From: Candidatus Poribacteria bacterium | Lineage (GTDB): Bacteria > Poribacteria > WGA-4E > WGA-3G | Direction: 5' to 3' | NCBI GenBank assembly: GCA_028820635.1 | Contig: JAPPIG010000064.1 | Span: 131,074-195,073, forward strand | Length of the DNA stretch: 64,000 nucleotides | In this document: positions 1 through 64,000 of the stretch, one piece after another | How positions within the stretch are numbered: position 1 is the first letter of the stretch | How the letters are laid out: every line of letters begins with the position of its first letter | Made by a program: the position numbers and the translations under genes | Notes under the pieces: model-generated | What the model was told of the DNA's origin: nothing | Databases searched by the model: none | The model's input: only the letters and a program-made list of their open reading frames with translations

Positions 1-189
1 ACCTACAAGATGCCATTAAAATTGCTGGGGAACTCGGCAACATTGAAGGCACTCCCAAAATCGTCCGTAAGCAAAGAAAGTCATCTTTACTTGAACAACT
101 CCTCGGTATAAAACATAATCCTCAATTTGACGACATTCTTAACTTCCCCGGTGTTACATTTCGATATGAACTTAGCCTTGGAAATTAGA
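1..189 (+). CDS. 3' end of an upstream gene (partial, ...LGN*). Hypothetical protein.
   Basis: Open frame from base 1 to TAG at 187-189. No recognisable motif in the 62 aa visible. Confidence 0.35.
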
Positions 190-200
190 GGCTACCCGTC

Positions 201-1355
201 ATGAACCACAAATATCGAATTAATCCTGATTGGAAACGGCTTGCAAGTCGTATTGTGATGCCGAACCAACGTGTACTCGTCCTCGGTCCATCAGATGCCG
301 GAAAATCAACATTTTGTCGTTATCTGACTGATTATGCTTGTAAAGCGTCGTTGAAAGTTGCATTTGTTGACGCTGATGTAGGACAATCTCAAATCGGTCC
401 TCCTACCACCATCGGCATGAAACTCTTTGCACCACCACCAGACGGTACTGAACTGCATTTACCGTTCGGTGGTCACGAAAATGGCACTACTAACCAAGAA
501 AACTCTGATACGAAATCCGAACAAAATACAACAAAAAAGAAAAACCGAAGTGATGAATTATATCACAAAGCAGATGTTCTCTATTTTGTCGGAGCACTAT
601 CACCACAACGTAATCTACTTCCAATTTTAACTGGAACCAGATTAATGGTTGATGCTGGGCTGAATGCCGGTGCAGATTTCACTGTTATTGATACAACAGG
701 ATATGTTCATGACGGAGCGGCCGTGGCGTTAAAGCAGCAAAAAATTGATCTCATTCGTCCACATCATTTGGTTTGTATTGGGCGTTCTAAGGACTTGGAA
801 AGGATTGTTGCTTGTTATAACGACTTAAATTTTCTCACAATCCACTATCTACCCCCACATAAGTTGGTAAGCACAAAAAGCAGTGAAGCACGTAAGAGAA
901 ATCGAAAAGCGAAATTTGAAGCATATTTCGCAGATAGTGAACGCCAAACAGTTCCATTTGGACAAATTCGAGGCGCACGTACCTCATTTTTCAATGGCAG
1001 AATCGCAAATCAGAAGGAAATAGAAATACTCACCCGACTAACCGAAGAAGAGATAATATATGCCGAGTGGGGACATCGCTCCGTAAGCCTAATTGCGCGA
1101 AGAAACCTACCACAATCTGCCACTAAAAGTCTGAAAAACTATCTGAGTTTATCATTTGTTGTCGCGGAAACACTTGCTTACTTTGAACAACGCCTTGTGG
1201 GAATGGTTGATGAAGCAGGCAACACTATAGCAATCGGTATTATTGAAAAGATGAACTTCCAAAATCAAAACCTGAATATCCGTTGTGAACCAAGCATTGC
1301 TGCAAAAATCAAGGTCCTTCAATTTGGAAATTATAGGTATACCGAGAAACAGTGA
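201..1355 (+). CDS. Clp1/Grc3-family polynucleotide 5'-hydroxyl kinase-like P-loop protein
   Basis: Walker A LGPSDAGKST followed by VDADVGQSQIGPPTT (the Clp1 DxDxGQ-type motif). A low-complexity N/T/K-rich insertion follows. ATG at 201. Confidence 0.55.
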   Translation: MNHKYRINPDWKRLASRIVMPNQRVLVLGPSDAGKSTFCRYLTDYACKASLKVAFVDADVGQSQIGPPTTIGMKLFAPPPDGTELHLPFGGHENGTTNQENSDTKSEQNTTKKKNRSDELYHKADVLYFVGALSPQRNLLPILTGTRLMVDAGLNAGADFTVIDTTGYVHDGAAVALKQQKIDLIRPHHLVCIGRSKDLERIVACYNDLNFLTIHYLPPHKLVSTKSSEARKRNRKAKFEAYFADSERQTVPFGQIRGARTSFFNGRIANQKEIEILTRLTEEEIIYAEWGHRSVSLIARRNLPQSATKSLKNYLSLSFVVAETLAYFEQRLVGMVDEAGNTIAIGIIEKMNFQNQNLNIRCEPSIAAKIKVLQFGNYRYTEKQ

Positions 1356-1394
1356 GAAAATTTCTTAATAATTGTCTCAGAACAGAATATAAAC

Positions 1395-3254
1395 ATGAAG
1401 TTTAAGTCTTCTGGTCAAGGGACTGACTCCTTGCAACAAAAAAAACTCCTTTTCCGGTTTCTACGTTATCTTACTCCATACAAAGGTTCTATTATATTGG
1501 CGATGGTTTGTGCTTTAGTCGTTTCTATTTGCGATCTCGGACCGATTCAGATTTTAGCAGATACGCTAAATTCACTAAAACTATTAGAAGACTTTAGTCA
1601 ATCTCCCCAACCTCGTACTATCCGTTTTTTTTATATAGAGAACATTTTTGAAGGTTATGAAATTACATTAACAGATGCGGGGGATGCCATCCGTTTCTTT
1701 TTTTGGATTTTTATAGGGGCAGTCAGTCTTGTTTTTGTAAAGGGATTTTTTGTTTTTGGTAACGATTTTCTGATGGAACGTGTCGGAAATAAATTTAGCT
1801 TCCGCGTTCGAAATGACCTATATAAAAAAATTGTTTCTGCTCCTTTAGGTATCCTCTCAGAAAATCAAAGTGGCGACGTAATGACAAAAGCCACTGATGA
1901 CGTGCGAATGTTACAGCAGGCAGTCGCCGCAACCGCATCAATAATGCATGCTATTATCAAAGTTACCATTTTTCTTTCTTTCATGTTTTACAAAAATATC
2001 CAAATGACAATCTTCTCCATGTTAGTTCTTCCAATGATTGCGTATTTTATCTTACGCATAGGCACACGTGTCCGCAAAGCAAGCATGGAAATTCAACAAA
2101 GTAGCTCAGACATCTATTCACAACTTAAGGAAACGCTTGCTGGAATCAACATTATAAAAAGTTTTACCGCCGAAAAAACTGAAATGGAGAGGTTTCAAAC
2201 GGTTACATCAAGCCAATATGACTCGGCAATTCGTCGCGCAAAATTTGCATCCCTCCTTCCTCCACTTATTGAATGGATGGCAGCTATCGGAATTACAACT
2301 GTTTTAGGACTTGGTTGTTGGAACGTCATAGAAGGGAGTCTGGATATAGGCTGGTTTGTAGGTTATATTGCAATAGTCGGACTGATGTATAAACCGATTA
2401 AGACGATAGGTAGTGTCAATAATGTCTTACAACAAAGTCTTGCTTCTGCAGAACGTATTTTCCCACTGCTTGATTTTGAAAGAGAGGCTGGTAGTGAATC
2501 AGATGGAAAACGTGTACTTCCCAACGTTAGAGGAACTGTCCAATTTCAAAACGTATCGTTTGCGTATCAACAACGCCCTGTAATAAAAAATGTCAGTTTT
2601 ACGGCGGAGCCAGGGGAGATTATCGCACTTGTCGGTCCAAGCGGCAGCGGGAAGACAACACTACTCAACCTACTGCTACGATTCTATACAGTTGATAGCG
2701 GTGCGATTCTAATTGATGACTTTCCCGTTGATGAGGTCACGCTGACATCATTAAGGCAAAATATTGCCCTTGTTCCACAGGGTACGTTTCTATTTGATGG
2801 CACTGTTTTAGAAAATATCGGATACGGTTCGCCAGGAGCAACAAGAGACTCAATCATTGTGGCAGCAGAAAAAGCCAACGCTCACGGTTTTATATCTGAA
2901 ATGCCTAACAGCTACGACACACCAATAGGAGAGGCAGGTGGTAACCTCTCAGGCGGAGAACAGCAACGTATTTCTATTGCACGCGCTATTTTAAAAGATG
3001 CTCCAATTCTCATCTTAGATGAAGCAACTTCAGCTCTTGACACACAATCAGAAGCAATTATCCAAAAATCGCTGACAAATCTTATGGAGGGTAGAACCAG
3101 CTTTATTATTGCACATCGACTTTCAACAGTAATGCGTGCTGACAATATTTTGGTTATTGACGATGGTGAAATCGTGGAAAGCGGAAACCACACGAAATTA
3201 TTAGAAAAAGACGGTCTTTATAATAAACTGTGTCAACAGCAGATTTTCGGATAA
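1395..3254 (+). CDS. ABC transporter permease/ATP-binding protein (MsbA-like exporter)
   Basis: N-terminal 6-TM domain; Walker A GPSGSGKTT; ABC signature LSGGEQQRISIARAIL; Walker B ILILDEATSALD. Confidence 0.88.
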   Translation: MKFKSSGQGTDSLQQKKLLFRFLRYLTPYKGSIILAMVCALVVSICDLGPIQILADTLNSLKLLEDFSQSPQPRTIRFFYIENIFEGYEITLTDAGDAIRFFFWIFIGAVSLVFVKGFFVFGNDFLMERVGNKFSFRVRNDLYKKIVSAPLGILSENQSGDVMTKATDDVRMLQQAVAATASIMHAIIKVTIFLSFMFYKNIQMTIFSMLVLPMIAYFILRIGTRVRKASMEIQQSSSDIYSQLKETLAGINIIKSFTAEKTEMERFQTVTSSQYDSAIRRAKFASLLPPLIEWMAAIGITTVLGLGCWNVIEGSLDIGWFVGYIAIVGLMYKPIKTIGSVNNVLQQSLASAERIFPLLDFEREAGSESDGKRVLPNVRGTVQFQNVSFAYQQRPVIKNVSFTAEPGEIIALVGPSGSGKTTLLNLLLRFYTVDSGAILIDDFPVDEVTLTSLRQNIALVPQGTFLFDGTVLENIGYGSPGATRDSIIVAAEKANAHGFISEMPNSYDTPIGEAGGNLSGGEQQRISIARAILKDAPILILDEATSALDTQSEAIIQKSLTNLMEGRTSFIIAHRLSTVMRADNILVIDDGEIVESGNHTKLLEKDGLYNKLCQQQIFG

Positions 3255-3436
3255 TCCTGACGAATAGGGGCTGTAACGCATAACGCCCGATATAGTTTAG
3301 TGTCCTATATAAAAACGCCAAAAAATCACACATTTGTAAACTAATTAGATTTAAACACGTCTCAATACTATGTAGGTTAAATTAACGTTTCAACAATATT
3401 ATATCATTTTCATTCTTTTTATAGTATAACTACATA

Positions 3437-3766
3437 TTCTGTGGGTGTGTAAAGTTTTTGTCACTGATTATTTTTAGATTTTAACTTGACAAATCAATAT
3501 ATTTGTGTTAATATTATTTTCACATAGTTAAATAGTGTTCTCAATATACTCAAAATTCTACAGAAAAAAGAGAAGAAAAAACAAAAAAACTCAAAATCCA
3601 CGTCACAATCCTTGTCCTGATTGAATTCTGCACGTCACAGTGACGTGCAAAACGCCTAAATGTGACGTGAAACGTCTTAATTCAATGTATAGATCGGGGT
3701 GGACGCAGCGAAACTCAAGCGACAATATGCTTTGTACGAAAACTTTACACCCATATTCTGAAAAGA
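3437..3766. mobile_element. MITE-like non-coding element with ~20-bp imperfect terminal inverted repeats (TGGGTGTGTAAAGTTTTT / CGAAAACTTTACACCCATA)
   Basis: The inverted repeats sit ~310 bp apart. The interior is AT-rich and contains TTGACA-17-TAATAT and a perfect 9-bp/1-nt-loop palindrome GCACGTCACaGTGACGTGC (3630-3648), plus GACGTgaaACGTC. A 25-nt identical copy of the left end occurs at ~52936-52960. Confidence 0.4.
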
Positions 3767-3772
3767 GTTTTT

Positions 3773-3816
3773 CATACCAAAAAAATATAAGCCCTGATCA
3801 GGAAGGATCAGGGCTG
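3773..3816 (-). terminator. Rho-independent terminator for the pentapeptide-repeat gene
   Basis: AGCCCTGATC-aggaag-GATCAGGGCT stem, followed on the minus strand by TATATTTTTTTGG. Confidence 0.55.
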
Positions 3817-3913
3817 TTGTGAACAACTTTGGTTGTAAACGTGTTCCAAAGTTAATTGAATTGTAACAATATCAACGCAGAATCGCTATGGCGTGAAAAC
3901 AACGAATAAAACC

Positions 3914-4525
3914 TTAATTTCGTCCTTGTTTGGTGATAGCGCCCTCCAGGTCGGATTCACGGTAGATCGCTTCAGATAAATCTACCTCGTAAAGATATGC
4001 ACCTTTGAAATTTGCGCCGAGTAAAACGATACCGTCTAATTTAATTTCACCAAAAATTGCTTCTTCCAGATTGGCATTTTCAAAAGTGGTAAGGTTGCCA
4101 AAGGGAGCAATAGGAACACATTGAGGACATCCAAGTGTTGCTCGTCGTAAATCGGCACCGCGAAAATTAGTGCCAGAGAGGAGGCTTCCACTCAGAAACG
4201 CTCCAAACAAGTTAGCATTTTCCAGCGTTGCTTCTGTTAGATTTGCCCCAACCAAATAGGTGCGCAATAGAATTGCACCGGATAGGTCTGCTCCAGTTAG
4301 ATTGGCATCGTTTAGATTGGCATCAGTTAAATCAGCGTCTTTTAAATTTGCACCACTTAAATTTGCAGCTGAGAAATCAGCACCGACAAGTGATTGATTT
4401 GCTAAGTCTACATTGGTTAGGTCTTCGTTAGCTAAAGATTCACCTTCTAATAAACGTTGAACTACATCTTTTTGCGGTTTTTCATGCATAAATTGCCTCC
4501 ATTTATTCGTTTTTTTAATAGACAT
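3914..4525 (-). CDS. pentapeptide-repeat protein
   Basis: Long run of A(D/N)LxG pentapeptide repeats (ANLSGANLKDADLTDANLNDANLTGADLSGA...). Confidence 0.85.
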   Translation of the reverse strand: MSIKKTNKWRQFMHEKPQKDVVQRLLEGESLANEDLTNVDLANQSLVGADFSAANLSGANLKDADLTDANLNDANLTGADLSGAILLRTYLVGANLTEATLENANLFGAFLSGSLLSGTNFRGADLRRATLGCPQCVPIAPFGNLTTFENANLEEAIFGEIKLDGIVLLGANFKGAYLYEVDLSEAIYRESDLEGAITKQGRN

Positions 4526-4733
4526 CTCAGATAATAAACATCATCAAAACTTTTGTAACAAACATTAATGTTAGCCGTTTTTTAACACAAATTGAAATTT
4601 TAAGATTTATTGAATTGATTTGACGGCGAAATACCCTATCAGCGATCATCCGTTTGAAACGCTTGGAACATAAACGTTCAATTAGTATATATCCAAAGCA
4701 AAAAACTCTGCATTGACATAAGGAAAAACTAAA

Positions 4734-6410
4734 ATGAAAAACTTTTACCCGGCTGATTCAGTTGATTATGATCTGTTTCCTGCTGAGGAGAAAAAAGAGG
4801 AGAACACTACTCCGGTAAAGGATGAGACCTTCGCTTATCTCCAGACTATCGCGAAAACCCCGTTATTGGAAGCGGATCAAGAAAAAGCACTTTTTGAGAC
4901 ATACCAAGAAGGCATACAGATTTTTGCGTCAAACTTCAAAAAATTTCCTAAGTGGGTAATAAACACGTTAGAAATTCCAATTAAAACCCGCAGTATTTCT
5001 AATCAAAATTTAAAACCAGCTCAAAAAGATCATAAACTAATTATAGATCAAATTTCGACATACATTTTACCAATAGAAGACATACTGCAAAAACTGGAAA
5101 AGCAACAAAAAAAGTTAGAAAATGTAAAGTCGAAAATTCTTCGGGGTAATCTGCACCTCCTCAAAAAATATGTAAATGATCCAGAATACGCTGCAGCTGT
5201 GTCTCCAGAATTAATGCAGGTAGGATACCTTGCTCTTACTAAAGCAATAGAAAGTTGGACACCTGAACGTGGGCAAAAGTTCCGAGCATACGCACGAGGC
5301 GTAATCCGCACCAGCATTGAAACAGCTCGCAGAACTCCTGATAAATTTGGGTTGTCAACCACAGAACAAGAACAAACCCCATTTTCTCATAATATGGAAC
5401 ATAATCCTCTTATTGAAGCAATGCCGCTTGATAAGGAAGAAGAGATACGTTTGCTTGAAATTTTTGCGGTGACACAATATGAAATAGTGCAACTTTTGGA
5501 TAAACTTCCCCCAGATTTGTTAGATGAAATTGCATATACAAAGATCGGGCAAATTTTAGAAGTTCAGTGGACTGTAAACACTCTAAATCCACTTTTAGAA
5601 ACGCTTCAAACTGAATTAGAACATCTCAAATCTCTCTTGATGAAACTTATAGAAGCAGATAAACTTGCCCACGACACCAAAATGAAAATTGTTGAAGCAA
5701 ACCTACGATTAGTCGCAAGTATTGCAAAACAGCATCACTTTAATAAAACGGCTTTGACCTTCCTTGATCTCATGCAGGAAGGAAGCATCGGACTCATGAA
5801 GGCGGTTGAGAAATTTGACCACACACTCCGATACCGCTTCAGCACGTATGCCACGTGGTGGATAATGCAATCAATTAAACGCGCATTAGACCAGCAAGGA
5901 CAGATCATTCGTGTTCCGTGTTACATCGGTGAAACCCGTAGATTAATCAAACAGGTGCAATCTAATCTTACCGCCACACTGGGGCGTGAACCCTCAATTA
6001 AAGAGGTCGCACGAGAGGTAAAACTCTCTGAGAAAAAGGTTGATGAAATCCTGCAAGCAACGAAAGACCCTATTTCGTTGGATGCACCGATTAGTGAAAC
6101 AGCACCAGAAGTGCCAATTCGGGATATAATTCCAGATGATTCTCAAATCACACCTGAAACAGAATTGGTTAACTTCTCTAAAATTGAAGCATTAGAAGAA
6201 GTCCTTAACAGAACACTCAACCCACGTGAAACCCACGTCATTGTCCTGCGCTACGGGTTAATTGATGGCACGGAATACACACTTGCTGATATCGGCACAA
6301 AACTTGAAATCAGCCGTGAACGAGTCCGACAGATCGAAGTTGAGGCTCTCAATAAACTCAGACGACACGAACCGAAAGAGTTATTAAAGGAACTGTTTCA
6401 AAAATATTAG
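4734..6410 (+). CDS. rpoD: RNA polymerase primary sigma factor (sigma-70, RpoD)
   Basis: Region 2 DLMQEGSIGLMKAVEKFD...YRFSTYATWWI; region 4 TLADIGTKLEISRERVRQIEVEALNKLR. Long N-terminal region 1; AAGGA RBS. Confidence 0.9.
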   Translation: MKNFYPADSVDYDLFPAEEKKEENTTPVKDETFAYLQTIAKTPLLEADQEKALFETYQEGIQIFASNFKKFPKWVINTLEIPIKTRSISNQNLKPAQKDHKLIIDQISTYILPIEDILQKLEKQQKKLENVKSKILRGNLHLLKKYVNDPEYAAAVSPELMQVGYLALTKAIESWTPERGQKFRAYARGVIRTSIETARRTPDKFGLSTTEQEQTPFSHNMEHNPLIEAMPLDKEEEIRLLEIFAVTQYEIVQLLDKLPPDLLDEIAYTKIGQILEVQWTVNTLNPLLETLQTELEHLKSLLMKLIEADKLAHDTKMKIVEANLRLVASIAKQHHFNKTALTFLDLMQEGSIGLMKAVEKFDHTLRYRFSTYATWWIMQSIKRALDQQGQIIRVPCYIGETRRLIKQVQSNLTATLGREPSIKEVAREVKLSEKKVDEILQATKDPISLDAPISETAPEVPIRDIIPDDSQITPETELVNFSKIEALEEVLNRTLNPRETHVIVLRYGLIDGTEYTLADIGTKLEISRERVRQIEVEALNKLRRHEPKELLKELFQKY

Positions 6411-6469
6411 GATTTTGTCCCGTCATTGATATTTTATAGTGGATTTTACAATTAACTTTACATCTGAAC

Positions 6470-6570
6470 TGTAGGAGGGAACTCCGATTCCCGACTATCA
6501 GTGAGGTGCGTCGCGATTCGGAGATCGCTCCCGCTGAATGCCAAAAGCGCATTCAGCGTTGATTCACAGA
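6470..6570. repeat. REP-like palindromic repeat element (GTAGGAG..GTCGCGATTCGGAGATCGCTCC plus GAATGC-caaaa-GCGCATTC palindrome)
   Basis: Same family as the elements at 19040-19230, 23295-23330, 32178-32250, 35736-35768 and 46339-46410. Confidence 0.6.
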
Positions 6571-6716
6571 AGATATGTGAATTTATTTACATAATTTACT
6601 ATAAAAGACAAACAAATAACTATCAATTGTAAGTATGTTGCAGGACTTTAGCAAGTTCTGCAACAACCAATTGACACATCACCTCAATCCAACCGCTCAA
6701 CTAAAGGAATCCCCGA

Positions 6717-7943
6717 TTGAAAATCATATACTTTGACTGTTTCTCTGGTATTAGTGGTGATATGGTTCTCGGTGCTGTTGTTGATGCAGGAGTTGATCCA
6801 GATGTCCTGTCAAACGAACTCGCGAAACTAAAATTAGAAACCGAATTCAATCTCCATTTCCAGAAAGCAACAAAACACGGTATCACCGGAACGCAAGCAG
6901 TAGTTGAGACTCCTGAAAATTCACACGGAGGACATCACCATAAACATGACCACGGTCCCAGTAGACACCTATCTGAGATTTTTGATCTGCTTGATACAAG
7001 TGACCTCAAAACGAGCATCCGTGATACTGCTAAACAGATATTTGACAGACTTGCTGAAGCCGAAGCGAAAGTACACGACACTGACAAAGCCAAAGTACAT
7101 TTACACGAGGTCAGTGGGATTGACTCTATCGTGGACATCGTTGGTGCTGTCATCGGTTTCGAACAACTCGGTGCTGAAGAGATTTACGCTTCGCCTCTCT
7201 CACTTGGTCGCGGTTTTGTTAAATGTGCCCACGGTATGATGCCTGTACCTGTGCCGGGCACGATGGAACTTTTACACGGAGTTCCAATCCGTCAAACCGA
7301 AATTCCCAAAGAATTAGTTACGCCTACGGGTGCTGCCATCATCACCACACTTGCCAAAGATTTTGGCGTTATGCCCAATATGAGCATCAATCAAATTGGA
7401 TACGGTGCTGGCACCAGAGACCTTGATATGCAGCCAAATCTCCTTCGCATCTGTATCGGTGAAAAATCTCCTTCAAACAACATTAAACATAGACACGACC
7501 CTGCCCTCGGTTTTAGTGACAGCATAGAAATCATTGAAACGAATGTAGATGACATGTCCCCAGAAATTTCCGGCTATGTGATGGACAAGCTTTTGGAACA
7601 CGGTGCTTTAGATGTATTCTTCGTCCCTATTCTTATGAAGAAAGGCAGAGCTGCCATAAAGATAAATGTCCTTTGTTCATCCAGCACAAGAGACCTATTG
7701 ATAAAAACACTTCTAACAGAAACAACAACCTTCGGTGTTCGATTCTACACTGCTGACCGTGTTATCCTTAATCGTGATTATGTGGAAATCAATACCGAAT
7801 GGGGTCCCGTTCGCGCTAAACGCGGTTACTTAAACGGTGATCTAATCAAAACAATTCCAGAGTATGAGGATTGTAAATCTCTTGCCGAACAAAACAGTAT
7901 TTCTCTCCAATCTGTCTTTCAAGAGGCACTTCGTAAGATTTAA
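6717..7943 (+). CDS. larC: LarC family nickel-pincer cofactor biosynthesis / nickel insertion protein (DUF111)
   Basis: N-terminus (M)KIIYFDCFSGISGDMVLGAVVDAGVD is the LarC hallmark. His-rich HGGHHHKHDH segment. TTG start. Confidence 0.75.
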   Translation: MKIIYFDCFSGISGDMVLGAVVDAGVDPDVLSNELAKLKLETEFNLHFQKATKHGITGTQAVVETPENSHGGHHHKHDHGPSRHLSEIFDLLDTSDLKTSIRDTAKQIFDRLAEAEAKVHDTDKAKVHLHEVSGIDSIVDIVGAVIGFEQLGAEEIYASPLSLGRGFVKCAHGMMPVPVPGTMELLHGVPIRQTEIPKELVTPTGAAIITTLAKDFGVMPNMSINQIGYGAGTRDLDMQPNLLRICIGEKSPSNNIKHRHDPALGFSDSIEIIETNVDDMSPEISGYVMDKLLEHGALDVFFVPILMKKGRAAIKINVLCSSSTRDLLIKTLLTETTTFGVRFYTADRVILNRDYVEINTEWGPVRAKRGYLNGDLIKTIPEYEDCKSLAEQNSISLQSVFQEALRKI

Positions 7944-8007
7944 ACCCATGCAGGCGAGTCAATATAATCCGTCCGTGAATAGAGGAAAATAAAGTCCACG
8001 CAAAAGG

Positions 8008-9792
8008 TTACATCATAGCATTTGTGGCGCAGTTATCGCATTTCTCACACCGATAATCCTCTGACACCTCCTCTCCGAAATAATCACGGATAAATTTCAT
8101 TCTACACTCATCAGCCGCCGCATAGCGAACCATTCTGTCAATTCTGCTTCGTTTATATTTTACATAGTCTCCCAATCCCATCTGTTCTTCAGAGAGAGAT
8201 GACAAAAGTTCACTATCCTTTAGCAATTCAATCAGCATTAGGTCATCTTTACCCCAATACAGAAGGTGTCCCTCACTTTGAAGTTCTGCAAGCTGCTCCA
8301 TAACCGACTTTGGACTCAGTTCAAGGTCTTGACAAAAGCTTAAAATATCTGTTACTCGCCGTTGACGCAGATGTGTATAAAGTTCAGACTGGACAGGTGA
8401 ATCGTCTGTAGGTCTTGTCCTCAAGCGGATAGAGATTTGAGACGGAACGTTATGCCATCTCTTAAGAAAACCAAGTTTTTCCAGATAGGCAAGCCCAACT
8501 TGTATTTTTGCTGTCTTATAGCCAACCTCTAACTCCAATTCATCCATCGCTGCTAAACGATATTGCCCTGTTCCTTTATAGTTTTCAAGTGTTCGTAGCA
8601 GTTTTAAGAGTGAAGTTCTGTCGGGTGCACTCTCCTTGATGAACCATTCGTGTAACTCGCGGTCTTCATGAAAAGAAAATAAAAGACAATCTGAATCTTT
8701 TTCATCTCTGCCAGCGCGTCCAATTTCTTGACAGTATTCCTCCAAGGTGCCGGTCATTGTCCAATGAATGATAAACCGAATATTCGCTTTATCAATACCC
8801 ATTCCAAAAGCATTCGTAGCAACAACAATGTCTAATCCATTTCCGCTGTCATCAAAAAACGCTTCTTGTATCTGTTTGCGTTCGTGCAGTTCACGCCCCG
8901 CATGATAATAATCAACTCGGTATCCTCGCTCTTTGAGAAACTCGGCAATTTCTTCTGTGTCATTTCTCCGCCCAGCATAGATAATACCATTCCCTTCAAG
9001 TGAACTTATACTTTTTTCCAGCAGCGATTTTTTCTCTTCTTCGTCTTCGCTTTTGTAAACAGCAAGCCTCAGGTTAGGTCGTTCAATCCCCTGCACAAGC
9101 ACCCGTGGTTCTGGGATCTTCAGAATTTCCAGAATATCTTCTCGGATGTCTGGCGGTGCAGTTGCTGTGAACAAGGCGATTGCCCGCGGATAAAGCGTGT
9201 CAATAGCGTCACAGATTGAAAGATAAGCAGGACGAAAATCGTGCCCCCACTGTGAAATACAGTGCGCCTCATCAATGACGAATAGAGAGATAAGCACAGA
9301 ATTAAGAATATCTAAAAACCTACGGCTGCGTAGGCGTTCAGGAGAAATATATAGCAGTTTTATTTTGTTTTGTTTTAATCTATTTATTTCAAGGCGATAC
9401 TCTTCCCAACTGAGTGTGCTATTTATAAGCGATACAGACTTTATTCCCCGCGCCTTTAGCGCATCTACTTGGTCTTTCATTAACGATATGAGAGGTGAAA
9501 CAACAACTGTTGTTCCCGGTAACATTAATGCAGGTAACTGATAACACAAAGATTTTCCGTGTCCAGTTGGGAATACTGCAAAAACATTCTCCTCATTCAA
9601 AATCGCATCAATAATATCCCGTTGCCCATGCCGAAAAGCATCGTATTGAAAATATTGATGCAATGCTTTTAAAAGTTTGTCATCTTGTTCTGCTGGCTGT
9701 GCTAAAGGCGGTTGTGTATGCAAATCATCAGATGAATTGAGCAGATCATCAACCTCTTTTAATAAATTCTGCAAATTTCCCATAGGCTTCAA
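8008..9792 (-). CDS. recQ: ATP-dependent DNA helicase RecQ
   Basis: FRHGQRDIIDAIL, PTGHGKSLCYQLPAL, DEAHCISQWGHDFRPAY, a C-terminal zinc-binding CxxC cluster and a winged-helix region. Confidence 0.9.
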   Translation of the reverse strand: MKPMGNLQNLLKEVDDLLNSSDDLHTQPPLAQPAEQDDKLLKALHQYFQYDAFRHGQRDIIDAILNEENVFAVFPTGHGKSLCYQLPALMLPGTTVVVSPLISLMKDQVDALKARGIKSVSLINSTLSWEEYRLEINRLKQNKIKLLYISPERLRSRRFLDILNSVLISLFVIDEAHCISQWGHDFRPAYLSICDAIDTLYPRAIALFTATAPPDIREDILEILKIPEPRVLVQGIERPNLRLAVYKSEDEEEKKSLLEKSISSLEGNGIIYAGRRNDTEEIAEFLKERGYRVDYYHAGRELHERKQIQEAFFDDSGNGLDIVVATNAFGMGIDKANIRFIIHWTMTGTLEEYCQEIGRAGRDEKDSDCLLFSFHEDRELHEWFIKESAPDRTSLLKLLRTLENYKGTGQYRLAAMDELELEVGYKTAKIQVGLAYLEKLGFLKRWHNVPSQISIRLRTRPTDDSPVQSELYTHLRQRRVTDILSFCQDLELSPKSVMEQLAELQSEGHLLYWGKDDLMLIELLKDSELLSSLSEEQMGLGDYVKYKRSRIDRMVRYAAADECRMKFIRDYFGEEVSEDYRCEKCDNCATNAMM

Positions 9793-9837
9793 CCTTTAGC
9801 ACGGTCTGTAAATTAATGCTCCTTGTATATGATGGAA

Positions 9838-10536
9838 TTAAGAGAAAAAACGAAACCTGAGAATATGAAAAATCGCAGCAACACCATCTTTCCAACTCAC
9901 AGTCTTCCCTTCATGATAGTCTCTACCGCGATAACTAATTGGGACATCAACGATTTTACACTTCCGTTTCGCTAATTTCGCAGTAATCTCTGGTTCAAAA
10001 CCAAATCTATCTGAACACAGCGATATATCTTTCAAAATATCAGTTTTAATGACTTTATAACAGGTTTCCATGTCTGTTAATTTTGTGCCATTTACAAGGT
10101 TTGAAAGAGATGTAAGAAATCGGTTCGCAAGGTAACTCCGCAACAAACCTTCTTGTCGTCCCGCCATAAATCGCGACCCATATACAACATCAGCGTTGTT
10201 TGTTAAAATAGGTTCAAGCAATTTCGGGTAATCTTGTGGGTCGTATTCTAAATCCGCATCCTGTATGAGGGTAATCTCTCCTGTAATATGTTGAAAACCG
10301 GTTCGCAAAGTTGCACCTTTGCCACGATTTATTTCATGGTAAAATATTTTAGCGGTATTTTCAGATGAATTTTGGAGGTTTTCTAATATTTCGCGCGTCC
10401 CATCTGTTGAACAATCATCAACCAGAATAAGTTCTTTTTCCATTCCGATTTCAACCGCATCTATCTGTCGTAAAATTTCTTCTAAATGCTCAGCTTCATT
10501 GAAAATCGGAATCACAATGGATAGTTTTTGCGCCAT
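9838..10536 (-). CDS. family 2 glycosyltransferase (polyprenol-phosphate sugar transferase-like)
   Basis: LSIVIPIFNEAEHL...LVDDCSTDGT...DADLEYDP GT2 motifs. Confidence 0.8.
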   Translation of the reverse strand: MAQKLSIVIPIFNEAEHLEEILRQIDAVEIGMEKELILVDDCSTDGTREILENLQNSSENTAKIFYHEINRGKGATLRTGFQHITGEITLIQDADLEYDPQDYPKLLEPILTNNADVVYGSRFMAGRQEGLLRSYLANRFLTSLSNLVNGTKLTDMETCYKVIKTDILKDISLCSDRFGFEPEITAKLAKRKCKIVDVPISYRGRDYHEGKTVSWKDGVAAIFHILRFRFFS

Positions 10537-10902
10537 CCAGATTCCTCCAGTCTATCAAAGGTTATGATTAATCCTCTTGTCTCTTAGAGGATGTGACAAG
10601 ACACAACCGATTTTAAAAAGGATACCTTATTATAGAATTTTATGCAAGTGTTTTTAGGAAGACCACATAGACTACCATATCTTAAATAGTTCTCACATTT
10701 ATCCAAAATTCCTTATTGCAGAAGCGACCTTATGGTCGCTATGCTCTCTAAAACCAGGTAAACCTGAAAACTAAACGGCTATGTGATTATGAAGAAAGAG
10801 ATTGATTTTTTTTAGGAATAGCGTTAATATCTTATAGGGGCCAAATCATACCTATCTTTTAACAAGTCTTAACCTGAATATTAAACACAATCGGATTCTA
10901 AA

Positions 10903-12093
10903 ATGCGAAATCAGTTGAAAATCTTAATCATACTTTATCTGTGCTTGCCACTATCTGCACTCACCGCAGAAAAAAACGATCATGCCAAATACGTGCAGCA
11001 TGTGGAGCAGGGATTTGTTTTTTTATTTCAAGGAAACAATAAAGGGGCAATAGATGCATTTGAATCAGCACTTGCTGTTGAATCGAAACACTATGAAATT
11101 CTACACTATTTAGGTGTAGCATACACACAAGAAAAATTTTGGAATAAAGCAGTTGAAGTTTACCAACGCTCTTTAGAACTGAAGCCAGATAATATTGAGG
11201 CACTACATTCATTAAGCCTTGTCTATTTTAAACTCAATCAGTGGGCAGATGCAGTTGAACCTTTACGAAAGGTGATAATGCTATCTCCGCAACATGCACG
11301 CGGGCATGAACTCCTCGGAAAAGTCTACCTTAAGCAGCGTCAATTTTCGGACGCTGTTGACGTTTTAACACAAGCGATTGAGCTAAAACCCAACGCTGCA
11401 GGAAGCTACAATGATGTTGGAACTGCTTATCTCAATTTAAAGGACTACCCGCAAGCAATAGAAAACTTTACGAAAGCGATAAAGTTTGGACCGCCTCGCT
11501 ACGCAGAACCACATTATGGACTCGGTACAGCGTATCTCCGTATGGGTGAAAGAGAAAAAAGCAAAAGAGAGATGCAAATATATCAGCAGTTACAAAAGGA
11601 ATATGCTGAATATGAACGTTTCACTCGCCTAACTCGTACTGAGCCGAATAACCTTCAAGCATGGAGGGGTTTGGCAAATGTGTTAATGCAACAAAAAAGA
11701 TATAATGATGTGGTACCGGTCTTCCAGAACTGTATTGAAATTGCCACAAAAAATAAAATGTCTTCAGATGTTATTGCGAGTTTTTATCACGGACTCAGCC
11801 AAGCGTTTATCAATCTAAATTATCCTAAGCATGCCCAAGAATCAGTTCGTAAGGCTATTCAATTAGCCCCTAATATAGCGGTTTTGTATAATACGCTTGG
11901 TAGTACTTACGCCATGTTGGGAGATGTTCGAAATGCAATTCCAGCATTCCGCAAAGCAATTGAATTAGATGGCGAACAACCCCACTATCACCTCAATCTT
12001 TCAAAACTTTATCAAAGTGTCGGTAACCACAAACTTGCCAAGGAACATTATCAGGCGTATGAACATTTCTTGTCAAAACAGAAGAAAAAATAA
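10903..12093 (+). CDS. secreted TPR-repeat protein
   Basis: Signal peptide followed by multiple 34-aa TPR units (AxxxYxxAL...P motifs). Confidence 0.8.
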   Translation: MRNQLKILIILYLCLPLSALTAEKNDHAKYVQHVEQGFVFLFQGNNKGAIDAFESALAVESKHYEILHYLGVAYTQEKFWNKAVEVYQRSLELKPDNIEALHSLSLVYFKLNQWADAVEPLRKVIMLSPQHARGHELLGKVYLKQRQFSDAVDVLTQAIELKPNAAGSYNDVGTAYLNLKDYPQAIENFTKAIKFGPPRYAEPHYGLGTAYLRMGEREKSKREMQIYQQLQKEYAEYERFTRLTRTEPNNLQAWRGLANVLMQQKRYNDVVPVFQNCIEIATKNKMSSDVIASFYHGLSQAFINLNYPKHAQESVRKAIQLAPNIAVLYNTLGSTYAMLGDVRNAIPAFRKAIELDGEQPHYHLNLSKLYQSVGNHKLAKEHYQAYEHFLSKQKKK

Positions 12094-12958
12094 TCGTATC
12101 AAACTAAAAGCCGGGACAGATACGTTAGATATTAGGCTATTTTCTACAACTTTGCTTACTCTTCTATTAAGTATTGCTTTTACTATAGCTGTGTCTGCTG
12201 AGAAAAAAGAAAATCCGTTGATATTGATCCCTGGCGGCACCTTTACAATGGGAAACGAAAAACGCGCGCCAGATGAAAGACCGACACATAAAGTATATCT
12301 TGATGCTTACTATATCAGTAAATATGAGGTTACCAACGCAGAATATTATGAATTTTGGCATAGTTTGCAAGCCAATAATCCCCAAAAAACACTGGAATCG
12401 ACTCAACACACACCGGAAAATTTCACCCATCTTCCACATATTGGAGACTGGCCAGAACGCGCTACAAAATTCCCCAATCATCCCGTTGTTGGTGTGTCGT
12501 GGTATGATGCTAAAGCCTACGCTGAATGGAAAGGCATGCGACTCCCGACGGAGGCTGAATGGGAAAAGGCTGCTCGTGGTTATTCAGACCGAACATGGCC
12601 CTGGGGCAATGCAATAAAACCTTACGCTAATACATCCGACAAAAACGACGGGTATGAAAATCGTATTGCGCCTGTTGGTAGTTTTCCAAAGGGAAAGAGT
12701 TATTTTGGCGTTATGGATATGGCAGGCAACGTTTGGGAATGGACAGCAGACTGGTACAGCGATGTCTACTATTTTCATAGTCCAAAGAAAAATCCAACAG
12801 GACCAACTGTTGGTAGTTGGCGCGTTATTCGAGGCGGATCATGGATTGATACACTTCCGCGATGTAGTACAACCTTTCGATATTATTTCTACCCTACTCT
12901 GAAAACATCCTCTGTCGGTTTTCGTGTGGCAAAAACAGCAGAAAAACCTCAAAAATAG
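12059..12958 (+). CDS. formylglycine-generating enzyme (FGE/SUMF1 family), secreted
   Basis: VGVSWYDAKAYAEWKGMRLPTEAEWEKAARG, GNVWEWTADWY, RVIRGGSW. Start is uncertain: ATG at 12059 overlaps the TPR gene, and TTG at 12152 is an alternative. Confidence 0.8.
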   Translation: MNISCQNRRKNNRIKLKAGTDTLDIRLFSTTLLTLLLSIAFTIAVSAEKKENPLILIPGGTFTMGNEKRAPDERPTHKVYLDAYYISKYEVTNAEYYEFWHSLQANNPQKTLESTQHTPENFTHLPHIGDWPERATKFPNHPVVGVSWYDAKAYAEWKGMRLPTEAEWEKAARGYSDRTWPWGNAIKPYANTSDKNDGYENRIAPVGSFPKGKSYFGVMDMAGNVWEWTADWYSDVYYFHSPKKNPTGPTVGSWRVIRGGSWIDTLPRCSTTFRYYFYPTLKTSSVGFRVAKTAEKPQK

Positions 12959-12984
12959 GGCTCCCACCTTCAACCAATTCTCTA

Positions 12985-14646
12985 ATGTTAAAATCCATTT
13001 TGATTCTCTTATCTGTTTCCATAATATTTACAATTTGTAGTTCTGCTGAACAACTACCTGTTTTTGTAGATGCTACCAAAGAAGTTGGAATAGATTTCAA
13101 ACATTACAACGGTAAAACTGAACATAAACATATCATTGAGACAATGGGATCAGGTGCAGTCTTTTTTGATTATGACGCAGATGGAGATGCCGACCTTTAT
13201 CTTGTTAACAGTGGGCCGGTTCCAGAAAAAGACGTTCCTGAGAGCGATTTCTATGCTGCCAGAAACTATCTTTACCGTAATGATGGAAACGGTCACTTTA
13301 CAGATGTTACACATATTTCAGGAACAGGAGATACGGGTTACGGCATGGCTGCATCCGCAGGAGATATTGATAACGACGGGGACACTGATCTATATGTTTG
13401 TAACTTCGGTCAGGATACCCTGTACCGAAATAATGGGGACAGCACTTTTACAGATATAACAAAGGCAGCAGGTATTGATAATTCCCTCTGGAGTATTGCA
13501 GCAGTTTATCTCGATTATGATTTGGACGGTGATTTGGATATTTTTGTTGTCAACTATCTTATTTACAAATTGTCAATGCCTATAACGAAATATAAAGGGA
13601 TAGTCGGTTATGGACACCCGCGAAGTTATGCGGGAACAGCAGATGTCCTCTATAGAAACAACGGTGATGGCACCTTTACAAACGTTGCAGATGCAGCTGG
13701 ATTGGTAAACCCAAGTGAAGGACGAGGCATGGCAGCAGTTGTTTGTGACTACGATAATGATAGGTTTCCAGATATTTATGTTGCGAATGACACAGGACGT
13801 AATTTCTTATATCATAACAATGGTGACGGCACTTTTACTGATGAAAGTCTGTTTCTCGGCGTAGGATACGATGAAAATGGAGTTGCAGAAGGTTCTATGG
13901 GCGTAGATTGTGGAGACTATAATCGGGACGGTTTGTTTGACATCATCGTTGCGAATTCAGAGAAAGCGACACTCTATAAACTCCAAAATCTTGGTGATGA
14001 CAATTTCTTCTTTGAGGAGGCTACTGTGGAGAGTTTATTACAAAAACCTACTTTGCCTTATGTTGGTTTTAGCCCACTTTTTATTGATTATGATAACGAT
14101 GGACACTTGGATATATTCTGTGCAAATGGTCATCCACAGGAGGTCATTGAACAACTAACGGACTATGAAACTTTCGCACAACGGGACCAACTGTTTCACA
14201 ACAACGGCAACGGAACCTATACCGAGGTTTCACAGACTTCCGGTGATTACTTCGCTGAGGCACTTGTCGGTAGAGCAGCTGCATCAGCCGATTATGATAA
14301 CGATGGTGACATTGATATAGTCGTAATGAATTCCAATCAGCGCGCTGTGCTACTCAGAAACGAAGGAGGAAATCAGAAAAACTGGCTCGGTGTTAAACTT
14401 GTCGGAACGCAAAGTAACCGTGATGGTATAGGTGCAAAGGTGAAGGTCAGAACGGGCAACATCACTCAAATAGCGGAAGTGAAGAGTGGTTCAAGTTATG
14501 CATCGGGAAGCGATTTACGATTGTTATTTGGTTTGAATATGGCGGAGGAAGTGGATAGCATCGTTATTGCGTGGCCAAGCGGGATAGTGCAAGAATTAAA
14601 GAATATCTCTAACAATAAGACATTAACGATTGCAGAATTGGAATAA
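12985..14646 (+). CDS. CRTAC1-family protein (FG-GAP repeats plus ASPIC/UnbV domain), secreted
   Basis: Repeated DxDxDGDxD FG-GAP calcium-binding motifs; C-terminal GIGAKVKVRTGNITQIAEVKSGSSYASGSDLRLLFGL (UnbV_ASPIC). Confidence 0.8.
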   Translation: MLKSILILLSVSIIFTICSSAEQLPVFVDATKEVGIDFKHYNGKTEHKHIIETMGSGAVFFDYDADGDADLYLVNSGPVPEKDVPESDFYAARNYLYRNDGNGHFTDVTHISGTGDTGYGMAASAGDIDNDGDTDLYVCNFGQDTLYRNNGDSTFTDITKAAGIDNSLWSIAAVYLDYDLDGDLDIFVVNYLIYKLSMPITKYKGIVGYGHPRSYAGTADVLYRNNGDGTFTNVADAAGLVNPSEGRGMAAVVCDYDNDRFPDIYVANDTGRNFLYHNNGDGTFTDESLFLGVGYDENGVAEGSMGVDCGDYNRDGLFDIIVANSEKATLYKLQNLGDDNFFFEEATVESLLQKPTLPYVGFSPLFIDYDNDGHLDIFCANGHPQEVIEQLTDYETFAQRDQLFHNNGNGTYTEVSQTSGDYFAEALVGRAAASADYDNDGDIDIVVMNSNQRAVLLRNEGGNQKNWLGVKLVGTQSNRDGIGAKVKVRTGNITQIAEVKSGSSYASGSDLRLLFGLNMAEEVDSIVIAWPSGIVQELKNISNNKTLTIAELE

Positions 14647-14674
14647 ACCGTCTATTTGGCATCTACTGCCAATG

Positions 14675-14710
14675 AAAAAGCCCGCATCCATTGAGAATGC
14701 GGGCTTTTTT
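14675..14710. terminator. bidirectional intrinsic terminator between convergent genes
   Basis: AAAAAGCCCGCAT-ccattgaga-ATGCGGGCTTTTTT: a perfect GC-rich stem flanked by A-run and T-run. Confidence 0.75.
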
Positions 14711-14728
14711 GCACATAAACCTTACAGA

Positions 14729-15457
14729 TTATTTCCGCTTGATATCTGCCCAAATTGTTGTTACTTTGCCTCTTGGTTCAACAGGTGTCAGCACATCAAG
14801 GAATTGACCATCCAGCGTTGGTGCGATCTTAAGATCCTCGTCAGATTCATCAAAACGAAGATTGACGTAATCTCCACCACCGCCTTCACCGCATTTGAAA
14901 TGCAGGAAGTTTTCACCTTTAATGAGATCAATTTCTGTGGGTTGGGACGCTACTCGAGCACCACCAGTCCAGTCCGGATTGTTATAAACCTTCTCACCGT
15001 TGAGCCAGATTTCCGCATGATCATCGTGTGCGGGGTACATAGTTGTCTTCCTGTCATCCGGAGATAAGACGAGGATAATACCATGCCAAGTGATATTATT
15101 GAGATCGTTAATACCACGACTCGTTGACATATTGTTTTGGCTTTCAGTGTCAATTGTCACTACGCCCCATGCAAGAACGCCTCCGTTTTCAGGGGGCAGG
15201 TGCACAGCACGTCTACCTGTCTGTCCAGCGCCGTAGCGGGTTGAAGCATTCACGTTTGTAATGTCACCATTAGTGCCATCAGCGAGATAGTCGCGCGCGG
15301 CAGATGGACCAAAGCCTCCTGTATTCAGAACTAAATCAAGTGCCCACCACTTTTCAATCCAAGTTTCACCCGCCGGCTGCCACTTTTGAGCAAATGCCGC
15401 TGGTACGATAGTGATACACGCAAAAGCAATTGTAAGAAAAATTGCCAATTTTCTCAT
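14729..15457 (-). CDS. secreted hypothetical protein (possibly lectin/glycosidase-like beta-sandwich)
   Basis: Clear signal peptide MRKLAIFLTIAFACITIVPAAFA. No confident family assignment. Confidence 0.55.
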   Translation of the reverse strand: MRKLAIFLTIAFACITIVPAAFAQKWQPAGETWIEKWWALDLVLNTGGFGPSAARDYLADGTNGDITNVNASTRYGAGQTGRRAVHLPPENGGVLAWGVVTIDTESQNNMSTSRGINDLNNITWHGIILVLSPDDRKTTMYPAHDDHAEIWLNGEKVYNNPDWTGGARVASQPTEIDLIKGENFLHFKCGEGGGGDYVNLRFDESDEDLKIAPTLDGQFLDVLTPVEPRGKVTTIWADIKRK

Positions 15458-15762
15458 AGCTATGAAATCTCCTTATTCAGTATGCCCAAATTCGTTGTCT
15501 TTGAGTAAGAAGCGCGCTTCCCAAATTACAAATTGAGCAACATAAACTATTTTTATTATTTCGACTTGCTAGCTGTGCCGAAATTAAACTTTCTCATGGT
15601 GATAGCAAAAATACATGCAATCACACAATTAATAATTAATTACAAATTATAGCATTTTTGAATTCAAAATGCAAGAAAAATCTAAATTTTCATACAATAA
15701 TAATACTTTCAATATTTTTCTTAGTGAGCATAATAGTTAACAGGCTATCATAATTCTTATAT

Positions 15763-16326
15763 TTATTCTGCCAACTCAATCACACCACACCCAATTCGTG
15801 CCCCTGCATTTCCTGAAGGTTGAGATACAAAATCATCAGCATCTGCATGGACGATGATACCTTTTCCAACAACATCTATAATAGTACCGGTACCAATTTC
15901 CCAAAGTTCTGTTGACAATTCAATAGTTCCTGTACCATCATCGCCAACAGTTATATTGCCGATGTCGCCCAAGTGAAATTCACCTTCACCCCACTTTCCG
16001 TGTGCGACATCAGTGGGATTCCAATGCCCACCGGCAGATGTTCCGTCCGTAGCACTACAATCCCCGTTTTCGTGGATATGAACCGCGTGGACACCAGGAG
16101 ATGCATTCTTAATCTCAATGTTTAGCATGACTGTGTTACCAGTCAGTGTAAATACTGCCATGCCGGTTACTGTATTTCCACTCGTTGGATTAATTACTGC
16201 AATCGCCTGCTTTGATGTAGTCGGCATAGTTAATGTCTTTTGGACTTTTTCACAACCGATCAAAGCAATTAAACCACAAAATAGAAAAAAGATTGTTGGA
16301 CGAAATACAACGAAATTCTTTTTCAC
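15763..16326 (-). CDS. sodC: Cu/Zn superoxide dismutase, lipoprotein
   Basis: HAVHIHENGDC, GGHWNP, GDIGNITVGDDG, HADADD, CGVI; lipobox LIGC. Confidence 0.9.
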   Translation of the reverse strand: MKKNFVVFRPTIFFLFCGLIALIGCEKVQKTLTMPTTSKQAIAVINPTSGNTVTGMAVFTLTGNTVMLNIEIKNASPGVHAVHIHENGDCSATDGTSAGGHWNPTDVAHGKWGEGEFHLGDIGNITVGDDGTGTIELSTELWEIGTGTIIDVVGKGIIVHADADDFVSQPSGNAGARIGCGVIELAE

Positions 16327-16376
16327 AATTAAACTCCCTTTCTAAAATTATAGAATTTGATGAAGAAACTTTGCGA

Positions 16377-17396
16377 CTATGCCGCGACTTCTTCATTCGC
16401 ACGTTTTACAAGCGCATTCATATACGCAATGGTATATGCTGTACCAACACGATGGTCGCCTGCCATGCTCGGAATATGGTCTGGAATCAGCACACCGTTG
16501 AAGTCAACCTCGCGAAGCACTTTTGCCACTTGATACATATCTTGATACCCGTTATCCACAAATGTCTCAACAAAATGCGGTAGCGGTTGATCGACATTAC
16601 GGAAATGGACTTTGAAAATTTTACCTCTTTCACCGAAGTAACGGATAGATTCAAGAACATCTTTACCCATTAAATCTCCGCCTTCAAGCCAGCACCCGAC
16701 ACAGAAACACATGCCAACATTCGGGCTGTCAGCGATTTCAAGCGCACGTTTGTAACCCTCAAAACCACTGAAGATGCATCTGGGAATTCCAGCAAGATTC
16801 AGCGCGGGCGGGTCATCAGGATGGATACCGATCATTACACCCGCTTCTTCAGCGACTGGCGCGGCTTGTTTGATGAAGTAGGTATAATTATCCCAAATTT
16901 CCTCTTCGCTATATTCGCGTTCGTGCGAAAGCGGCATCCCATATTTTTGACCACCCCAATGTCCTTCCTGTGCAGTTTTGAGATTGAACGCGCGTGCGCT
17001 TGCACCGCCGCGGGTTGTCTCACGCTCGGTACTCCAGATACCGTTTCCCATGTGCGCGTAGGTGGTATATGGAATTCCTGCTCTACCCAAATCACGAATA
17101 TACGTTTTATACTGTTCAATTTTCGCATCACGATTTTCTAAATTAAGCACAATTCCGTCCTGATTATGCACATCGCTGTTGCCGAACCCATAGATTTTCA
17201 AACCTGCGTTCTCAAAAATCTCACGGCGGCTCATGAAGTAGTCGTAATTGGCATTTGCACCGTTTGTCCAGAGAACAACATACTCAACATCCATCTGCTT
17301 AGCGAACTGTAAATCCGCTTCGCTGGGTTCAGGGGACATCTGTGCAGTAACCTTCATTCCGGGTTCTATATTTTTCAATGGATTGCCATTTTTCAT
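16377..17396 (-). CDS. uxuA: mannonate dehydratase
   Basis: VAEEAGVMIGIHPDDPP and DMYQVAKVL match E. coli UxuA blocks. Start trimmed to MKNGNPLK, which has an AAGGAGG RBS. Confidence 0.65.
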   Translation of the reverse strand: MKNGNPLKNIEPGMKVTAQMSPEPSEADLQFAKQMDVEYVVLWTNGANANYDYFMSRREIFENAGLKIYGFGNSDVHNQDGIVLNLENRDAKIEQYKTYIRDLGRAGIPYTTYAHMGNGIWSTERETTRGGASARAFNLKTAQEGHWGGQKYGMPLSHEREYSEEEIWDNYTYFIKQAAPVAEEAGVMIGIHPDDPPALNLAGIPRCIFSGFEGYKRALEIADSPNVGMCFCVGCWLEGGDLMGKDVLESIRYFGERGKIFKVHFRNVDQPLPHFVETFVDNGYQDMYQVAKVLREVDFNGVLIPDHIPSMAGDHRVGTAYTIAYMNALVKRANEEVAA

Positions 17397-17444
17397 CTTA
17401 TGCCTCCTTTGGTTATCTGTTGACAGATACAAGAAAACGATTGT

Positions 17445-18842
17445 CTACTCGTCATCCATTGCCTCTTCTTTGAGTCGGTATAATTCTGCTGTTAATTCCT
17501 TTACAACATCAGCATATTCGGGATCGTCATAGACACTACACATCTCATTCGGGTCTTTTTCCAGATCAAAGAGTTCCCATTCCGGTTCTTTCGGTTCGTT
17601 AACGGAACCTGTTGTGCCGAGTGGTTCTCCATAATAATAGATCAGTTTATAGCGATGTGTCCGAATACCGTAGTGTGCGGGAACATAGTGGTGCGAGAGG
17701 TGCATCCAATATCGGTAATACATAGATTCTCGCCAGTCATCCGGTGTTTCACCTTCAAATATCGGACGCAAACTTGTGCCTTGCATATCGTCAGGAATTG
17801 GAATTCCAGCATAATCAAGCCATGTTTCAGCAAAATCAATGTTCAACGCCATCGCGTGTGTGGAACTCCCCGCACCTATGGCACGTGGATAGCGAACAAT
17901 AAATGGCATACGTAGCGATTCTTCATACATGAACCTTTTGTCATACCAACCGTGATCACCTAAGAAGAAACCTTGATCAGATGTATAAATGATCATTGTG
18001 TCGTCGGCAATACCATCAGTATCAAGATAGTCAAGCAACCTGCCTACATTGTCATCAATTGATGCCACGCAACGTAGGTACTCCTTTATGTAACGTTGAT
18101 ACTGCCAATTCGCTAACTCTTCATCAGATAAGCCTTCGGGCGGTGGTCCCAATTTTTCAATCTTCAAGTCTCTCTCGTTCATGTGACCGAAAACCCGCAT
18201 CTTTGCTTCCTTCGCGGCGTTTGATCGATTAGCATAATCGTCAAAGAAGTTATCTGGCATCGGAACATCACCGTCTTCAAACATGTGAGCGTGTTTTTCG
18301 TCTGAATCCCATGGACGGTGCGGTGCTTTGTGGTGAGACATAAGGAAAAACGGCTTATCTTTGTCTCGATTCTGCAGCCACTCCAATGAAAAATCTGTGA
18401 TGACGTCGGTTGCGTAGCCTTCGTGCTTTGTTCTTCCGTCTTCTTCTATCATGACAGGATCGTAATAATCACCTTGTCCGGGCAGGACGTTCCAGTAGTC
18501 AAATCCAGTCGGATCAGCATCACCACCGTGACCGAGATGCCATTTCCCGACCATAGCAGTTTGGTATCCGCTCGCTTGAAGCATCTTCGCGACATTCGGT
18601 TTTCTACCGTCAAGTTTGTCGCCTAAATTCTTTACACCGTTGAGGTGGCTATGTTTGCCTGTCAAAATGTTCGCACGGCTTGGGGTACAAATAGAGTTTA
18701 CGCAGAAGCAGTTTTGGAAAATCATACCGCCATCAGCGATGCGGTCAAGATGTGGGGTTTTGTTTATACGACTCCCGTAGCAACTCATTGCGTGAGATGC
18801 GTGGTCGTCTGACATTATAAACAGTATATTCGGTCTATTCAA
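17445..18842 (-). CDS. Cys-type sulfatase (arylsulfatase family)
   Basis: MNRPNILFIMSDDH, CTPSRANILTGK sulfatase signature (Cys target for FGE), GKWHLG. TTG start with GGAG RBS. Confidence 0.9.
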   Translation of the reverse strand: MNRPNILFIMSDDHASHAMSCYGSRINKTPHLDRIADGGMIFQNCFCVNSICTPSRANILTGKHSHLNGVKNLGDKLDGRKPNVAKMLQASGYQTAMVGKWHLGHGGDADPTGFDYWNVLPGQGDYYDPVMIEEDGRTKHEGYATDVITDFSLEWLQNRDKDKPFFLMSHHKAPHRPWDSDEKHAHMFEDGDVPMPDNFFDDYANRSNAAKEAKMRVFGHMNERDLKIEKLGPPPEGLSDEELANWQYQRYIKEYLRCVASIDDNVGRLLDYLDTDGIADDTMIIYTSDQGFFLGDHGWYDKRFMYEESLRMPFIVRYPRAIGAGSSTHAMALNIDFAETWLDYAGIPIPDDMQGTSLRPIFEGETPDDWRESMYYRYWMHLSHHYVPAHYGIRTHRYKLIYYYGEPLGTTGSVNEPKEPEWELFDLEKDPNEMCSVYDDPEYADVVKELTAELYRLKEEAMDDE

Positions 18843-19039
18843 TTGCGGCTCCTTTACGTATCAAAAGATATTTGAAAATGATGTTACGGATGTCTAATTT
18901 GCGTCTTCAGATAACTCTTATTTAAGGTATAGTATCCATATAATATCCATTTTTACTTTAGGAGTCAATCTTTTTTAATCTTTGTTTATCTTTGTTTAGA
19001 GGCATTCAATTTTCTATATTTTTTCTTTTCTCTAAAACC

Positions 19040-19230
19040 TCTTACTGTAGGAGCGACCTCGAATCAACACCAAATGCGCCTTTGGCATTTGTCCAAATCA
19101 ACACCGAATACGCGTATGGTATTCGGTGGGTCGCGAGCTGGAGCTCGCTCCTACAAAGAAATCGGGGTTACAAACCCGCAGCATGCCAAAAGCGCATGCT
19201 GCGTTGATTCACTCCTACAAAGATGTTTTG
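19040..19230. repeat. cluster of REP-like palindromic elements flanked by CAGAGGCATTCAATT inverted repeats (MITE-like)
   Basis: GTAGGAGCGACCTCG...CGCGAGCTGGAGCTCGCTCCTAC, GCAGCATGCcaaaaGCGCATGCTGC; flanking AGAGGCATTCAATT at 18997 and AATTGAATGTCTCT at 19241. Confidence 0.55.
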
Positions 19231-19379
19231 TGACAATTGAATGTCTCTGGTCTTTTACTCAGAGGCATTCAATTGTCGTCAAATTATCCGTTTTGGTCGA
19301 AAAGTTGGGACCTAAAAATCGTTCCGCAGATGTACGAATTGATTGTATTTTCTTTTCATTTCATTGGAATCATCTCCTT

Positions 19380-19426
19380 AAAAAGATACCATTTGGTATC
19401 TTTTTTGATACCGTGGTATCTTTTTG
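19380..19426. terminator. twin hairpins with T-runs (bidirectional terminator-like)
   Basis: AAAGATACCAtttGGTATCTTTTTT then GATACCgtGGTATCTTTTT. They lie ~530 bp downstream of the nearest stop, so they may terminate a long 3' UTR or an unannotated RNA. Confidence 0.4.
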
Positions 19427-19954
19427 AAATTTGCTATAAACTCAGCCTCTGTATAGGTTTATAGGTGTTTTTCTCGTTTTTCAATAAATTTTAATTTTTC
19501 CATTTCTCATCTGTATTGAAGATTCACGGTTTCCTTGTGTTCTGCATGTTTTGTGGTCTGTGTATCTTTGTGTTTCGGGATCGGTTTTGTATTTTCATAC
19601 TGATATTATACTATGTTCTGTGTGGTGATCAGAGGTTTTTGTGGTATTCGGAACAATAGATATCCAATATATTAACAATAAGTTTGCAGGAAAAGTTGGG
19701 GTTGATGCGTTTTTTGCATCTTGGATGCGTGTGCATTTTGTTGTCAGCTTGGTGGGTTGAGGCGATTTTTTGAAGTCTTGGTAAAGAAAGAAATCGTTGA
19801 AGAATTGAATGACTCTATTCTTTTGTTCTACAAAAAAGAAACACACCAGAAGTAATCTGATGCGTTGAAACAAATTCTGATTTTTATTGTTTGATGATAC
19901 GAATGAACTTATTAAATTGACATTTACTCAGTAAATTATCAGAAAATCAATTCT

Positions 19955-20983
19955 TTATTTTGCCTTTATTTCGTCCCAGGCGCGGCTGTATTGTTGTGTA
20001 AATTCACCTTGATCTTTCAACCATTCAAGTGATTCCATAACTTTTGCTGGGGGATAGATGAATTTATGCTTCTGCAGATCTTCTGGTAAGTGTTCCTTCG
20101 CAGCTGGCACACAAGTGCCATATTTCGTAAAAGTCGTAATTTTGGCATTGACCTCTGGACGAAGGAGATAATTGATAAACTTTTCGGCGAGATCTTTATG
20201 AGGAGCGGATTTTGGAATACAGACAGTGTCAATAAATTGGCTTGATCCTTCTTTTGGAATAATATAGCGGATAGAAGGACGTTCCTCTGCAGCGCGAAAC
20301 GCGTCGCCACTCCAGCAATGCGCCATAATGACATCACCCGCAATAAGCAACTCTTCAGCTTCGCTCTTGTATTGTTTAACGAATGGTTTCTGTTCAATTA
20401 GTTTCTCTTTTGCTTGCCTCAGTTGTTCAGGATCGGTTGTATTGATGCTATATCCGAGAAGTTTAAAGGCGGCGCCAAGTGTCTCACGTTGGTCATCAAG
20501 CATACTGAATTGATTTTTATATTTTTCATTCCAGAGCACTGCCCAACTTTCAGGATCAGGTGAAACCTTAGATGAATCGTAGGCGATACCTGCAGTGCCG
20601 AAGGTATATGGCACAGAATAGCGGTTTTCTGGATCGTAGTACTTACCGAGAAAAAGTGGACTGATGTTCTGAAAGTTAGGAATGTTGTCACGATTTAGTT
20701 CTGCTAACAGATTTTCCTTTACCATGATAGAAACCATATAATCTGACGGCATAATGATGTCATAACCTGTAGCCCCAACCGATATTTTAGCGAGCAGATC
20801 TTCGTTGGAACCGTAAGTATCTACAACGACATTCACACCGAATTCTTCCTCAAATCCTGACCGAATCTCGTCACTTACGTATTCTGACCAAGTAAAAATG
20901 TTTAGTTGATTCTTCTGATCGACGCAACCACACATAAAAATGGTGAGAAAGAGAAATCCCAAGAGGATGTGTCTTTTTGACAT
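19955..20983 (-). CDS. ABC transporter periplasmic substrate-binding lipoprotein (PotD/PotF-like polyamine-binding family)
   Basis: Start trimmed to MSKRHILLGFLFLTIFMCGC (lipobox). The fold-level sequence pattern is typical of SBP_bac_1/8. Confidence 0.7.
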   Translation of the reverse strand: MSKRHILLGFLFLTIFMCGCVDQKNQLNIFTWSEYVSDEIRSGFEEEFGVNVVVDTYGSNEDLLAKISVGATGYDIIMPSDYMVSIMVKENLLAELNRDNIPNFQNISPLFLGKYYDPENRYSVPYTFGTAGIAYDSSKVSPDPESWAVLWNEKYKNQFSMLDDQRETLGAAFKLLGYSINTTDPEQLRQAKEKLIEQKPFVKQYKSEAEELLIAGDVIMAHCWSGDAFRAAEERPSIRYIIPKEGSSQFIDTVCIPKSAPHKDLAEKFINYLLRPEVNAKITTFTKYGTCVPAAKEHLPEDLQKHKFIYPPAKVMESLEWLKDQGEFTQQYSRAWDEIKAK

Positions 20984-21147
20984 ATCCTGCAAACTGAAAC
21001 GATTTATAGAAAAATGTAGCATATTTTCCTCCATTCGTATCTGTTTTTGTGTTGAAGGCGAATACGTTGCCAAACGAATAGCCTTAACTACAAGAAACTC
21101 AGAAATTGACAAGGTATACTAATTATGCTAACTTAATACGTGATGGT

Positions 21148-21528
21148 TTATTGATTGGATTTTTCAGTCTCCAGACCCGCTGCTTTCCAACCTCGGAATC
21201 CGCCAGTTAAGACTGAAACATTCTCATAACCCATATTTTTTAATGTGTGTGCCGACAGCGTTGCTCGAGTGCCACCACCACAATAAGTAACAATATGTGT
21301 ATCCTCATCAGGAGCGACCTCATCAATATCAAGTTCAAGATAACCGCGCGGGAGTGAAACAGCATTTGGTAAATGTTCTTCGTCGTAGTCCGGTTCGTCA
21401 CGAACATCTAATAGGATTACAGAATCACCTGCTTCTGTAAGTTCATCCGGTGAAATATGTCCGACATTCGCCTTTGCTTCAGCGACAAGTTCTTTTAGGG
21501 TTTTCAATGGCATAGTTATTCTCCGCAA
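21148..21528 (-). CDS. single-domain rhodanese-like sulfurtransferase
   Basis: ILLDVRDEPDYDEEHLPNAVSLP...TYCGGGTRATLSAHTLKNMGYENVSVLTGGFRGW (active-site Cys loop). Confidence 0.8.
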   Translation of the reverse strand: MRRITMPLKTLKELVAEAKANVGHISPDELTEAGDSVILLDVRDEPDYDEEHLPNAVSLPRGYLELDIDEVAPDEDTHIVTYCGGGTRATLSAHTLKNMGYENVSVLTGGFRGWKAAGLETEKSNQ

Positions 21529-21655
21529 GCGTTAAGATATTATTTATGTTAATCAGAATATGGCGTTTTAAATACTAAACCTATATGGAAAGAATATATC
21601 ATAAAGTGCCAGAACCGTCAATTTTTTTTCTGTTATCAAATTTGAAGGAGAACAA

Positions 21656-22099
21656 ATGGAATTAATAAAAAAATCAGTTGATTCCGTAATCGAGAAAGAT
21701 CGGATTGGGAGTCCTGTGTTTCTAAGATGTGTGCTTAATATTGCAGGTGAGACATCTAATCTGCTGCAACCAACCGCAGAGATGGCTGCACTCTCAAACG
21801 GATGGATACCATCCCAGCCGCAAAGTCTTTATGCACAAGGTGATGCAAACGCAACACAGGTTACGGTAATGATACAATACGTAGGAGGACAGATGGCGGT
21901 GCTGAGTATCAATCGGGTTGATACTGAAACTGCTATTGACATTATGTTGGTTGGCAATAAAGGTGTGATCTACCATGAAACACCAATAGGTAGGCATTAT
22001 CTAAGTGCTACACCGCATCAACTCAGTGCTATAGGAGAACTTACGGAGACTATCTCCAACGCACTTGCAACTGGTCAACCGATAACGGTGGAGGGATAA
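21656..22099 (+). CDS. hypothetical protein resembling a free-standing Gfo/Idh/MocA C-terminal domain
   Basis: 147 aa. Ends 2 nt before the start of the next Gfo/Idh/MocA gene, suggesting translational coupling. Confidence 0.4.
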   Translation: MELIKKSVDSVIEKDRIGSPVFLRCVLNIAGETSNLLQPTAEMAALSNGWIPSQPQSLYAQGDANATQVTVMIQYVGGQMAVLSINRVDTETAIDIMLVGNKGVIYHETPIGRHYLSATPHQLSAIGELTETISNALATGQPITVEG

Positions 22100-22101
22100 A
22101 C

Positions 22102-23250
22102 ATGCAAAAAAACGGAAAATACGGTGTCCTACTCCTCGGTGGACATCGCACACATCAAGAAAATTATGCACAATCGTTTGCCAACGATCGCCGTTGTCAA
22201 CTTGTTGCATTTGCTGATGAACCAGATGCACCTGAAGAACGAATAAAATTGGCACGTTCCCTCGCTGAAGAATTAAATCTCCCTTTCATTCCCGACCTTG
22301 ATGAGGCATTGGCGCGCGATGATGTGCATATTGTAAGTCTCTGCACAGAGGTTGAAAGACGTGGTCGTGTTGGAACGAAATGTGCAGAAGCAGGAAAGCA
22401 CGTCTACCTTGACAAGCCAATGGCACTCAATCCTGAAGATACGAACAAGATTGTTGACGCTGTTACCAAAAGCGGTGTTCGGACACAGATGTTTAGTAAC
22501 ATTTATAGCACTTGGGCGCGAACTGTCAAACAAGGATTGGACAGTGGACACATCGGTAAACTAAAGGCAATTCATTGCGATGTCATGTTTGCTAAAGGAC
22601 ACCCGGGAACTGCACCTGTCGGGAAAAAACGGATACAAAAACCGAATTTAGAACGGTATAGTTTCGTGGAAGCAAAACCTGAAATGTTTGACATCGGTGT
22701 TTATGCCGTGTCAATGGTGAATTGGTTAACACAGAAACGCGTGAAAAATGTATTTGGTGGAACAGCAAATTACTTTTTTAAAGAACATCACGGCTGCGAT
22801 TTAGAAGATTTTGGCGCGTTGGTGCTAACATTAGAAGGCGATGTTACCGCAACGATTGCTGCTGGACGTTACGGTTGGCAGAGTCATGCGCAAGGAGGTA
22901 TACGAAAGGTTCACCTTGTTGGCACTGATGCTACGTTAACTTTTGATGCTTCATCAAACAGGTTAGAAGTGTTCACTGCAGAGCCTACATTTGAACCACC
23001 GACACCGCACCCGCTTGACCCGATGGGAATGTGGAGCAGCACACAAGCAGAAATTAAGATGCAACCGAAGCAGCACTGGATTGATGTCGGCAGTGGAAAT
23101 GATGGACAGAACGAATTCGGTGCATTTATAGATTGTATTGAAAATGGAGTGGAAAGTGAGATGAACGCAGAATTTGCTGCACATTCTGTTGAAGTTATTT
23201 GTGCTGGCTATCGTTCTGCCGCAAGTGGAGAGGTTATTAAATTTGGATGA
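22102..23250 (+). CDS. Gfo/Idh/MocA family oxidoreductase
   Basis: N-terminal Rossmann GVLLLGGHRTH...AFAD...E(K)P. Confidence 0.8.
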   Translation: MQKNGKYGVLLLGGHRTHQENYAQSFANDRRCQLVAFADEPDAPEERIKLARSLAEELNLPFIPDLDEALARDDVHIVSLCTEVERRGRVGTKCAEAGKHVYLDKPMALNPEDTNKIVDAVTKSGVRTQMFSNIYSTWARTVKQGLDSGHIGKLKAIHCDVMFAKGHPGTAPVGKKRIQKPNLERYSFVEAKPEMFDIGVYAVSMVNWLTQKRVKNVFGGTANYFFKEHHGCDLEDFGALVLTLEGDVTATIAAGRYGWQSHAQGGIRKVHLVGTDATLTFDASSNRLEVFTAEPTFEPPTPHPLDPMGMWSSTQAEIKMQPKQHWIDVGSGNDGQNEFGAFIDCIENGVESEMNAEFAAHSVEVICAGYRSAASGEVIKFG

Positions 23251-23574
23251 TATAAATTTGTTCTAATAGTCTGTCCAATCTAAACTTTACAGTTTTACAG
23301 TCGCGATCGGGAGGTCCTTCCTACAAAAAGGCTTGTACAGCATAGGTTCAGAACGCTCTCTGAATAATTGTTATCTACACAATTTAAGAATGAATTAGTT
23401 CATTGTAGGGTGATTCATCGTCCGTCGTAATGCGAGATGAATCAATCATCCCCAAACAAACCATAAGTTTAGACTGGACAACCGAGTTACTCTCACTCCG
23501 CGTTGGCACGAAATTTGCGAATGGCTGTAGTAGTTAGAAAGTCGATAAATAAAACCGGAAAAGGAGATAAATCA

Positions 23575-23841
23575 ATGAGCAAATCGAAAATTGACCAGAG
23601 CCATACTCGGCAAAAGAACCGGATTGATTCCTCTCATACTCGGCAAAAGAACCAGATTGATGCTTCTCATACTCGGCAAAAAGAGGGAATTAAAACCGCT
23701 GATACTGCAAGACAGCGTAATGATATCCGTAAAGCTGAAGAGAGACAGCGTAATGATATCCGTAAAGCTGAAGAGAGAGAGCGGAACGATGCCCGTAAAG
23801 CTGGGGAGAGAGAGCGGAACGATGCCCGTAAAACCGGTTGA
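23575..23841 (+). CDS. small highly basic tandem-repeat protein
   Basis: AGGAG RBS. SHTRQKNxID x3, then RNDIRKAEER x2 and RNDARKAGER x2. Encoded by 33-bp DNA tandem repeats. Confidence 0.5.
   Translation: MSKSKIDQSHTRQKNRIDSSHTRQKNQIDASHTRQKEGIKTADTARQRNDIRKAEERQRNDIRKAEERERNDARKAGERERNDARKTG
23592..23830 (+). repeat. 33-bp tandem repeats (two sub-families) inside the small basic protein gene
   Basis: CGGCAAAAGAACCGGATTGATTCCTCTCATACT x3; CGTAATGATATCCGTAAAGCTGAAGAGAGACAG x2; CGGAACGATGCCCGTAAAGCTGGGGAGAGAGAG x2. Confidence 0.7.
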
Positions 23842-23935
23842 GAACAGGTAATTCAAATAGACAGGACAATTGAGTGTTCCCTAACCAGGACAATGTGTTT
23901 TCTAACTTTGGGACTTTCTAAATAGATGACCACAA

Positions 23936-23990
23936 CATAAGTCTCGGTTTAACTCTTACCGGTTGGAGTAATAACCGAGACTTATTTTTT
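23936..23990 (+). terminator. intrinsic terminator
   Basis: CATAAGTCTCGGTT...AACCGAGACTTATTTTTTG. Confidence 0.6.
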
Positions 23991-24163
23991 GCACAAGGTG
24001 TAAGCAATCAGTATAAGAGGAATATAATGTCCATTTTTAAGGACATAGAAGCGTGTCATGTATCTTATTATATACATACAACAAATTGAAACTTCGTGGT
24101 GAAAAAATCAAGAAGTTGTTGAGGTATCGCTGCTTCTCTGACTCAAATAGAGAACCTTTCGTG

Positions 24164-25972
24164 TTATCCGACAATACCCATCGCTTCAAGTTCGGCAATC
24201 TGTTTCAGCCATGATTCACGAATTTCAGGGGAGTAATCACCCGGGAGTAAGGATTTGCGGGTACAATTCAAGAACGCTTGCAAGGTTTGATAACGCCGAA
24301 TTGGACCGATATTTGGTAGAATTCTATCGGATATAACGTCAACGATTTCGTCTACAGACAACTCTCCTTCGCGGTTTTTGGCAGCTTGAAGGTCAGCACG
24401 GAGTGATGCAAAACTGGCAGCCGAATACCCTTCAGTCAGCGACAGCAGGAGTTTAAATGCCTCATCCGGAATTTCGCCTCTGAAAATATTGCTAAGCGTC
24501 CAGTGTAGAAATGTCTCTCGGTCTTCACCTGTTGGATCGAGAACTGGAATTACGATGTCTCCAACTCTGCCTTCTCTGCGCAGGTCGGGCGAGAGATTAT
24601 AGATACGCGCTGTCATAAGCAGCCATGTGATATTGCCGCGTAACTGCGGGTCGGACATCATAGCCTGTATTTTTCCTGTAAGCCTGCGCTCAGTTGCGTG
24701 TGCATCTCTACCAACATCCCCGAACTGTGTATCCGCTTCGTCAACAAAAATTAACACATTCACCAATGCCATCAACAAACGTCTGAGCCGTTCAAAGATC
24801 ACATCTGTCTGTCCAAACCACATGCTGCGGATATTCTTGAGTACTAATACAGGTATATCCAATTCTCCTGCGAGTCCTTCAAAGATAAAGGTTTTTCCGC
24901 TACCGATGGGTCCGCATACACTCAATCCAGCGATGGAATCTTTTCCTGTAGATGTAATGCGAGGAATTATCTGTGTCTTCAAGAAGTCAACCAGTTTTTG
25001 ATTGCCGACAATATCTTTGAGAGAATGTGCAGGTTTTTTGAATTCGACGACATCTTCCCCCAACTGTGCTTGGATAAATTCAGATACTTTTTCTATTACG
25101 TTGTCTGGACGCAGTTTTTCTCCTGAATAACAAGCTGAGACAAGCAGCTGGCGTAAAGCTTGGATTGATAATCCCGCTGTTAACACGGCGAGTTGTGATT
25201 GGCTACCCCATAGATTTAACTCCTTTTTTGCAGGTTTTTGGGTTCTATTGAACCATGATATAAAATGTCTTCGTGCTTCTACTTGGGGAGATTGAATTTC
25301 TACATCTATGACTTGGGGCAAGCGGGTAACGCGTGAGTTTATTAGGCTTTTTGATTCGGCAATGAAAACAACCGTATCGGTAGCTTTCATGAAATCGGAA
25401 TCAGAAATCCAATCCTGCACGATGCTAACTCTATGTCTATCTGCTAAACTTAAACTTCGGATTTCTCCTTCAGGGAGTAACATATCCGTTGCTTCAATAA
25501 AAATAAGGAGTTTTTCCTGCAAAAACTTTTCTCCGCGAACATTCGTAGATCGCGAAATAAGACAGAATTGTCGCAGCAGTTCAAGTGCCAATGTCGGGCT
25601 TCCGATAGCATCGTTTAGGTATTGTTCAAACAAGTCGTTAGACGCATTTGAGGATTTACTTGTTTTGAGTTCAGGGTCTTCCGCCTTGTTCGGAAGCGCG
25701 AAAAGACTGGTAGTGTTTTTCTGTGAAGGTTCGCTCTCCCCCCGCCATAGGTTGAAAGCGTTTTTTACCTTTTCTCGGTCGCTTGCATGCAGAAAACGGA
25801 GCGGACCATTGAGTTCGTATACTATGAGGATAAAACCCGAAATATCCCAGCTTCGCGTAAGAAACGGAACGAGGGGAATGTAATCCTCCTCATCTGATTC
25901 TTCAACGAAAAAGAGGTCGTGGATATTCCCATGAAGGACGATACTGCGCGAGGTGCCAGAATTAATAAGCAA
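24164..25972 (-). CDS. classical-clade AAA ATPase with ~330-aa uncharacterised N-terminal region
   Basis: Walker A GPIGSGKT; Walker B LIFVDEAD; sensor-1/SRH TARIYNLSPDLRREGRVGD (matches TNRPDxLDPALLRPGRFD of the FtsH/Vps4/katanin clade). A single AAA module sits at the C-terminus. Confidence 0.85.
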   Translation of the reverse strand: MLINSGTSRSIVLHGNIHDLFFVEESDEEDYIPLVPFLTRSWDISGFILIVYELNGPLRFLHASDREKVKNAFNLWRGESEPSQKNTTSLFALPNKAEDPELKTSKSSNASNDLFEQYLNDAIGSPTLALELLRQFCLISRSTNVRGEKFLQEKLLIFIEATDMLLPEGEIRSLSLADRHRVSIVQDWISDSDFMKATDTVVFIAESKSLINSRVTRLPQVIDVEIQSPQVEARRHFISWFNRTQKPAKKELNLWGSQSQLAVLTAGLSIQALRQLLVSACYSGEKLRPDNVIEKVSEFIQAQLGEDVVEFKKPAHSLKDIVGNQKLVDFLKTQIIPRITSTGKDSIAGLSVCGPIGSGKTFIFEGLAGELDIPVLVLKNIRSMWFGQTDVIFERLRRLLMALVNVLIFVDEADTQFGDVGRDAHATERRLTGKIQAMMSDPQLRGNITWLLMTARIYNLSPDLRREGRVGDIVIPVLDPTGEDRETFLHWTLSNIFRGEIPDEAFKLLLSLTEGYSAASFASLRADLQAAKNREGELSVDEIVDVISDRILPNIGPIRRYQTLQAFLNCTRKSLLPGDYSPEIRESWLKQIAELEAMGIVG

Positions 25973-26059
25973 CCCAGCTTCTGTACGGAATTTGTAAGTA
26001 GGGTCTTTAACAGCGATGTTTATACCCTCCGTTCATTGACTGTGGCAAATTGACTAACA

Positions 26060-27883
26060 TTAACTTGCCTGTGCCAACTTTTTCCATCGTGGAAGAAAAC
26101 CTTCAGTCAAGAACTGGTCAAGGTTCCAGATATTCCTTTGCGGTTCTACTTCAAAAAATGTTCCCATTGCCAAAACAAGAATGTCTTTAAAACCATAATT
26201 TGTCTCAATTTGTGAGAGTGTTTCATAAGTTTGGAGAAATGCGGTGTGAATTCGGAGAAAGTTTAGCGCAGCAAAACTAAACGCATTGAGCTTCAGGCAA
26301 TCATCATTTGTTTTCTCCCAAAACCATTCCGGTTTGTAAAAAAGGTCGAGTCGTTCTTTGCAAAGCTGCACCGCTTTTTCAAGGACATCATCTAATTCTT
26401 GGCGATTCATCTCTTTATCTGGAATATCAAGTTTTTCACAAACCTCAGCATGTATTCGGTGTTTTGCTTCATCAGAATCCACCCACGTTTGAAACGCTTC
26501 AGAGGCTCGTTCGAAACAATTGCGAAGATCTGCAATTGTCAAATCAAGTTTGCTCGGAAAAGCCTTAAGTAGAGAAGAACTCGGCAAAAGATCTGCTTGC
26601 TCAGGATGTAGTTGTAAGAATTTATATTCTACGACATCTGCTAACATCTCTGCCAGAATAGGTGTAAAAGCGATGATAGATCGCTCATAAAGCTCAGCAT
26701 CAATGAATTCCGTCAGTTTTTCCGCATCAAGCTGAATTTCCCCGGTTTTCGTTTTAACAAATGCTTCGGCAAATGTAGTCTGTTCACCTAAAACTGAGGC
26801 AGATTCTGTTAAAGATAATGGTCGATTAAAGAGTGATAATTCGGTATACAGGTCCTCAAAGTCAAGCAAACTCTCTTGCCACTGGTGTCCCCATGTATCA
26901 TGAATCAGATATTTATCAAGTTCTTCCAATGGGAGAACACCAACCATTCGTGTGAGCGTAGTCGTAACCAATTCAACAGACAGTGCAGTATCTTTGGCAA
27001 TTTGTTCTCGGAACTTTAAATCTAAATTTTCTGCATTAAAAGTGCCAAAAACAGGAAAATGTGCAAACGGTTCAACCTGCCAAATTTTTCGCAAAAATTG
27101 CGCATAACTAAATTTCTTACCAGATTGTTTTTTACGGTATCTATCTGTTGCCGTGGGTATTTTTTCACTGTGTGTATTGGCAGGAGTTTCCTTTATTTTA
27201 GAAGGCAGACAGAAATAGAGAGCAGAACAGGTTTTTATCAATCGGACTTCGCCAACTTCAAAGGGCGCGTCCGGATATAAACACTGAAAGAGGTTGAGAA
27301 TGTCAGTATCCAGTTGTGGATTATCGGACACTAAATTAAAGCGATTCTGTAAACACTGCATGATTTGATGTCGGTGCATCAGAGGGGCAGTTCGAATAGC
27401 GAGGTTTCTCGTTAGTTTGTCTAATGCTTTTGAATCTACATGGAATATATCTTGGAGCAGTGCCTTCATGTCTTGCTGTTCTGATTCTTCTGTAGGGGCA
27501 TCTGCTGTAAATTGCGTAAAAATTTTAGAGCCTGCAGTGTCGAGGTTTTCAATATTGGGATGGTTGACAATTGCGGGATACTGGTCAAGGGATAACCAAA
27601 TTGCTTCGATAAAAATATTATCCAAAACACTGAATGACGTATTTATTGAATCGTTTTGTTTAGATGAATGGGATATTTTGTCTGTTTCCAATACTAACGT
27701 ATTATGCAGATCAAAAAACTTTTCAAGCGTTTCAGTTGAAACTGGACCACTCTTTTTGGTATTGTTAATTTTATTTACGTGGGTTTCAAAATCCTTTAAA
27801 CCTTCCAAGATAATTTCCCAATTGCTCGGCGTATTATCCTGATGCCACGTGTTGACGTTCACAACCCCCTCCTCTCTTTCCAC
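26060..27883 (-). CDS. hypothetical 607-aa protein, no recognisable domain, directly upstream and co-oriented with the AAA ATPase
   Basis: Long uninterrupted ORF; 87-bp gap to the AAA gene. No motifs I can assign. Confidence 0.6.
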   Translation of the reverse strand: MEREEGVVNVNTWHQDNTPSNWEIILEGLKDFETHVNKINNTKKSGPVSTETLEKFFDLHNTLVLETDKISHSSKQNDSINTSFSVLDNIFIEAIWLSLDQYPAIVNHPNIENLDTAGSKIFTQFTADAPTEESEQQDMKALLQDIFHVDSKALDKLTRNLAIRTAPLMHRHQIMQCLQNRFNLVSDNPQLDTDILNLFQCLYPDAPFEVGEVRLIKTCSALYFCLPSKIKETPANTHSEKIPTATDRYRKKQSGKKFSYAQFLRKIWQVEPFAHFPVFGTFNAENLDLKFREQIAKDTALSVELVTTTLTRMVGVLPLEELDKYLIHDTWGHQWQESLLDFEDLYTELSLFNRPLSLTESASVLGEQTTFAEAFVKTKTGEIQLDAEKLTEFIDAELYERSIIAFTPILAEMLADVVEYKFLQLHPEQADLLPSSSLLKAFPSKLDLTIADLRNCFERASEAFQTWVDSDEAKHRIHAEVCEKLDIPDKEMNRQELDDVLEKAVQLCKERLDLFYKPEWFWEKTNDDCLKLNAFSFAALNFLRIHTAFLQTYETLSQIETNYGFKDILVLAMGTFFEVEPQRNIWNLDQFLTEGFLPRWKKLAQAS

Positions 27884-28073
27884 TTACCTTCTGTAGAATG
27901 CAGACATCTATGCTTTACATTCAGGGTGAAATACAAAAATTTATAACACCTGCTGGTTGGCGCGCTTACAAAGCGAGCCAACTAACGGTGTATCATAATT
28001 GAAAATTTACAATAATCACAATTGACAAAAAGCACAAAGCCAACGAACCTTCGTTAATCCGCGATGAGTGTCT

Positions 28074-28910
28074 TTATAACGGTAGTTCAGAATCACTCTC
28101 TTTCTTTTCTTCGGGCTCATCGGTTTTCTCAGGGGTATCTGTTTGTTGTGCTCCGAAGATTAAGGAATCAAATTCATCAGAAGCAGCGCTGGAACTTGCA
28201 GCGGCAAGAAATTCTTCCTCTTCAGAACGTGAATCAGTGCCAGCGAGTTCTTGTGCAACCGCCGATCTACCCTTTGCTTTCTCACGGATTTCTCGCATCC
28301 GTGTCAATTCCGCTGAAGTGCCATCCGTACTAATACCTGATAGCAAATCCGCGACATCTTCTTGCTCACGTGCTGTAATAAGATCGGCAACCGCTTCAGA
28401 TTGCTCAGTTTTGATCTTATCAAGATCGCGGTGGAGACCGGTAATCTGAAGTTTATGGGTTTCAATGTCTTCCTGCGCGCGTTCAATATCCTGCTCAAGT
28501 TCATCAATGCGCGCGTTTTTCTCATCCAGAGTGGAGTGAAAATCGTTATAAGAGGTAACACATCGGACGTAGTCAGGATGCTGTTTTATCTCCTCATCTG
28601 GTGTGCCAGCTTTTTGAAGGTCAGCGGCAGTGCTTTTTGCCTTAGCGATTGCACCTGCCTTCATCTTTTCAAGTTTGTCAATGTCATCTGTCAGAGCCTT
28701 CAGTGAATTCTTCTTATTTTCAACAAGTGCGATGAGTTGCCCAATCGCATTCTTGTAACGTTGGATATTTCCCTGTTTGTCACGGATAATGTCCTCATAA
28801 GCACCGCGAACCGCTTCAGGGTTTTCCATTAGTTTATCAGCCTGCTCGTGTGCACGACCAGTAAGTGTATACCAAATTGCTTTGAAAAAACGGGTGAAGC
28901 CGTTTGCCAT
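28074..28910 (-). CDS. PspA/IM30 (Vipp1/LiaH) family protein, copy 1
   Basis: N-terminus MANGFTRFFKAIWYTLTGRAHEQADKLMENPEAVRGAYEDIIRDKQG fits the PspA helix a0/a1. Coiled-coil throughout; acidic E/S-rich C-terminal tail. Confidence 0.75.
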   Translation of the reverse strand: MANGFTRFFKAIWYTLTGRAHEQADKLMENPEAVRGAYEDIIRDKQGNIQRYKNAIGQLIALVENKKNSLKALTDDIDKLEKMKAGAIAKAKSTAADLQKAGTPDEEIKQHPDYVRCVTSYNDFHSTLDEKNARIDELEQDIERAQEDIETHKLQITGLHRDLDKIKTEQSEAVADLITAREQEDVADLLSGISTDGTSAELTRMREIREKAKGRSAVAQELAGTDSRSEEEEFLAAASSSAASDEFDSLIFGAQQTDTPEKTDEPEEKKESDSELPL

Positions 28911-28959
28911 TAGTAATTCCTCCTATGTGAAATTAAGTTTTATTCAAATTCTATTCTGT

Positions 28960-29649
28960 TTAAGTATCATCCTCTCTGATACCTGATAACAGATCATCAA
29001 CCTCTTGTTGTGTGCGTGCGGCAATAAGATCGGCAACCGCTTCAGATTGCTCCGTCTTAACCTTCTCCAGATCACGATGGAGACTGGTTATCTGAAGTTT
29101 ATGGGTTTCAATGTCTTGTTGCGCGCGTTCAATATCTTGCTCAAGTTTAGCGATGCGGGCGTTTTTCTGCTCCAAAGTGGAGTGGAAATCGTTGTAAGAT
29201 GCAACACATCGGACATAACTTGGGTGCTGTTCAATCTCCTCGTCAGAAGTTCCTTCTTTTTTAAGTTCAGTGATAATACCTTCCTTCTTCTCGATTGCAT
29301 CAGCCTTCATCTTTTCAAGTTTGTCAATATCATCTGTCAAACTCTTCAGCGAATTTTTCTTATTTTCAACAAGTGCGATGAGTTGCCCAATCGCATTCTT
29401 GTAACGTTGGATATTTCCCTGCTTGTCACGAATGATGTCTTCATAAGCACCACGTACCGCTTCAGGGCTTTCAATGAGGCTATCGGTCTGTTTATCGTAT
29501 TGGATATTTTCTTGCGTGTCACTTATATCGTCTTCAGAAGGCTCGTATATCGGTTCAGAGCTTTCCTTGAGTCTATCTGCTTGTTCAAGTGCACGACCAA
29601 TTTGCGTATACCAGACAGCCTTGTATAAACGGATGAAGCCATTTTCCAT
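28960..29649 (-). CDS. PspA/IM30 family protein, copy 2
   Basis: Near-identical core to copy 1 (ESPEAVRGAYEDIIRDKQGNIQRYKNAIGQLIALVENKKNSLK), with a ~30-aa insertion near the N-terminus. Confidence 0.75.
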   Translation of the reverse strand: MENGFIRLYKAVWYTQIGRALEQADRLKESSEPIYEPSEDDISDTQENIQYDKQTDSLIESPEAVRGAYEDIIRDKQGNIQRYKNAIGQLIALVENKKNSLKSLTDDIDKLEKMKADAIEKKEGIITELKKEGTSDEEIEQHPSYVRCVASYNDFHSTLEQKNARIAKLEQDIERAQQDIETHKLQITSLHRDLEKVKTEQSEAVADLIAARTQQEVDDLLSGIREDDT

Positions 29650-29733
29650 TGGAATTCCTCCTAAGTAAAATTAAGTTTTTTTAAATCTATACCTAAATTT
29701 TACAAGAATTATAATAGTAAAACAATATTGTAT

Positions 29734-30309
29734 TTATCCATTATGAGTAGATGAAAATGCTGACTTCAGTTTTGGCATAAAATGCGTAAAAAATTTGACT
29801 GCTTGTTCATCTTGATGGTTAGGTGAAAATTTGTGTCTTCCCATACATCTTCTTGTATATGAGAGCGAAAGATATCCACAAGTTTGTGAACCAATTGCCA
29901 TCATACCACCAATCGCAACAAGTCCAAAACCGTATATGCCCGAAATAGCAATAACTCCCCAAGCTTGTGTGCCACCGATAGCAATAACTCCCCATGAAAT
30001 TCCACCTCCGATGGCAATTACCCCAATTGACATTAAACCACCGATAGCAATAAAACCGCAAGCAAGCCCACCACCAATAGCAATAGCTCCATTTGCGAAA
30101 AGTCCCGCAATGACAATCTCTCCAGTAGAAACAAAGTCTGAAACCATGTCTGGCGAGGCAATTGAAGATTCAAACAATCGCACCATCTTATCCAGATTTA
30201 ATGCGAGAATAAAACACAGTGAAACGGCCCAAAAAATACCCCACTTCCAATAATAAGATCGAAATGCTTTTTTGAATTTTTCAGGTACAAAAGCTTCAGT
30301 CATTTTCAC
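29734..30309 (-). CDS. membrane protein with six tandem 11-aa GxIAIGG (glycine-zipper-like) repeats
   Basis: TM helix followed by GAIAIGGGLAC-GFIAIGGLMSI-GVIAIGGGISW-GVIAIGGTQAW-GVIAISGIYGF-GLVAIGGMMAIG. Underlying DNA has 33-bp periodicity. Sits between pspA copies. Confidence 0.6.
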   Translation of the reverse strand: MKMTEAFVPEKFKKAFRSYYWKWGIFWAVSLCFILALNLDKMVRLFESSIASPDMVSDFVSTGEIVIAGLFANGAIAIGGGLACGFIAIGGLMSIGVIAIGGGISWGVIAIGGTQAWGVIAISGIYGFGLVAIGGMMAIGSQTCGYLSLSYTRRCMGRHKFSPNHQDEQAVKFFTHFMPKLKSAFSSTHNG

Positions 30310-30469
30310 ATTCTTCAGATTTTTGAGTTAGTGCCAAGTATAATTATTGCAAGCAATAGATTATTGGAGTTGTCTTCTTTTTGTAGACACTGTTTTCGAG
30401 TAATGTTATAGATTGATTAGGAGTACGAATTCTTGCTGCAACTACTTCTATTTTTTGTCTCCATCCATA

Positions 30470-31085
30470 TTTGATTCTTCATTAACATCTTCAGTCTCTT
30501 TCTGCCGAATTTCTTCTTGTATCTTTGTCAATTCCATTGAAATATCATTCTTACTAATACCTGATACCGTATCACTGATTTCCTTTGTTCACGTGCAGCG
30601 ATCATATCAGCAACCGCGTCAGATTACTGTGTCTTGAGCTTATCCAATTCACGATGGAGAGTGGTTATCTGAAGTTTATGGGTTTCAATGTCTTCTTGCG
30701 CGCGTTCAATATCCTGTTCAAGTTTAGCTACACGAGCATTTTTCTCTTCCAATGTGGTGTGGTAATCATTATAAGAAGTAATATGTCGGACATAGTCTGG
30801 ATGCTGTTTGATTTCCTCAGCTGATGCACCTGAATCTCGTAGTTCAGCGGCTGTGTTTTTCGACTTTGTGATGGCACCTGCCTTCATCTTTTCAAGTTTG
30901 TCAATGTCATCTGTGAGACCCTTCAGAGAATTTTTCTTGTTTTCTATAAGCGCGATCGACTGCCCGATCACATTTTTGTAACGTTGGATATCTTCCCGTT
31001 TAACGCGGATTTTGAAATAACGAGCAATACTGTTTGCCATTGGAAAATCTCCTGAGAGTGAGATAAAATTTGCTACAATTAACAA
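30470..31085 (-). pseudogene. decaying third PspA/IM30 paralog
   Basis: The N-terminus lacks the conserved EQADKL...AVRGAYEDII block. In-frame CAA>TAA nonsense at ~30624, followed by a frameshifted C-terminal tail that is still DNA-homologous to copies 1 and 2. Confidence 0.55.
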
Positions 31086-31086
31086 G

Positions 31087-31932
31087 TTATTGAAGTTTAC
31101 CTTCTTCTGTAGGTTCTACTTTCGGGTGTGTCGTTATAGCATGGGTGTCTTCTAATGAATTGCTCGTTTGCCCTATCTCTTTATCAATATTTGGGGTAAA
31201 TTCTCTTATCTGTTCATCAACTTTCTTCGCAAAAGCAAGGCTTTCGTCAAGTTCCGTGCGAAGTCGTGAGAGTTCAGTCTCATTACTTTCAGGACTAAGC
31301 GTCAGCACACGAGCATAAAGATGTGAAAGTTGAACAATTGTTTGTTGAACATCTGCTATTTGTTGTTCTCTATGTTCCTTTAGAACTCTTTTAACAGTTG
31401 CCAATTGAGAATCTCTTGATTTCTCGTGCATCTTCAACGTGTCTTTCAAACACTGAACAGCTTGTGTAAAGAGTTCGGTCACTTTACCAGTAATTTCTGC
31501 ACTTACCGTAATAGGGAGGGTCGCCATCCAACCAGCGTCTCGCGCTTCCTCCTGAAAAGATTGATGCAAGGCGCGAAGTTCCTCCAGCATCTGCTCTGTT
31601 CTTTTGTCGCCATCCTTTTTTAACTGTTCATGCAACGCGTTCAGTTCTTGTTCCTGTTTCTGTTGTGCTTCATAGAGTATTTCTTCATGAACGCGTTTTG
31701 CGATGTCGTCCGTGCCGGTTGTCCACTTTGTAATCAGCGCACCAATAGGAAGACCGATACCGATAACCGCGCTTGCGAATAAGTAAAGAATCTTTGGTTC
31801 TAAATTAAACACCCATGACGCGAAAACGCCAAGCGCACCCGCCGCAAATGGATAAATGACGTAAGGGTTACTAATGAGATGGAGTAAGAATTTCTCTCGA
31901 AACAATTTCCTATCAATCAACGTTTTCCCCAA
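31087..31932 (-). CDS. two-TM membrane-anchored coiled-coil protein, first gene of the pspA cluster
   Basis: Hydrophobic segments at ~res 20-43 and 48-68, then a long heptad-rich coiled coil (EEILYEAQQKQEQELNALHEQLKK...). Only a 1-nt gap to the pspA3 remnant. Confidence 0.6.
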   Translation of the reverse strand: MGKTLIDRKLFREKFLLHLISNPYVIYPFAAGALGVFASWVFNLEPKILYLFASAVIGIGLPIGALITKWTTGTDDIAKRVHEEILYEAQQKQEQELNALHEQLKKDGDKRTEQMLEELRALHQSFQEEARDAGWMATLPITVSAEITGKVTELFTQAVQCLKDTLKMHEKSRDSQLATVKRVLKEHREQQIADVQQTIVQLSHLYARVLTLSPESNETELSRLRTELDESLAFAKKVDEQIREFTPNIDKEIGQTSNSLEDTHAITTHPKVEPTEEGKLQ

Positions 31933-32130
31933 ATTGCTTGCGTCAAAGTTTGTTAATTGCTACCTTGTGTTCCATTAAATTTACTAACAATTACAAGTAC
32001 TATCTATAAAACCCTCCTTTAATTTTAACACATCATTCAGGAATTTGTAAAGAGAATTAACAACAAAATCTAATCCATGTATTTGGCAGCATAAGAAGTA
32101 TAACAGAAGCAAGTGAAACAAGCAACTAAT

Positions 32131-32284
32131 CAGAGCCATTCAATTTTCCAGTAATTTCACATTTTATCAGTCTTTTCTTGTAGGAGCGATCTCCGAATCG
32201 CGACTAACTACATTGATAGTCGGGAATCGGAGTTCCCTCCTAATAATATAAAGAATTGGGAGAAACTCGACAATTGAATGGCTC
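32131..32284. repeat. MITE-like element: REP palindrome pair flanked by 14-bp inverted repeats AGAGCCATTCAATT / AATTGAATGGCTCT
   Basis: The interior (32178-32250) is GTAGGAGCGATCTCCGAATCGCGAC ... GTCGGGAATCGGAGTTCCCTCCTA, the reverse complement of the 6470 element. Confidence 0.55.
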
Positions 32285-32409
32285 TGGCAACTGAAAGGAC
32301 AGTATTGAATACATCGCTGTGATATGTTATAATTCAATCATTATACAAAATATGTCAAATTGGTTATTCACCTACACTTTTTGGATCGAAAATAGGACTA
32401 TAGGAGGGA

Positions 32410-33960
32410 TTGGTGGCATTTGATACTATTATCGTTGGGGGAAACATCGTTGATGGCACAGGTAAACGTGAACCTTATGTCGCAGATATTGGTATTCAAG
32501 GTGATAGAATCACAGAAATCGGAGACCTTGAAAAGGCAGAAACGTCAAACCGTATATCAGCAGATGGATTAGTTGTATGCCCTGGCTTCGTTGATGTCCA
32601 CGTGCATTCTGAAATCTCTCTGCTCGGCGGGCGAGATCAGTTTGCTGCAGTTATGCAGGGGGTAACCACCCACTTAGCCGCACCAGACGGTTTTGGATGG
32701 GCACCTTTGCCCTCAAAACTTGCACAAGAACTATGGCACTACACGCAATTTGCGTATGGTGATGACAAAGTTCCGCTCAATTGGCAAACACCAGACGAAT
32801 ATCTCAGTATGTTCAATGGGCAAATCCCTGCAAACCTCTATCCACAAGTACCACACTGCGCTGTTCGGCTTGGTGCAATGGGGTGGGACGCACGTCCTGC
32901 TACCACAGATGAACTGAAAAAAATGGAGCAAACTACACGCGATTGGCTTGAGGCTGGCGCATGTTGTCTCTGTTTAGGTTTGGATTATCAACCCTCTGCG
33001 AATGCTGATTTAAACGAGTTAGTCTATCTTTCAAAGGTAGCAGCAAGTTATGACACGATCTACGCTGCACATATCCGTTACCAACTGATTGGGAGAAAAC
33101 CTGCTTGGGAAGAAACCATTGAGATTGCGCAACAGGCAGAGATTCCAGTTCATATTTCACATGAACGAGTTGACGATGAATCGGCGGAAGTGCTTGAGCG
33201 AGTTGAACGTGAAAACATAGATTTGACCTTTGAATCTTACCTCTATCCCGCTGGGATGACTCACCTTGCCATGATGCTTCCGATGGAATATCAGACAGGT
33301 ACACCCGATGAAATGTTAGCAAATCTGGAAAACCCTGATGTTAGAGAAAAATCACTCCCATATCTGAAAGAAAAGTTAGGGGAAGGCAACCAAATTGTAG
33401 GCTACAATAAGTCTGGAAGATTTATTGGCATGCTACTCTCTGATGCTGCAAAGCATGAAGATAAATCTAATGAAGAATTCGCTTATGATTTCATCCAAGA
33501 AGAATTGGCAATTGAGACCTTTGTAATGCCGTGGGTAACACCCCTCGAAGAAAATGAACGGATTTTGAACCGCACTGCAAGTCATCCACGCATGATGATT
33601 GCCAGCGATGGTGTTTACAATATTCCACATCCGCACCCACGAAGTTATGGGTGTTTCGTGCAGTATCTCGGCAAATTTGTACGTGAAAGACAGTTAGTCT
33701 CATTGAAAGAAGCGATTTATAAGATGAGCGGTTTTCCTGCAGAACGATTCCGACTTTCAGATCGTGGGAAAATTGCGTGTGGACTCGCTGCGGATATTGT
33801 TATTTTCAACCCTGATACCGTAGCAGATCGCTCCACATGGTTTGATCCGGTGCAGCCCCCTGTCGGTGTAGATTGGGTATTCGTCAACGGAACTCCCGTA
33901 ATTGAAGATGGCAACGTAACAGGAAAGCTGCCAGGAAAAGTCTTACGCCATCATAAATAG
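32410..33960 (+). CDS. N-acyl-D-amino-acid deacylase (D-aminoacylase) family amidohydrolase
   Basis: DTIIVGGNIVDGTG...ADIGIQGDRI...PGFVDVHVHSE. Metal-binding HxH motif and the overall D-aminoacylase pattern. Confidence 0.75.
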   Translation: MVAFDTIIVGGNIVDGTGKREPYVADIGIQGDRITEIGDLEKAETSNRISADGLVVCPGFVDVHVHSEISLLGGRDQFAAVMQGVTTHLAAPDGFGWAPLPSKLAQELWHYTQFAYGDDKVPLNWQTPDEYLSMFNGQIPANLYPQVPHCAVRLGAMGWDARPATTDELKKMEQTTRDWLEAGACCLCLGLDYQPSANADLNELVYLSKVAASYDTIYAAHIRYQLIGRKPAWEETIEIAQQAEIPVHISHERVDDESAEVLERVERENIDLTFESYLYPAGMTHLAMMLPMEYQTGTPDEMLANLENPDVREKSLPYLKEKLGEGNQIVGYNKSGRFIGMLLSDAAKHEDKSNEEFAYDFIQEELAIETFVMPWVTPLEENERILNRTASHPRMMIASDGVYNIPHPHPRSYGCFVQYLGKFVRERQLVSLKEAIYKMSGFPAERFRLSDRGKIACGLAADIVIFNPDTVADRSTWFDPVQPPVGVDWVFVNGTPVIEDGNVTGKLPGKVLRHHK

Positions 33961-33969
33961 AAGTGAAAC

Positions 33970-35460
33970 ATGAATGAAAAAACTACGGATATTTATGATT
34001 TAACTATCATCGGCGGCGGAAGTGCTGGACTTGTGCTTGCTGTGGCGGGGGCAAAACTTGGTAAAAAGACTGCGCTTGTGGAGAAACATCGCATCGGTGG
34101 TGATTGCCTCTGGACAGGATGTGTGCCTTCAAAAGCATTGCTCAAAGCTGCAAAGGTTGCAAATTATATCCGAAACGCAGAGAAATATGGGATTACTACG
34201 ACTGAAACCAAACCTCAATGGCAGAAAGTTATAGAATATGTGCGCAGCACGCAACATATGATTGAACAGGAACACGATAATCCTGAACGGTTCCGCGAGA
34301 TGGGGGTTGATGTCATCTTCGGAGATGGGCATTTTGAATCACGCGATACCTTTGTTGTGGAAGACAGTGAAAACGAGCAAACCAGAACGATCAAAAGCAA
34401 AAAGTATGTTATTAGCACGGGTTCTCGTCCTCTTGCGCCGCCTATACCCGGATTAGAATCTTGCGATTATCTTGACAGTGAAAATGTGTGGGAATTGGAA
34501 GAATTGCCTCAACGGCTGCTTGTTATCGGGGCAGGTCCAATCGGCATTGAATTGGGACAGGCATTTCATCGGCTTGGTGCAGAAGTAACAATAGCGCAGC
34601 GGAGCGGCCGTATTCTAACAAAAGAGGAGGTTGATGTTTCTGAGAAGATGTTAAATTATCTTATTTCAGATGGCATTGATATTCGACTTAATACGAACAT
34701 AACGAAGATTGAAAAACATAAGAATGGTTTTAGTGTGATATTATCGGGGTTACAAACCCCTCCAACATCTGAATTAGAGTTTCAGTCCTCCGCAAACCAA
34801 AATAATCAGGAACAGGTTTACGATAAGATTTTGATTGCCGCAGGACGCGCCCCAAATGTCGAAGGTTTGGAACTTGAAAAAATTGGAGTGAAAGTTAAAA
34901 AAAAGGGAATCGTCGTTAATGGACAACTTCAGACACATGTGAAAAACATATATGCTGCAGGTGACGTAATCGGACACTATCTTTTTACACATGTGGCAGC
35001 ATTTCAAGCGCAATTGCTTGTTAGGAACTTTCTCTTACCTTTCTCCAAAAAGATAAACTACTCTGTTGTACCTTGGACAACGTTCTGTGATCCAGAGGTC
35101 GCTCGATGTGGATTGACAGAAGCGGAAGCCCGTGAGAAATATGGTGATGTTGATGTGTTCACACTGGATCAAGCAGATGTTGACAGGGCAGTTGCAGATG
35201 GGGAAACACACGGATTTAGCAAAATCATTGCAAGTAAATGGCGCGGAAAGATATTAGGGGTACACCTTGTCGGTGTCAATGCAGGGGAGGTTATCCATGA
35301 GTATGTTTTGGCTATGCAGGAAGGGATTCCATTACGGAAGTTGAGTGGAATGATTCATGTGTATCCGACTTATTCAACCAGTGTGTGGCGTGTGGCTGCG
35401 AAATGGCTTTCGGAAGGCACGTTGGTTCAAATATTGCGGAAATTGATTGGGTCCGGGTAA
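33970..35460 (+). CDS. FAD-dependent pyridine nucleotide-disulfide oxidoreductase (dihydrolipoamide dehydrogenase / mercuric reductase class)
   Basis: YDLTIIGGGSAG FAD fold; redox-active GGDCLWTGCVPSK disulfide; second Rossmann LLVIGAGPIGIELG; C-terminal dimerisation domain. Confidence 0.8.
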   Translation: MNEKTTDIYDLTIIGGGSAGLVLAVAGAKLGKKTALVEKHRIGGDCLWTGCVPSKALLKAAKVANYIRNAEKYGITTTETKPQWQKVIEYVRSTQHMIEQEHDNPERFREMGVDVIFGDGHFESRDTFVVEDSENEQTRTIKSKKYVISTGSRPLAPPIPGLESCDYLDSENVWELEELPQRLLVIGAGPIGIELGQAFHRLGAEVTIAQRSGRILTKEEVDVSEKMLNYLISDGIDIRLNTNITKIEKHKNGFSVILSGLQTPPTSELEFQSSANQNNQEQVYDKILIAAGRAPNVEGLELEKIGVKVKKKGIVVNGQLQTHVKNIYAAGDVIGHYLFTHVAAFQAQLLVRNFLLPFSKKINYSVVPWTTFCDPEVARCGLTEAEAREKYGDVDVFTLDQADVDRAVADGETHGFSKIIASKWRGKILGVHLVGVNAGEVIHEYVLAMQEGIPLRKLSGMIHVYPTYSTSVWRVAAKWLSEGTLVQILRKLIGSG

Positions 35461-35828
35461 TGTCAATGCTTTCAGAATTACTTAATCAAGTATAAAAAGA
35501 GTCGGAAACCACGTCTCAAAACGGTTGAGAAATTTCAGGGATTCTAACCTAACGCATATAATATTGACTAACACGCTGCGCTTTTCAGAGATTGCAGTTC
35601 CGACTCACCTAAGGAGGCTTAGGAAATGTTAAGCAATTTTTATGCCAATAAAAAAGAGGTGTTTTAGCGGTTTGTTCGGTAAAATTGCTTACTTTTTAGT
35701 CAATTTGATGATTAAAAAATAGACATTGTTCAGGAATGGTGTCGCGACCGGGAGGTCGCTCCTACAAGAACAAACTCTTTAGAATTTTCTACAATCTAAA
35801 GATGAAACAGATGAACGCGTTTAGAAGA

Positions 35829-37286
35829 TCAACCCTTCACAACACCAATCGGACGGAGGCGCGCAACGCGGCGTGACAACCCTGCTTCGTCAACAACACG
35901 GACGACCTCATCTACATCTTTGTAAGCCTCCGAAACCTCTTCTTGCAGCGTGCGTTTACCTTCCGCACGAACATAAATACCTTGTGCTTCAAGGTCCTTT
36001 TGAACAGAACGACCTTCGGTTAAAGCTATCGCTTTCCGTCTTGAAAGTACTCTACCTGCACCGTGGCAGGTTGTGCCCCATGTCTCTGCCATTGCACCCG
36101 GATTGCCGACAAGCACATAAGAAGCAGTCCCCATATCACCAGGTATCAACACGGGCTGCCCAACTTTCTGGTATTTATCGGGAATCTCTGGATGTCCTGC
36201 GGGGAACGCACGGGTTGCGCCTTTGCGATGAATGAATAACTCGCGTTCTTTACCATCAACTTTATGCTTTTCAAACTTCCCGATGTTATGTGCTACATCG
36301 TAGACGAGTTCCAAGCCAAGTTCATCTTCAGTTGTGTCAAAAAACTTCATAAAGGTCTGGCGGACGAGATGCATGATACACTGCCGATTGTTCCACGCAT
36401 AGTTAGCACTACATGCCATGGCGGTGATGTAATCTTTGCCTTCTGGTGAGTTTATTGGTGCAGAAGCAAGTTGCCTATCAGGTAGATTAATGCCGTATCT
36501 TTCTGCAACTTGGACCCAACTTTTAACATGCTCATCACAAATCTGATAACCGAAACCGCGCGAACCCGTATGAATCATGACGCAAATATTTCCCTCGCGC
36601 AATCCCATCGCATCCGCAGCTTCCCGGTAAAAGATACGATCAACTGCTTGCACTTCAAGAAAATGATTGCCTGATCCGAGTGTGCCGAGTTGATTTTTTC
36701 CACGTTCTAATGCCCGTTGACTTGCAGCATCAGCGTTTGCTTGTTCAAGATAGCCTGTCGCTTCAGTAAATTGTAGGTCATGCGGGTGTCCGTATTCACG
36801 TTCAATTGACCAACTTGCGCCTTTTTCCAGCATCTGACGTTCTTCTTGGACTGTAAGACGAATCTTACCTTTAGAACCGACACCACACGGCACATTCTCA
36901 AACAATTTGCCGACAAGTGCCTTTGTCTTACCTTCAAGCTGCGAAATGTCGAGATTTGTCCGCACAAGGCGAACTCCACAATTGATGTCGTATCCGATAC
37001 CACCTGGAGAAACAACACCATCTGCTTGTGGATCGGTTGCTGCAACACCACCGATAACAAATCCGTAACCCCAATGTAAATCGGGCATTGCGAGAGAGTG
37101 TTTAACGATACCGGGGAGATGGGCAACATTTGCCACCTGTTGTAAAGCTTCGTCGCTTTTCGCTTGGTTTAAGAGTTTTTCATTAGCATAGACAATTCCA
37201 TCAACTCGCATTCCTTTCATATAACTTTTTGGGATGCGCCAGCGGTACTCGTCAATTTTTTGGAGTATTACGTTTTGTTGTGCCAT
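35829..37286 (-). CDS. rtcB: RNA-splicing ligase RtcB (archaeal/eukaryal HSPC117-type)
   Basis: GYDINCGVR, GSGNHF, HTGSRGFG, HNI, and the N-terminal WRIPKSYMKGMRVDG block like human RTCB. Start trimmed to ATG (MAQQNV) with GGAG RBS. Confidence 0.9.
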   Translation of the reverse strand: MAQQNVILQKIDEYRWRIPKSYMKGMRVDGIVYANEKLLNQAKSDEALQQVANVAHLPGIVKHSLAMPDLHWGYGFVIGGVAATDPQADGVVSPGGIGYDINCGVRLVRTNLDISQLEGKTKALVGKLFENVPCGVGSKGKIRLTVQEERQMLEKGASWSIEREYGHPHDLQFTEATGYLEQANADAASQRALERGKNQLGTLGSGNHFLEVQAVDRIFYREAADAMGLREGNICVMIHTGSRGFGYQICDEHVKSWVQVAERYGINLPDRQLASAPINSPEGKDYITAMACSANYAWNNRQCIMHLVRQTFMKFFDTTEDELGLELVYDVAHNIGKFEKHKVDGKERELFIHRKGATRAFPAGHPEIPDKYQKVGQPVLIPGDMGTASYVLVGNPGAMAETWGTTCHGAGRVLSRRKAIALTEGRSVQKDLEAQGIYVRAEGKRTLQEEVSEAYKDVDEVVRVVDEAGLSRRVARLRPIGVVKG

Positions 37287-37316
37287 CTTTTTAGTCTCCA
37301 AAGATTTTCAGTAAAA

Positions 37317-38489
37317 TCATGAAACTGGTGATAATTCTGGTAAATCAATCCATTTGCGGGATTTCCAAGATTCCATACCTATTTCTGCTAATTGAACGCC
37401 CTTTGCACCTTCAAGCAACGTCCACGGGAACGGTTCATCTGCCACGACATGACGTAGGAATAACTCCCACTGTGCTCTAAAAGCGTTCTCGTAGGTCTCT
37501 TGTTCTGGAATTTTAAGCCATCCATCAAAAAATTTAATTGGTTGTTCAATATCAGGATTCCAAACAGGACGCGGCGTGCCGGATAGAGGTTGAATCCAGC
37601 AATCTCTCAAGCCAGTAACAGCAGAACCGTTCAAACCATCTACGTGTATCGTCAATAGATCGTCACGGCGGACCCGAACTGCCCAAGATGAGTTAAAATG
37701 CGCAATAATACCGTTTTCTAATTCAAAGGTAGCATAGGCAGCATCTTCTGCGGTACACTGATACGGTTTGTTCTCCTCATCCCATCGTTGTGGAAGATGC
37801 GTAGTTGCTATACAAGATACTCCCTTGACTGCTCCGAAAAGGTTGTCTAAAACATATCGCCAATGACTAAACATATCAAGGATAATGCCGCCGCCATCTT
37901 CGGCACGGTAGTTCCATGATGGGCGTTGGGTTGGGATTGCATCACCTTGAAAAACCCAATAGCCGAATTCACCGCGCACAGCGATGATTTTTCCGAAAAA
38001 GTCCGCGTCAATCAAACGTTTCAGTTTCTGAATGCCGGGCAACCACAGTTTATCCTGAACAACTCCGTTTTTAAGTCCTGCTTTTGCTGCTTGTTCATAG
38101 AGACTATAAGCGTCTGCAGTAGTTGTAGCAGTCGGTTTTTCACAGTAGATGTGTTTCCCTGCTGAGATTGCTGCTTGCACCGCGTCAACTCTGCGTGACG
38201 TTACTTGCGCGTCAAAATAGACAGTATAAGCGTCATCAGCGAGTGCAGCGTCAAGGTCTGTACTCCACTTTTCAACGCCAGTAGATTCAGACAATTTCTC
38301 TAATTTCGTTGGATTTCTACCGACGAGAAACGGGTCAGGCATGATTACTTCGCCATCGCCAATTGGGATGCCGCCATCTTCAGCGATTGCTAATAGCGAG
38401 CGGATAAGATGCTGATTTGTTCCCATCCTACCAGTGACACCGTTCATGATGATGCCTACACGATGGGTTTTAAGGGTTTGATTTGTCAT
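37317..38489 (-). CDS. Gfo/Idh/MocA family oxidoreductase
   Basis: Rossmann N-terminus VGIIMNGVTGRMG, EKP motif, C-terminal alpha/beta domain. Confidence 0.8.
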   Translation of the reverse strand: MTNQTLKTHRVGIIMNGVTGRMGTNQHLIRSLLAIAEDGGIPIGDGEVIMPDPFLVGRNPTKLEKLSESTGVEKWSTDLDAALADDAYTVYFDAQVTSRRVDAVQAAISAGKHIYCEKPTATTTADAYSLYEQAAKAGLKNGVVQDKLWLPGIQKLKRLIDADFFGKIIAVRGEFGYWVFQGDAIPTQRPSWNYRAEDGGGIILDMFSHWRYVLDNLFGAVKGVSCIATTHLPQRWDEENKPYQCTAEDAAYATFELENGIIAHFNSSWAVRVRRDDLLTIHVDGLNGSAVTGLRDCWIQPLSGTPRPVWNPDIEQPIKFFDGWLKIPEQETYENAFRAQWELFLRHVVADEPFPWTLLEGAKGVQLAEIGMESWKSRKWIDLPELSPVS

Positions 38490-38558
38490 TTACAATCCTT
38501 ATTCTTGGGCATGTAAGAGCAGTACTTACTCCGTTTAGAAAACGAGAAAGCATAACAA

Positions 38559-39008
38559 TTATTCTTTGGGTTTGTCAGTGCACTGAGGCGCTGCACCTTC
38601 GGGAAGTGGTGGAACATCTATACCAGCTTTTGGAAGTGTACCAGCAAGTTCCTGTTTCCAATGGTCAACATCTCCTGCTGGACCGTAGCAATAGACCATT
38701 TTCATCGGTGTGTCGCTTGTGTTCGTCAATTGATGGAAGACCCACGAGGGAATGAAAACAGTTTGTCCTGTTGAGATCGTTTGCCGTTCCTCACCGAGAC
38801 ACATTTCGCCTTCACCTTCAACGATAAAGTATATCTCTTCTTGTTCGTGATTGTGCCACGGCACTTGTCCGCCGTTTGGTTCTAAAACCACGAACCCCAT
38901 ACAAAATTCGTCTATCTGTATCGGGGACGCACCACCAACAAGATTTCTGGTTAATCTACGTGCTGGATATGTTCTACCTTCCATTTCATTTACATCTGCA
39001 ATAAGCAT
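38559..39008 (-). CDS. cupin-domain protein
   Basis: GGQVPWHNHEQEEIYFIVEGEGEM...GQTVFIPSWVFHQL: the two-His cupin motifs. Confidence 0.65.
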   Translation of the reverse strand: MLIADVNEMEGRTYPARRLTRNLVGGASPIQIDEFCMGFVVLEPNGGQVPWHNHEQEEIYFIVEGEGEMCLGEERQTISTGQTVFIPSWVFHQLTNTSDTPMKMVYCYGPAGDVDHWKQELAGTLPKAGIDVPPLPEGAAPQCTDKPKE

Positions 39009-39041
39009 TGTGTTGTCCTTTCCATGTTTTTTAATGCAACT

Positions 39042-39608
39042 CTATTCAAAAAGTTCTGCCACCTGACAAGAAAATCCTTTGACAACTTCCTCTCCGCTGA
39101 GCGTATCATTCCGTGTGAGGGTTGTGATTTCCGTTTCCGAACGATAGACAGTTACCGTTTTGAATGTGGGGCTGAGTAGCCATACCAACTGTGTTCCTGC
39201 TTCAAGGTATGCATAAACCTTTTCTTCGACGCGTCGTAACGTGTCTGAGGGCGAAACGACTTCAACGGCAAGGTCTGGTGGAACTGGAGATGCCTTGCTC
39301 TGATCAGCAGGAAGCCGGTCAGTTGAAACAAAGGCGATATCAGGTATCAGCACGCGTTCACCAACCCGGAAGCCTGTTTCTGAAAGAACACGTCCCAGTT
39401 GATTTTCACGAACGTACAAGTGTAGCAACGAGCTTAGGTTCACACTAATGTAGCCGTGTTCCACTGAAGTAGGTGGCATCGGAATTAATTCTCCTTTTAT
39501 ATATTCATACCCTTCTAAATCGCTTTCAAGGAATTCTTCCAAAGTCATCTTGGGAAGCTCAGCGGGAAGACTATCTGGCGTGATTTGATGAACTTCTTGG
39601 GCATCCAT
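39042..39608 (-). CDS. Uma2-family (DUF820) putative PD-(D/E)xK endonuclease
   Basis: EYIKGELIPMPP...GFRVGERVLIPDIAFV...PDLAVEVVSPSD fits the Uma2 pattern. Confidence 0.7.
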   Translation of the reverse strand: MDAQEVHQITPDSLPAELPKMTLEEFLESDLEGYEYIKGELIPMPPTSVEHGYISVNLSSLLHLYVRENQLGRVLSETGFRVGERVLIPDIAFVSTDRLPADQSKASPVPPDLAVEVVSPSDTLRRVEEKVYAYLEAGTQLVWLLSPTFKTVTVYRSETEITTLTRNDTLSGEEVVKGFSCQVAELFE

Positions 39609-39774
39609 TGTTTCTCCTCCTATGATGGATTATCATGTGATTGCTACATTCTATTGACAATTTACCACAGTCCGCTTATAGAATTCAACTGCTTTTTATT
39701 TGATAGTTGCAATAGTATAGGCGTGCATGCTTACAACGCATGCACGCCTATACCAAACAATACAATTACTACTC

Positions 39775-42408
39775 TTATGCTTTGTCTTCAATGACAGCCT
39801 GCGCTGCAGCAAGACGGGCAATCGGCACACGGAACGGGGAACAAGACACATAATTGAACCCTAACCCGTAGCAAAACTTTACAGAATTCGGTTCGCCGCC
39901 ATGTTCGCCACAGATACCGACTTTCAGGTCAGGACGAACAGCACGCCCTTTTTCACAACCGATTTGCAATAGACTGCCGACACCCTCTTGGTCAAGGACT
40001 TGGAACGGATCGTATTCAAGAACACCGTTTTTAACATAGTCGTCAAGGAATTTTACGGCATCATCACGACTCATGCCGAACGTTGTTTGCGTCAGATCGT
40101 TTGTCCCGTAAGAGAAGAATTCGGCTTCTTCGGCGATTTTGTCAGCAGTAAGTGCTGCACGGGGCAACTCAATCATCGTGCCAACGAGATACTCCACACG
40201 AGTACCAGTCTCTTTAAATACCTCTTCTGCTGTATCAACGACAACTTCACGTTGTAATGAGAGTTCGTTGATATGCCCAACAAGTGGGATCATAATCTCG
40301 GGTAAAACCTTGATACCGCGTTTCGCAACGTCAACAGCAGCTTCAAAGATTGCACGTGCCTGCATCTCAGTTATCTCTGGATAGACGATACCGAGTCTGC
40401 ATCCACGATGTCCAAGCATTGGATTGAATTCGTGTAATTCTTCAACGCGCTCACGAAGTTTTTGAGCATCAACGTTAATTCTTTCGGCGAGATCCTTGAT
40501 TTCAGACTCATTCTTTGGCAAGAATTCGTGCAGAGGTGGATCAAGCGTACGGATGGTGACTGGGTAGCCTGCCATCGCCTCAAAGATGCCGATGAAATCT
40601 GTGCGTTGGTGTGAAAGCAGTTTTGCCAATGCTTGCTTTCGTTCTAACGTTTCATCTGCAAGGATCATCTCTCGGACAGCGTCAATCCCAGTGCCAAAGA
40701 ACATGTGTTCTGTTCTGCAAAGACCGATGCCTTCTGCGCCAAATCCTCTGGCATTTTTGGCATCCTCTGGTGTATCTGCATTCGTACGAACGTCCAGAGT
40801 GCGCACCTCGTCTGCCCATTCCATAAGTGTTCCAAATTGTCCGCTTAACTCTGGTTGAATGAGGGATACCTGCCCGTTTAGCACATCGCCTGTGGAACCG
40901 TTGAGCGTGATGAAATCACCTTCAGCGTAACGTTTTCCACCAGCAATGAATTCCAATGCTTCTTCATTGATAAACAGGTCTGAACACCCAGCAACACAAC
41001 ATTTGCCCATACCGCGTGCTACAACCGCAGCATGACTTGTCATACCGCCACGAGCAGTGAGAATGCCTTCCGCAGCGTCCATCCCCCCAATATCTTCTGG
41101 TGATGTTTCCGTTCGGACAAGAATAACTTTTTCACCCCCGGCTGCGAGTTCCTCAGCGCGTAGTGCCGTGAAGACAACCTTACCGACAGCTGCACCAGGA
41201 GAGGCTGGCAAACCTTGTGCAATGACTTCAACAGAGGCATCAGGATCCACACTCGGATGCAATAACTGGTCCAAATCATTTGCAGGGACACGCGTCAAAG
41301 CAGTCTGTTTATCAATCAAATCCTCTTCGACCATCTCTACGGCAATTCTGACAGCAGCCTGACCGGTGCGTTTTCCGTTACGAGTTTGGAGCATATAGAG
41401 TTTACTATCCTGAATTGTGAACTCTACGTCCTGCATATCACTGTAGTGCTTTTCAAGTCTCAAACCGATGTCAACCAACTCATCATAAGCATCGGGCAAA
41501 ATGTTTCTCAATTCGGAGACTGGAAGGGGCGTGCGGATACCAGCGACCACGTCTTCACCTTGCGCGTTGATGAGAAATTCGCCGTAAAATTGGTTCGCGC
41601 CGGTTGAGGGGTTACGCGTGAAGGCGACTCCCGATCCGGAGGTGCCACCCATATTCCCAAACACCATTGCTTGGACGTTTACTGCTGTGCGACCGAGTTC
41701 TTCAGAAATATCGTTGAGTCGGCGATAGGTAATCGCGCGCGGGTTGCCTGATGACTCAAATACAGCATCGCGCGCCATATCCAACTGACGACGAGGTTCA
41801 TCAGGAAAATCTCTTCCTGTGTGCTGTTTGACAGCGTTTTTGAATTCATTGACAAGTTCAACTAAATCGTCTGCCTCTAACTCGGTATCTAATGTAGCAC
41901 CTTTCGCCTTTTTCTTTTCTTCAAGCAAATGTTCAAATTCATCGTGATCAACATCAAGTACAACGTTTCCGAACATCTGAACGAAGCGACGGTATGAGTC
42001 GTAAGCGAAACGTTCATTTTCAGATTTGGCAATGAGTCCCTTCACAGCATCATCATTTAAACCGAGATTCAGAATCGTATCCATCATTCCCGGCATTGAC
42101 ACTGCAGCACCGGAACGAACAGAGAGCAGGAGTGGGTTTTCGGTATCACCGAATTTTGCGTCCAACGCATCTTCTATTTTTTGTACGTTCTCGGTAATCT
42201 GTTGGTCAAGACCGCTGGGGTACTTTTTATCGTTATCATAGTAGTATTTGCATACTTCAGTGGAAATCGTGAAGCCTGGAGGCACAGGAACACCAAGATT
42301 GGTCATCTCAGCAAGATTCGCCCCTTTACCACCAAGTAGGAGGCGCATTGTTGCGTCTCCTTCGCCTTCACCGGCTCCAAAGAAGTAAACATACTTCGGT
42401 TGTGTCAT
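39775..42408 (-). CDS. ppdK: pyruvate, phosphate dikinase
   Basis: MTQPKYVYFFGAGEGEG...LLGGKGANLAEM N-terminus; central phospho-His domain GGMTSHAAVVARGMG; PEP-utilising C-terminal domain. Start trimmed to the ATG with AGGAG RBS. Confidence 0.9.
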   Translation of the reverse strand: MTQPKYVYFFGAGEGEGDATMRLLLGGKGANLAEMTNLGVPVPPGFTISTEVCKYYYDNDKKYPSGLDQQITENVQKIEDALDAKFGDTENPLLLSVRSGAAVSMPGMMDTILNLGLNDDAVKGLIAKSENERFAYDSYRRFVQMFGNVVLDVDHDEFEHLLEEKKKAKGATLDTELEADDLVELVNEFKNAVKQHTGRDFPDEPRRQLDMARDAVFESSGNPRAITYRRLNDISEELGRTAVNVQAMVFGNMGGTSGSGVAFTRNPSTGANQFYGEFLINAQGEDVVAGIRTPLPVSELRNILPDAYDELVDIGLRLEKHYSDMQDVEFTIQDSKLYMLQTRNGKRTGQAAVRIAVEMVEEDLIDKQTALTRVPANDLDQLLHPSVDPDASVEVIAQGLPASPGAAVGKVVFTALRAEELAAGGEKVILVRTETSPEDIGGMDAAEGILTARGGMTSHAAVVARGMGKCCVAGCSDLFINEEALEFIAGGKRYAEGDFITLNGSTGDVLNGQVSLIQPELSGQFGTLMEWADEVRTLDVRTNADTPEDAKNARGFGAEGIGLCRTEHMFFGTGIDAVREMILADETLERKQALAKLLSHQRTDFIGIFEAMAGYPVTIRTLDPPLHEFLPKNESEIKDLAERINVDAQKLRERVEELHEFNPMLGHRGCRLGIVYPEITEMQARAIFEAAVDVAKRGIKVLPEIMIPLVGHINELSLQREVVVDTAEEVFKETGTRVEYLVGTMIELPRAALTADKIAEEAEFFSYGTNDLTQTTFGMSRDDAVKFLDDYVKNGVLEYDPFQVLDQEGVGSLLQIGCEKGRAVRPDLKVGICGEHGGEPNSVKFCYGLGFNYVSCSPFRVPIARLAAAQAVIEDKA

Positions 42409-42560
42409 TAAAATTCTCCTGTTATTTGTCCTTATCGTATTATCGTTATTGCTTTCTTCTATAGAAAATGTATAGGTATTTTCGATTTTACTATAAATGG
42501 AATTATATAGCACTCTCCCAAAAAAGTCAAAGAAAATCGGTTGTAGTTAGAGAGAGGAAT

Positions 42561-42833
42561 TCAATTGTCATATCGGTGTGCAGTTGATGAATAGATGAGC
42601 GTTTTACCGCTGCCGGTTGCCATGTTGAATAGAAAATGCAGCGGCGCACCTCCACCAGGGGAGTTATTCTCAAAACAGAGGAGAAACCGTGCGAACGCCT
42701 CTTCTTGGTAGGGGCGGTGCGGAAAGACAGGGTTGAGGTTATCGGTGAGATGTTTCGGAATTTCGGTGTTTTGGATGGTTCGTTTTCCGAATTCCTCTAA
42801 TATGAGATCGTATAAAAATTTTTCTGACATCAT
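42561..42833 (-). pseudogene. N-terminal fragment of a DEAD/DEAH-type restriction/helicase subunit (type III Res or type I HsdR-like)
   Basis: HRPYQEEAF...NMATGSGKTLIYS (helicase motif I region) truncated after 90 aa. The remainder of the gene is absent. Confidence 0.5.
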
Positions 42834-42856
42834 GTCTATACCAAGTTAACGTTTAC

Positions 42857-43738
42857 TCAACCGAGTATCAAGTCGTTCCAATCAGGAAATTTTCCATCTT
42901 CCAGAATCTTCATTATTGAGTCCCGACACAAATCTTGTGCTTCCTTGATGAACACATTAATCTCTTGTCGTGTAAAGGGTGTATTCTTTGTTTTATTGGG
43001 TAGTTTTCCGGTATGAACAACCTTGGAACGCCAATCATATATTGTCTTGAACTTCTTCATCAGCCCTTCCCTATGTTCTTTATCTTCACCCAAGTACCAA
43101 GCAGCATGAAGACTAAATCTAAAACGTATTTCATTTTTGGATTCTATTCCCGATAGATATAGAGATTCAAACGCTATTCCTAAGTCAATCATTCTATCGT
43201 CGGAAATCTGAGATGTGTGTGATTTTATCCATCTACCAATTGGTATTTTCAATTTCTCTAAGGTTTCCATCTGCCCCGCCTCAACAGAATTTCCAAACAG
43301 GCCGGTAATTCTAACAGATCCTCCGGTTCCATAGTTCAAATTAAAAATTTCGTCATCTGCTAAAAATCTCCATTTACGAGCAGCTTGAACTGCGGAATTA
43401 CAAGCTAAAGATAACGCTTGGCAAAAAAGCTCCCCAGAGAAGTCAGCCAAGTAGGAATCCACCGATTTATCACCATTTATCTCAACGCGAAAAGTTCGAT
43501 TTAGTAATTTACGATACTCTTGAATTGTTGTAGAATCAAAAGGTTTATGAAATATGGGGAATACAGAATAGTCTATGATGAGAAGCGCCTTTCCTAAGAA
43601 GGAACCTGTTGATATATCAAAGGGATGGATATATAAATTACGAGCATAGGGAGGTAATTCTGATGTTGAATTAGGTAGACAGACAAGTCGTATTCCTTCA
43701 AAAATCGGGGTTTCTGTTTTTATCTTTATTCCTTCCAA
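42857..43738 (-). CDS. hypothetical protein with C-terminal HEPN-like Rx4HxG motif (Abi/Apea-like)
   Basis: C-terminal YDWRSKVVHTG matches the HEPN Rx4-6H signature. No other family features. Confidence 0.45.
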   Translation of the reverse strand: MEGIKIKTETPIFEGIRLVCLPNSTSELPPYARNLYIHPFDISTGSFLGKALLIIDYSVFPIFHKPFDSTTIQEYRKLLNRTFRVEINGDKSVDSYLADFSGELFCQALSLACNSAVQAARKWRFLADDEIFNLNYGTGGSVRITGLFGNSVEAGQMETLEKLKIPIGRWIKSHTSQISDDRMIDLGIAFESLYLSGIESKNEIRFRFSLHAAWYLGEDKEHREGLMKKFKTIYDWRSKVVHTGKLPNKTKNTPFTRQEINVFIKEAQDLCRDSIMKILEDGKFPDWNDLILG

Positions 43739-44296
43739 TAAGTCAATAGATTGAGCAGAACCATGCGTATCTTTAGTCCCCCTGTCAAAAGCTAATACAG
43801 CTTCCTCTATTCCCGAACAATAGCAATTTTTAAAAGTTGCACTAGCAAGTTAGTCAAAGGATACCCATTCTTAGAACCAGCCAGTAGGAAATAACTACTG
43901 GCAGACAAAATTTTGTCTTCACGGATAAATGGAGCGAATTCTTTTCTTATGAAGTCAAGAAGTGCTAATTTTATAGTTTTACTTATGTGAGGCACATAAT
44001 TCATTACCGATAAGGAATCTAACGAATAGGAAGTCCAATGTTCTCGTAAGTATGCTTTATAGGTATGTACCCATAAAAGGAAAAGAAAACATGTTTGCTG
44101 AACGCGGTCGTATTTCTAAATTCTCCATTGCTTCTTCTAACAACAGCCGCAGTTCCTGTTTTCTTTCTTCAGTCATCTCTTTTCACCCTTTATCAAGAAT
44201 CTCCATAAAACTTCTTATTCAACGCCTTATCCTCCGCACACACCCCAAAATCCGCATCCTCTATTTCGGAGAGGTTGACATAGTGTTCTGTCCAGT

Positions 44297-45022
44297 CTAA
44301 TATTGCGGATATAAGTGTTTTAATCGGATGCGCGCGTCATCCGTTGTGAAGTGCCAGTCCACTTGCTTTGCTTCACTATTACGCCTTTTTTCCCATGCCT
44401 TTGTCTCTCTTCGTAGCGTTTCTATGTCAGGAATACGACGACACAAACATTGGCGTGTGAGCACACTCAGTTCTATCTCCGCAATATTCAACCAACTCCC
44501 ATGCTTCGGTGTATAGACTATTTCCAAACGCGAACACAACCGCTCTGCTTCCTCCGTTCCAAATGTTTTGGACAACGACGAAAGGTTATGCGTATTCAAG
44601 TTATCACAGACTAAAATTATACGCTTTGCTAACGGATACACCTCATCCAATAACACCCGGACCTCCGCCGCCCAATCCACTGCTGTCCGACGCTCCCGAA
44701 CAGATACGCGCCGCCACCCCGCAAGGGCCTCTGTGAAGATGAAAAGTTGTGCCGTGCCATTGCGCTTATATTCACTATCCACACGCTTGACCTGACCCGG
44801 TTTAGCGGGATGTGGATCGCGGGTATCACCTCTCAACGCCACGGATTGTTCATCCATGTTCACAACAGGAACATCCGTATCCAAAGGTTGCTGATACAGA
44901 TTTAGCACCGCTTCCATTGATGCTACAAACTCGGCATCTTCTTCAGGGGGGATCACCCATTGTGCCACAAGATGCGGTTTGAGCGCGTTTTTTTGAGTGT
45001 CTGACGCACTGTTTCGGGGCAA
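44297..45022 (-). CDS. IS630 transposase DDE catalytic part (orfB)
   Basis: DDE(35)E-style block ...ILVCDNLNTHN...SWLNIAEIE typical of IS630/Tc1. Confidence 0.7.
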   Translation of the reverse strand: MPRNSASDTQKNALKPHLVAQWVIPPEEDAEFVASMEAVLNLYQQPLDTDVPVVNMDEQSVALRGDTRDPHPAKPGQVKRVDSEYKRNGTAQLFIFTEALAGWRRVSVRERRTAVDWAAEVRVLLDEVYPLAKRIILVCDNLNTHNLSSLSKTFGTEEAERLCSRLEIVYTPKHGSWLNIAEIELSVLTRQCLCRRIPDIETLRRETKAWEKRRNSEAKQVDWHFTTDDARIRLKHLYPQY

Positions 45023-45423
45023 ATACTTTCAACTATTTCCAACCTCACCAACTCTGACGCAAGAAGACGCAACGACCATCTGCCAAAGCCTTCGGGCGGT
45101 TCACTACAACTCAGCGCAATCAAGCGTGCCTCCGCCTCTCCATCAAGTTTACGAGGCGTGGGAGGATGCTCGCGTTTGGAACGATCTAAAGCACCAGATA
45201 AACCCTTTTCTACAAAACGCCTACGCACATTATACACCGTCTTGTGATGACACGAAAATGCTTCAGCTATCTGTTTATCTGTCCAACCGGGTCCATTTGT
45301 ATCTGATTTCAACAAAATATGCGCATGTTTTATCTTATATGCCTTATTTGTTCCTTTGTTCACATAAGCCTTTAGTTCTTCACGCTCTATATCGATCAAT
45401 GCAACTATATACTTCTTTTTCAA
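44953..45423 (-). CDS. IS630 transposase N-terminal HTH part (orfA)
   Basis: HTH/winged-helix DNA-binding features (SCHHKTVYNVRRRFVEKG). TTG start with GGAGG RBS. Overlaps orfB by ~70 nt. Confidence 0.7.
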   Translation of the reverse strand: MKKKYIVALIDIEREELKAYVNKGTNKAYKIKHAHILLKSDTNGPGWTDKQIAEAFSCHHKTVYNVRRRFVEKGLSGALDRSKREHPPTPRKLDGEAEARLIALSCSEPPEGFGRWSLRLLASELVRLEIVESICPETVRQTLKKTRSNRILWHNG

Positions 45424-45527
45424 GACTTAGTTCCTCCAAAAATAAGTTAGGAACAGTCTAAAAGAAATAATAAGGATTGTCAAGTTTCAAGAAAAGAAAT
45501 ACAGGTAAATTTACGATAGACAGCCCA

Positions 45528-46307
45528 CTAGTTATTCGCTTGTATCATCTCCCGGAATTTCTGAGTAAATTCACAACTACGTTTGATGCTCGCTACATCT
45601 TCCATCTTATATTGGACAACAAGTGGTCCCGAAAAATTGATCTCCTTCAAACCCTTCGCGAAAGTTTCAAAATCGAAAACACCGCCGCCCGGTTCACCGC
45701 GATTACTCCCTGATACATGCACATCTCCTAAACACGTTTTCATCTCAAGTGCCGCCGTATACGGTTCCGCGCCATCATTGTTAAGATGATAGGTATCACA
45801 CGTTAAATACACAGACAATCCTGTATCAGAGATGAATTCTACACCTTCGCGATAGTTGTCAAGCGGACATCCCTTCTCAAATTCAAGGGCAATTTTTATG
45901 TTGTGCTCATCACAAGCAGATATCATGTGCGACAGGTTATCAGCAAGTGCGTTCAGAGAATCTTGACGCGATACATCTGCCGATGGGTTCACCCAAATCC
46001 CAATAAACGCCGCATCAAGTCTACGCGCAACGTCAAGGACAATCTCAAAGTGTTGTAACGCCTCATCTTTTCGCGTAGGGGTTGTCAAAATATGGTTGCC
46101 GAAACCGATTGTTGGTGCAACGAGGTTATGCTGGTCAGCAAGTTTCATTGCATCCTCTATTTCCGCAGTTGAAAATTCACCGAGAAAAGCGGAATTCACA
46201 GGAATGTTAATGCCTTCGTAACCTGCTTCGGCAACAAGGTCGAAAATCTCGGCACGGGTAAATTTTCCCAATGTTCCAGAATATGGATCGTAACAGATTG
46301 TTAACAT
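45528..46307 (-). CDS. sugar phosphate isomerase/epimerase (xylose isomerase-like TIM barrel)
   Basis: AP-endonuclease-2/TIM-barrel pattern with conserved Glu/His/Asp metal ligands. Confidence 0.7.
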   Translation of the reverse strand: MLTICYDPYSGTLGKFTRAEIFDLVAEAGYEGINIPVNSAFLGEFSTAEIEDAMKLADQHNLVAPTIGFGNHILTTPTRKDEALQHFEIVLDVARRLDAAFIGIWVNPSADVSRQDSLNALADNLSHMISACDEHNIKIALEFEKGCPLDNYREGVEFISDTGLSVYLTCDTYHLNNDGAEPYTAALEMKTCLGDVHVSGSNRGEPGGGVFDFETFAKGLKEINFSGPLVVQYKMEDVASIKRSCEFTQKFREMIQANN

Positions 46308-46338
46308 AGTGTTTTATCCAGTCTAATTTGTGGTTACA

Positions 46339-46410
46339 AGTCGCGATTCGGAGATCGCTCCTACAATTTGTGTTTTATAAGTCGCGATTCGGAGATCGCT
46401 CCTACAGTGT
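46339..46410. repeat. two tandem REP copies GTCGCGATTCGGAGATCGCTCCTACA separated by ~15 bp
   Basis: Exact 26-nt palindrome-containing unit repeated twice in an intergenic gap within a minus-strand operon. Confidence 0.7.
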
Positions 46411-46418
46411 ATGTGGTG

Positions 46419-47459
46419 TCAATAAACAACGCCTATCTCTTCACGCCAAGTATCTAATAGCTGCATATTGCCCAATGTATCATCCCAAGACATTGCGGGT
46501 GCTTGCCGATCAGCAATATGGTTTGCTACCATATCTGCTTCGTAAGTAAAGAGATCACGGTCCGCCTCAACGGTTATCTCGGATGATTCTCCGCGTTGGT
46601 ATGAATTAAGGACAATTTGGCTTGACGGAATAGGTGTATCAGGTGGTATCGGTGTCCTGGTACCACGACATGGTGATGAAGGCAGCCAAGGACTTGGAAT
46701 TGTGATAATTCCACCAGACCCATAGATAGTAACACTACTCCCAATGTTACACTCAACAGCACACGTTATCTGTGCGACAATATCGTTTTCAAATTTGAGT
46801 GTTGCCGCAGCGATATGGTCAACACCTGTTGGACCCACTTTTCCGTTCGCTTTTACAGAAACCGGATCTAAAAAAAGTTCGCCAGCAGCAGCACCCGCCA
46901 CTTTGCGTGCCATTGAGGCGGTATAACAGCCAATATCAAGGATTCCACCACCACCCATTTCGCGATTGAAAAGTCGACTCTGCGGATTGAAATTTGATTG
47001 AAATCCAAACGTTGCGTGAATGAAGCGTACCTCGCCGATTTCCCCATCCTGTATTAAATCAACCATTTTCTGTATCTGTGGATGGCAACGGTACATAAAT
47101 GCTTCCATCAGAAACACATCGTTTTTACGTGCTGCTTCCACCATTGCTGAAGCTTCCGCGTGATTCATACTTATCGGTTTTTCAACCAGAATATGTTTCT
47201 TTGCCTCAGCAGCCTTTACCGCCCACTCTGCATGAAATGGATGAATTGTTGCAATATAGACAGCATCAATATCGTCGTCTGCCAAGAGTTCTTCATAACT
47301 ACTGTATTGGCGTGGTATTTCAAAATCATTAACAAATTTTTCCGCTTTGGATTCGGTGCGGCTGGCAACGGCAAAAATCTGTCCTGTATCTGTAAAACGC
47401 ATTCCGTTGCAAAATACATAAGCGATGCCACCAGCACCGATAACGCCCCAATTTAACAT
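46419..47459 (-). CDS. Gfo/Idh/MocA family oxidoreductase
   Basis: MLNWGVIGAGGIA Rossmann N-terminus, EKP motif. Confidence 0.8.
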   Translation of the reverse strand: MLNWGVIGAGGIAYVFCNGMRFTDTGQIFAVASRTESKAEKFVNDFEIPRQYSSYEELLADDDIDAVYIATIHPFHAEWAVKAAEAKKHILVEKPISMNHAEASAMVEAARKNDVFLMEAFMYRCHPQIQKMVDLIQDGEIGEVRFIHATFGFQSNFNPQSRLFNREMGGGGILDIGCYTASMARKVAGAAAGELFLDPVSVKANGKVGPTGVDHIAAATLKFENDIVAQITCAVECNIGSSVTIYGSGGIITIPSPWLPSSPCRGTRTPIPPDTPIPSSQIVLNSYQRGESSEITVEADRDLFTYEADMVANHIADRQAPAMSWDDTLGNMQLLDTWREEIGVVY

Positions 47460-47484
47460 CTATTGTTTTCTCCTTCTAACTATT

Positions 47485-48675
47485 TTATGCTTTTGCTGCT
47501 TCTGTCCGCCTGTTCGCAAGTGGATGCATAATACCAGCACCTACGGGCCAAACTCCCGGTTCTGCTTTAATCCAATCACACAGTTTTTGTGCATGCGGTG
47601 TTAACGTTTCCCATATTTCATGCGGCATGCTTTTTGTATAATCAGCTTGTGGTCGCCACATCGGTGAATATTCAACGTTTGGCAATGCCCGTATTTCTTT
47701 GGACAGATTCGGTGTTGCTCCGTGCCATGCCCGATTATCTCGGAAAACACCTGAACCTGCCGTAGCACCGACAAGCGTAGAATGTCGCATCCAATCTGGT
47801 TCATCAGCAAGGGATGGTGGCGATTGCTGTAACGCATGTGTTCCGGGAATCTGTCGTATCGGACCATTTTCCCATGTCAGGTCACACATCACAAAATTGA
47901 TTGTTACCAGTGGCGATGTCAACTCCACAATCAGTTTCTGTGTCGCAACACTAAGATTATCGGACTCATCCTTATGAAGTTCAACTCCAAGTAGTTTAGC
48001 TTGTTCAATTCGTCCTTCCGTAAGATGCTGTGGATCTTTTACATCAGAGTGCAGGTGCTGATACTCAATCGCGCCCGGAAGACAAAGGTCACCACCTGAT
48101 CCCCATACTCGGTAATCGGAAGATCCAAATATTTCGGTAACAAGCGGAGTTGTTGTTGGTAGGTCTAACATACTTGCCCAAGCGGGATGGTGTAGCATAT
48201 GTCTTGAAGCAGATGAAGTGCCGTAACTATATCTGTGAGGTAAACGTCCAGTTTCATTGGCATATTTTCTATTTCCTTGTCCGGGAATAGAAAGGATTTC
48301 TCGTAGTGCCTCAGCACAACCTTCTCTCAAACGCGCTAACTGTTCTGCATTGAGTATATCTTTGACCACAACAAAACCGTCACGGCGAAATATTCGAGCA
48401 GCTTTTTTTACTTCAGTTGGCGCACATATCTCAAGCCCGCAAATCCCATTATGTTTACGCAGCCTTTCTCTGAGTGCTTCTACTTCTGGATCATCGTAAA
48501 CCCGAAGTTTAGGTGAATTCGGATCCGCCGCGCCAAATCTGCGATTTTCTGGATTGCCATCTGAATCCACGGTTTCATTAGGAGGTATATTTTCGTCCCA
48601 ACCTACTCGCGTTTCACCGTAGACTTGCATTTCTTGCAATTCTGATTGTAGCAACGCCTTATTGATGTTCTTCAT
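47485..48675 (-). CDS. phytanoyl-CoA dioxygenase (PhyH)-family Fe(II)/2OG oxygenase-like protein
   Basis: HLHSDVKD (HxD facial-triad motif) and later H; fold-level similarity only. Start trimmed to MKNINK. Confidence 0.5.
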   Translation of the reverse strand: MKNINKALLQSELQEMQVYGETRVGWDENIPPNETVDSDGNPENRRFGAADPNSPKLRVYDDPEVEALRERLRKHNGICGLEICAPTEVKKAARIFRRDGFVVVKDILNAEQLARLREGCAEALREILSIPGQGNRKYANETGRLPHRYSYGTSSASRHMLHHPAWASMLDLPTTTPLVTEIFGSSDYRVWGSGGDLCLPGAIEYQHLHSDVKDPQHLTEGRIEQAKLLGVELHKDESDNLSVATQKLIVELTSPLVTINFVMCDLTWENGPIRQIPGTHALQQSPPSLADEPDWMRHSTLVGATAGSGVFRDNRAWHGATPNLSKEIRALPNVEYSPMWRPQADYTKSMPHEIWETLTPHAQKLCDWIKAEPGVWPVGAGIMHPLANRRTEAAKA

Positions 48676-48803
48676 AACGTATAATTCCTTAACTCTTTCC
48701 CATATGTTGAGGTGGGTGAAAGTTATGTCGTCGTAACCAACTGTATAGAGTTTCAATTTATCATAATCCTTGTTTTAAAGCAATAGTCAACCTTTCAGTG
48801 AGA

Positions 48804-48838
48804 AAAATAAAAATTGACTTTCCTATCAACTTACAGTA
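48804..48838 (+). promoter_or_regulatory. near-consensus sigma-70 promoter TTGACT-17-TATAAT
   Basis: TTGACTttcctatcaacttacagTATAAT. A second, weaker copy of the -10 region ~58 bp downstream, created by a 45-bp direct duplication. Confidence 0.45.
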
Positions 48839-48925
48839 TAATAAAAGAACAGATTGTGGTGATAAAGTTAATGAACTCTCCTATCAATTTTCAGTATAAT
48901 AAAGGAACAGATTCTGATGGCAACC
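48820..48925 (+). repeat. ~48-bp direct duplication (TCCTATCAAyTTwCAGTATAATAAArGAACAGATTnTG)
   Basis: Copy A 48820-48868; copy B 48878-48925. Copy B carries the RBS and ATG of the downstream small gene. Confidence 0.6.
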
Positions 48926-49219
48926 ACAGGTGCAACAGGAGGCGCAGCTGCGGGAGGTGCAGCGGCTGCTGCAGCAATCGCTCAGGCTATAAAAGCCTCC
49001 GGAGCAATCATTCAACTTGAACCTACCGAATTCCTTAAAATACTTTCAAAGAGCGAGGAACCCCTCGTCGTCACCGCATTGGGTGGGGTTTTCTCAAAAA
49101 ACTATCAGTATCTAACCAACTACAAAGGGTTACACTTTTATTGCAAATCGGATACTGCTATCAAGCTGCAGGCTGATGTGGAAGTAGTTCAGGCAAAAAA
49201 GATATGGATTCCGGGCTAA
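48917..49219 (+). CDS. hypothetical 100-aa protein with Gly/Ala-rich N-terminus
   Basis: AAAGGA RBS; MATTGATGGAAAGGAAAAAAIAQAIKASG... No family match. Confidence 0.4.
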   Translation: MATTGATGGAAAGGAAAAAAIAQAIKASGAIIQLEPTEFLKILSKSEEPLVVTALGGVFSKNYQYLTNYKGLHFYCKSDTAIKLQADVEVVQAKKIWIPG

Positions 49220-49252
49220 CTGGACTTGGATACAATATCCAAAGGAAGAAAG

Positions 49253-49432
49253 ATGGCAACGATAGTAAAACACAATACAACGGGCAAGAATTACTGTTTA
49301 CTCGGTACAGGTTTTGGTGTTTTCCAGTCCTCAAAACCAAACATGTTTTTCGGTAATTTAATGGCTGATGTGGACGAAGGGAATACGCCATGGTCTGCGT
49401 CTGTGATAGTGCTGGAAAAATATACTGGATAG
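49253..49432 (+). CDS. hypothetical ~59-aa protein
   Basis: AAAGGAAG RBS then ATG (MATIVKHNTTGKNY...). Confidence 0.3.
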   Translation: MATIVKHNTTGKNYCLLGTGFGVFQSSKPNMFFGNLMADVDEGNTPWSASVIVLEKYTG

Positions 49433-49575
49433 ATGCAAATGATGTAACCGTTGTAAGCGTTGATGGACAAAATATCGGAGAACTACGTCTTACATAACTG
49501 AATTTCAATTCTTGTCTAATAGGGCGGTTTTTCATCTCCGAACGATTTTATTCATGAAAGGAAACTTTTCATCAA

Positions 49576-50154
49576 ATGGATTTACAGCAGATTAATATTA
49601 AGGTTTTTGTAACCGAAGATAGCAAGGTCAATCACACCAACTTCATTAAGGTCTTCAACCGTTGGATGGAGGAGGCTGATTCTGAAGATTATCTGAACTA
49701 CGCCGATTATTCACATGTTGATGCTGGGCCGGGCGTACTACTGATTTTGAAACAAGCCAACTATAGCATAGACAGTGCTTTTCATGAACCAGGATTTCTC
49801 TACAACAGGAAGCACGCTGTGGAAGGTGACAACGCCGAAAAGATTCGCCAAGCGCTTACTGAAACGCTTTCCAAATGCGAACTACTTGAAGCATCGGAAG
49901 AATTGGAAAACGCTATTCATTTCAACGGTTCAGACATCCTGTTTATGATAAACAACCGCAACATCGCACCGAACACAGCAGAGACAGCGGATGCAATTCA
50001 AGCAGACCTTGAACCTGTGCTAAAACAGATGTACGGTGGTGATGATTTCACAATAGAACGCACCTCTGAGGATGCCCGCGAACGTTTCGCCGTACGAATC
50101 TCCGCGAATTCAGACAAACCGATTTCAGAACTCGTCTCCAATCTCGGAGGATAA
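49576..50154 (+). CDS. hypothetical 192-aa protein ending in C-terminal Gly-Gly, translationally coupled to the ThiF/MoeB E1-like gene
   Basis: Terminates ...LVSNLGG*. The stop overlaps the RBS (GGAGG) of the next gene, 1 nt before its ATG. Confidence 0.5.
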   Translation: MDLQQINIKVFVTEDSKVNHTNFIKVFNRWMEEADSEDYLNYADYSHVDAGPGVLLILKQANYSIDSAFHEPGFLYNRKHAVEGDNAEKIRQALTETLSKCELLEASEELENAIHFNGSDILFMINNRNIAPNTAETADAIQADLEPVLKQMYGGDDFTIERTSEDARERFAVRISANSDKPISELVSNLGG

Positions 50155-50155
50155 G

Positions 50156-50962
50156 ATGCTTAACTTTACGAATGAACAGATTGAGCGGTATAGCCGACAT
50201 ATAATCCTCAAAGAGGTCGGCGGGATGGGGCAGACGAAACTGCTTGAGTCAAAAGTCCTGTTGATCGGTGCGGGCGGACTCGGTTCGCCTATCGGTGTTT
50301 ATCTTGCGGCTGCAGGGGTTGGCACAATCGGTATTATTGATGATGACGTGGTTGATCTCAGCAATCTGCAACGCCAAATCCTACACGGCACAAGCGACAT
50401 CGGCATACCGAAAACGAAATCTGCTGAAGCCACTATCGCTGAGATGAACCCAGACGTTAAGGTAATTCCTCATAACGAACGCATCAATTCGGAAAATGCT
50501 TTTGAGATACTGGAACAGTATGATTTAATTGTGGACGGGTGTGACAACTTTCCAACGCGCTATCTTCTCAACGACGCTTGTGTCATGCTCGGCAAACCGA
50601 TTGTACACGGTAGCATTTTCCAATTTGAAGGACAAACAACCGTGCTTTATCCGGGGAAGGGGCCGTGTTATCGATGCGTTTTTGCTGAACCACCACCAGC
50701 AGGGATGGCACCGAGTTGCCAAGAGGCGGGTGTCTTCGGTGTGTTACCGGGTATTATCGGCACAATTCAGGCTGTTGAAGCGATTAAAGTCCTTTTAGAC
50801 ATCGGGGAACCGTTGATCGGAACCCTCCTACTTTTCAACGCGCTCACGATGGATTTCCAACGACTGAAACTTCGTCAAGACGAAAACTGCCCGATGTGCG
50901 GTGAAAATCCTACCATTAAAGAACTCATTGACTATGAGGAATTTTGTGAAGTGCAGTGGTAA
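50156..50962 (+). CDS. ThiF/MoeB/HesA-family E1-like adenylyltransferase
   Basis: RYSRHIIL, LLIGAGGLGSPIGVYLAAAGVGTIGIIDDDVVDLSNLQRQ, and C-terminal Zn motifs CYRC...CPMC. Confidence 0.85.
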   Translation: MLNFTNEQIERYSRHIILKEVGGMGQTKLLESKVLLIGAGGLGSPIGVYLAAAGVGTIGIIDDDVVDLSNLQRQILHGTSDIGIPKTKSAEATIAEMNPDVKVIPHNERINSENAFEILEQYDLIVDGCDNFPTRYLLNDACVMLGKPIVHGSIFQFEGQTTVLYPGKGPCYRCVFAEPPPAGMAPSCQEAGVFGVLPGIIGTIQAVEAIKVLLDIGEPLIGTLLLFNALTMDFQRLKLRQDENCPMCGENPTIKELIDYEEFCEVQW

Positions 50963-51332
50963 TATCCATGTAGAATCTGCTTAACTTCAGGGACTAATAT
51001 TCTCCGAGACCTACCAGTTGAAATATCTTCAATTCAAGGAAGATAGAGCAATATCAAGGAACTTATGGATCTGGTTATTTTTGTCTCATTTATTATAATT
51101 TCGGCTGCTCTCTTAATGATACGCGGAGAACTAAGGGATATTGCAAGAAGTCTATACAAGATAGCGAAACATTTTGAGCAAATTGATGAAAAAGACGAAA
51201 ATTGAAAACATGTATCTTAACGACTGTAAAACATGGTTACTTCCTCTCTATTACCTCCTATATAATAAGTAACGTAAAAGAGTTATCAACTCCAAAGTTG
51301 ACAACTCTATATACCAACAGATCTTTTTAAAT

Positions 51333-51623
51333 TTAATTTTGCTGATGCATTGGGGAAACCAATTCATCATCAACTGATTCATATTGAACCGTCATAACCC
51401 ATTCACCTGTGCCTCGCAATTGCACGTTACACTTTTTCAACCACTCAATTAACGTTAATTTGTCACGTGCTTCCCATTCGCAAACCATTCTACCTGATAA
51501 CGTATCACACAAAACACGGATATTGCTCACATCATCGTTTGCTTCTTCTTGAAATCGCTTCAACAATCGTGCTACATCTTGGCGTGTCATGCAGGCAATT
51601 GCATGGGCAGAAATAAATCTCAT
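51333..51623 (-). CDS. hypothetical 96-aa protein
   Basis: ORF only. Confidence 0.35.
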   Translation of the reverse strand: MRFISAHAIACMTRQDVARLLKRFQEEANDDVSNIRVLCDTLSGRMVCEWEARDKLTLIEWLKKCNVQLRGTGEWVMTVQYESVDDELVSPMHQQN

Positions 51624-51686
51624 ACTTCAATCTTTCGCATATTGCCAGGAATTTGGGGCGACTTCCGTATCGCCCCGTTCTCAGGT

Positions 51687-52535
51687 TTAATCGCGTGCTA
51701 TGGGCGCGCCAACCAGATTGCCCCATTCTGTCCAACTGCCATCATAGTTGCGAACCTTCTCATAACCGAGTAAATATTTTAGCACAAACCACGTATGCGA
51801 TGAACGTTCACCGATCCGGCAGTAAGCGATGGTCTCTTTACTATCGTCAACACCTGCACCACCGTAGATAGATGCCAATTCGTCATGAGACTTAAAGGTG
51901 CCGTCTTCCGCCACTGCGGTTGCCCACGGGATATTCGCTGCGCCTGGTATGTGTCCACCACGTTGTGCGGTTTCGCTCATGCCCGGTGGGGCAATCACTT
52001 CACCCGAAAATTCTGCAGGTGAACGAACGTCAACGAGATTGATAATGCCTTGTTCAAGTGTGGGTAATACGTTATCTTTTGTCGCGCGGACGTTGTCATC
52101 AGGGAATTTCGCTTGATACCCAGTAGCAGCATAAGAAGGAACGTCTGTAACAAGGTCTCTGCCTTCATCAATCCATTTTTGGCGACCACCGTTCATTACC
52201 TTCAACAGGCTCTCATCGTGTTCATAGTAGCGGAATTGCCACAACGCGTACGTAGCGAACCAGTTGTTGTTATCACCATAAAAGATAACAGTGGTATCGT
52301 TAGCAATTCCACTGTCGTTGCAGAGTGCTTCAAATTGATCTTTCGTGAGAATGTCGCGCCGAATTTGGTCGCACAACTGTGTCTGCCAATTCAAACCGAC
52401 TGCCCCTGCTATATGTCCTTCTGCATAGGCAGAGGTATCAACGTCAACTTCAAGTAGGCGGATGCCAGCATCGCTGCCGTGTTCGGCAACCCACTCCGTA
52501 CTTACTAAAACGTCAGGATTAGCGTAATCAGCCAT
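51687..52535 (-). CDS. two-domain thiosulfate sulfurtransferase (rhodanese, TST type)
   Basis: Tandem rhodanese domains; active-site loop CRIGERSS (CRxGx[R/T] TST signature); GGGAGG RBS. Confidence 0.85.
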   Translation of the reverse strand: MADYANPDVLVSTEWVAEHGSDAGIRLLEVDVDTSAYAEGHIAGAVGLNWQTQLCDQIRRDILTKDQFEALCNDSGIANDTTVIFYGDNNNWFATYALWQFRYYEHDESLLKVMNGGRQKWIDEGRDLVTDVPSYAATGYQAKFPDDNVRATKDNVLPTLEQGIINLVDVRSPAEFSGEVIAPPGMSETAQRGGHIPGAANIPWATAVAEDGTFKSHDELASIYGGAGVDDSKETIAYCRIGERSSHTWFVLKYLLGYEKVRNYDGSWTEWGNLVGAPIARD

Positions 52536-52647
52536 ATCTATTTGCCTCCCTATCCGAATTTAAAATAAATCTCATTTTTTTGTCTTCATGTTTGTTTGTG
52601 TTTATATTATACGCTTTTGAATAATCTTTGTCAAATGTTAGGCGTAT

Positions 52648-52940
52648 ACCCAGGGTTATTTAGTTTTAAGAATTTCCAGTTAATGAGTATTACTGATAGT
52701 TATATCGTCTGTCGGGTTTTACTTGTGTTCTCCATTATGTGTCAACTTAAACGTTGATCTAAAGGTAGCAGGCACGCTCCGCGTGCCGTCCGCTTTAAAT
52801 CTTGGATGAACGGCACACCAAATCAACGGTATGAATGCCTGTTGGCATTCCCCGGAGTGTGTCTACTACTTTGCATACGTATTAGTTTATATGAAAATGT
52901 GAAAAATATCCCAGAAATTCGAAAACTAAATAACCCTGTT
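52648..52940. mobile_element. MITE derived from the adjacent ISAs1-like element
   Basis: Inverted repeats CAGGGTTATTTAGTTTT (52651) and AAACTAAATAACCCTG (52921) match the IS inverted repeats. ~250-bp non-coding interior with a GCAGGCACGCTCCGCGTGCC hairpin. Confidence 0.45.
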
Positions 52941-52987
52941 CTGTGGGTGTGTAAAGTTTTTGTAGAAACAGTGATATGTAAAGAGAT

Positions 52988-53958
52988 GAGATGTCAGGGT
53001 TGTTCAGTTTTCTATATTTTTTCACAATTGTTTATTTTTATGAAAAGCAGATATGGTGTGTTTTTTTTACACCATATCTGCTATACTTCACCTTAAAACT
53101 AGATACTTTGAGGTGAAGAATGACAAGAAGAGAATCTTGCCACTTGTTAGATATGTTAGCAAAACTTAGAGACCCACGCAAGGATAAAGGGAAACGACAT
53201 CCGTTGAAATCCATTCTCGCACTTATGGTCATCGGATTGATGTGTGGACATAAAGGGTATACATCTATCGCTACTTGGGCACGCTCACAGCCAGCACTCG
53301 CAAAGGCACTCAGTTTCACACATAAGAAAACACCTTGTGCTTCAACGATCCATAATCTATTGAAAAGGTTAGATGTTGTGGTAGTAGAAGAAACCTTGAC
53401 ACAATGGGTAAAAACCGTGATAAAAAGTAGACCCGATTTGACAAGATGTCTTGACGCAGTCGCTATAGATGGCAAAACAATGCGCGCCTCCCAAAAAAGT
53501 GGTGCGACAACAAGCCACTTGCTCTCTGTCGTTTCCCACGAGTTAGGAGTTACCCTCACGCAGCGAAGCGTTAGCGACAAGACCAACGAAATACCGATTT
53601 CAACAGAGATCCTCAATCTGAAAACAGGAGAAGAAACACATAAAGTCCACTATGGGATAACAAGTCTAAATCCCGAAGCAGCATCAGCAAAGTGCTTACT
53701 TGCTTTACGGCGCGGGCATTGGTCAATAGAGAACAAGTCGCATTGGATGCGGGATACACTACTTGGAGAAGATGCCTCTCCTGTCAGATGCGGTGCTATT
53801 CCACAAGTTATGGCTGCTTTGCGAAATACAGCATTATCCGTATTCCGATTTGCAGGGATAACGCGTATAGCTGATAAAATGAAATATTATGCTTCAAAAC
53901 CTAAACTCGCAGTTAATATGATAAAATAAGAATCTATAAAACTGAATAACCCTGACTA
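52988..53958 (+). mobile_element. ISAs1-family insertion sequence (compact, ~0.97 kb)
   Basis: Inverted repeats GTCAGGGTTGTTCAGTTTTCTATA (left) and TATAAAACTGAATAACCCTGAC (right) bracket a single transposase ORF. Confidence 0.7.
53120..53929 (+). CDS. ISAs1-family (H-repeat associated) transposase, short form
   Basis: LAKLRDPRKDKGKRHPLKSILALMVIGLMCGHKGYTSIATWA and DGKTMRAS / HWSIENKSHW blocks typical of ISAs1. 269 aa is shorter than usual, suggesting internal deletion. Confidence 0.8.
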   Translation: MTRRESCHLLDMLAKLRDPRKDKGKRHPLKSILALMVIGLMCGHKGYTSIATWARSQPALAKALSFTHKKTPCASTIHNLLKRLDVVVVEETLTQWVKTVIKSRPDLTRCLDAVAIDGKTMRASQKSGATTSHLLSVVSHELGVTLTQRSVSDKTNEIPISTEILNLKTGEETHKVHYGITSLNPEAASAKCLLALRRGHWSIENKSHWMRDTLLGEDASPVRCGAIPQVMAALRNTALSVFRFAGITRIADKMKYYASKPKLAVNMIK

Positions 53959-54230
53959 AGTCCTAATAAATTTGCAATTTTCTCATACGCATGGTATAAT
54001 AATTCAACAAATTAACCTTAATGTTCAGAAAGCCTTTTTAATCCCATCCGGAGAGGTGGAAAAAGGATGTTGTGTTACACTTCGGCAGAATGTTCACAGA
54101 GAAAAAGTGCTCACGATGAACACTTTTTAGAACAAAAATTGATATTCCAGTATAAAATACCTATTAAACTTGCAAAATTGGTTTTACATTTAAAACATCC
54201 CTTATGTAAAAGAGAAATATTGAATTGCAC

Positions 54231-54261
54231 CCTTCTCACTCTTTAGTGAGGAGGTTTTTTT
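54231..54261 (+). terminator. pyr leader attenuator / intrinsic terminator
   Basis: CCUUCUCACU-cuuu-AGUGAGGAGG (10-bp stem with one G-U pair) followed by UUUUUUU, ~60 nt upstream of pyrR. Confidence 0.55.
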
Positions 54262-54315
54262 ATGGTATCAAAATCGCACATATTACGTAGTCTAAATTAC
54301 ACCTACAGTAGGTAA

Positions 54316-54876
<561 letters not shown>

Positions 54877-54902
54877 CAAGCAGGAGAAAATACCACATAG
54901 AG

Positions 54903-56189
54903 ATGGAAAGTGCGCTTATCCGTAATGGACATATCATTGATCCAGCAAATAACGTTGATGAAGTTGGTGATGTGCTTATTATTGATGGCAAGATCGCAAA
55001 GGTCGGTGGAAACTTGGCGGAAAATGCCAGTGACATTATTGACGCTACCGATCTGACCGTCACGCCCGGCTTAATTGACATGCACGTCCACCTACGTGAA
55101 CCTGGATTTGAGCATAAAGAAACAATCGCCACAGGAACAGCAGCAGCCGCCGCAGGCGGGTTTACATCCGTTGTTTGCATGGCAAATACATCTCCAGTAA
55201 CTGATTCTCCTGACAAGATTAAGCACATTTATGACATCGCAAATCGGAATTCGGAGCAACAGGCTACTTCTACAGCGAATGTCTTTCCTGTGGGCAGCAT
55301 TACAAAAGACCTTGCAGGTGAAGAACTAACCGATATACGAGGCATGCTCTCTGTTGGCGCAGTCGGTGTCAGTGATGATGGTGTTACCGTTATGAATTCT
55401 GCACTGAAGCATGAAGCACTAACGTTAAGCGCGGAACTTGATTTTCCTGTGATGGTTCACTGTGAAGAGCATAATCTAAATGCTGGTGCCGTGATGAATC
55501 TCGGTGAAACATCAAGAAATTTGAATCTGGTGGGTAGCCCAAACGCAGCAGAAGACATTATCGTAGCACGCGACATCATGCTTGCGGAATTGACAAGTGG
55601 ACACGTTCATATTTTACACGTTAGCACAGCAGGCGCAGTTGAATTAGTCCGATGGGGCAAACACCGAGGAGTCAACGTCACAGCAGAAGCGTGCCCACAC
55701 CACTGGATTCTGACTGATACGGAGGTAGAAAAACAGGGAACGAATGCCAAAATGCATCCACCCCTGCGGACACAGACGGATATCGACGCTGTCCTTGAAG
55801 GTTTGCGTGATGGCACAATAGACGCGATTGCGACTGACCACGCGCCACATACGCCTGCTGAAAAAGCACTCGGTATGAAAGATGCACCTAACGGAATTAT
55901 TGGACTTGAAACTTGTGTGCCACTTGTACTGACATATTTAGTAGATGTTGGACATCTAACGCTGAAAGATGCGATTGCAAAGTTGACATGTATTCCAGCA
56001 AAAATAGTCGGGATTGACCGCGGGACACTTACTATCGGTGCGGTGGCAGATGTTACATTAATAGATACACAAAAAATTGCAAAGGTTGACGTAGAAAAAT
56101 CGCGTTCAAAAAGCCGAAATACACCCTTCGCTGATTGGCAGCTTAAGGGATGGCCGACAATGACAATCCGAGAGGGAATTCGGAGTTAA
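54903..56189 (+). CDS. pyrC: dihydroorotase
   Basis: PGLIDMHVHLREPG metal-binding motif; amidohydrolase fold; position in the pyr operon. Confidence 0.85.
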   Translation: MESALIRNGHIIDPANNVDEVGDVLIIDGKIAKVGGNLAENASDIIDATDLTVTPGLIDMHVHLREPGFEHKETIATGTAAAAAGGFTSVVCMANTSPVTDSPDKIKHIYDIANRNSEQQATSTANVFPVGSITKDLAGEELTDIRGMLSVGAVGVSDDGVTVMNSALKHEALTLSAELDFPVMVHCEEHNLNAGAVMNLGETSRNLNLVGSPNAAEDIIVARDIMLAELTSGHVHILHVSTAGAVELVRWGKHRGVNVTAEACPHHWILTDTEVEKQGTNAKMHPPLRTQTDIDAVLEGLRDGTIDAIATDHAPHTPAEKALGMKDAPNGIIGLETCVPLVLTYLVDVGHLTLKDAIAKLTCIPAKIVGIDRGTLTIGAVADVTLIDTQKIAKVDVEKSRSKSRNTPFADWQLKGWPTMTIREGIRS

Positions 56190-56213
56190 AAGCCTTCTAC
56201 AAAGAGGAGAACT

Positions 56214-57350
56214 ATGAAAGCAATTCTCGCATTGGCGGATGGAACCGTTTTTGAGGGACAACAGTTTGGCGCGACAGGTGAAACTGTTGGCGAAGTTGTC
56301 TTCAATACAAGTATGACGGGGTATCAGGAAGTCTTAACCGATCCGTCCTATAAAGGGCAGATCGTTACAATGACTTATCCGTTAATTGGCAATTACGGTT
56401 GTAACGAGGTGGATATTGAATCTATCGGTCCACAGGTAGAGGGATTCGTAGTGCGTGAATACAGCGCATATCATAGTAATTGGCGTTCACAGTGGAGTTT
56501 GGACACCTACTTAGCCGAAAACAACATCATCGGAATTCAGAACATTGATACTCGTGCGCTAACCCGTCGCTTACGTGTTCACGGTGTAATGAACGGATGT
56601 CTTGCTACAGAAGATACAGATGGAGATCTTGATGCAGCAAGCCTTGTGGAGAAGGCACAAGCATGGCATGGTTTAGTCGGTTGGGATTTGGTGCAACGCG
56701 TCACTTGTCCTGACCCTTATGCGTGGAATCAACACCCATCAAGTTCTAACGGGCTGCACTCAGAGGATTCAACACCACCTGTAAACAATAAATTCCGTGT
56801 GGTTGCAATGGACTTTGGCATCAAATATAACATCTTACGGCAACTGACAAAGCATGGATGTGAGGTGCAGGTTGTACCAGCAAAAACGAAGGCTGAAGAG
56901 ATTCTTGCTGCTAACCCTGATGGGGTGTTCCTTTCAAATGGTCCTGGAGACCCAATGCCGCTTGACTATGCGATAAAAACCATACAAGAATTGTTAGGTA
57001 AAAAACCTGTTTTTGGCATCTGTTTGGGACATCAACTTTTGGGACTTGCGCTCGGTGGAAAAACCTATAAACTCAAGTTTGGACATCGGGGGGCAAATCA
57101 ACCTGTAAAACATTTAGAAACCGATCAGGTTGAGATAACTTCCCAAAATCATGGGTTCTGTGTTGATATCGATTCGCTTCCGAATACCGTTGACATTACC
57201 CACATCAACTTGAATGACAACACACTTGAAGGGATACAGCACAGAGAGTATCCTGCTTTTTCTGTCCAGTATCACCCAGAGGCTTCGCCCGGACCACATG
57301 ACGCAAGTTACCTATTTTCACGATTTATGCAAATGATGGAAGACATTTAG
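56214..57350 (+). CDS. carA: carbamoyl-phosphate synthase small (glutaminase) subunit
   Basis: [17 protein letters not shown]-domain; class-I GATase GICLGHQLL catalytic Cys and HPE triad. Confidence 0.9.
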
Positions 57351-57408
57351 GAAAACATTTTAACCCTCTTGCTGAAAACTAAAACTGACAACTGATAACT
57401 AATAGAAA

Positions 57409-60400
57409 ATGCCAAAGCGAACAGATATAGAAAAAATATTAATTATTGGCTCCGGCGCGATTATCATCGGGCAAGCGTGTGAATTCGATTACTCGGGAAC
57501 ACAGGCTTGCAAAGCCCTCAAAGAAGAGGGCTATCAGATTGTTTTGGTCAATAGCAATCCTGCAACGATTATGACCGATCCGGATTTCGCTGACCGCACC
57601 TACGTTGAACCAATTACACCAGATACAGTCGAACTTGTAATAGAGAAGGAACGTCCAGACGCGTTGTTGCCAACATTGGGTGGGCAAACAGCGTTGAACG
57701 TTTCAGTTGCACTCGCTGAATCAGGTGTGTTGGACAAATACGATGTGGAACTGATTGGCGCAAAACTGCCAGCGATTCAGAAAGCGGAAGACCGTGCGCT
57801 ATTCAAACAGGCGATGGAAAAAATCGGTTTAGATGTTCCTAAGAGCGGTATAGCACACACAACACAAGAAGCAATCGCACTTGTTGACGAGATCGGTTTT
57901 CCAGCAATAATTCGTCCCGCATTCACACTTGGTGGTACAGGCGGTGGCATCGCTTACAACATTGAAGAATACCAAAAAATGGTTGCCACGGGTCTTGCCT
58001 TAAGTCCAATCAACGAATTACTCATTGAAGAATCTATCATTGGATGGAAAGAATTTGAGTTGGAGGTAATGCGTGATGGAGCGGACAACGTTGTTATCAT
58101 CTGCTCCATTGAAAACGTTGATCCGATGGGTGTACATACTGGGGATAGTATCACTGTCGCACCTATTCAAACGTTAACGGACAAAGAGTATCAGGAGATG
58201 CGGGATTCAGCGATTAAAATCATCAGAGAAATCGGCGTTGATACTGGTGGCTCCAATATCCAATTTGCTGTTGATCCAAAGACAGGAAAACAGGTTGTCA
58301 TTGAAATGAATCCACGTGTCTCCCGTAGTTCTGCACTTGCCTCAAAAGCAACAGGTTTCCCAATTGCGAAAATTGCAGCGAAGTTAGCTGTCGGGTATAA
58401 TCTTGACGAAATTCCGAACGACATTACCGCTGAAACCCCTGCTTGTTTTGAACCGACTATTGACTACGTTGTAGTCAAAATTCCGAGATGGGCGTTTGAA
58501 AAGTTTCAAGGCACTGATGAAACATTGACAACCCAGATGAAATCAGTTGGCGAAGCGATGTCCATAGGCGGAACGTTTAAGGAGGCACTCCAGAAAGGTT
58601 TGCGATCTTTGGAAACAGGATGGTACGGGTTTGACAATCATCCGCTTGAAGAACTACCACTCTCAGAACTTTCCAGCAAATTAACAATCCCCAATGTTGA
58701 ACGCATTTTTTACATCAAATCTGCACTCAAACGCGGGATGAGCATTGATGACATCTATTCCTATACACATATCGATCCGTTTTTCCTTTATAATCTTCAA
58801 GAAATCGTAGACTTTGAAAAAATCCTTGGCACGCCACACACACAACTGTTTACAGAGAATGGAAAGTCAGATGCAGAAAGAACATCTCTTTTACGACAAG
58901 CAAAACAGTTTGGGTTTTCAGACCGACAACTCGCTGAAATCTACGATATATCAGAAACACAAGTGCGGGAAACACGAAAAACACTCGGCATCGAAGCAAC
59001 GTTCAAAACAGTTGATACTTGTGCAGCAGAATTTGAGGCAGAAACGCCTTACTATTATTCGACCTGCTCAAGTGAAGATGAGGTGCGTCCTACAGATAAA
59101 GAAAAAATCATGATTTTAGGCGGCGGGCCTAACCGCATTGGACAGGGGATTGAATTTGACTACTGTTGCGTTCATGCAGCAATGGCTCTCAAAACCGATG
59201 GTTACGAAACTATCATGGTGAATAGCAATCCTGAAACAGTCAGTACGGACTACGACACCTCCGACCGCCTCTATTTTGAACCTTTGACATGCGAAGATGT
59301 CTTGAATATATACGATAAAGAGAAGCCTATAGGGGTTATTGTTCAATTCGGTGGGCAAACACCTCTCAATCTCGCGATGGCACTTAAAGATGCAGGTGTC
59401 CCAATAATCGGTACAAGCCCTGAAGACATTGCTCGTTCTGAAAACCGTCAGCTTTTCAAAGAGGTGTTAGATGAGATCGGACTGATGCAACCGCCAAACG
59501 GTACAGCAACCTCAAGCAAAGAAGCGGTGCCTATCGCCGCATCGCTCGGATATCCGGTAATTGTTCGTCCCTCATTTGTGCTTGGCGGCCGTGCGATGCA
59601 GATTGTTTATGATGAAAAACTCCTGCAGGAGTATATGGACTCCGCTGTGCAAGCCTCACCTGAGCATCCGGTACTCATTGACAAATACCTTGAGGAAGCA
59701 ATAGAAGTGGATGTAGATGCAATTTCCGATGGACACTTAACCGTCATCGGTGGTATCATGGAACATATTGAAGAAGCAGGGGTTCATTCAGGAGATAGTG
59801 ACTGCGTACTTCCTCCTTATACACTGGTTGACGAACAAATTGATCAACTCAAAGAGTACACTTACGCGCTTGCGAAGGCACTAAATGTACGTGGATTGAT
59901 GAACGTACAGTATGCGATTAAGAATGATGAAATTTTTGTACTTGAGGTGAATCCGCGTGCTTCGCGAACAGTTCCATTTGTCAGCAAAGCTATTGGTGTG
60001 CCTTTGGCAAAACTGGCGGCGCGTGTGATGGCCGGAAAAACGCTTGATGAACTTCGATTTACGAACGAAATTGAACCTTCTTATTTTAGTGTGAAGGCAC
60101 CTGTGTTTCCTTTCAATAGATTTCCCGGGGCAAACTCACGATTGGGACCTGAAATGAAATCAACAGGGGAAGTGATGGGAATTGATGACGATGTCTCCCG
60201 TGCTTTTGCAAAGGCACAAAAAGCGTGCGGCTACACATTACCTCTAAAAGGCAATGCGTTTATCAGTGTGCGAAACAAGGACAAACGATCTGTTATCTTT
60301 ATAGCGAAAAAACTAACTGACATGGGCTTTGAACTCATCGCTACACACGGCACAGCGAAGGTGTTACTCCGCAATGGCATGGATGTTCAGCTTGTCTATA

Positions 60401-60642
60401 GCATCGGCAAAGGTAGACCGACAATTCATGATTATATCAAAAACCATGCAGTTGACTTAATAATCAATACGCCAACAGGTGATTTGCACCGCACTAATGA
60501 ACTACTTATCCGTCAGATGGCGATAGAGAACGATATCCCGATCTTTTCCACTATTCCAGGTGCAGCTGCTGCTGTTAACGCAATTGACGCGCTACAAAGC
60601 GGAGAAATTTCAGTCACACCACTTCAAGATTATCATAAGTAA
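57409..60642 (+). CDS. carB: carbamoyl-phosphate synthase large subunit
   Basis: Duplicated ATP-grasp halves, oligomerisation and MGS-like domains. 1077 aa. Confidence 0.95.
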
Positions 60643-60651
60643 GGTGAAAAC

Positions 60652-61461
60652 ATGGCAAACGATACTGTTCAAAGAAATACCCGATGGGTTCAAGCCCTTG
60701 ATAGGATTCTCCAAGTAATTAATCTTGACGAAGATCATCCTGTCAGAATCTTGACAATTGAAGATGGTAGAGAAGTGGTTGTCGTACAACCGAATGCCTT
60801 CACAGTCTCGCGTATCTACGCTACCGGCCGCCCTGATGGTGCGCGTCCTCACGGAATGGATTCATACTACGACATGTATCGTGGGAAGTTGGAAAAGTAT
60901 GAAGAAGAAAATGGAACCCGAGAAGGCTTTGAATTAACAGAGGAGGAATGGGAAACGTTGTTTGAAGAATCTTTCCATCGGTATACCCGATACTTACTGT
61001 TTGCTGGCATCAAACGGTGGGAAGATGTGCAACGTGATACTGACGCAAATCTATTCGTGACTAATTTGGCGCGAGAATTCGCGTCCTCAGAAATTGCTTG
61101 GCGAAGTTATCAGTATAAAGGATATATGATCATGATGAATAGCATCGCCAAAGCAGAATTGAGCCTGCAAGAGGATGATCCTGACACTGCTTTACAGCAA
61201 ATTGACGCTGGAATTCAACAGATTGGCGAGTTTTGTGGAGAATGTTTACGCGAGGAACACGGGGAGGCAGAAAATATTACACGCGAACGTTACCTTAGTA
61301 ATCTCATTGAATTCCGATCTGATTTAGAGGCACTCGGAACAGAGGATAGCGAAGATAACGAAAGTGATGATACAGATGAAGAACAGGGTGACGTAGATCT
61401 CTTGACTGAATTAGAACAGTTATTAAATGAAGTAGATTCACCGGACCTTGAAAGAGAGTAG
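60652..61461 (+). CDS. hypothetical acidic protein, 9 nt downstream of carB
   Basis: Long ORF with very acidic C-terminus (DSEDNESDDTDEEQGD). No family assignment. Confidence 0.5.
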   Translation: MANDTVQRNTRWVQALDRILQVINLDEDHPVRILTIEDGREVVVVQPNAFTVSRIYATGRPDGARPHGMDSYYDMYRGKLEKYEEENGTREGFELTEEEWETLFEESFHRYTRYLLFAGIKRWEDVQRDTDANLFVTNLAREFASSEIAWRSYQYKGYMIMMNSIAKAELSLQEDDPDTALQQIDAGIQQIGEFCGECLREEHGEAENITRERYLSNLIEFRSDLEALGTEDSEDNESDDTDEEQGDVDLLTELEQLLNEVDSPDLERE

Positions 61462-61572
61462 TTGGGACAATATCACTTGTTTCGAAAAACAACCATAAAT
61501 ACTTGTCCCGTCTACTTCTACTTTCAAAACCAGAAACTGCAGTCCTGCAAGTACTGTTCTAACTAACGACGA

Positions 61573-62193
61573 TTATTCTTCCCATTCCTCATCAATTGTC
61601 TCACGGCTTGCCTGCATAAGAACACCACCAAGAAATATAAAGGCAATACCTCTTACCAAAATATGCCAATAGAAATCTACCCATGGTGTGAAGGTAACCG
61701 CAAAGACGATCGCAGAAAATATTAGTAAGTACGCAGAGACAGAATTTCCCCACGAACGCAAGGATACGCCATAGCAGAGGGCTGATACAGAAAATAAAAA
61801 TGCACTAATGAGTGTAAGTGCATTTCCCCATTCCTGCCATACTGTATTAAATGTATTTCCAAAATCTTCTGTTGCTGTTGTTTGTATTAATTGATTGACA
61901 GTTTTCAGCGGTGCAGTTTGGGAACAGTGTGCTATCAATTCCAATACGATCCAAAGTGTCGCGAACCCTACCCCTAAAAGAGTGCTTGTTTGTGCATCTT
62001 TTATGAGTAGAACAGTCGTAGCAACGATTGTTGGCACGACCAAAATAAGCATTACCACACTAACCCCATGCATAGCATCATGAGTGGACTCAGGTTGAAA
62101 ACCGAACCAATAACTTAAGAATATCATAGATAGTCCACTGAGAATAGATGTTACGCCACCGAGAAAACACAAATTTTTTGAATCATCGTTCAT
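61573..62193 (-). CDS. integral membrane protein (5-6 TM)
   Basis: Hydrophobic helices throughout. No assignable family. Confidence 0.55.
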   Translation of the reverse strand: MNDDSKNLCFLGGVTSILSGLSMIFLSYWFGFQPESTHDAMHGVSVVMLILVVPTIVATTVLLIKDAQTSTLLGVGFATLWIVLELIAHCSQTAPLKTVNQLIQTTATEDFGNTFNTVWQEWGNALTLISAFLFSVSALCYGVSLRSWGNSVSAYLLIFSAIVFAVTFTPWVDFYWHILVRGIAFIFLGGVLMQASRETIDEEWEE

Positions 62194-62701
62194 TTACATA
62201 ACCCCTTTATATTCCCTATATGTAAATTGGCAAAAATCTTAGGTATTCAGATACCTAATAGATTGAAGAATTCAATTATCTCGAAATTTCTACTGAGCAT
62301 AAATTCTGATTATACTACAAAACATATCGTGACAATCGAAGTGTATATACGAAATAATATATATAAGTAAAAGTGAAAATATAATAGCAATAAGTATACC
62401 TAAGAGCAACTTCTGAGTCAATTAAAACTCTCAAAAAACTATAATTCATGAAAATAGGGTTTTCAGTGTAAATTTCATTTTTCAATTTTTTATATAATCT
62501 TGCTTGCCTGATTTTATGCATAAAAATACATCAATCTTCGAAATACAAGATTCTGGGTTGACGAAGAATAGGAATGTTAGGTATAATCTATATAAAATGG
62601 ATGTTAACAAATAGACATTTTGCTGGGAGCGTTTTCAATAGTACTTGTAGACGCATCCATTCTATTGGTTTACAAAATTTTTAAAAAGTGACAAAGTGAC
62701 A

Positions 62702-64000
62702 ATGAATATTCAAAAAAACGTACTGATTGTAGATGCTGACCCTCGACAACGCGAGGCAATTTGCCAAGCACTTGATGGAGAAGGTCTCAATTTAATTGTC
62801 ACAGAGAACATGTATCAGGCTTTTCATCGGATTGAACATTTGACGATGGACATCCTGATTGCGCCTCTAAAAGCAGAACGGATTGATGGATTAGCCTTAT
62901 TAGAAGCTGCAACGCGTCATCATCCGGATGTTGGTATTATTTTTATTACGGCACCCAACGTTTTAGAAACCGATATCGGCATTAAGGCGATGCTGGCACA
63001 TGAGGGGACTTATTTTCTCTATAAACCGCTCAACCCTGTCCATTTGAAGGCACTCCTACATAAAACACTTCAGAATCAACGACTTACCTTTGAAAATAGA
63101 CAACTCCGATCACAAATTGACGAAAAGGAAGGGCTTTGCAGACTTACGGGAAAATCACCAGAAATCATACAGATTCGGGAGATGATTACCCAAATTGCCC
63201 CGACAAAGGCAACGGTGATGATATACGGTGCGCGCGGCACCGGTAAAGAACTTGTGGCTCGTGCTATACACCATCGGAGTTTACGCCAGGGTAATCTTAT
63301 TGCCTTTAACTGTGCTACGCTCAACGAGAATTTGGCGGAATCCGAACTCTTCGGACATGAACGCGGGGCTTTTAGTGGGGCGTACAATCAACGTAAAGGC
63401 AGATTTGAACTCGCACACGGCGGCACGCTTTTCCTTGACGAAGTTTCTCAACTGAGTCTTTCCAATCAAGCACGGCTACTACGCGTACTTGAAGAACGTG
63501 AATTCGAACGCGTAGGAGGAGATAAAACAATTCAGGTGAATGTACGAATTATCTGTGCTACCAACCATGACTTAGAAGCTGCTTGTAGCAAAGGTAAATT
63601 TTTACACGATCTCTATGACCGGCTTAACGTCGTTTCCATTAACCTGCCAACACTTCAAGAACGGATTGAGGACATTCCATTGCTTGTTAAAGATTTTCTT
63701 GAGGAATTTAGTAGAGAAAATGGAAAAACATTGAGGACTCTTACGCCAGAAGCAGTTCGAGCGTTAATGAAATTCAATTGGCCCGGCAATGTACGGGAGT
63801 TGAAGAACTGCATTGAAGGGCTTGTTGTGATGTCAACACAAGAAACTTTACAACTGACAGACTTACCCGAACGTATTCTCAAGGCTATGGGAGAAACGAA
63901 TCCTATCATATCTTCTGTTCCAACCCTCCACAAGACAGATGCTTCTGGCAACGGAAGTTCCCATCTTAACGTTGAAGTTGGCATGTCGCTGGAAGAGATT
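62702..64000 (+). CDS. sigma-54-dependent response regulator (NtrC family), 3'-truncated by the window end
   Basis: Receiver domain VLIVDAD...; sigma-54 AAA+ domain GESGTGKE-like GARGTGKEL, GAFSGA, FELAHGGTLFLDEVSQL. The ORF runs off the window end. Confidence 0.85.
   Translation, partial: MNIQKNVLIVDADPRQREAICQALDGEGLNLIVTENMYQAFHRIEHLTMDILIAPLKAERIDGLALLEAATRHHPDVGIIFITAPNVLETDIGIKAMLAHEGTYFLYKPLNPVHLKALLHKTLQNQRLTFENRQLRSQIDEKEGLCRLTGKSPEIIQIREMITQIAPTKATVMIYGARGTGKELVARAIHHRSLRQGNLIAFNCATLNENLAESELFGHERGAFSGAYNQRKGRFELAHGGTLFLDEVSQLSLSNQARLLRVLEEREFERVGGDKTIQVNVRIICATNHDLEAACSKGKFLHDLYDRLNVVSINLPTLQERIEDIPLLVKDFLEEFSRENGKTLRTLTPEAVRALMKFNWPGNVRELKNCIEGLVVMSTQETLQLTDLPERILKAMGETNPIISSVPTLHKTDASGNGSSHLNVEVGMSLEEI

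Follow-up and report, generated by a model that had tools for sequence, protein, structure and literature searches.

The ATPase gene and its neighbourhood

We analysed a window of 64,000 nucleotides of a Candidatus Poribacteria contig (JAPPIG010000064.1), in which a cluster of genes on the minus strand includes a gene for an AAA ATPase; the features described below lie on this strand unless stated otherwise. The open reading frame behind the original prediction is real: it spans 24164..25972 (stop codon at 24164-24166) and encodes 602 residues from a TTG start. A protein of 100% identity (P0001) is named merely "ATP-binding protein [Candidatus Poribacteria bacterium]", and the clusters of homologues bear only generic names, e.g., "SpoVK/Ycf46/Vps4 family". 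A scan for hydrophobic segments showed no transmembrane (TM) segment in the ATPase.

The gene is probably longer than annotated. A candidate extension of 15 codons (25973..26017) begins at a non-canonical ATC (26017-26015), which is preceded by a GGAGG Shine-Dalgarno sequence at 26026-26030, 8 nt before the ATC, and by an in-frame TGA at 26033-26035. The extension peptide IAVKDPTYKFRTEAG was kept in 9/9 Poribacteria loci compared, and the changes in the DNA were synonymous. In locus L022 the ATPase starts with ATG, and MAVKDPTYKF is the N-terminus of two 617-aa homologues, P0015 and P0016. Judged from these sequences, the true start is probably the ATC, 15 codons upstream of the annotated TTG; the start of the Poribacteria gene has seemingly been mis-called because its codon is non-canonical.

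Immediately upstream of the ATPase gene lies a gene for a soluble orphan protein of 607 aa (26060..27883), which is found in some Poribacteria only and had no match in Pfam, NCBIfam or PADLOC. It is followed upstream by a gene for a PspA/Vipp1-like protein of the ESCRT-III superfamily (28074..28910, 278 aa), the proposed substrate of the ATPase. Two paralogues of this PspA lie further upstream: one of 229 aa (28960..29649), with 80% DNA identity to the main copy, and a third, shortened one of 153 aa (30624..31085), with 69%; neither carries the C-terminal tag described below. A Gly-rich multi-TM protein of 191 aa (29734..30309) with five 33-nt (11-aa) repeats is accessory and rare among the loci. 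The first gene of the cluster encodes a membrane-anchored coiled-coil protein of 281 aa (31087..31932) with a hydrophobic segment at residues 47-69. It is conserved together with PspA and the ATPase across phyla, and its homologues were found in loci L072, L075, L076, L079 and L080 and in Poribacteria; hhalign (0.7% against PspA), Pfam and a PDB profile search gave no sign of similarity to PspA or Snf7. The cluster in the window holds no ABC, VWA or OmpA genes and no protease gene. PADLOC gave only P-loop and coiled-coil noise in the window; therefore, the cluster is not a known defence system. On the plus strand, a repeat-rich open reading frame at 23503-23841 had no counterpart among the related loci and is unlikely to be a real gene.

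We then compared related loci, which were searched with 15 closer ATPase sequences. In 74 of 80 loci, an orthologue of PspA was encoded upstream of the ATPase in the same orientation; the other six had no upstream flank. That is, the connection to PspA at which the original prediction had hinted holds wherever a flank was available. The linkage persists at approximately 28% identity of the ATPase, and the linked loci include metagenome-assembled genomes labelled CSSED10-310, Verrucomicrobiota, Deltaproteobacteria, Nitrospiraceae and Gemmataceae. Outside Poribacteria, the ATPase gene directly follows genes for an ABC permease and an ABC ATPase, with VWA and OmpA genes nearby; in these phyla, ABC-transporter genes take the place of the 607-aa orphan.

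Tandem architecture of the ATPase

The C-terminal module, D2 (residues 318-552; 24317..25021), is an active AAA domain of the classical clade followed by a four-helix lid. All motifs that had been read from it are present and were kept across 58 diverse homologues. The Walker A motif GPIGSGKT (residues 354-361; 24890..24913) has G354, G359 and K360 invariant in 58/58, and the Walker B motif IFVDEAD (residues 408-414; 24731..24751) has D411 in 53/58, E412 in 56/58 and A413 in 58/58. Pore loop 1, M-W-F-G (residues 384-387; 24812..24823), is an aromatic-hydrophobic-Gly motif, which HMMER aligned with the "MWFGESE" loop of Cdc48 D2; among the 58 members, 32 carry W and 14 carry Y at position 385, 30 carry F and 15 carry Y at position 386, and 55 have G387. 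Sensor-1 and the second region of homology (SRH) form the stretch TARIYNLSPDLRREGR (residues 454-469; 24566..24613), which was aligned in a profile search to ATNRIDAIDPALRRPGR of VAT. It contains the predicted RxxGR pattern as REGR (466-469), with the arginine pair R466/R469. T454 is conserved in 54/58, R456 in 57/58, R469 in 56/58 and R466 in 40/58, a distant branch being gapped at position 466.

Some positions of D2 depart from the canonical pattern. The place of the sensor-1 Asn is taken by Ala455 in the window, after the conserved T454, and by Ala or Ser across the family. This replacement might lower hydrolysis and was counted against the unfoldase reading given below. The lid in the window has no sensor-2 Arg; its YSAASF aligns with FSGADL of Cdc48, and position 519 is Ala (of the "GAD" type), with Arg in 14/58 members, which form a distant branch. 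After the lid, a conserved C-terminal extension of two helices (residues 553-602; 24167..24316) was delimited by column counts and the structure model, in which the helices cover 556-569 and 582-597. Its motif is I-x3-R-R-Y-Q-T-L-Q-A-x-L-N-C-T-x3-L-L-P, with R559 in 54/58, Q562 in 58/58, A566 in 57/58, C570 in 52/58 and P577 in 56/58. The C-terminus (…EAMGIVG) shows no docking motif of the HbYX or GQYL type, and its last residues are variable among the 58 members.

The original prediction had described a single AAA module with a novel substrate-recognition domain at residues 1-330. Both statements proved wrong. Residues 1-317 (25022..25972) form a second, degenerate AAA module, D1, identified by hhalign, Foldseek and column counts; therefore, residues 1-330 are not a new substrate-recognition domain. 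The N-half aligned to the C-half with 97.1% probability (E = 6.6e-11, 231 columns). In the register of this alignment, the equivalent of the P-loop lies at about residues 52-66 (YELNGPLRFLHASDR); the pattern GxxxxGK[ST] occurred in the N-half of 0/58 family members, and the "DE" of Walker B is replaced by E160/A161. A conserved N-terminal beta motif, G15-N16-x-x-D19-L-F, belongs to an extra beta element at residues 12-21 ("VLHGN") and is not a remnant of a P-loop. D1 also carries a variable disordered insert at residues 77-113.

The AlphaFold model of the ATPase (pLDDT 92.2, pTM 0.87), from which the order of strands and helices was read, agreed with this result. In Foldseek, the top matches of the whole model, the supposed N-domain included, were the D1-D2 tandems of p97, Cdc48, Rix7, Drg1 and MSMEG_0858 over approximately 600-640 columns. 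Given the homology of its two halves, the lack of a P-loop in D1 and the match of the whole model to D1-D2 tandems, the protein is a type II (tandem) AAA ATPase in which D1 is inactive, D2 is active and a separate N-domain is absent.

Clade affinity was judged from profile scores against the PDB and a panel of E. coli AAA+ proteins. Pfam PF00004 matched the window protein with E = 8.8e-14 and all 58 family members scanned, and the best sequence matches in the PDB were Cdc48, VAT and p97. The D2 profile placed VAT, Cdc48, p97, AFG2 and Msp1 on top (VAT D1, 96 bits; Msp1, 92.7 bits). In the E. coli panel, it favoured FtsH (66 bits, full length) over the non-classical ClpX, ClpA, ClpB, HslU, Lon and PspF, which reached ≤13 bits over the P-loop only (PspF, -0.8 bits). 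By these scores, D2 belongs to the classical AAA clade, as had been predicted. Neither of the outcomes that the original prediction had named as refuting it, a place outside this clade or an N-domain already known as an adaptor for proteases or transport, was observed; it fails instead on the tandem architecture. The family has sharp boundaries and is spread over many bacterial phyla; one homologue, P0354, is encoded by the cultured Pontibacter sp. G13.

More specific assignments were rejected. The protein is not a Vps4 orthologue (no MIT, no Vps4_C, two AAA modules), nor an FtsH-like protease (no hydrophobic segment, no PF01434 match, and 19 bits in the NCBIfam FtsH model against a cut-off of 1008). 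A PspF-like regulator was discarded on the lack of a PF00158 (Sigma54_activat) or HTH match and the score of PspF, and a proteasome-docking Cdc48 on the lack of an HbYX motif.

The PspA partner and the proposed action of the ATPase

The PspA of the window matched PF04012 with 34.3 bits, just above the gathering threshold of 33.9, and 9/14 orthologues also matched. A PDB profile search placed Vipp1 and PspA on top. Its model shows alpha0, a long hairpin and then alpha4 and alpha5, and the top five Foldseek matches of this model were Vipp1/PspA structures. Thus, the partner has an ESCRT-III-like PspA fold.

The last residues of PspA (253-278; 28077..28154) form a disordered acidic/polar linker (pLDDT <50), which is closed by the tag SELPL-COOH (28077-28091). 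L276 and P277 did not vary among 14 orthologues, which came from several phyla. The ending SELP[LVI] was found in 120/120 Poribacteria PspA clusters and the ending xLPE in six loci of other phyla; in 78 orthologues read from the loci, an LP motif stands at the C-terminus or within 5 residues of it. The most distant locus examined, L082, encodes a PspA that ends in ...ELPDTDTQM, where LP is not terminal, and this was counted against recognition of the tag. The upstream protein of L081, only a putative PspA, has a different ending.

We hypothesized that the protein is an ATP-driven tandem AAA unfoldase that disassembles PspA polymers in a manner similar to that of Vps4, and we give this reading a probability of about 0.5. 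D1, which no longer binds nucleotide, would probably act as a structural or docking ring, and D2 would be the motor, driven by ATP and with its substrate-threading pore loop intact. A hexamer may engage the flexible C-terminal tail of PspA, possibly via the terminal LP-x tag, and would then extract subunits from membrane-bound PspA polymers, leading to their disassembly or recycling. What was observed here is a tandem protein of classical-clade affinity, whose D1 is dead and whose D2 keeps its catalytic and pore motifs, and an obligately syntenic PspA with an ESCRT-III-like fold and a conserved tagged tail; we only infer that the protein would form hexamers, hydrolyse ATP, take PspA as its substrate and recognise the tag. 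Our literature search returned no biochemical or genetic work on the PspA-AAA pair, on links between Ycf46 and Vipp1 or on PspA of Poribacteria. That no MIT domain or other recognised module for binding ESCRT-III was detected in the protein was also counted against this reading.

Other products of the operon could be the clients of the ATPase, because ABC, VWA and OmpA genes lie near it in other phyla. The protein may then act as an unfoldase or extractase on the TM coiled-coil protein, in the style of Msp1 or FtsH, or on an envelope complex of VWA, OmpA and ABC-transporter proteins; PspA would then only recruit it, as a scaffold or adaptor in membrane stress. The co-occurrence of the TM coiled-coil protein across phyla, the position of the ATPase gene directly after the ABC permease and ATPase genes outside Poribacteria, and the rank of Msp1 among the best single-module matches of the D2 profile are consistent with such a role. 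However, PspA lies immediately upstream in roughly half of the Poribacteria loci (among them L023-L054), whose flanks showed no gene for the 607-aa protein or for the TM coiled-coil protein; in addition, the cluster of the window is without ABC, VWA and OmpA genes, and the ATPase itself is without a TM segment. We consider a different client possible but rather unlikely.

The strict linkage of the two genes would also be expected if PspA regulated the ATPase, as it does PspF, and were not its substrate; membrane stress would then free PspA and switch on an ATPase with other clients. PspA has been described to bind an AAA+ domain and inhibit it (PMC7619361; PMC8281802), and in E. coli PspA regulates the AAA+ protein PspF and is not remodelled by it (PMC7619361), which was counted against the unfoldase reading. 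However, the ATPase is unrelated to the PspF/bEBP class, its pore loop is of the threading kind typical of unfoldases, and the tagged disordered tail of PspA resembles an engagement handle. Regulation in place of remodelling seems improbable to us. C-terminal tags are often degrons for AAA+ proteases, and the closest structures of the protein are Cdc48, VAT and p97; both would fit an unfoldase that supplies a protease with PspA or damaged membrane proteins, comparable to Cdc48-20S, Mpa/ARC or FtsH. Such a partnership is very improbable: the protein itself contains no protease domain, its cluster encodes no protease, its C-terminus ends in variable residues without an HbYX- or GQYL-type motif, and the TM and M41 domains that FtsH has are missing.

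Returning to the disassembly of PspA polymers, the ATPase is plausibly a bacterial counterpart of the Vps4 motor, by analogy. We propose, more tentatively, that many bacterial phyla may hold a true ATP-powered ESCRT-III-like machine: a Cdc48-derived tandem AAA ATPase that would recognise an LP-x tag on a dedicated PspA/Vipp1 paralogue and strip subunits from its polymers on the membrane, and that would have arisen independently of, and in parallel to, archaeal Vps4. If so, statements that confine Vps4-like control of ESCRT-III to archaea and eukaryotes would be overturned; recent reviews describe Vps4-like ATPases as absent from bacteria (PMC7619361; PMC10936438). Liu et al. (2021) explicitly asked what, if anything, energises the remodelling or recycling of bacterial PspA/Vipp1 polymers. 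The tandem AAA family is the most concrete candidate for this energy source: it is a classical AAA motor competent for threading, and across many phyla its gene is tied to that of a PspA paralogue. The link to an ABC importer and OmpA/VWA hints at coupling to osmotic or envelope stress. Even if the unfoldase reading is wrong, the genes form a widely distributed, uncharacterised envelope-stress module, for which more specific annotations could replace "ATP-binding protein" and "hypothetical protein". The handles it offers are an E412Q trap mutant, W385/F386 of the pore loop, the dead D1 ring, the invariant Q562 and the tag of the PspA tail.

Comparison with known systems

The architecture and its pairing with PspA have been known computationally from 2024. 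Ravi et al. (mSystems, PMC11237479) described an "Inactive-Classical-AAA+Classical-AAA" protein beside PspA, with AEY64320.1 (adjoining PspA AEY64321.1) and the operon of OGG56892.1 as exemplars, and predicted that the AAA-PspA dyad mediates ATP-dependent membrane remodelling. By architecture and context, our family matches this dyad in the layout of a dead and an active AAA module, in its adjacency to PspA and in its predicted role. The operons of Ravi et al. and our relatives outside Poribacteria share the same binding protein with OmpA, the ABC permease and ATPase, and the TM coiled-coil protein, whereas the operon of the window has no ABC, OmpA or VWA genes and instead has two extra PspA paralogues, the Gly-rich TM protein and the 607-aa orphan. 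The label "TM+Snf7" that they gave to the membrane partner was not reproduced on the protein of the window and its relatives with hhalign, Pfam or the PDB profile search. Clostridium and Handelsmanbacteria were not among the names of the ATPase homologues found.

A similar arrangement has been described in archaea, where the "Halo_adaptin" system (Makarova et al. 2024, PMC10936438) places a Vps4-like ATPase without MIT beside a PspA-like gene. Both systems have an MIT-less AAA ATPase downstream of a PspA-like relative of ESCRT-III, and the related archaeal loci encode a solute-binding protein of the ProX type, which parallels the binding-protein and ABC genes of the bacterial operons. However, the archaeal protein combines a substrate-recognition domain similar to VAT-N with a single AAA module, whereas the ATPase of the window has a dead AAA module instead.

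Cdc48/p97/VAT, Rix7/NVL, Drg1/AFG2 and MSMEG_0858 were the best structural and profile matches and share the D1-D2 tandem; the pore loop "MWFG" of Cdc48 D2 is identical to that of D2 in the window. Unlike Cdc48, p97 and VAT, the window ATPase has no N-domain of the double-psi-barrel/beta-clam type (no Pfam match). There is no room for one, since D1 opens with a strand at about residue 10, or about residue 25 if counted from the extended start. It also differs in that D1 has lost all nucleotide-binding motifs and in its distinctive conserved C-terminal extension. Pex1/Pex6 are type II classical AAA proteins with a degenerate, largely structural D1 and a D2 motor, the same layout as in the window ATPase; unlike it, they carry N-terminal domains, form heterohexamers and act on peroxisomal import receptors.

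Vps4 disassembles ESCRT-III polymers in archaea and eukaryotes, and archaeal Vps4 has been proposed to derive from Cdc48. Our family differs from Vps4/CdvC in that it lacks the N-terminal MIT domain (0/58), which in Vps4 binds MIM motifs of ESCRT-III, the oligomerisation helix Vps4_C (no PF09336) and any other recognised ESCRT-III-binding module; in the model, the N-terminus leads straight into D1. The lid of the window ATPase (482-548) is all-helical in the model, with no beta-domain, and its C-terminal extension is a different one; in addition, Vps4 has a single AAA module and the window ATPase has two. Therefore, the window ATPase is not a member of the Vps4 family and is like Vps4 in its proposed function only. 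The likeness lies in a classical AAA motor encoded beside a gene of the ESCRT-III superfamily, in the proposed disassembly of polymers, and in the flexible C-terminal region of the partner, which carries a short conserved motif positioned like the MIM.

Tandem architecture of the ATPase

The ATPase ORF (24164–25972, minus strand) encodes 602 aa and carries Walker A GPIGSGKT at residues 354–361, Walker B IFVDEAD at residues 408–414 and the RxxGR pair R466-E-G-R469. The product matched PF00004 (E = 8.8e-14), its weak NCBIfam matches were all to classical-clade families (CDC48, CdvC, PAN and FtsH), and Cdc48, VAT and p97 were its top PDB sequence matches. Because the ORF, motifs and matches agree, the motifs read from the DNA in the original prediction were correct. 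A 100%-identical protein in a Candidatus Poribacteria MAG is named just "ATP-binding protein".

An exhaustive homologue search yielded 231 representative clusters at E ≤ 1e-30, and full-length homologues, down to ~28% identity, spanned both protein halves. We aligned 58 diverse family members and ran hhalign between the profiles of the two halves; these matched with 97.1% probability (E = 6.6e-11, 231 columns), and in the resulting register the strands, Walker B strand and lid of one half fall on those of the other. GxxxxGK[ST] was found in the N-half of 0/58 members; the P-loop equivalent of this N-terminal module (D1) is YELNGPLRFLHASDR, and its Walker B "DE" position is E160/A161 in the window and variable over the family. 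The AlphaFold2 model (pLDDT 92.2, pTM 0.87) was aligned by Foldseek with tandem D1-D2 classical AAA structures in the PDB (p97, Cdc48, Rix7, Drg1/AFG2 and MSMEG_0858) over ~600–640 columns, and therefore over both halves. The profile match, motif loss, model and tandem hits together indicate that the ATPase is a type II AAA protein with an inactive D1 and an active C-terminal module (D2), lacking a separate N-domain. Thus, the original prediction identified real motifs and the right motor clade but took a degenerate AAA module for a novel N-domain, and a D1-D2 tandem for a single-module protein. D1 has two further features, an extra beta motif at its N-terminal end (G15-N-x-x-D19-L-F), which is conserved, and an insert at residues 77–113 that is disordered and variable.

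Public annotations give the ATPase anywhere from 602 to 646 aa. Evidence on the start codon lies at 25973–26035 (minus strand). The 15 codons 5′ of the TTG were kept as protein in 9/9 compared Poribacteria relatives, the DNA changes being synonymous, and the extension is preceded by GGAGG, 8 nt from its ATC. Its first codon is ATG in one related locus (L022) and ATC, ATT or ATA in the remaining eight of the compared Poribacteria loci. Given the upstream conservation, the placement of GGAGG and the ATG in L022, the sequence suggests that translation probably begins at a non-canonical ATC (26017–26015, minus strand), giving 617 aa.

The motor module and its clade

We judged the clade of D2 from family-profile scores against reference proteins. 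The profile scored 96 bits against VAT D1, 93 against Msp1, 84 against VAT D2 and 66 against full-length E. coli FtsH, whereas the non-classical AAA+ proteins ClpX, ClpA, ClpB, HslU and Lon reached 13 bits or less, over the P-loop only. On these scores, D2 is a classical-clade module nearest to Cdc48-type modules, as the original clade placement had it. MIT and Vps4_C domains were absent from all 58 family members scanned, and this absence, together with the scores, indicates that D2 is not a Vps4 family member.

In the 58-member alignment, D2 keeps K360 (58/58), D411/E412 and the arginines R466/R469. Its pore loop 1 is of the aromatic-hydrophobic-Gly type (W/Y385, F/Y386, G387) and reads "MWFG", identical to that of Cdc48 D2. 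The lid has the classical-clade motif without the sensor-2 arginine; residue 519 is Ala in the window (24416–24418) and Arg in 14/58 members, all distant, an uncommon residue there for the classical clade. At position 455 (24608–24610), where sensor-1 is canonically Asn, the whole family has Ala/Ser, with a conserved Thr before it. After the lid, a C-terminal extension of ~50 residues (553–602; 24167–24316) exceeds much of the core in conservation: Q562 is present in 58/58 members, A566 in 57/58, P577 in 56/58 and R559 in 54/58, and C570 is nearly invariant. This extension may act between subunits or in nucleotide sensing.

The PspA partner and the gene cluster

The main PspA (28074–28910, minus strand) matches PF04012 above the gathering threshold, 9/14 orthologues also hit this family, and JGI names its close relatives "phage shock protein A". 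Vipp1/PspA ranked top when the family profile was compared with the PDB. The AlphaFold model runs from alpha0 through a long, confident hairpin to alpha4 and alpha5, and its best five Foldseek matches were Vipp1/PspA cryo-EM structures. On profile and predicted fold, the partner is a genuine PspA/ESCRT-III superfamily protein. The subfamily profile left E. coli PspA (L088) undetected (-3.6 bits), while its first-ranked PDB structures were cyanobacterial Vipp1/PspA; by sequence, the partner is a divergent, Vipp1-leaning PspA branch.

The last ~26 residues of the main PspA are predicted to be disordered and are variable, with a conserved tag at the end (acidic linker and tag, 28077–28154). SELP[LVI]-COOH ends 120/120 Poribacteria clusters (P0367–P0486), and xLPE-COOH ends the protein in six loci of other phyla. 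An alignment of 14 sequences from several phyla shows no variation at L276 and P277 and also has conserved ELAGTD and EFDxLI motifs. The co-encoded extra PspA paralogues are without the tag. The tag may be confined to a subfamily, since the most distant locus has its LP motif in a subterminal position. As a candidate handle, the tag may be what the ATPase recognises; the tail is a new observation here.

Seven co-directional genes run from 31932 to 24164, with the ATPase gene at the end; before it come, in order, a TM coiled-coil protein, a short PspA paralogue, a Gly-rich TM protein, another PspA paralogue, the main PspA (278 aa) and a 607-aa orphan. The coiled-coil protein (31087–31932) is membrane-anchored and conserved with PspA and ATPase across phyla (homologues at L072:3236-4015, L076:4373-5134, L079:3499-4248 and L080:3208-4008). 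Such a membrane partner is labelled 'TM+Snf7' in the literature (Ravi et al., PMC11237479); hhalign, Pfam and PDB profile searches gave no Snf7 support for it. The paralogues at 28960–29649 and 30624–31085 (minus strand) share 80% and 69% DNA identity with the main copy, the latter being cut back at both ends to 153 aa; Poribacteria loci hold one to four paralogues. The Gly-rich 191-aa protein within the PspA cluster (29734–30309, minus strand) contains five 33-nt (11-aa, 'GG..IGVIAI'-like) repeats and is rare among related loci. The soluble 607-aa protein (26060–27883, minus strand) had zero matches in Pfam, NCBIfam and PADLOC. Only some Poribacteria have it, in every case between PspA and ATPase, a slot filled in other phyla by binding-protein, permease and ABC ATPase genes; a role as lineage-specific adaptor is possible. 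Two 33-nt tandem-repeat arrays (23590–23832, plus strand), located shortly past the end of the ATPase gene, lie in a highly charged 112-aa ORF (23503–23841); related loci contained no homologue of this ORF, and it probably does not represent a gene.

Scanning 185,579 species genomes gave 445 relatives, of which 80 loci were kept. The majority were Poribacteria; the others were MAGs labelled CSSED10-310, Hydrogenedentota, Verrucomicrobiota, Deltaproteobacteria, Sumerlaeota, Nitrospiraceae and Gemmataceae, and one was labelled Bathyarchaeia. That locus (L080, DATKVG010000055.1, 'Candidatus Bathyarchaeia archaeon') holds the whole bacterial-type operon, and its ATPase is 54% identical; this reflects either mis-binning or bacteria-to-archaea transfer. 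Coatesbacteria, Chloroflexota, Acidobacteriota and a cultured Pontibacter came in through a second profile search, which also showed a sharp family boundary (members ≥368 bits, non-members ≤84 bits). A main-PspA orthologue lies upstream on the same strand in 74/80 loci; the upstream flank is <2.4 kb in each of the other six. As PspA is directly upstream of the ATPase gene in roughly half of Poribacteria loci, the system has the PspA-ATPase dyad at its core. Outside Poribacteria, the gene order is VWA, TM+NMT1-like+OmpA, TM coiled-coil, PspA, a 358-aa protein unmatched in Pfam, ABC permease, ABC ATPase and the tandem AAA; the ABC, PspA, VWA and OmpA association is still present at ~28% ATPase identity.

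Proposed action and known systems

The best-supported reading, an inference wherever it goes beyond architecture, motifs, synteny and partner fold, is that of a PspA-extracting double-ring ATPase. The protein would assemble as a double-ring hexamer, in which a nucleotide-free D1 ring may serve assembly or docking and D2 would be the motor that threads substrate. PspA would be the client, gripped by its exposed tail and pulled out of polymers. Alternatively, the client may be some other operon product, or PspA may regulate the ATPase after the logic of E. coli PspF, against which the family profile scored -0.8 bits. Coupling of the ATPase to a protease is a further alternative; an HbYX-type motif is absent from its C-terminus. 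The PspA tail tag, dead D1, conserved C-terminal extension and corrected start provide testable handles.

Whether an equivalent ATPase exists is a question that Liu et al. (2021) left open, and on which the ATPase family bears. We found no experimental study of the PspA-linked tandem AAA in the literature. The architecture and gene context match the published description of 'Inactive-Classical-AAA+Classical-AAA' beside PspA (Ravi et al., PMC11237479), and the window gene belongs, as a Poribacteria member, to a family known computationally, so it is not new in kind. In an archaeal parallel, a MIT-less Vps4-like ATPase adjoins a PspA-like gene; ProX binding proteins are encoded at related loci in archaea (PMC10936438). 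The proposed action of the ATPase on PspA would be a functional analogue of that of Vps4 on ESCRT-III.

Follow-up and report, generated by a model that had tools for sequence, protein, structure and literature searches.

A family of large helical proteins encoded in PspA/AAA and OmpA/VWA gene clusters: a candidate component of a bacterial membrane-remodelling machine

The operon in the window

The window, a stretch of 64,000 nucleotides from a Candidatus Poribacteria bacterium (Poribacteria are sponge symbionts), contains a run of seven genes on one strand, encoding a two-transmembrane (2-TM) coiled-coil protein, three copies or fragments of PspA, a glycine-rich membrane protein, the protein of about 600 residues with which this study is concerned (the target) and an AAA ATPase. 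The target is the sixth of the seven. The features are as follows, with positions counted in the window.

24164..26017, minus strand: Cdc48/p97-like classical AAA ATPase; probable non-canonical ATC start at 26017 (listed ORF start TTG 25972)
26060..27862, minus strand: target CDS, with GTG 27862 as start (600 aa); the longest ORF runs to 27883 and gives 607 aa
27946..28021, minus strand: conserved intergenic element between PspA1 and target, with promoter-like sequence and hairpin
28074..28910, minus strand: PspA1, full-length PspA/IM30 (ESCRT-III superfamily), 278 aa; PspA_IM30 E 2.5e-8, above the gathering score
28960..29649, minus strand: PspA2, 229 aa, a tandem paralogue of PspA1 (68% identity) without the C-terminal tail
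29734..30309, minus strand: orf191, glycine-rich repetitive membrane protein, lineage-specific (3/72 loci)
30624..31085, minus strand: orf153, truncated copy of PspA matching residues 42-169 of PspA1 at 77% identity
31087..31932, minus strand: orf281, membrane anchor: two TM helices at the N terminus and ~200 aa of cytoplasmic coiled coil

The long uninterrupted frame reported in a preliminary description of this DNA is confirmed as 607 codons plus stop at 26060..27883 on the minus strand. With a dN/dS of 0.08-0.15 against seven relatives and full-length homologues in several phyla, the target is a real gene under purifying selection. Translation probably begins at the second GTG in frame, 27862, which yields 600 residues: GGAGG lies 5 nt 5' of this codon, most homologues are ~600 aa long and start at its equivalent (M at alignment position 8), and the upstream GTG of the 607-aa version is not kept in the loci L004 and L005. 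The encoded protein is mostly helical, soluble and acidic (pI 4.9), and since neither a signal peptide nor a TM segment was found in it, its sequence assigns it to the cytoplasm, in contrast to the periplasmic VWA protein of the system described below.

Directly downstream in transcription order lies, as the preliminary description had it, an AAA gene on the same strand. The C-terminal domain of its product matches PF00004 at residues 352-472 (E 8.8e-14) and, carrying Walker A GPIGSGKT and Walker B LIFVDEAD, is by its motifs an active ATPase domain, while the N-terminal half is without Walker motifs ('VLHGNIHDLF') and looks like a degenerate AAA domain. The protein is closest to the Cdc48/VAT/p97 domains, not to Vps4, and no MIT domain was detected in it. 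The gap of 87 bp to the target given earlier rested on TTG 25972 as the AAA start and has to be revised: the frame is conserved as protein 5' of this codon (IA[VI]KDPTYKFRTEAG) up to an ATC/ATT/ATA codon (26017..26015) that stands 7 nt after GGAGGG, so that the true gap is probably 42 nt.

The conserved element upstream of the target comprises a promoter-like TTGTGA-18-TATGAT (28021..27992) and then a 19-pair hairpin (27991..27946), one pair of which occurs in three forms among close relatives. Promoter and terminator scans across the operon did not rise above shuffled expectation, and Rfam gave no match to the whole window or to the conserved intergenic region. PspA1 ends in an acidic C-terminal tail with a DEFDSLIFG motif and is 42% identical to the PspA of the planctomycete locus L073; we found no literature on PspA in Poribacteria. 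The glycine-rich orf191 is probably not a core part of the operon.

Family, predicted fold and invariant residues

The target founds a family that had not been described before, with members in Candidatus Poribacteria, Planctomycetota and Cyanobacteria and in metagenome lineages without assignment. The family counts 186 clusters at 90% identity, every one named 'hypothetical' and none with a Pfam assignment, and an exhaustive profile search raises at least 224 clusters at 50% identity. The earlier term 'orphan' thus no longer applies as regards homologues, which are abundant, and stands as regards assignable motifs, of which Pfam, NCBIfam, PADLOC and the PDB yielded none. Against Pfam the best match of the target is TerB (E 0.057, below threshold) and against NCBIfam there is none; among 71 diverse family members searched against both collections no match recurs, any one family being hit by at most two members, with best E values of 0.019 (Pfam) and 0.0012 (NCBIfam), all sub-threshold. 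Kinship with TerB was accordingly rejected: the match is weak and does not recur across the 71 members, which marks it as chance, and one further instance falls in the unrelated C-terminal extension of the family member P0188. Profile searches of the PDB with the family came back empty, and the target matches neither PspA nor Snf7 profiles, the signatures of the ESCRT-III/PspA superfamily. The clear homology to a housekeeping enzyme that would have spoken against the preliminary description was looked for and not found. Several other leads were discarded as well. A P-loop or Walker A motif is absent from 109/109 members, which removes the target from the NTPases; PADLOC anti-phage defence models do not match it and return only weak coiled-coil or P-loop noise for its neighbours, which speaks against a part in a defence system; and none of nine longer family members scanned for domain fusions carries an informative extra domain.

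The AlphaFold (AF2) model of the target reaches a pLDDT of 92.5 and a pTM of 0.92, and Foldseek finds no neighbour for it in the PDB (best E 0.14, TM <= 0.12) or in BFVD (best E 0.018, TM 0.11). The predicted fold is therefore one of high confidence without a recognisable structural relative. Likenesses to the XaxA/YaxA/ClyA alpha-pore-forming toxins and to ACE, seen with a first model of lower quality, are gone or insignificant with the pLDDT 92.5 model.

Ten residues are invariant family-wide (607-aa numbering: F276, P277, H328, G332, H333, E412, E419, S437, D447 and D452) and 11 more nearly so, in members that are only 18-64% identical, and the combined set is rich in His, Asp, Glu, Ser and Trp. 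In a survey of 109 members the motif HDxWGH occurs in 109/109, with its Asp in 108/109, and ExxADxxE in 105/109. The model places HDxWGH on one predicted helix preceded by a beta-strand and ExxADxxE on a later one, E412-x-x-A-D416 lying on a long helix 63-92 residues beyond the His motif, with SS...K.D....D following. HDxWGH, ExxAD, SS and the two Asp residues suggest a catalytic or metal-binding site, not a passive adaptor; that they cluster in space is deduced from helix periodicity alone. The same residues are also kept in stand-alone lineages with no AAA or PspA nearby, which favours an intrinsic catalytic or ligand-binding role over a docking surface specific to one partner.

Gene neighbourhoods and candidate role

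Among 72 Poribacteria species loci, 52 are fully flanked, and these fall into two arrangements: 25 have the order TMCC-PspA-target-AAA (TMCC, the 2-TM coiled-coil gene) found in the window, 26 have OmpA-VWA-OmpA-TMCC-target, an SBP-OmpA/VWA/OmpA operon, and one is complete. In the few genomes checked, which represent both operon types, the other module always lies elsewhere on the chromosome. The window's genome type carries the SBP-OmpA/VWA module at another locus, and in two checked genomes of the second type (loci L158 and L159) a PspA-AAA pair stands alone at the syntenic position, the target being found among the SBP-OmpA/VWA genes. A 605-aa gene after the AAA gene in L158, considered as a target paralogue, encodes a TPR protein.

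The most constant neighbour of the target is orf281, a homologue of which is adjacent in 66/72 Poribacteria loci and in 52/52 of those fully flanked. Proteins with 2 TM helices and a coiled coil are also encoded directly upstream of the target in lineages 2, 11 and 14. As orf281 has no detectable similarity to the anchors of other lineages, their equivalence is one of architecture; for one of them, c40, homology was rejected at an hhalign probability of 1%, with only the architecture in agreement. The idea that orf281 is a divergent PspA or Snf7 protein was likewise dropped (hhalign of the orf281 family against the PspA family, probability 2.3%). These counts also bear on the two-gene operon of target and AAA proposed earlier. 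The linkage itself finds support, with an AAA orthologue adjoining the target in 35/72 Poribacteria species loci and overlapping pairs in lineage 0; the two-gene extent does not, the target being one gene of seven, not adjacent to AAA in 26/52 fully flanked loci, and accompanied by the anchor in all 52. Functional linkage of target and AAA is thus supported, yet it is neither exclusive nor the tightest.

Across the family, an AAA, PspA, OmpA or VWA neighbour is present in 9/25 lineages, and only 14 of the 25 have usable flanks. Soil lineages show the opposite gene order: in the unrelated high-GC lineage 0 the AAA gene precedes the target, and stop and start codons overlap by 4 nt. The planctomycete locus L073 unites target, PBPb, VWA, OmpA, TMCC and PspA (the gene after PspA, examined as a possible AAA, encodes an SBP lipoprotein), and the cyanobacterial L074 reads PspA-OmpA-target. 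SBP-OmpA, PspA and AAA stand together in L070, L083 and L147, the last with an ABC ATPase too, and SBP-OmpA with PspA in L073, whose contig ends just past PspA. TelA occupies the slot of PspA in L156, and lineage 9 has a Ser/Thr kinase gene near the target. Other recurrent neighbours are a SAM methyltransferase overlapping upstream (3 lineages), a 2OG-Fe(II) oxygenase overlapping downstream (cyanobacteria) and an RND pump (3 lineages). At L076, L077, L113-115 and L146 no genes of the system lie within 8-9 kb, and with several such lineages the family can act outside the system or in trans.

Because it is repeatedly encoded in PspA/AAA and OmpA/VWA envelope clusters, the target is a new candidate for a part of the machinery with which bacteria remodel membranes. 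We give roughly even odds to a more specific reading, in which the target and the orf281 anchor form the accessory unit of a two-part envelope-maintenance system. One part would consist of a cytoplasmic, ESCRT-III-like PspA polymer and the Cdc48-like double-AAA ATPase, the other of periplasmic, peptidoglycan-tethered SBP-OmpA and VWA proteins. The target would work as a unit with the 2-TM coiled-coil protein, to which it may be physically paired and which would bring it to the cytoplasmic membrane, on the inner side. In that position its His/Asp/Glu/Ser cluster may bind a metal or small ligand and carry out a catalytic or sensing step, one that would be coupled to the assembly of PspA on the membrane and to its AAA-driven remodelling.

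The preliminary description had cast the target as a candidate adaptor or substrate. Spelled out for the AAA protein, this would make it a non-enzymatic factor through which the unfoldase engages PspA polymers or other clients, or else a substrate. Cdc48-class AAA ATPases do use large cofactors, with MIT/MIM for Vps4 and UBX/Ufd1-Npl4 for Cdc48 as parallels, and a large, helical, acidic protein beside a Cdc48-like AAA, adjacent in 35/72 Poribacteria loci and in the reversed, overlapping pairs of lineage 0, would suit such a role. We nevertheless consider it unlikely, since half of the fully flanked Poribacteria loci lack the adjacency, the two genomes inspected keep a separate PspA-AAA pair, many family lineages have no AAA nearby, and the invariant, catalytic-type H, D, E and S residues persist in these AAA-less contexts. 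Moreover, the AAA protein is at least 74% identical over its top 120 clusters, against at least 60% for the target, and an AAA more conserved than its neighbour disfavours tight co-evolution of the two. At the opposite end, the target may be an enzyme or binding protein with no relation to PspA, AAA or OmpA/VWA, and its clustering in a small number of clades may come from common regulation or from chance. Its stand-alone occurrence in several lineages and the unrelated nature of its other recurrent neighbours (methyltransferase, oxygenase, pump) agree with this; but three phyla or more show the association, with differing gene orders and translational coupling, the pair of target and anchor moves between exactly the two modules that stand fused in L070, L083 and L147, and PspA's slot is taken by TelA in L156, so that we regard an unrelated function as quite improbable.

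The motifs themselves invite comparison with zincins (gluzincins and M49 DPP III), in which the active-site helix bears HExxH, or HExxxH as HExxGH in M49, with the catalytic Glu, and a helix further on supplies a Glu as third ligand, often within ExxxD. At the motif level HDxxGH on a helix after a beta-strand, with ExxAD 63-92 residues on in 105-109/109 members, resembles this, and a very divergent zincin-like metallopeptidase together with the AAA protein and the 2-TM anchor would parallel the three parts of FtsH as a split ATP-dependent membrane protease. Against it, Asp replaces the catalytic Glu in 108/109 members and HExxH occurs nowhere in the family, no peptidase Pfam model matched even at E <= 1, the core profile finds no zincin in the PDB, hhalign gives probabilities of 0.07% with E. 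coli FtsH and 0.15% with oligopeptidase A (PrlC), and Foldseek yields ACE alone, at E 0.15-2.5 and TM about 0.1. Membership in clan MA (M41 FtsH, M3, M2, M13, M49) was rejected on motif, profile and fold, and a split protease seems to us very unlikely indeed.

That PspA and Vipp1 are ESCRT-III proteins of bacteria has been recognised since 2021, and the present loci bear on the question of how, in the absence of Vps4, polymers of these proteins are recruited, regulated and taken apart. Loci of this type set PspA beside a Cdc48-like AAA and two conserved uncharacterised proteins, target and anchor, and this pair also links to the periplasmic SBP-OmpA/VWA complex. The target adds a protein family and a predicted fold missing from Pfam and the PDB, and experimentalists are offered a concrete, testable set of parts: a family of over 200 sequence clusters, candidate active-site residues that do not vary within it, and a confident model without structural neighbours. 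Should the invariant cluster prove catalytic, Poribacteria, Planctomycetota and Cyanobacteria would have a new class of enzyme linked to the maintenance of their envelopes. The boldest version of our reading, to which we attach a rather low likelihood, makes the target both a new fold and a new enzyme class, the missing regulatory or catalytic subunit which, tethered by its anchor, couples the Cdc48-like AAA to PspA polymers and to the peptidoglycan-anchored periplasmic complex; if true, bacteria would possess a full equivalent of the ESCRT-III/Vps4 type of membrane-remodelling machine, made with parts that are not related to the accessory proteins of archaea and eukaryotes.

Comparison with known systems

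The likeness to FtsH is one of analogy only, drawn from a 2-TM element and a classical AAA together with a helical domain that bears H-x-x-x-G-H ... E-x-x-A-D. Unlike in FtsH and the gluzincin/M49 enzymes, the three parts are here separate genes, Asp stands for the catalytic Glu, and similarity in sequence, profile and fold is nil.

A second comparison is with the FtsZl1 membrane-remodelling operons, which contain VWA, OmpA-like, Ser/Thr kinase and GTPase genes (Makarova & Koonin, Biol Direct 2010, PMC2875224). FtsZl1 itself, ~1000 aa long with a central coiled coil, carries at its N terminus an FtsZ-like GTPase domain whose loop reads GGGTG(S/T)G (PMC2875224). Both systems encode a large cytoplasmic, partly alpha-helical protein with VWA and OmpA and sometimes a Ser/Thr kinase (here lineage 9), and both occur in Planctomycetes and Cyanobacteria. 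The target, however, has no FtsZ-like domain, the loop motif is found in 0/109 members, its length is ~600 against ~1000 aa, and no FtsZl1 gene was found in 90 target loci; identity with FtsZl1, and with it a place in the FtsZ-tubulin superfamily, was rejected on loop and length.

As in archaeal and eukaryotic ESCRT-III with Vps4 (CdvB/CdvC), an ESCRT-III polymer gene lies beside a classical-clade AAA, and as in those systems with their recruiters (CdvA, ESCRT-II, ALIX/Bro1), a non-homologous accessory protein and a membrane-targeting factor accompany them. The differences are that the AAA here is nearest to Cdc48/VAT/p97, with no MIT domain detected, and that the target shows no similarity to CdvA, the ESCRT-II winged helix or Bro1. 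In the words of a 2025 review, a Vps4-like ATPase 'appears absent in bacteria'.

The closest precedent is the class of operons described by Ravi et al. 2024, which combine PspA, inactive-AAA/AAA and PBPb-OmpA genes with 'other alpha-helical proteins'. The operon in the window falls in this class, PspA/IM30 adjoining a classical AAA protein with an inactive and then an active domain, and the extended form, with PBPb(SBP)+OmpA and a membrane-anchored helical protein, is found in L070, L083, L147 and L073. Shared with that class are PspA/IM30, the degenerate-plus-active AAA, SBP+OmpA, the membrane-anchored helical protein and an ABC ATPase (L147), as well as the proposed role in ATP-dependent membrane remodelling. 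The anchor here differs from the 'TM+Snf7' protein in being not detectably Snf7- or PspA-like, VWA and DUF4159 genes come in addition, and the ~600-aa family, its motifs and fold, its pairing with the 2-TM coiled-coil protein and the switching between modules are not described there.

The target gene and its neighbourhood in the window

The target, a protein of some 600 aa, is encoded on the minus strand, where an open reading frame is present at 26060..27883. The start kept in homologues, which are ~600 aa long and begin at this position, is the second in-frame GTG (27862), which gives 600 aa and has GGAGG 5 nt to its 5' side; the upstream GTG is missing in L004 and L005, two of the loci carrying homologues. 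The gene is under strong purifying selection (dN/dS 0.08–0.15 against seven relatives, dS from 0.23 to 1.8). The preliminary description of a real gene without assignable annotation and linked to an AAA gene is borne out. Among 72 species-level Poribacteria loci, an AAA orthologue adjoins the target in 35, PspA in 32 and orf281 in 66.

Genes of the window locus in transcription order
orf281 (the anchor), 31087..31932, minus: two TM helices and a coiled coil
orf153, minus: truncated PspA copy
orf191, 29734..30309, minus: Gly-rich membrane protein, in 3/72 loci
PspA2, minus: 229 aa
PspA1, minus: 278 aa, PspA_IM30 at E 2.5e-8
target, 26060..27862, minus
AAA, minus: Cdc48-like double AAA

The same-strand gene downstream of the target encodes a classical AAA ATPase (PF00004, E 8.8e-14). 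The protein carries a Walker A (GPIGSGKT) and a Walker B (LIFVDEAD) motif, neither of which occurs in its N-terminal half; among solved structures it is closest to Cdc48/VAT/p97 domains (1e-18 to 1e-15), spastin scoring 1e-7. Public annotations of its length vary (602, 617 and 630 aa). Comparison of the start region (window 26015..26030, minus strand) with L001–L005, L009, L012 and L079 revealed an N-terminus conserved as protein 5' of the first canonical start codon (peptide IA[VI]KDPTYKFRTEAG, with synonymous changes), in a frame that begins at ATC (ATT or ATA in relatives) 7 nt past a GGAGGG Shine-Dalgarno and that is closed by TGA just upstream in the window. From this conservation the AAA gene probably starts at the non-canonical ATC at 26017, which shrinks the 87-bp gap given earlier to ~42 nt; such a start might lower AAA:target stoichiometry.

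The tandem PspA array (28074..31085, minus) comprises the full-length 278-aa copy, a 229-aa copy (68% identical to it, without the C-terminal tail) and a 153-aa fragment (77% identical over residues 42–169), a pattern indicating that in the window's clade PspA genes have duplicated and decayed recently and still do so. Four PspA copies or fragments are found at L079. The C-terminal tail of PspA1 (28074..28200) carries the motif DEFDSLIFG, absent from the truncated paralogues, and a planctomycete PspA (L073 9505..10341) of only 42% overall identity to PspA1 has a matching DEFDRLIGL tail; this motif could act like a MIM and dock either the AAA or the target. Placed inside the array, orf191 is glycine-rich and repetitive (GGLACGFIAIGGLMSIGVIAIGGGISWGVIAIGG...) and has no family match. 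In close relatives the 190-nt spacer between PspA1 and the target is conserved nearly to the level of coding sequence. It has no Rfam match and contains an element (27946..28021, minus) composed of a promoter-like TTGTGA-18-TATGAT plus a 19-pair hairpin, one pair of which occurs in three forms (C-G, U-A and A-U), and just downstream of this element L004 has a ~200-nt insertion. The spacer could be an internal promoter with a 5'-UTR structure, or an attenuator splitting PspA from target-AAA expression.

Two modules in Poribacteria and beyond

Arrangements in the 52 Poribacteria loci with full 8-kb flanks
orf281-PspA-target-AAA, no OmpA/VWA (first type): 25/52 loci
SBP-OmpA/VWA/OmpA-orf281-target, no PspA/AAA (second type): 26/52 loci
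all parts together (L070): 1/52 loci

In all 52 loci orf281 adjoins the target, and this 2-TM coiled-coil protein, not the AAA ATPase, is the constant partner. Second-type genomes retain the AAA (75–77% identity), and in both of those checked (L158, L159) it directly follows PspA at a locus syntenic to the window, with GFO/IDH/MocA oxidoreductase, rhodanese and SBP genes beyond. The window flanks at 19955..23250 hold a PotD-like SBP, a rhodanese, a 147-aa ORF and a GFO/IDH/MocA oxidoreductase, and their synteny with the PspA-AAA locus of L158 and L159, where the target sits elsewhere, marks the window locus as the original site of PspA-AAA in Poribacteria. In one first-type genome checked, the chromosome carries the SBP-OmpA/VWA/OmpA/DUF4159 module at a different locus, and an OmpA-like gene is indicated in a second. 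With either module found beside the anchor and target, and the AAA or SBP-OmpA module elsewhere, the anchor-plus-target pair behaves as one unit encoded with either module; in the deep-branching relatives L070 and L083 both modules are fused. The proposed linkage to the AAA gene stands; the two-gene operon gives way to an envelope system of two modules, one PspA/AAA and the other SBP-OmpA/VWA.

PspA and AAA are cytoplasmic, the target shows neither a signal peptide nor a hydrophobic segment, and the 2-TM anchor is the sole obvious membrane-embedded element encoded with it. With a signal peptide, a C-terminal TM anchor and an intact MIDAS motif (DASGS), the VWA proteins face the periplasm. The SBP-OmpA proteins, also periplasmic, are anchored in the membrane and bind peptidoglycan. 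The conserved periplasmic module reads SBP(NMT1/PBPb)-OmpA, VWA, second SBP-OmpA, DUF4159 (L053 1655..7094; L160 4005..9551; L073 2894..7456). The SBP-OmpA family is widespread, its 813 hits extending to Verrucomicrobia, Planctomycetota and Deltaproteobacteria, and is named 'phosphate ABC transporter substrate-binding/OmpA family protein' at NCBI.

The target family (80 metagenomic loci plus references) divides into 25 lineages at 45% identity, 14 of which have usable flank (at least 3 kb). SBP-OmpA neighbours the target in nine lineages, VWA in four, PspA in four and AAA in three; nine have at least one of these, and several lineages have none. In the planctomycete L073 the target is accompanied by PBPb, VWA and OmpA genes, by an orf281 homologue of 31% identity, by one inserted gene and by the PspA 42% identical to PspA1; the cyanobacterial L074 reads PspA-OmpA-target; a high-GC soil lineage has AAA then target with 4-nt overlaps (L124, L129, L142); and in L147 AAA and PspA run divergently from a group made up of OmpA-like, ABC ATPase and 2-TM helical protein genes together with the target. 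In lineages 2, 11 and 14 the gene directly upstream of the target encodes a 2-TM protein with a helical cytoplasmic domain of 260–320 aa; these proteins match orf281 in architecture alone, with no detectable similarity. At L156 a bona fide TelA (1243..2406, E 4.5e-69) lies between a 2-TM coiled-coil gene and the target homologue, the slot held by PspA in Poribacteria, which suggests that either protein can fill this place in the cassette. A PrmA-like SAM methyltransferase overlaps the target-homologue start in three lineages (L098 69..1028, L102 7405..8238, L105 2315..3151), and in cyanobacteria a 2OG-Fe(II) oxygenase (2OG-FeII_Oxy_5, L074 9802..10515) overlaps its stop; enzymes of both kinds modify proteins or small molecules, and their overlaps may hint at a modification step involving the target family. 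RND pumps recur near the target in three lineages.

Family, fold and conserved residues

Far from being an orphan, as first described, the target belongs to a broad family. At 90% identity there are 186 clusters, those among the matches listed sharing at least 60% identity with the window target over the full length. Searching 1.84 billion representatives exhaustively with a profile gave 224 clusters at E <= 1e-3, of which 135 reach E <= 1e-30; most are 550–610 aa long. Close homologues all come from Candidatus Poribacteria; named members are from Poribacteria, Planctomycetota/Planctomycetaceae and Cyanobacteria, every one labelled 'hypothetical protein'. Family members carry no Pfam annotation, no Pfam or NCBIfam family recurs at E <= 1 in 71 diverse members (18–64% identical to the window target), and the target has no match in PADLOC or in profile searches of all PDB sequences, full-length and core-only.

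AlphaFold gave pLDDT 72 with a shallow alignment and 92.5 (pTM 0.92; all five models above 91) with the 71-sequence alignment, the model being mostly helical with few short beta elements. Foldseek on the predicted structure, a remote homology check proposed earlier, returned nothing at E < 0.1 from 350,542 PDB chains (TM-scores at most 0.12), and its best BFVD match had E 0.018 (TM 0.11). As modelled, the fold has no relative among solved or viral structures and is new as judged against these.

Among 109 full-length members, F276, P277, F279, H328, D329, W331, G332, H333, W335, Q336, R401, E412, A415, D416, E419, S436, S437, K445, D447, D452, W586 and D589 are at least 85% identical, ten of them being invariant in the 71-sequence set. 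H-D-x-W-G-H-x-W-Q occurs in 109/109, and E-x-x-A-D-x-x-E lies 63–92 residues past the H-D-x-W-G-H motif in 105/109. In the predicted model the former motif is on helix 319–339 and the latter on helix 387–425, their spacing placing them on one helix face; S436/S437 lie in the loop after helix 387–425, and K445, D447 and D452 at the onset of the next helix. The retention of these conserved residues in lineages without system genes nearby points to a putative intrinsic catalytic or ligand/metal-binding site, not a partner-specific surface.

Proposed mechanism and known systems

The HDxxGH...ExxAD pattern of the target recalls the zinc sites of gluzincins and M49; tests of zincin membership by active-site motif, sequence, profile and fold were negative, and the likeness is a lead only. 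The best-supported mechanism is that of a cytoplasmic subunit which would be recruited to the membrane and which, with a putative catalytic or metal/ligand-binding site whose activity we infer, would act alongside PspA and AAA. FtsZl1 operons (Makarova & Koonin 2010, PMC2875224) have a VWA/OmpA/kinase context that the target shares; the target has neither the FtsZ-like domain nor the GGGTG(S/T)G loop that define FtsZl1, and is not itself an FtsZl1. According to a 2025 review, bacteria appear to lack a Vps4-like ATPase. For a PspA-associated operon class ATP-dependent membrane remodelling has been proposed (Ravi et al. 2024), and the window locus fits this class, its AAA matching the architecture of an inactive classical AAA domain followed by a classical AAA domain; neither that study nor any other paper found defines the ~600-aa family. 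The target family is new, and the type of system in which it occurs is already known from comparative genomics.

Follow-up and report, generated by a model that had tools for sequence, protein, structure and literature searches.

A glycine-rich repeat membrane protein encoded within a PspA and AAA-ATPase operon of Candidatus Poribacteria

The repeat gene and its operon

The window, a stretch of 64,000 nucleotides from a Candidatus Poribacteria contig, encodes a repeat membrane protein of 189 residues on the minus strand (29734..30303). The coding sequence starts with ATG at 30303 and ends with the stop codon at 29734-29736. The mechanical open reading frame (29734..30309, minus strand) extends to a GTG at 30309, two codons beyond this ATG, which is the start in all database gene calls. 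P0001, a protein from a Candidatus Poribacteria MAG, also has 189 residues and is 100% identical.

The opposite strand carries a frame with PIAI repeats (29831..30253). Only two sequences, the window and its 89% identical relative, keep this antisense frame open over 140-145 codons. The substitutions by codon position between these two sequences do not separate the strands, since the sense and antisense third positions coincide, and both frames are open. The coding strand was judged instead by the conservation of the reading frames in more distant loci. The antisense frame is cut to 78 codons in L004 and 52 in L007, and the position of the longest antisense frame shifts from locus to locus. 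The sense frame is intact at every locus compared, its non-repeat N- and C-termini are conserved across phyla, and it runs in the direction of the operon. Its 99 homologues, of which the full-length ones are 30-48% identical with conserved non-repeat ends, together with the non-conserved antisense frame, indicate a real gene under selection. Judged by this conservation, the minus strand encodes a real small membrane protein, as the sequence-only reading of the window had assumed.

The repeat gene and the rest of the operon lie on one strand, with downstream-side gaps of 49-190 nt. The first operon gene (31087..31932, minus strand, like all genes below) encodes a 281-aa protein, 77-96% identical in other Poribacteria. 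As read from its sequence, it has two hydrophobic segments (~aa 24-44 and 48-68) and, after them, a long helical/coiled-coil region; the Pfam scan gave it no family assignment. The next gene is a degenerate PspA-like paralogue (30451..31040) with an internal deletion of ~31 codons and a frameshift near 30583; its mechanical open reading frame covers 30624..31085 (153 aa). Beyond the repeat gene lie a PspA/IM30-like paralogue of 229 aa (28960..29649) and a core PspA/IM30-like protein of 278 aa (28074..28910). The 278-aa protein is the best conserved of the operon's PspA copies (79-96% identity in other Poribacteria) and scores 34.3 bits against PF04012, for which the cut-off is 33.9. The 229-aa copy is 68% identical to it, lacks its C-terminal part, carries a short N-terminal insertion, and alone reaches 15.5 bits, below the same cut-off. 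A profile of 12 paralogues found Vipp1/PspA as the best PDB matches (E 1.2e-3 to 2e-2), with a colinear alignment across profile positions 72-225. By these profile comparisons, the neighbours belong to the PspA/IM30 family (PF04012).

The following gene (26060..27883) encodes a conserved 607-aa protein with no assigned function, whose homologues start at residue 8 and which is missing from some operon versions. The last operon gene (24164..25972) encodes a 602-aa AAA ATPase with a classical AAA domain at aa 352-472. Its best PDB matches are CDC48/VAT/p97 (E 4e-18), and no MIT domain was detected. We also considered an anti-phage defence system. None of the PADLOC models matched the repeat protein or the 607-aa protein, and the other operon proteins gave only noise from coiled coils or P-loops (no better than E 2.6e-5 and ~20 bits), so this candidate was rejected.

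Related loci were found with a Poribacteria-only alignment (A3). The gene order was kept in all seven Poribacteria species representatives (7/7) and in further metagenome loci. At every Poribacteria repeat-gene locus, PspA-like genes lie directly downstream and the AAA ATPase comes last; the operons carry one to five PspA/IM30-like genes, followed by the CDC48-like ATPase. The repeat gene is always inside the operon and never at its edge, in Poribacteria whose repeat proteins are 38-51% identical. The placement between pspA genes, pointed out in the sequence-only reading, is therefore a conserved one among PspA-like genes, although in the window the upstream copy is frameshifted and internally deleted. 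Related PspA + AAA pairs (74-76% PspA identity) exist without the repeat gene, which suggests that the core machinery works without the repeat protein. The repeat protein also diverges much faster than its neighbours, with 41% identity against 89-93% for the rest of the operon proteins, and its type does not follow that of the operon backbone. The host Poribacteria are sponge-associated.

The repeat module and the protein family

Residues 1-21 (30241..30303, minus strand, as for all segments of the protein) form a basic N-motif, F.PEKFKKAF.SYYWKW, which was delimited by alignment, charge and conservation between types and is predicted to be cytoplasmic. The transmembrane helix TM1 (aa 22-37; 30193..30240) was assigned from an AF2 helix at aa 7-35 and a Kyte-Doolittle value of 1.5 over aa 19-37. 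An acidic, poorly conserved loop (aa 38-60; 30124..30192; pLDDT 51-58), predicted to be outside, leads into a Gly/Ile/Ala repeat module (aa 61-144; 29872..30123), which was recognised from hydropathy and AF2 strands and contains one charged residue in 84. The basic C-terminal tail (aa 145-189; 29737..29871), defined by alignment, AF2, charge and conservation, has two short helices and the family signature ..FSP.HQDEQAVKFFTHFMPKLKSAF. Between repeat-protein types, the tail is conserved best, with 92% identity (aa 159-183), ahead of 57% in the N-motif; in the same comparison it is 25% in TM1, 13-26% in the loop and 34% in the repeats.

The module consists of 29% G, 20% I and 14% A. Six canonical 11-residue units occupy aa 72-137 (29893..30090), where the motif G.[IV]AI[GS]G matches six times, with starts at aa 72, 83, 94, 105, 116 and 127, at a constant spacing of exactly 11 residues. 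At least two matches were obtained in 0 of 100000 shuffles of the protein. The unit pattern is G-phi-phi-A-phi-G / G-x-x-A-x, and degenerate units on both sides of the canonical ones extend the repeat zone to aa 61-144. The six tandem 11-residue repeats seen in the sequence-only reading are thus present. Its description of the protein as almost entirely repetitive went too far, as the repeats account for ~44% of the chain and are accompanied by the conserved N-motif and the 45-aa basic tail. The 33-bp tandem repeat that it described in the DNA was recovered by Tandem Repeats Finder (29972..30090, 3.6 copies, 68% matches). However, the DNA units have a mean identity of 62%, and of 45% at third codon positions, which points to an old, weak DNA repeat maintained at the protein level.

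Variation of the repeat number among strains, raised in the same reading as something to look for, was absent from P0001-P0004, which are 83-100% identical to the repeat protein and all have 189 residues; more distant Poribacteria homologues differ in length by whole repeat units. Homologues alternate between periods of 10 and 11 residues by an indel of one residue in the Gly-rich linker, with a 5-residue sub-period, and Asn occupies one fixed linker position in 53% of the 11-mers. In relatives with the 10-residue period, such as P0030, Gly makes up about half of each unit, as read from the sequence. The repeat zones of 36 homologues contain 48 charged residues among 2870.

The profile search returned 2633 clusters (at 50% identity) at E<=1e-3 and 535 at E<=1e-10, many of them spanning profile positions 21-198. 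The common layout is a basic N-motif, a TM helix, a nearly charge-free module of ~80 residues and a basic tail, QD..AV.FF...P.L+.AF; all three conserved family modules are present and colinear in the protein from the window (alignments A1 and A2). On these alignments, the N-motif, the TM helix, the Gly-rich 10/11-mer module and the QD..AV.FF tail define a new family. Searched against all of Pfam-A (hmmscan, E<=1), the repeat protein matched DUF6249 alone (E 0.23), and NCBIfam returned nothing; the Pfam scan of 63 relatives gave single stray matches only, and our literature search found no description of the repeat family. Other lineages carry the module in fusions with Ser/Thr kinases, HEAT repeats, zinc ribbons and SHOCT. 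A tblastn search of plasmids with a SHOCT-fused relative found one 'hypothetical protein' from Allochromatium. Genomic contexts without PspA were seen in Phycisphaerae, Acetothermia, Dehalococcoidia and two unassigned cases. As judged from these contexts, family members beyond Poribacteria lie away from PspA, and the link is lineage-specific rather than obligatory. Together with the PspA + AAA pairs that lack the repeat gene, this suggests that the repeat protein is an accessory, lineage-specific component. We also considered whether the tail holds a MIM-like motif that would serve the AAA ATPase, and rejected this, as the tail is equally conserved in members away from PspA and the AAA ATPase.

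Topology and fold of the module

Across 36 homologues, the flank charges run +/-/+, with K+R 131 vs D+E 69 in the N-flank, 44 vs 81 in the loop and 259 vs 105 in the tail. From the positive-inside rule, we infer that the N-motif and the tail are cytoplasmic and that the module lies in or across the bilayer. The single N-terminal TM helix of the sequence-only reading agrees with AF2, hydropathy and charge, and is followed here by a strongly hydrophobic, uncharged repeat zone. In kinase-fused relatives, the repeat module is the sole hydrophobic segment. The module is equally long whether or not a member has TM1, yet the two kinds of member would require a different crossing parity; the predicted topology is therefore not self-consistent across the family.

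AF2 built the repeats of the protein from the window as nine-residue strands with two-residue turns. The pLDDT in the module was 85-89 in the first run (11-residue period) and 95-97 in the second, which used a different target and alignment (10-residue period); in both, the strands were separated by turns of 2-4 residues. We read these strand-turn repeats as a putative β-solenoid. That the solenoid would be parallel is read only from the DSSP strand run 75-122, unbroken in model 2, and from the kind of weak Foldseek neighbours, which for both models are all β-helix proteins. Foldseek with the two models found no significant analogue in the PDB (best E 0.13, TM-score <=0.2), and the PDB sequence-profile search with the repeat protein gave no significant match; the weak sequence matches were V-type ATPase c/K-subunit helices (E 1.9-6) and one phage tail fibre. 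We must also note that AF2 over-predicts solenoids for repeat sequences, and the solenoid may be an artefact.

This bias lessens the main evidence against a rather unlikely alternative, in which the repeats form Gly-rich transmembrane α-helices (three after TM1) that pack through small residues into an oligomeric bundle, wedge or pore. The membrane would be bent or permeabilised by such helices and then shaped or repaired by the PspA proteins. The repeat zone is uncharged and exceeds the Kyte-Doolittle threshold for TM segments (peak 2.08 within the repeats), the charge bias requires the chain to return to the cytoplasm, and the V-type ATPase helices are the only weak PDB matches besides the tail fibre. 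ATP-synthase c-ring helices and the GxGxGxG protein Mic10 are Gly-rich TM helices of the kind that this model assumes. However, simple sums on the Hessa scale are positive (+0.5 to +6) in every 19-residue window, and strands were obtained in two independent AF2 runs. The Gly content of the module, which is higher still in P0030, and the conserved linker Asn also speak against helices. The one-residue linker indel would rotate a helical face by ~100° and be harmless in a strand-turn repeat; the 10/11 period and the single-unit changes would break both a fixed helical face and the register of 20-22-residue helices. Strict GxxxGxxxG is absent from the protein and present in 19 of the 99 homologues; the protein has two GxxxG and three relaxed zipper matches. 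With the 10/11 period and no match to the Pfam Gly-zipper models, the glycine-zipper motif was rejected, and the helix packing or pore proposed on that basis in the sequence-only reading is not supported.

Possible roles and relation to known systems

With somewhat less than even confidence, we favour the explanation that the repeat protein is an accessory inner-membrane partner in a Poribacteria-specific PspA + AAA-ATPase operon for membrane maintenance or remodelling. The link to PspA is drawn entirely from synteny. The module, most likely built of stacked strand-turn units (β-solenoid-like) and less likely of Gly-rich helices, would self-associate via its flat, small-residue, apolar surfaces into a patch or oligomer embedded in the membrane. 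On the cytoplasmic side, the N-motif and the tail may dock or nucleate PspA-like polymers at this patch, a step suggested by the synteny and the 92% conservation of the tail, and the AAA ATPase would then remodel or disassemble the polymers. The role would be analogous to that of LiaI for LiaH, PspB/C for PspA and PspM for the mycobacterial PspA. Against this explanation, the PspA link is restricted to Poribacteria, the 281-aa membrane protein of the same operon could be the anchor instead, the repeat protein diverges far faster than its operon neighbours, and the topology is not self-consistent across the family.

It is possible, though we think it rather unlikely, that the repeat protein is a generic membrane or envelope protein without direct PspA contact, either co-regulated with envelope-stress genes or a membrane-perturbing client buffered by PspA. 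Most of the family lies outside PspA contexts, the module occurs in fusions in other lineages (kinases, HEAT repeats, zinc ribbons, SHOCT), PspA + AAA pairs occur without the repeat gene, and the fast divergence, with a type that does not track the operon backbone, fits this option as well. It does not explain readily why the position inside the operon is held across species with such divergent repeat proteins, or the near-identity of the tail between divergent Poribacteria types, which fits a conserved local partner.

A more specific form of the partner role appears improbable. Here, the module would be a lipid-embedded inner-membrane β-solenoid or β-meander with an apolar exterior and internal backbone hydrogen bonds, serving in Poribacteria as a platform that nucleates a multi-paralogue PspA polymer recycled by the CDC48-like ATPase. 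We know of no such architecture among bacterial cytoplasmic-membrane proteins. If this were true, a β-solenoid membrane module would be reused by kinases, zinc-ribbon and SHOCT proteins. Still less probable is that TM1 anchors a periplasmic, self-assembling β-solenoid (functional-amyloid-like or an envelope scaffold), while PspA would serve the same stress pathway from the cytoplasmic side only. The N-in orientation, the one clear TM helix and the AF2 β model are compatible with it, and the apolar surfaces would presumably favour stacking into fibres or sheets. However, the tail is strongly basic family-wide, TM1-less relatives with cytoplasmic kinase, Zn-ribbon or SHOCT N-domains begin the module in the cytoplasm, and the near absence of polar surface residues would be unusual for a periplasmic domain. 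A non-coding minus strand, with expression of the antisense PIAI frame or of no product, has a negligible chance, given the broken antisense frames and the unbroken sense frame described above.

The repeat protein points to a family of >2600 clusters that matches neither a Pfam/NCBIfam model nor a solved structure. Its hydrophobic 10/11 repeats would form a Gly-rich helical membrane domain of an unusual kind or else a β structure embedded in lipid. A decision between the two would be of general interest for the structure of membrane proteins, and the family would be a useful test case for the solenoid bias of AlphaFold.

Like glycine zippers, c-rings and Mic10, the module is a segment rich in Gly/Ala/Ile that would be membrane-embedded and probably self-associating; it differs from glycine zippers in the missing GxxxGxxxG, the period of 10 or 11 with its 5-residue sub-period, and the predicted strands. 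With pentapeptide-repeat proteins and β-solenoids (left-handed β-helix, curli CsgA, HET-s), it shares the sub-period of five residues (two or four such units would make up one coil), small residues at turns and the recurring Asn. Unlike in soluble solenoids, the outward residues would be apolar. A pentapeptide-repeat protein was rejected, as the repeat protein had no such Pfam match and Foldseek returned no such structure; Pentapeptide_2 matched one of the 63 relatives (E 4.9e-5).

PspB, PspC and LiaI-LiaF-TM have Pfam models. The repeat protein matched none of these, nor the PspM model, at E<=1 in Pfam-A; among the 63 relatives, one matched the Rv2743c model (E 2.2e-3) and none matched PspB, PspC or LiaI-LiaF-TM. 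LiaI of B. subtilis, PspB/PspC of E. coli and PspM/Rv2743c of M. tuberculosis are small membrane-integral partners of PspA-family proteins (PMC7619361 and PMC11237479). The repeat protein is likewise a small inner-membrane protein beside PspA genes, and its short cytoplasmic elements could bring PspA to the membrane, but it consists of one TM helix and Gly-rich repeats, whereas theirs have 1-4 plain TM helices. The LiaI/PspB-like anchor of the sequence-only reading is thus a reasonable analogy, without homology to those families and with a lineage-specific PspA link.

As described in PMC11237479, Toastrack (DUF2154/DUF4097/DUF2807) is a β-helical repeat domain located C-terminal to TM segments in LiaF, PspC-fusion proteins and YvlB; PspA neighbourhoods contain it repeatedly, in some cases with SHOCT-like domains ahead of it. 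The repeat family too has TM-module and SHOCT-module versions. However, Toastrack is a polar intracellular β-helix (PDB 4QRK, 4OPW), whereas the module is nearly charge-free and hydrophobic. Toastrack was rejected, since neither Pfam nor PDB-profile searches matched it and Foldseek with the two AF2 models listed none at E<=10.

Bacterial PspA/Vipp1 are relatives of ESCRT-III, and a Vps4-like ATPase appears to be absent in bacteria, according to a 2025 review (PMC7619361). Ravi et al. (2024; PMC11237479) reported PspA operons that encode a protein with two AAA+ domains, of which the N-terminal copy is inactive; the portion of their PspA-operon description consulted here does not mention a Gly-rich repeat membrane protein. 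In the operon described here, several PspA paralogues occur together with a classical AAA ATPase and with two unrelated membrane proteins, a make-up that suggests a compact candidate system for the targeted assembly and ATP-driven turnover of an ESCRT-III-like polymer. As in the two-AAA+ operons and in ESCRT-III/Vps4, one to five genes of the PspA/ESCRT-III superfamily are followed by an AAA ATPase of the classical clade. The 602-aa ATPase, with one detectable AAA domain after an N-terminal region of 340 aa, fits the published description of the two-AAA+ protein, and differs from the archaeal and eukaryotic ESCRT-III/Vps4 systems in being nearer to CDC48/VAT/p97 than to Vps4.

Gene, coding strand and repeat anatomy

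The mechanical ORF of the target spans 29734..30309 on the minus strand, with 191 aa counted from a GTG. All database gene calls for the identical or near-identical protein start at the ATG at 30303, two codons inside this ORF, giving 189 aa; one homologue, P0001 (hypothetical protein, Candidatus Poribacteria MAG), is 100% identical. The sequence-only reading had allowed that an antisense PIAI-repeat frame (29831..30253) might be the true gene. In the codon-position substitution test between the window and the homologous locus L001 (89% identical), the third positions of both strands coincide and both frames are open. However, the longest open stretch of this antisense frame shrinks to 78 codons in locus L004 and 52 in L007, and which antisense frame is open longest differs between loci, whereas none of the nine loci examined has a broken sense ORF. 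Moreover, the sense product has 99 homologues, many of them full-length (30-48% identical), and its termini outside the repeats are conserved. Judged by this comparison of sequences, the target gene is on the minus strand, and the chance that this strand carries no gene here is negligible.

Six copies of G-x-[IV]-A-I-[GS]-G were located at residues 72, 83, 94, 105, 116 and 127 (nt 29893..30090), at a constant spacing of 11. Two or more matches occurred in none of 100,000 shuffles of the protein, which confirms the six tandem 11-residue repeats and their position. Because degenerate units flank the canonical six on both sides, the repeat zone extends over residues 61-144. The protein had been described as almost entirely repetitive; the repeats make up ~44% of it, and the remainder includes an N-terminal motif and a 45-residue tail, both conserved. 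In the DNA, Tandem Repeats Finder detected a 33-bp period at 29972..30090 (3.6 copies, 68% matches). The six units share 62% DNA identity, and 45% at third codon positions, so the repeat is old and maintained at the protein level; the same values rule out a recent DNA expansion as its origin.

The module is rich in Gly (29%), Ile (20%) and Ala (14%), with one charged residue in 84; in the repeat zones of 36 homologues, 48 of 2870 residues are charged. The dominant motif spacing across 239 family members is 5 and 10 residues, with a repeat unit of (G-phi-phi-A-phi)(G-G-x-A-phi), and the 11-residue spacing is a Poribacteria-type variant. The 11-mer has one residue more in the Gly-rich half, visible as single-column gaps in the alignment of 36 homologues. 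Its linker has Asn at one position in 53% of units and Ala or Ser at the next in 87%.

Alignments of 36 and 63 homologues revealed four colinear parts: (i) a basic N-terminal motif, F.PE.FKKAF..Y, (ii) a TM helix (TM1), (iii) a variable acidic loop, and (iv) a repeat module of ~75-90 residues, after which comes a basic tail marked by the signature G.Y.LS...G+Y.FS..RQD..AV.FF...P.L+.AF. Among 1.84 billion representatives, a search with the family profile returned 2633 clusters at E ≤ 1e-3, of which 535 reach E ≤ 1e-10 and 70 reach E ≤ 1e-30, with named sources that include Poribacteria, Gemmataceae, Phycisphaerae, Acetothermia and Dehalococcoidia. Pfam and NCBIfam gave no match for the target, Pfam gave stray single matches among 63 relatives, and a PDB sequence-profile search found no solved structure for any relative. 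The target, a membrane protein encoded in a PspA operon, belongs to a so far undescribed family. In other architectures, the module and tail occur together but TM1 is lacking: homologues P0211, P0212 and P0230 carry the module between a Ser/Thr kinase and HEAT repeats or another C-terminal domain, and P0059, P0222, P0036 and P0050 have a zinc ribbon or SHOCT domain before it. P0154 retains TM1 and adds C-terminal HEAT repeats. In the kinase P0230 (594 residues), the module is the sole hydrophobic segment.

The PspA/AAA operon and its conservation

The operon (minus strand throughout) starts with a 281-aa protein (31087..31932) with two N-terminal hydrophobic segments, ~200 helical/coiled-coil residues and no family assignment. 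This protein may be what actually anchors the PspA system in the membrane, or it may be an ESCRT-III-like protein with TM segments. It is followed by a degenerate PspA-like copy (30451..31040), the target (29734..30303), PspA-like proteins of 229 aa (28960..29649) and 278 aa (28074..28910), a 607-aa protein (26060..27883) and a 602-aa AAA ATPase (24164..25972). The 278-aa protein scored 34.3 bits against the Pfam PspA_IM30 gathering score of 33.9, and a profile from 12 PspA-like paralogues matched Vipp1/PspA best in the PDB (E 1e-3 to 2e-2, colinear). The ATPase contains a single classical AAA domain (aa 352-472) and is nearest to CDC48/VAT/p97 (E 4e-18). Operons of the PspA+AAA type have been published before: Ravi et al. 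2024 (PMC11237479) describe operons in which PspA is accompanied by a distinct protein with two AAA+ domains, the N-terminal copy being inactive. A 2025 review considers a Vps4-like ATPase seemingly missing from bacteria (PMC7619361).

The degenerate gene directly upstream of the target spans 30451..31085. Compared with its 231-aa orthologue in L001, an internal stretch of ~31 codons close to the N-terminus is deleted, and a frameshift near 30583 places aa 1-183 in one frame and aa 185-229 in another; a pseudogene and an assembly error are both conceivable. A 252-aa extra paralogue of L001 is wholly missing here. Operons carry one to five PspA-like paralogues (L001, L004, L007, L015, L022, L023), and most of the additional ones (175-252 aa) fall short of the conserved 278-aa copy in length and miss part or all of its C-terminal region. 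In this respect, the operons recall the multi-subunit ESCRT-III sets found in archaea and eukaryotes. The 607-aa protein (54-93% identical) lies between PspA and the ATPase in many Poribacteria operons, and is absent from L007, L017, L020 and L021; searches of Pfam, NCBIfam, PADLOC and PDB sequences returned nothing for it. Between the ATPase gene and the next gene, a 112-aa ORF (23503..23841, plus strand) consists of brief charged repeats, with three copies of SHTRQKN.ID ahead of RNDIRKAEER / RNDARK; the frame may be open by chance within an intergenic repeat.

All seven GTDB species representatives found with the repeat protein, and further metagenome loci, share the Poribacteria order (281-aa), 0-2 PspA-like, repeat gene, 1-4 PspA-like, (~600-aa), AAA ATPase, where brackets mark optional genes. 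The proposed PspA neighbourhood is thus right for Poribacteria. An amidohydrolase and a pyridine-nucleotide disulfide oxidoreductase lie on one flank in L001, L005 and L007, as in the window (32410..35460, plus strand), and a GFO/IDH/MocA oxidoreductase on the other (22102..23250, plus strand, in the window) in L001 and L007, where the locus reaches far enough. Therefore, operon versions with different gene content sit in one orthologous locus.

A Phycisphaerae family member adjoins Rce1-like and M16 peptidase genes, not PspA, an Acetothermia member is isolated, and two unassigned contigs have no PspA near the member. In Dehalococcoidia, tblastn matched the window's PspA in none of seven loci; of two that were Pfam-scanned, one has the family member near SecD/F and a VTT/DedA-type membrane protein gene (L024, 6158..6796; a single case) and the other near a Fic gene. 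DedA proteins, too, are associated with membrane integrity. Conversely, the repeat gene is absent from contigs in which a 74-76% identical PspA core directly precedes the AAA ATPase. The occurrence of each without the other makes the repeat protein an accessory, lineage-specific addition to the core. The minimal pairs (L034; L035-L037, 6001..8755) are also without the 281-aa and 607-aa genes, and the pair in L035 has as its upstream neighbour an oppositely oriented gene for an 802-aa multi-TM protein.

Predicted fold and topology

The AlphaFold2 model of the target, from the 36-homologue alignment (pLDDT 78, pTM 0.69), has helices at aa 7-49 and two short C-terminal helices. Within aa 58-138, each 11-mer is predicted as a nine-residue strand and a two-residue turn (pLDDT 83-89 save for an irregular unit). 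For P0030, a homologue with a 10-residue period, the 63-homologue alignment gave pLDDT 87 (repeats 92-97) and pTM 0.76. Its DSSP strand run is continuous over residues 75-122, thereafter giving six-residue strands with four-residue turns. Read from the DSSP run, not from coordinates, this would correspond to parallel in-register stacking in a flattened beta-solenoid with two repeats per coil. AlphaFold2 is prone to over-predict solenoids for repeats, an important caveat for these strand models. Neither model had a significant PDB match in Foldseek (best E 0.13 and 0.63, TM-score ≤ 0.2), and the weak neighbours were beta-helix proteins in all cases.

Independently of AlphaFold2, the 10/11 period switch, the repeat number varying by single units and the recurring linker Asn argue for a strand-turn design. 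Hydropathy (Kyte-Doolittle up to 2.08) and a compositional resemblance to c-ring helices (weak PDB profile matches) point towards helices. We put the chance of a strand-turn/solenoid fold at roughly one half, and of Gly-rich helices at about one third. The glycine-zipper packing suggested by the sequence-only reading is probably wrong, given the period switch, the Asn and the modelled strands; the target has no GxxxGxxxG, the classical zipper spacing. By the same evidence, we doubt that the target acts as a Gly-rich helical bundle, wedge or pore, although its hydropathy and c-ring-like composition would suit one.

Family-wide, K+R vs D+E counts were 131 vs 69 in the N-flank, 44 vs 81 in the post-TM1 loop and 259 vs 105 in the tail. 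By the positive-inside rule, the predicted topology is therefore N-in, loop out and tail in, so the module should return the chain across the membrane. In TM1-less members, the module starts in the cytoplasm after the kinase, zinc ribbon or SHOCT domain; these members have a GxPLxHI motif with a basic segment behind it, and their module closes with the same basic tail. The start F-G-W-P-L-x-H-I-A-x-G is conserved in P0211, P0212, P0230, P0059, P0036 and P0222. Module length is alike in the TM1-bearing and TM1-less classes (median 82.5 vs 79 residues), and no single fixed topology accounts for both. The family, its odd repeat physics, this topology conflict and a possible lipid-embedded beta structure are worth an experiment.

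Divergence and proposed role

The repeat protein diverges much faster than its operon neighbours, and its type is out of step with the operon backbone. Between L019 and the window, identity is 93% for the 281-aa protein, 91% for PspA, 89% for the 607-aa protein and 93% for the ATPase, but 41% for the repeat protein; for L017, the repeat protein is 91% and PspA 79% identical. Between repeat-protein types, identity is 92% in the tail core (aa 159-183), 57% in the N-motif, 34% in the repeats, 25% in TM1 and 13-21% in the loop. This pattern suggests cassette-like exchange, or very fast mid-gene divergence with the tail held. The two elements predicted to be cytoplasmic are thus the constrained ones, as expected if they serve in docking; alternatively, gene conversion may have kept the tail alike.

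Our tentatively preferred explanation is that the target sits in the membrane as an accessory partner of the Poribacteria PspA/AAA machinery. Within the bilayer, the charge-free module would associate with itself into a patch, and PspA polymers, recruited or nucleated by the conserved N-motif and tail, would be recycled by the AAA ATPase. A co-regulated bystander or client that makes no contact with PspA would fit the family members outside PspA loci, and less readily the shared Poribacteria gene order and the constrained termini; we regard it as rather unlikely. A periplasmic self-assembling solenoid, compatible with the strand models and the outward loop but not with a tail predicted to lie inside, is improbable.

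For the target, membership searches were negative for PspB/C, LiaI-LiaF-TM and PspM (Pfam and NCBIfam; Pfam of 63 relatives), Toastrack (Pfam, PDB profile search, Foldseek with two models), pentapeptide repeats (Pfam, Foldseek with two models) and defence systems (PADLOC). The role proposed in our preferred explanation would be analogous, not homologous, to that of LiaI, PspB/C or PspM.
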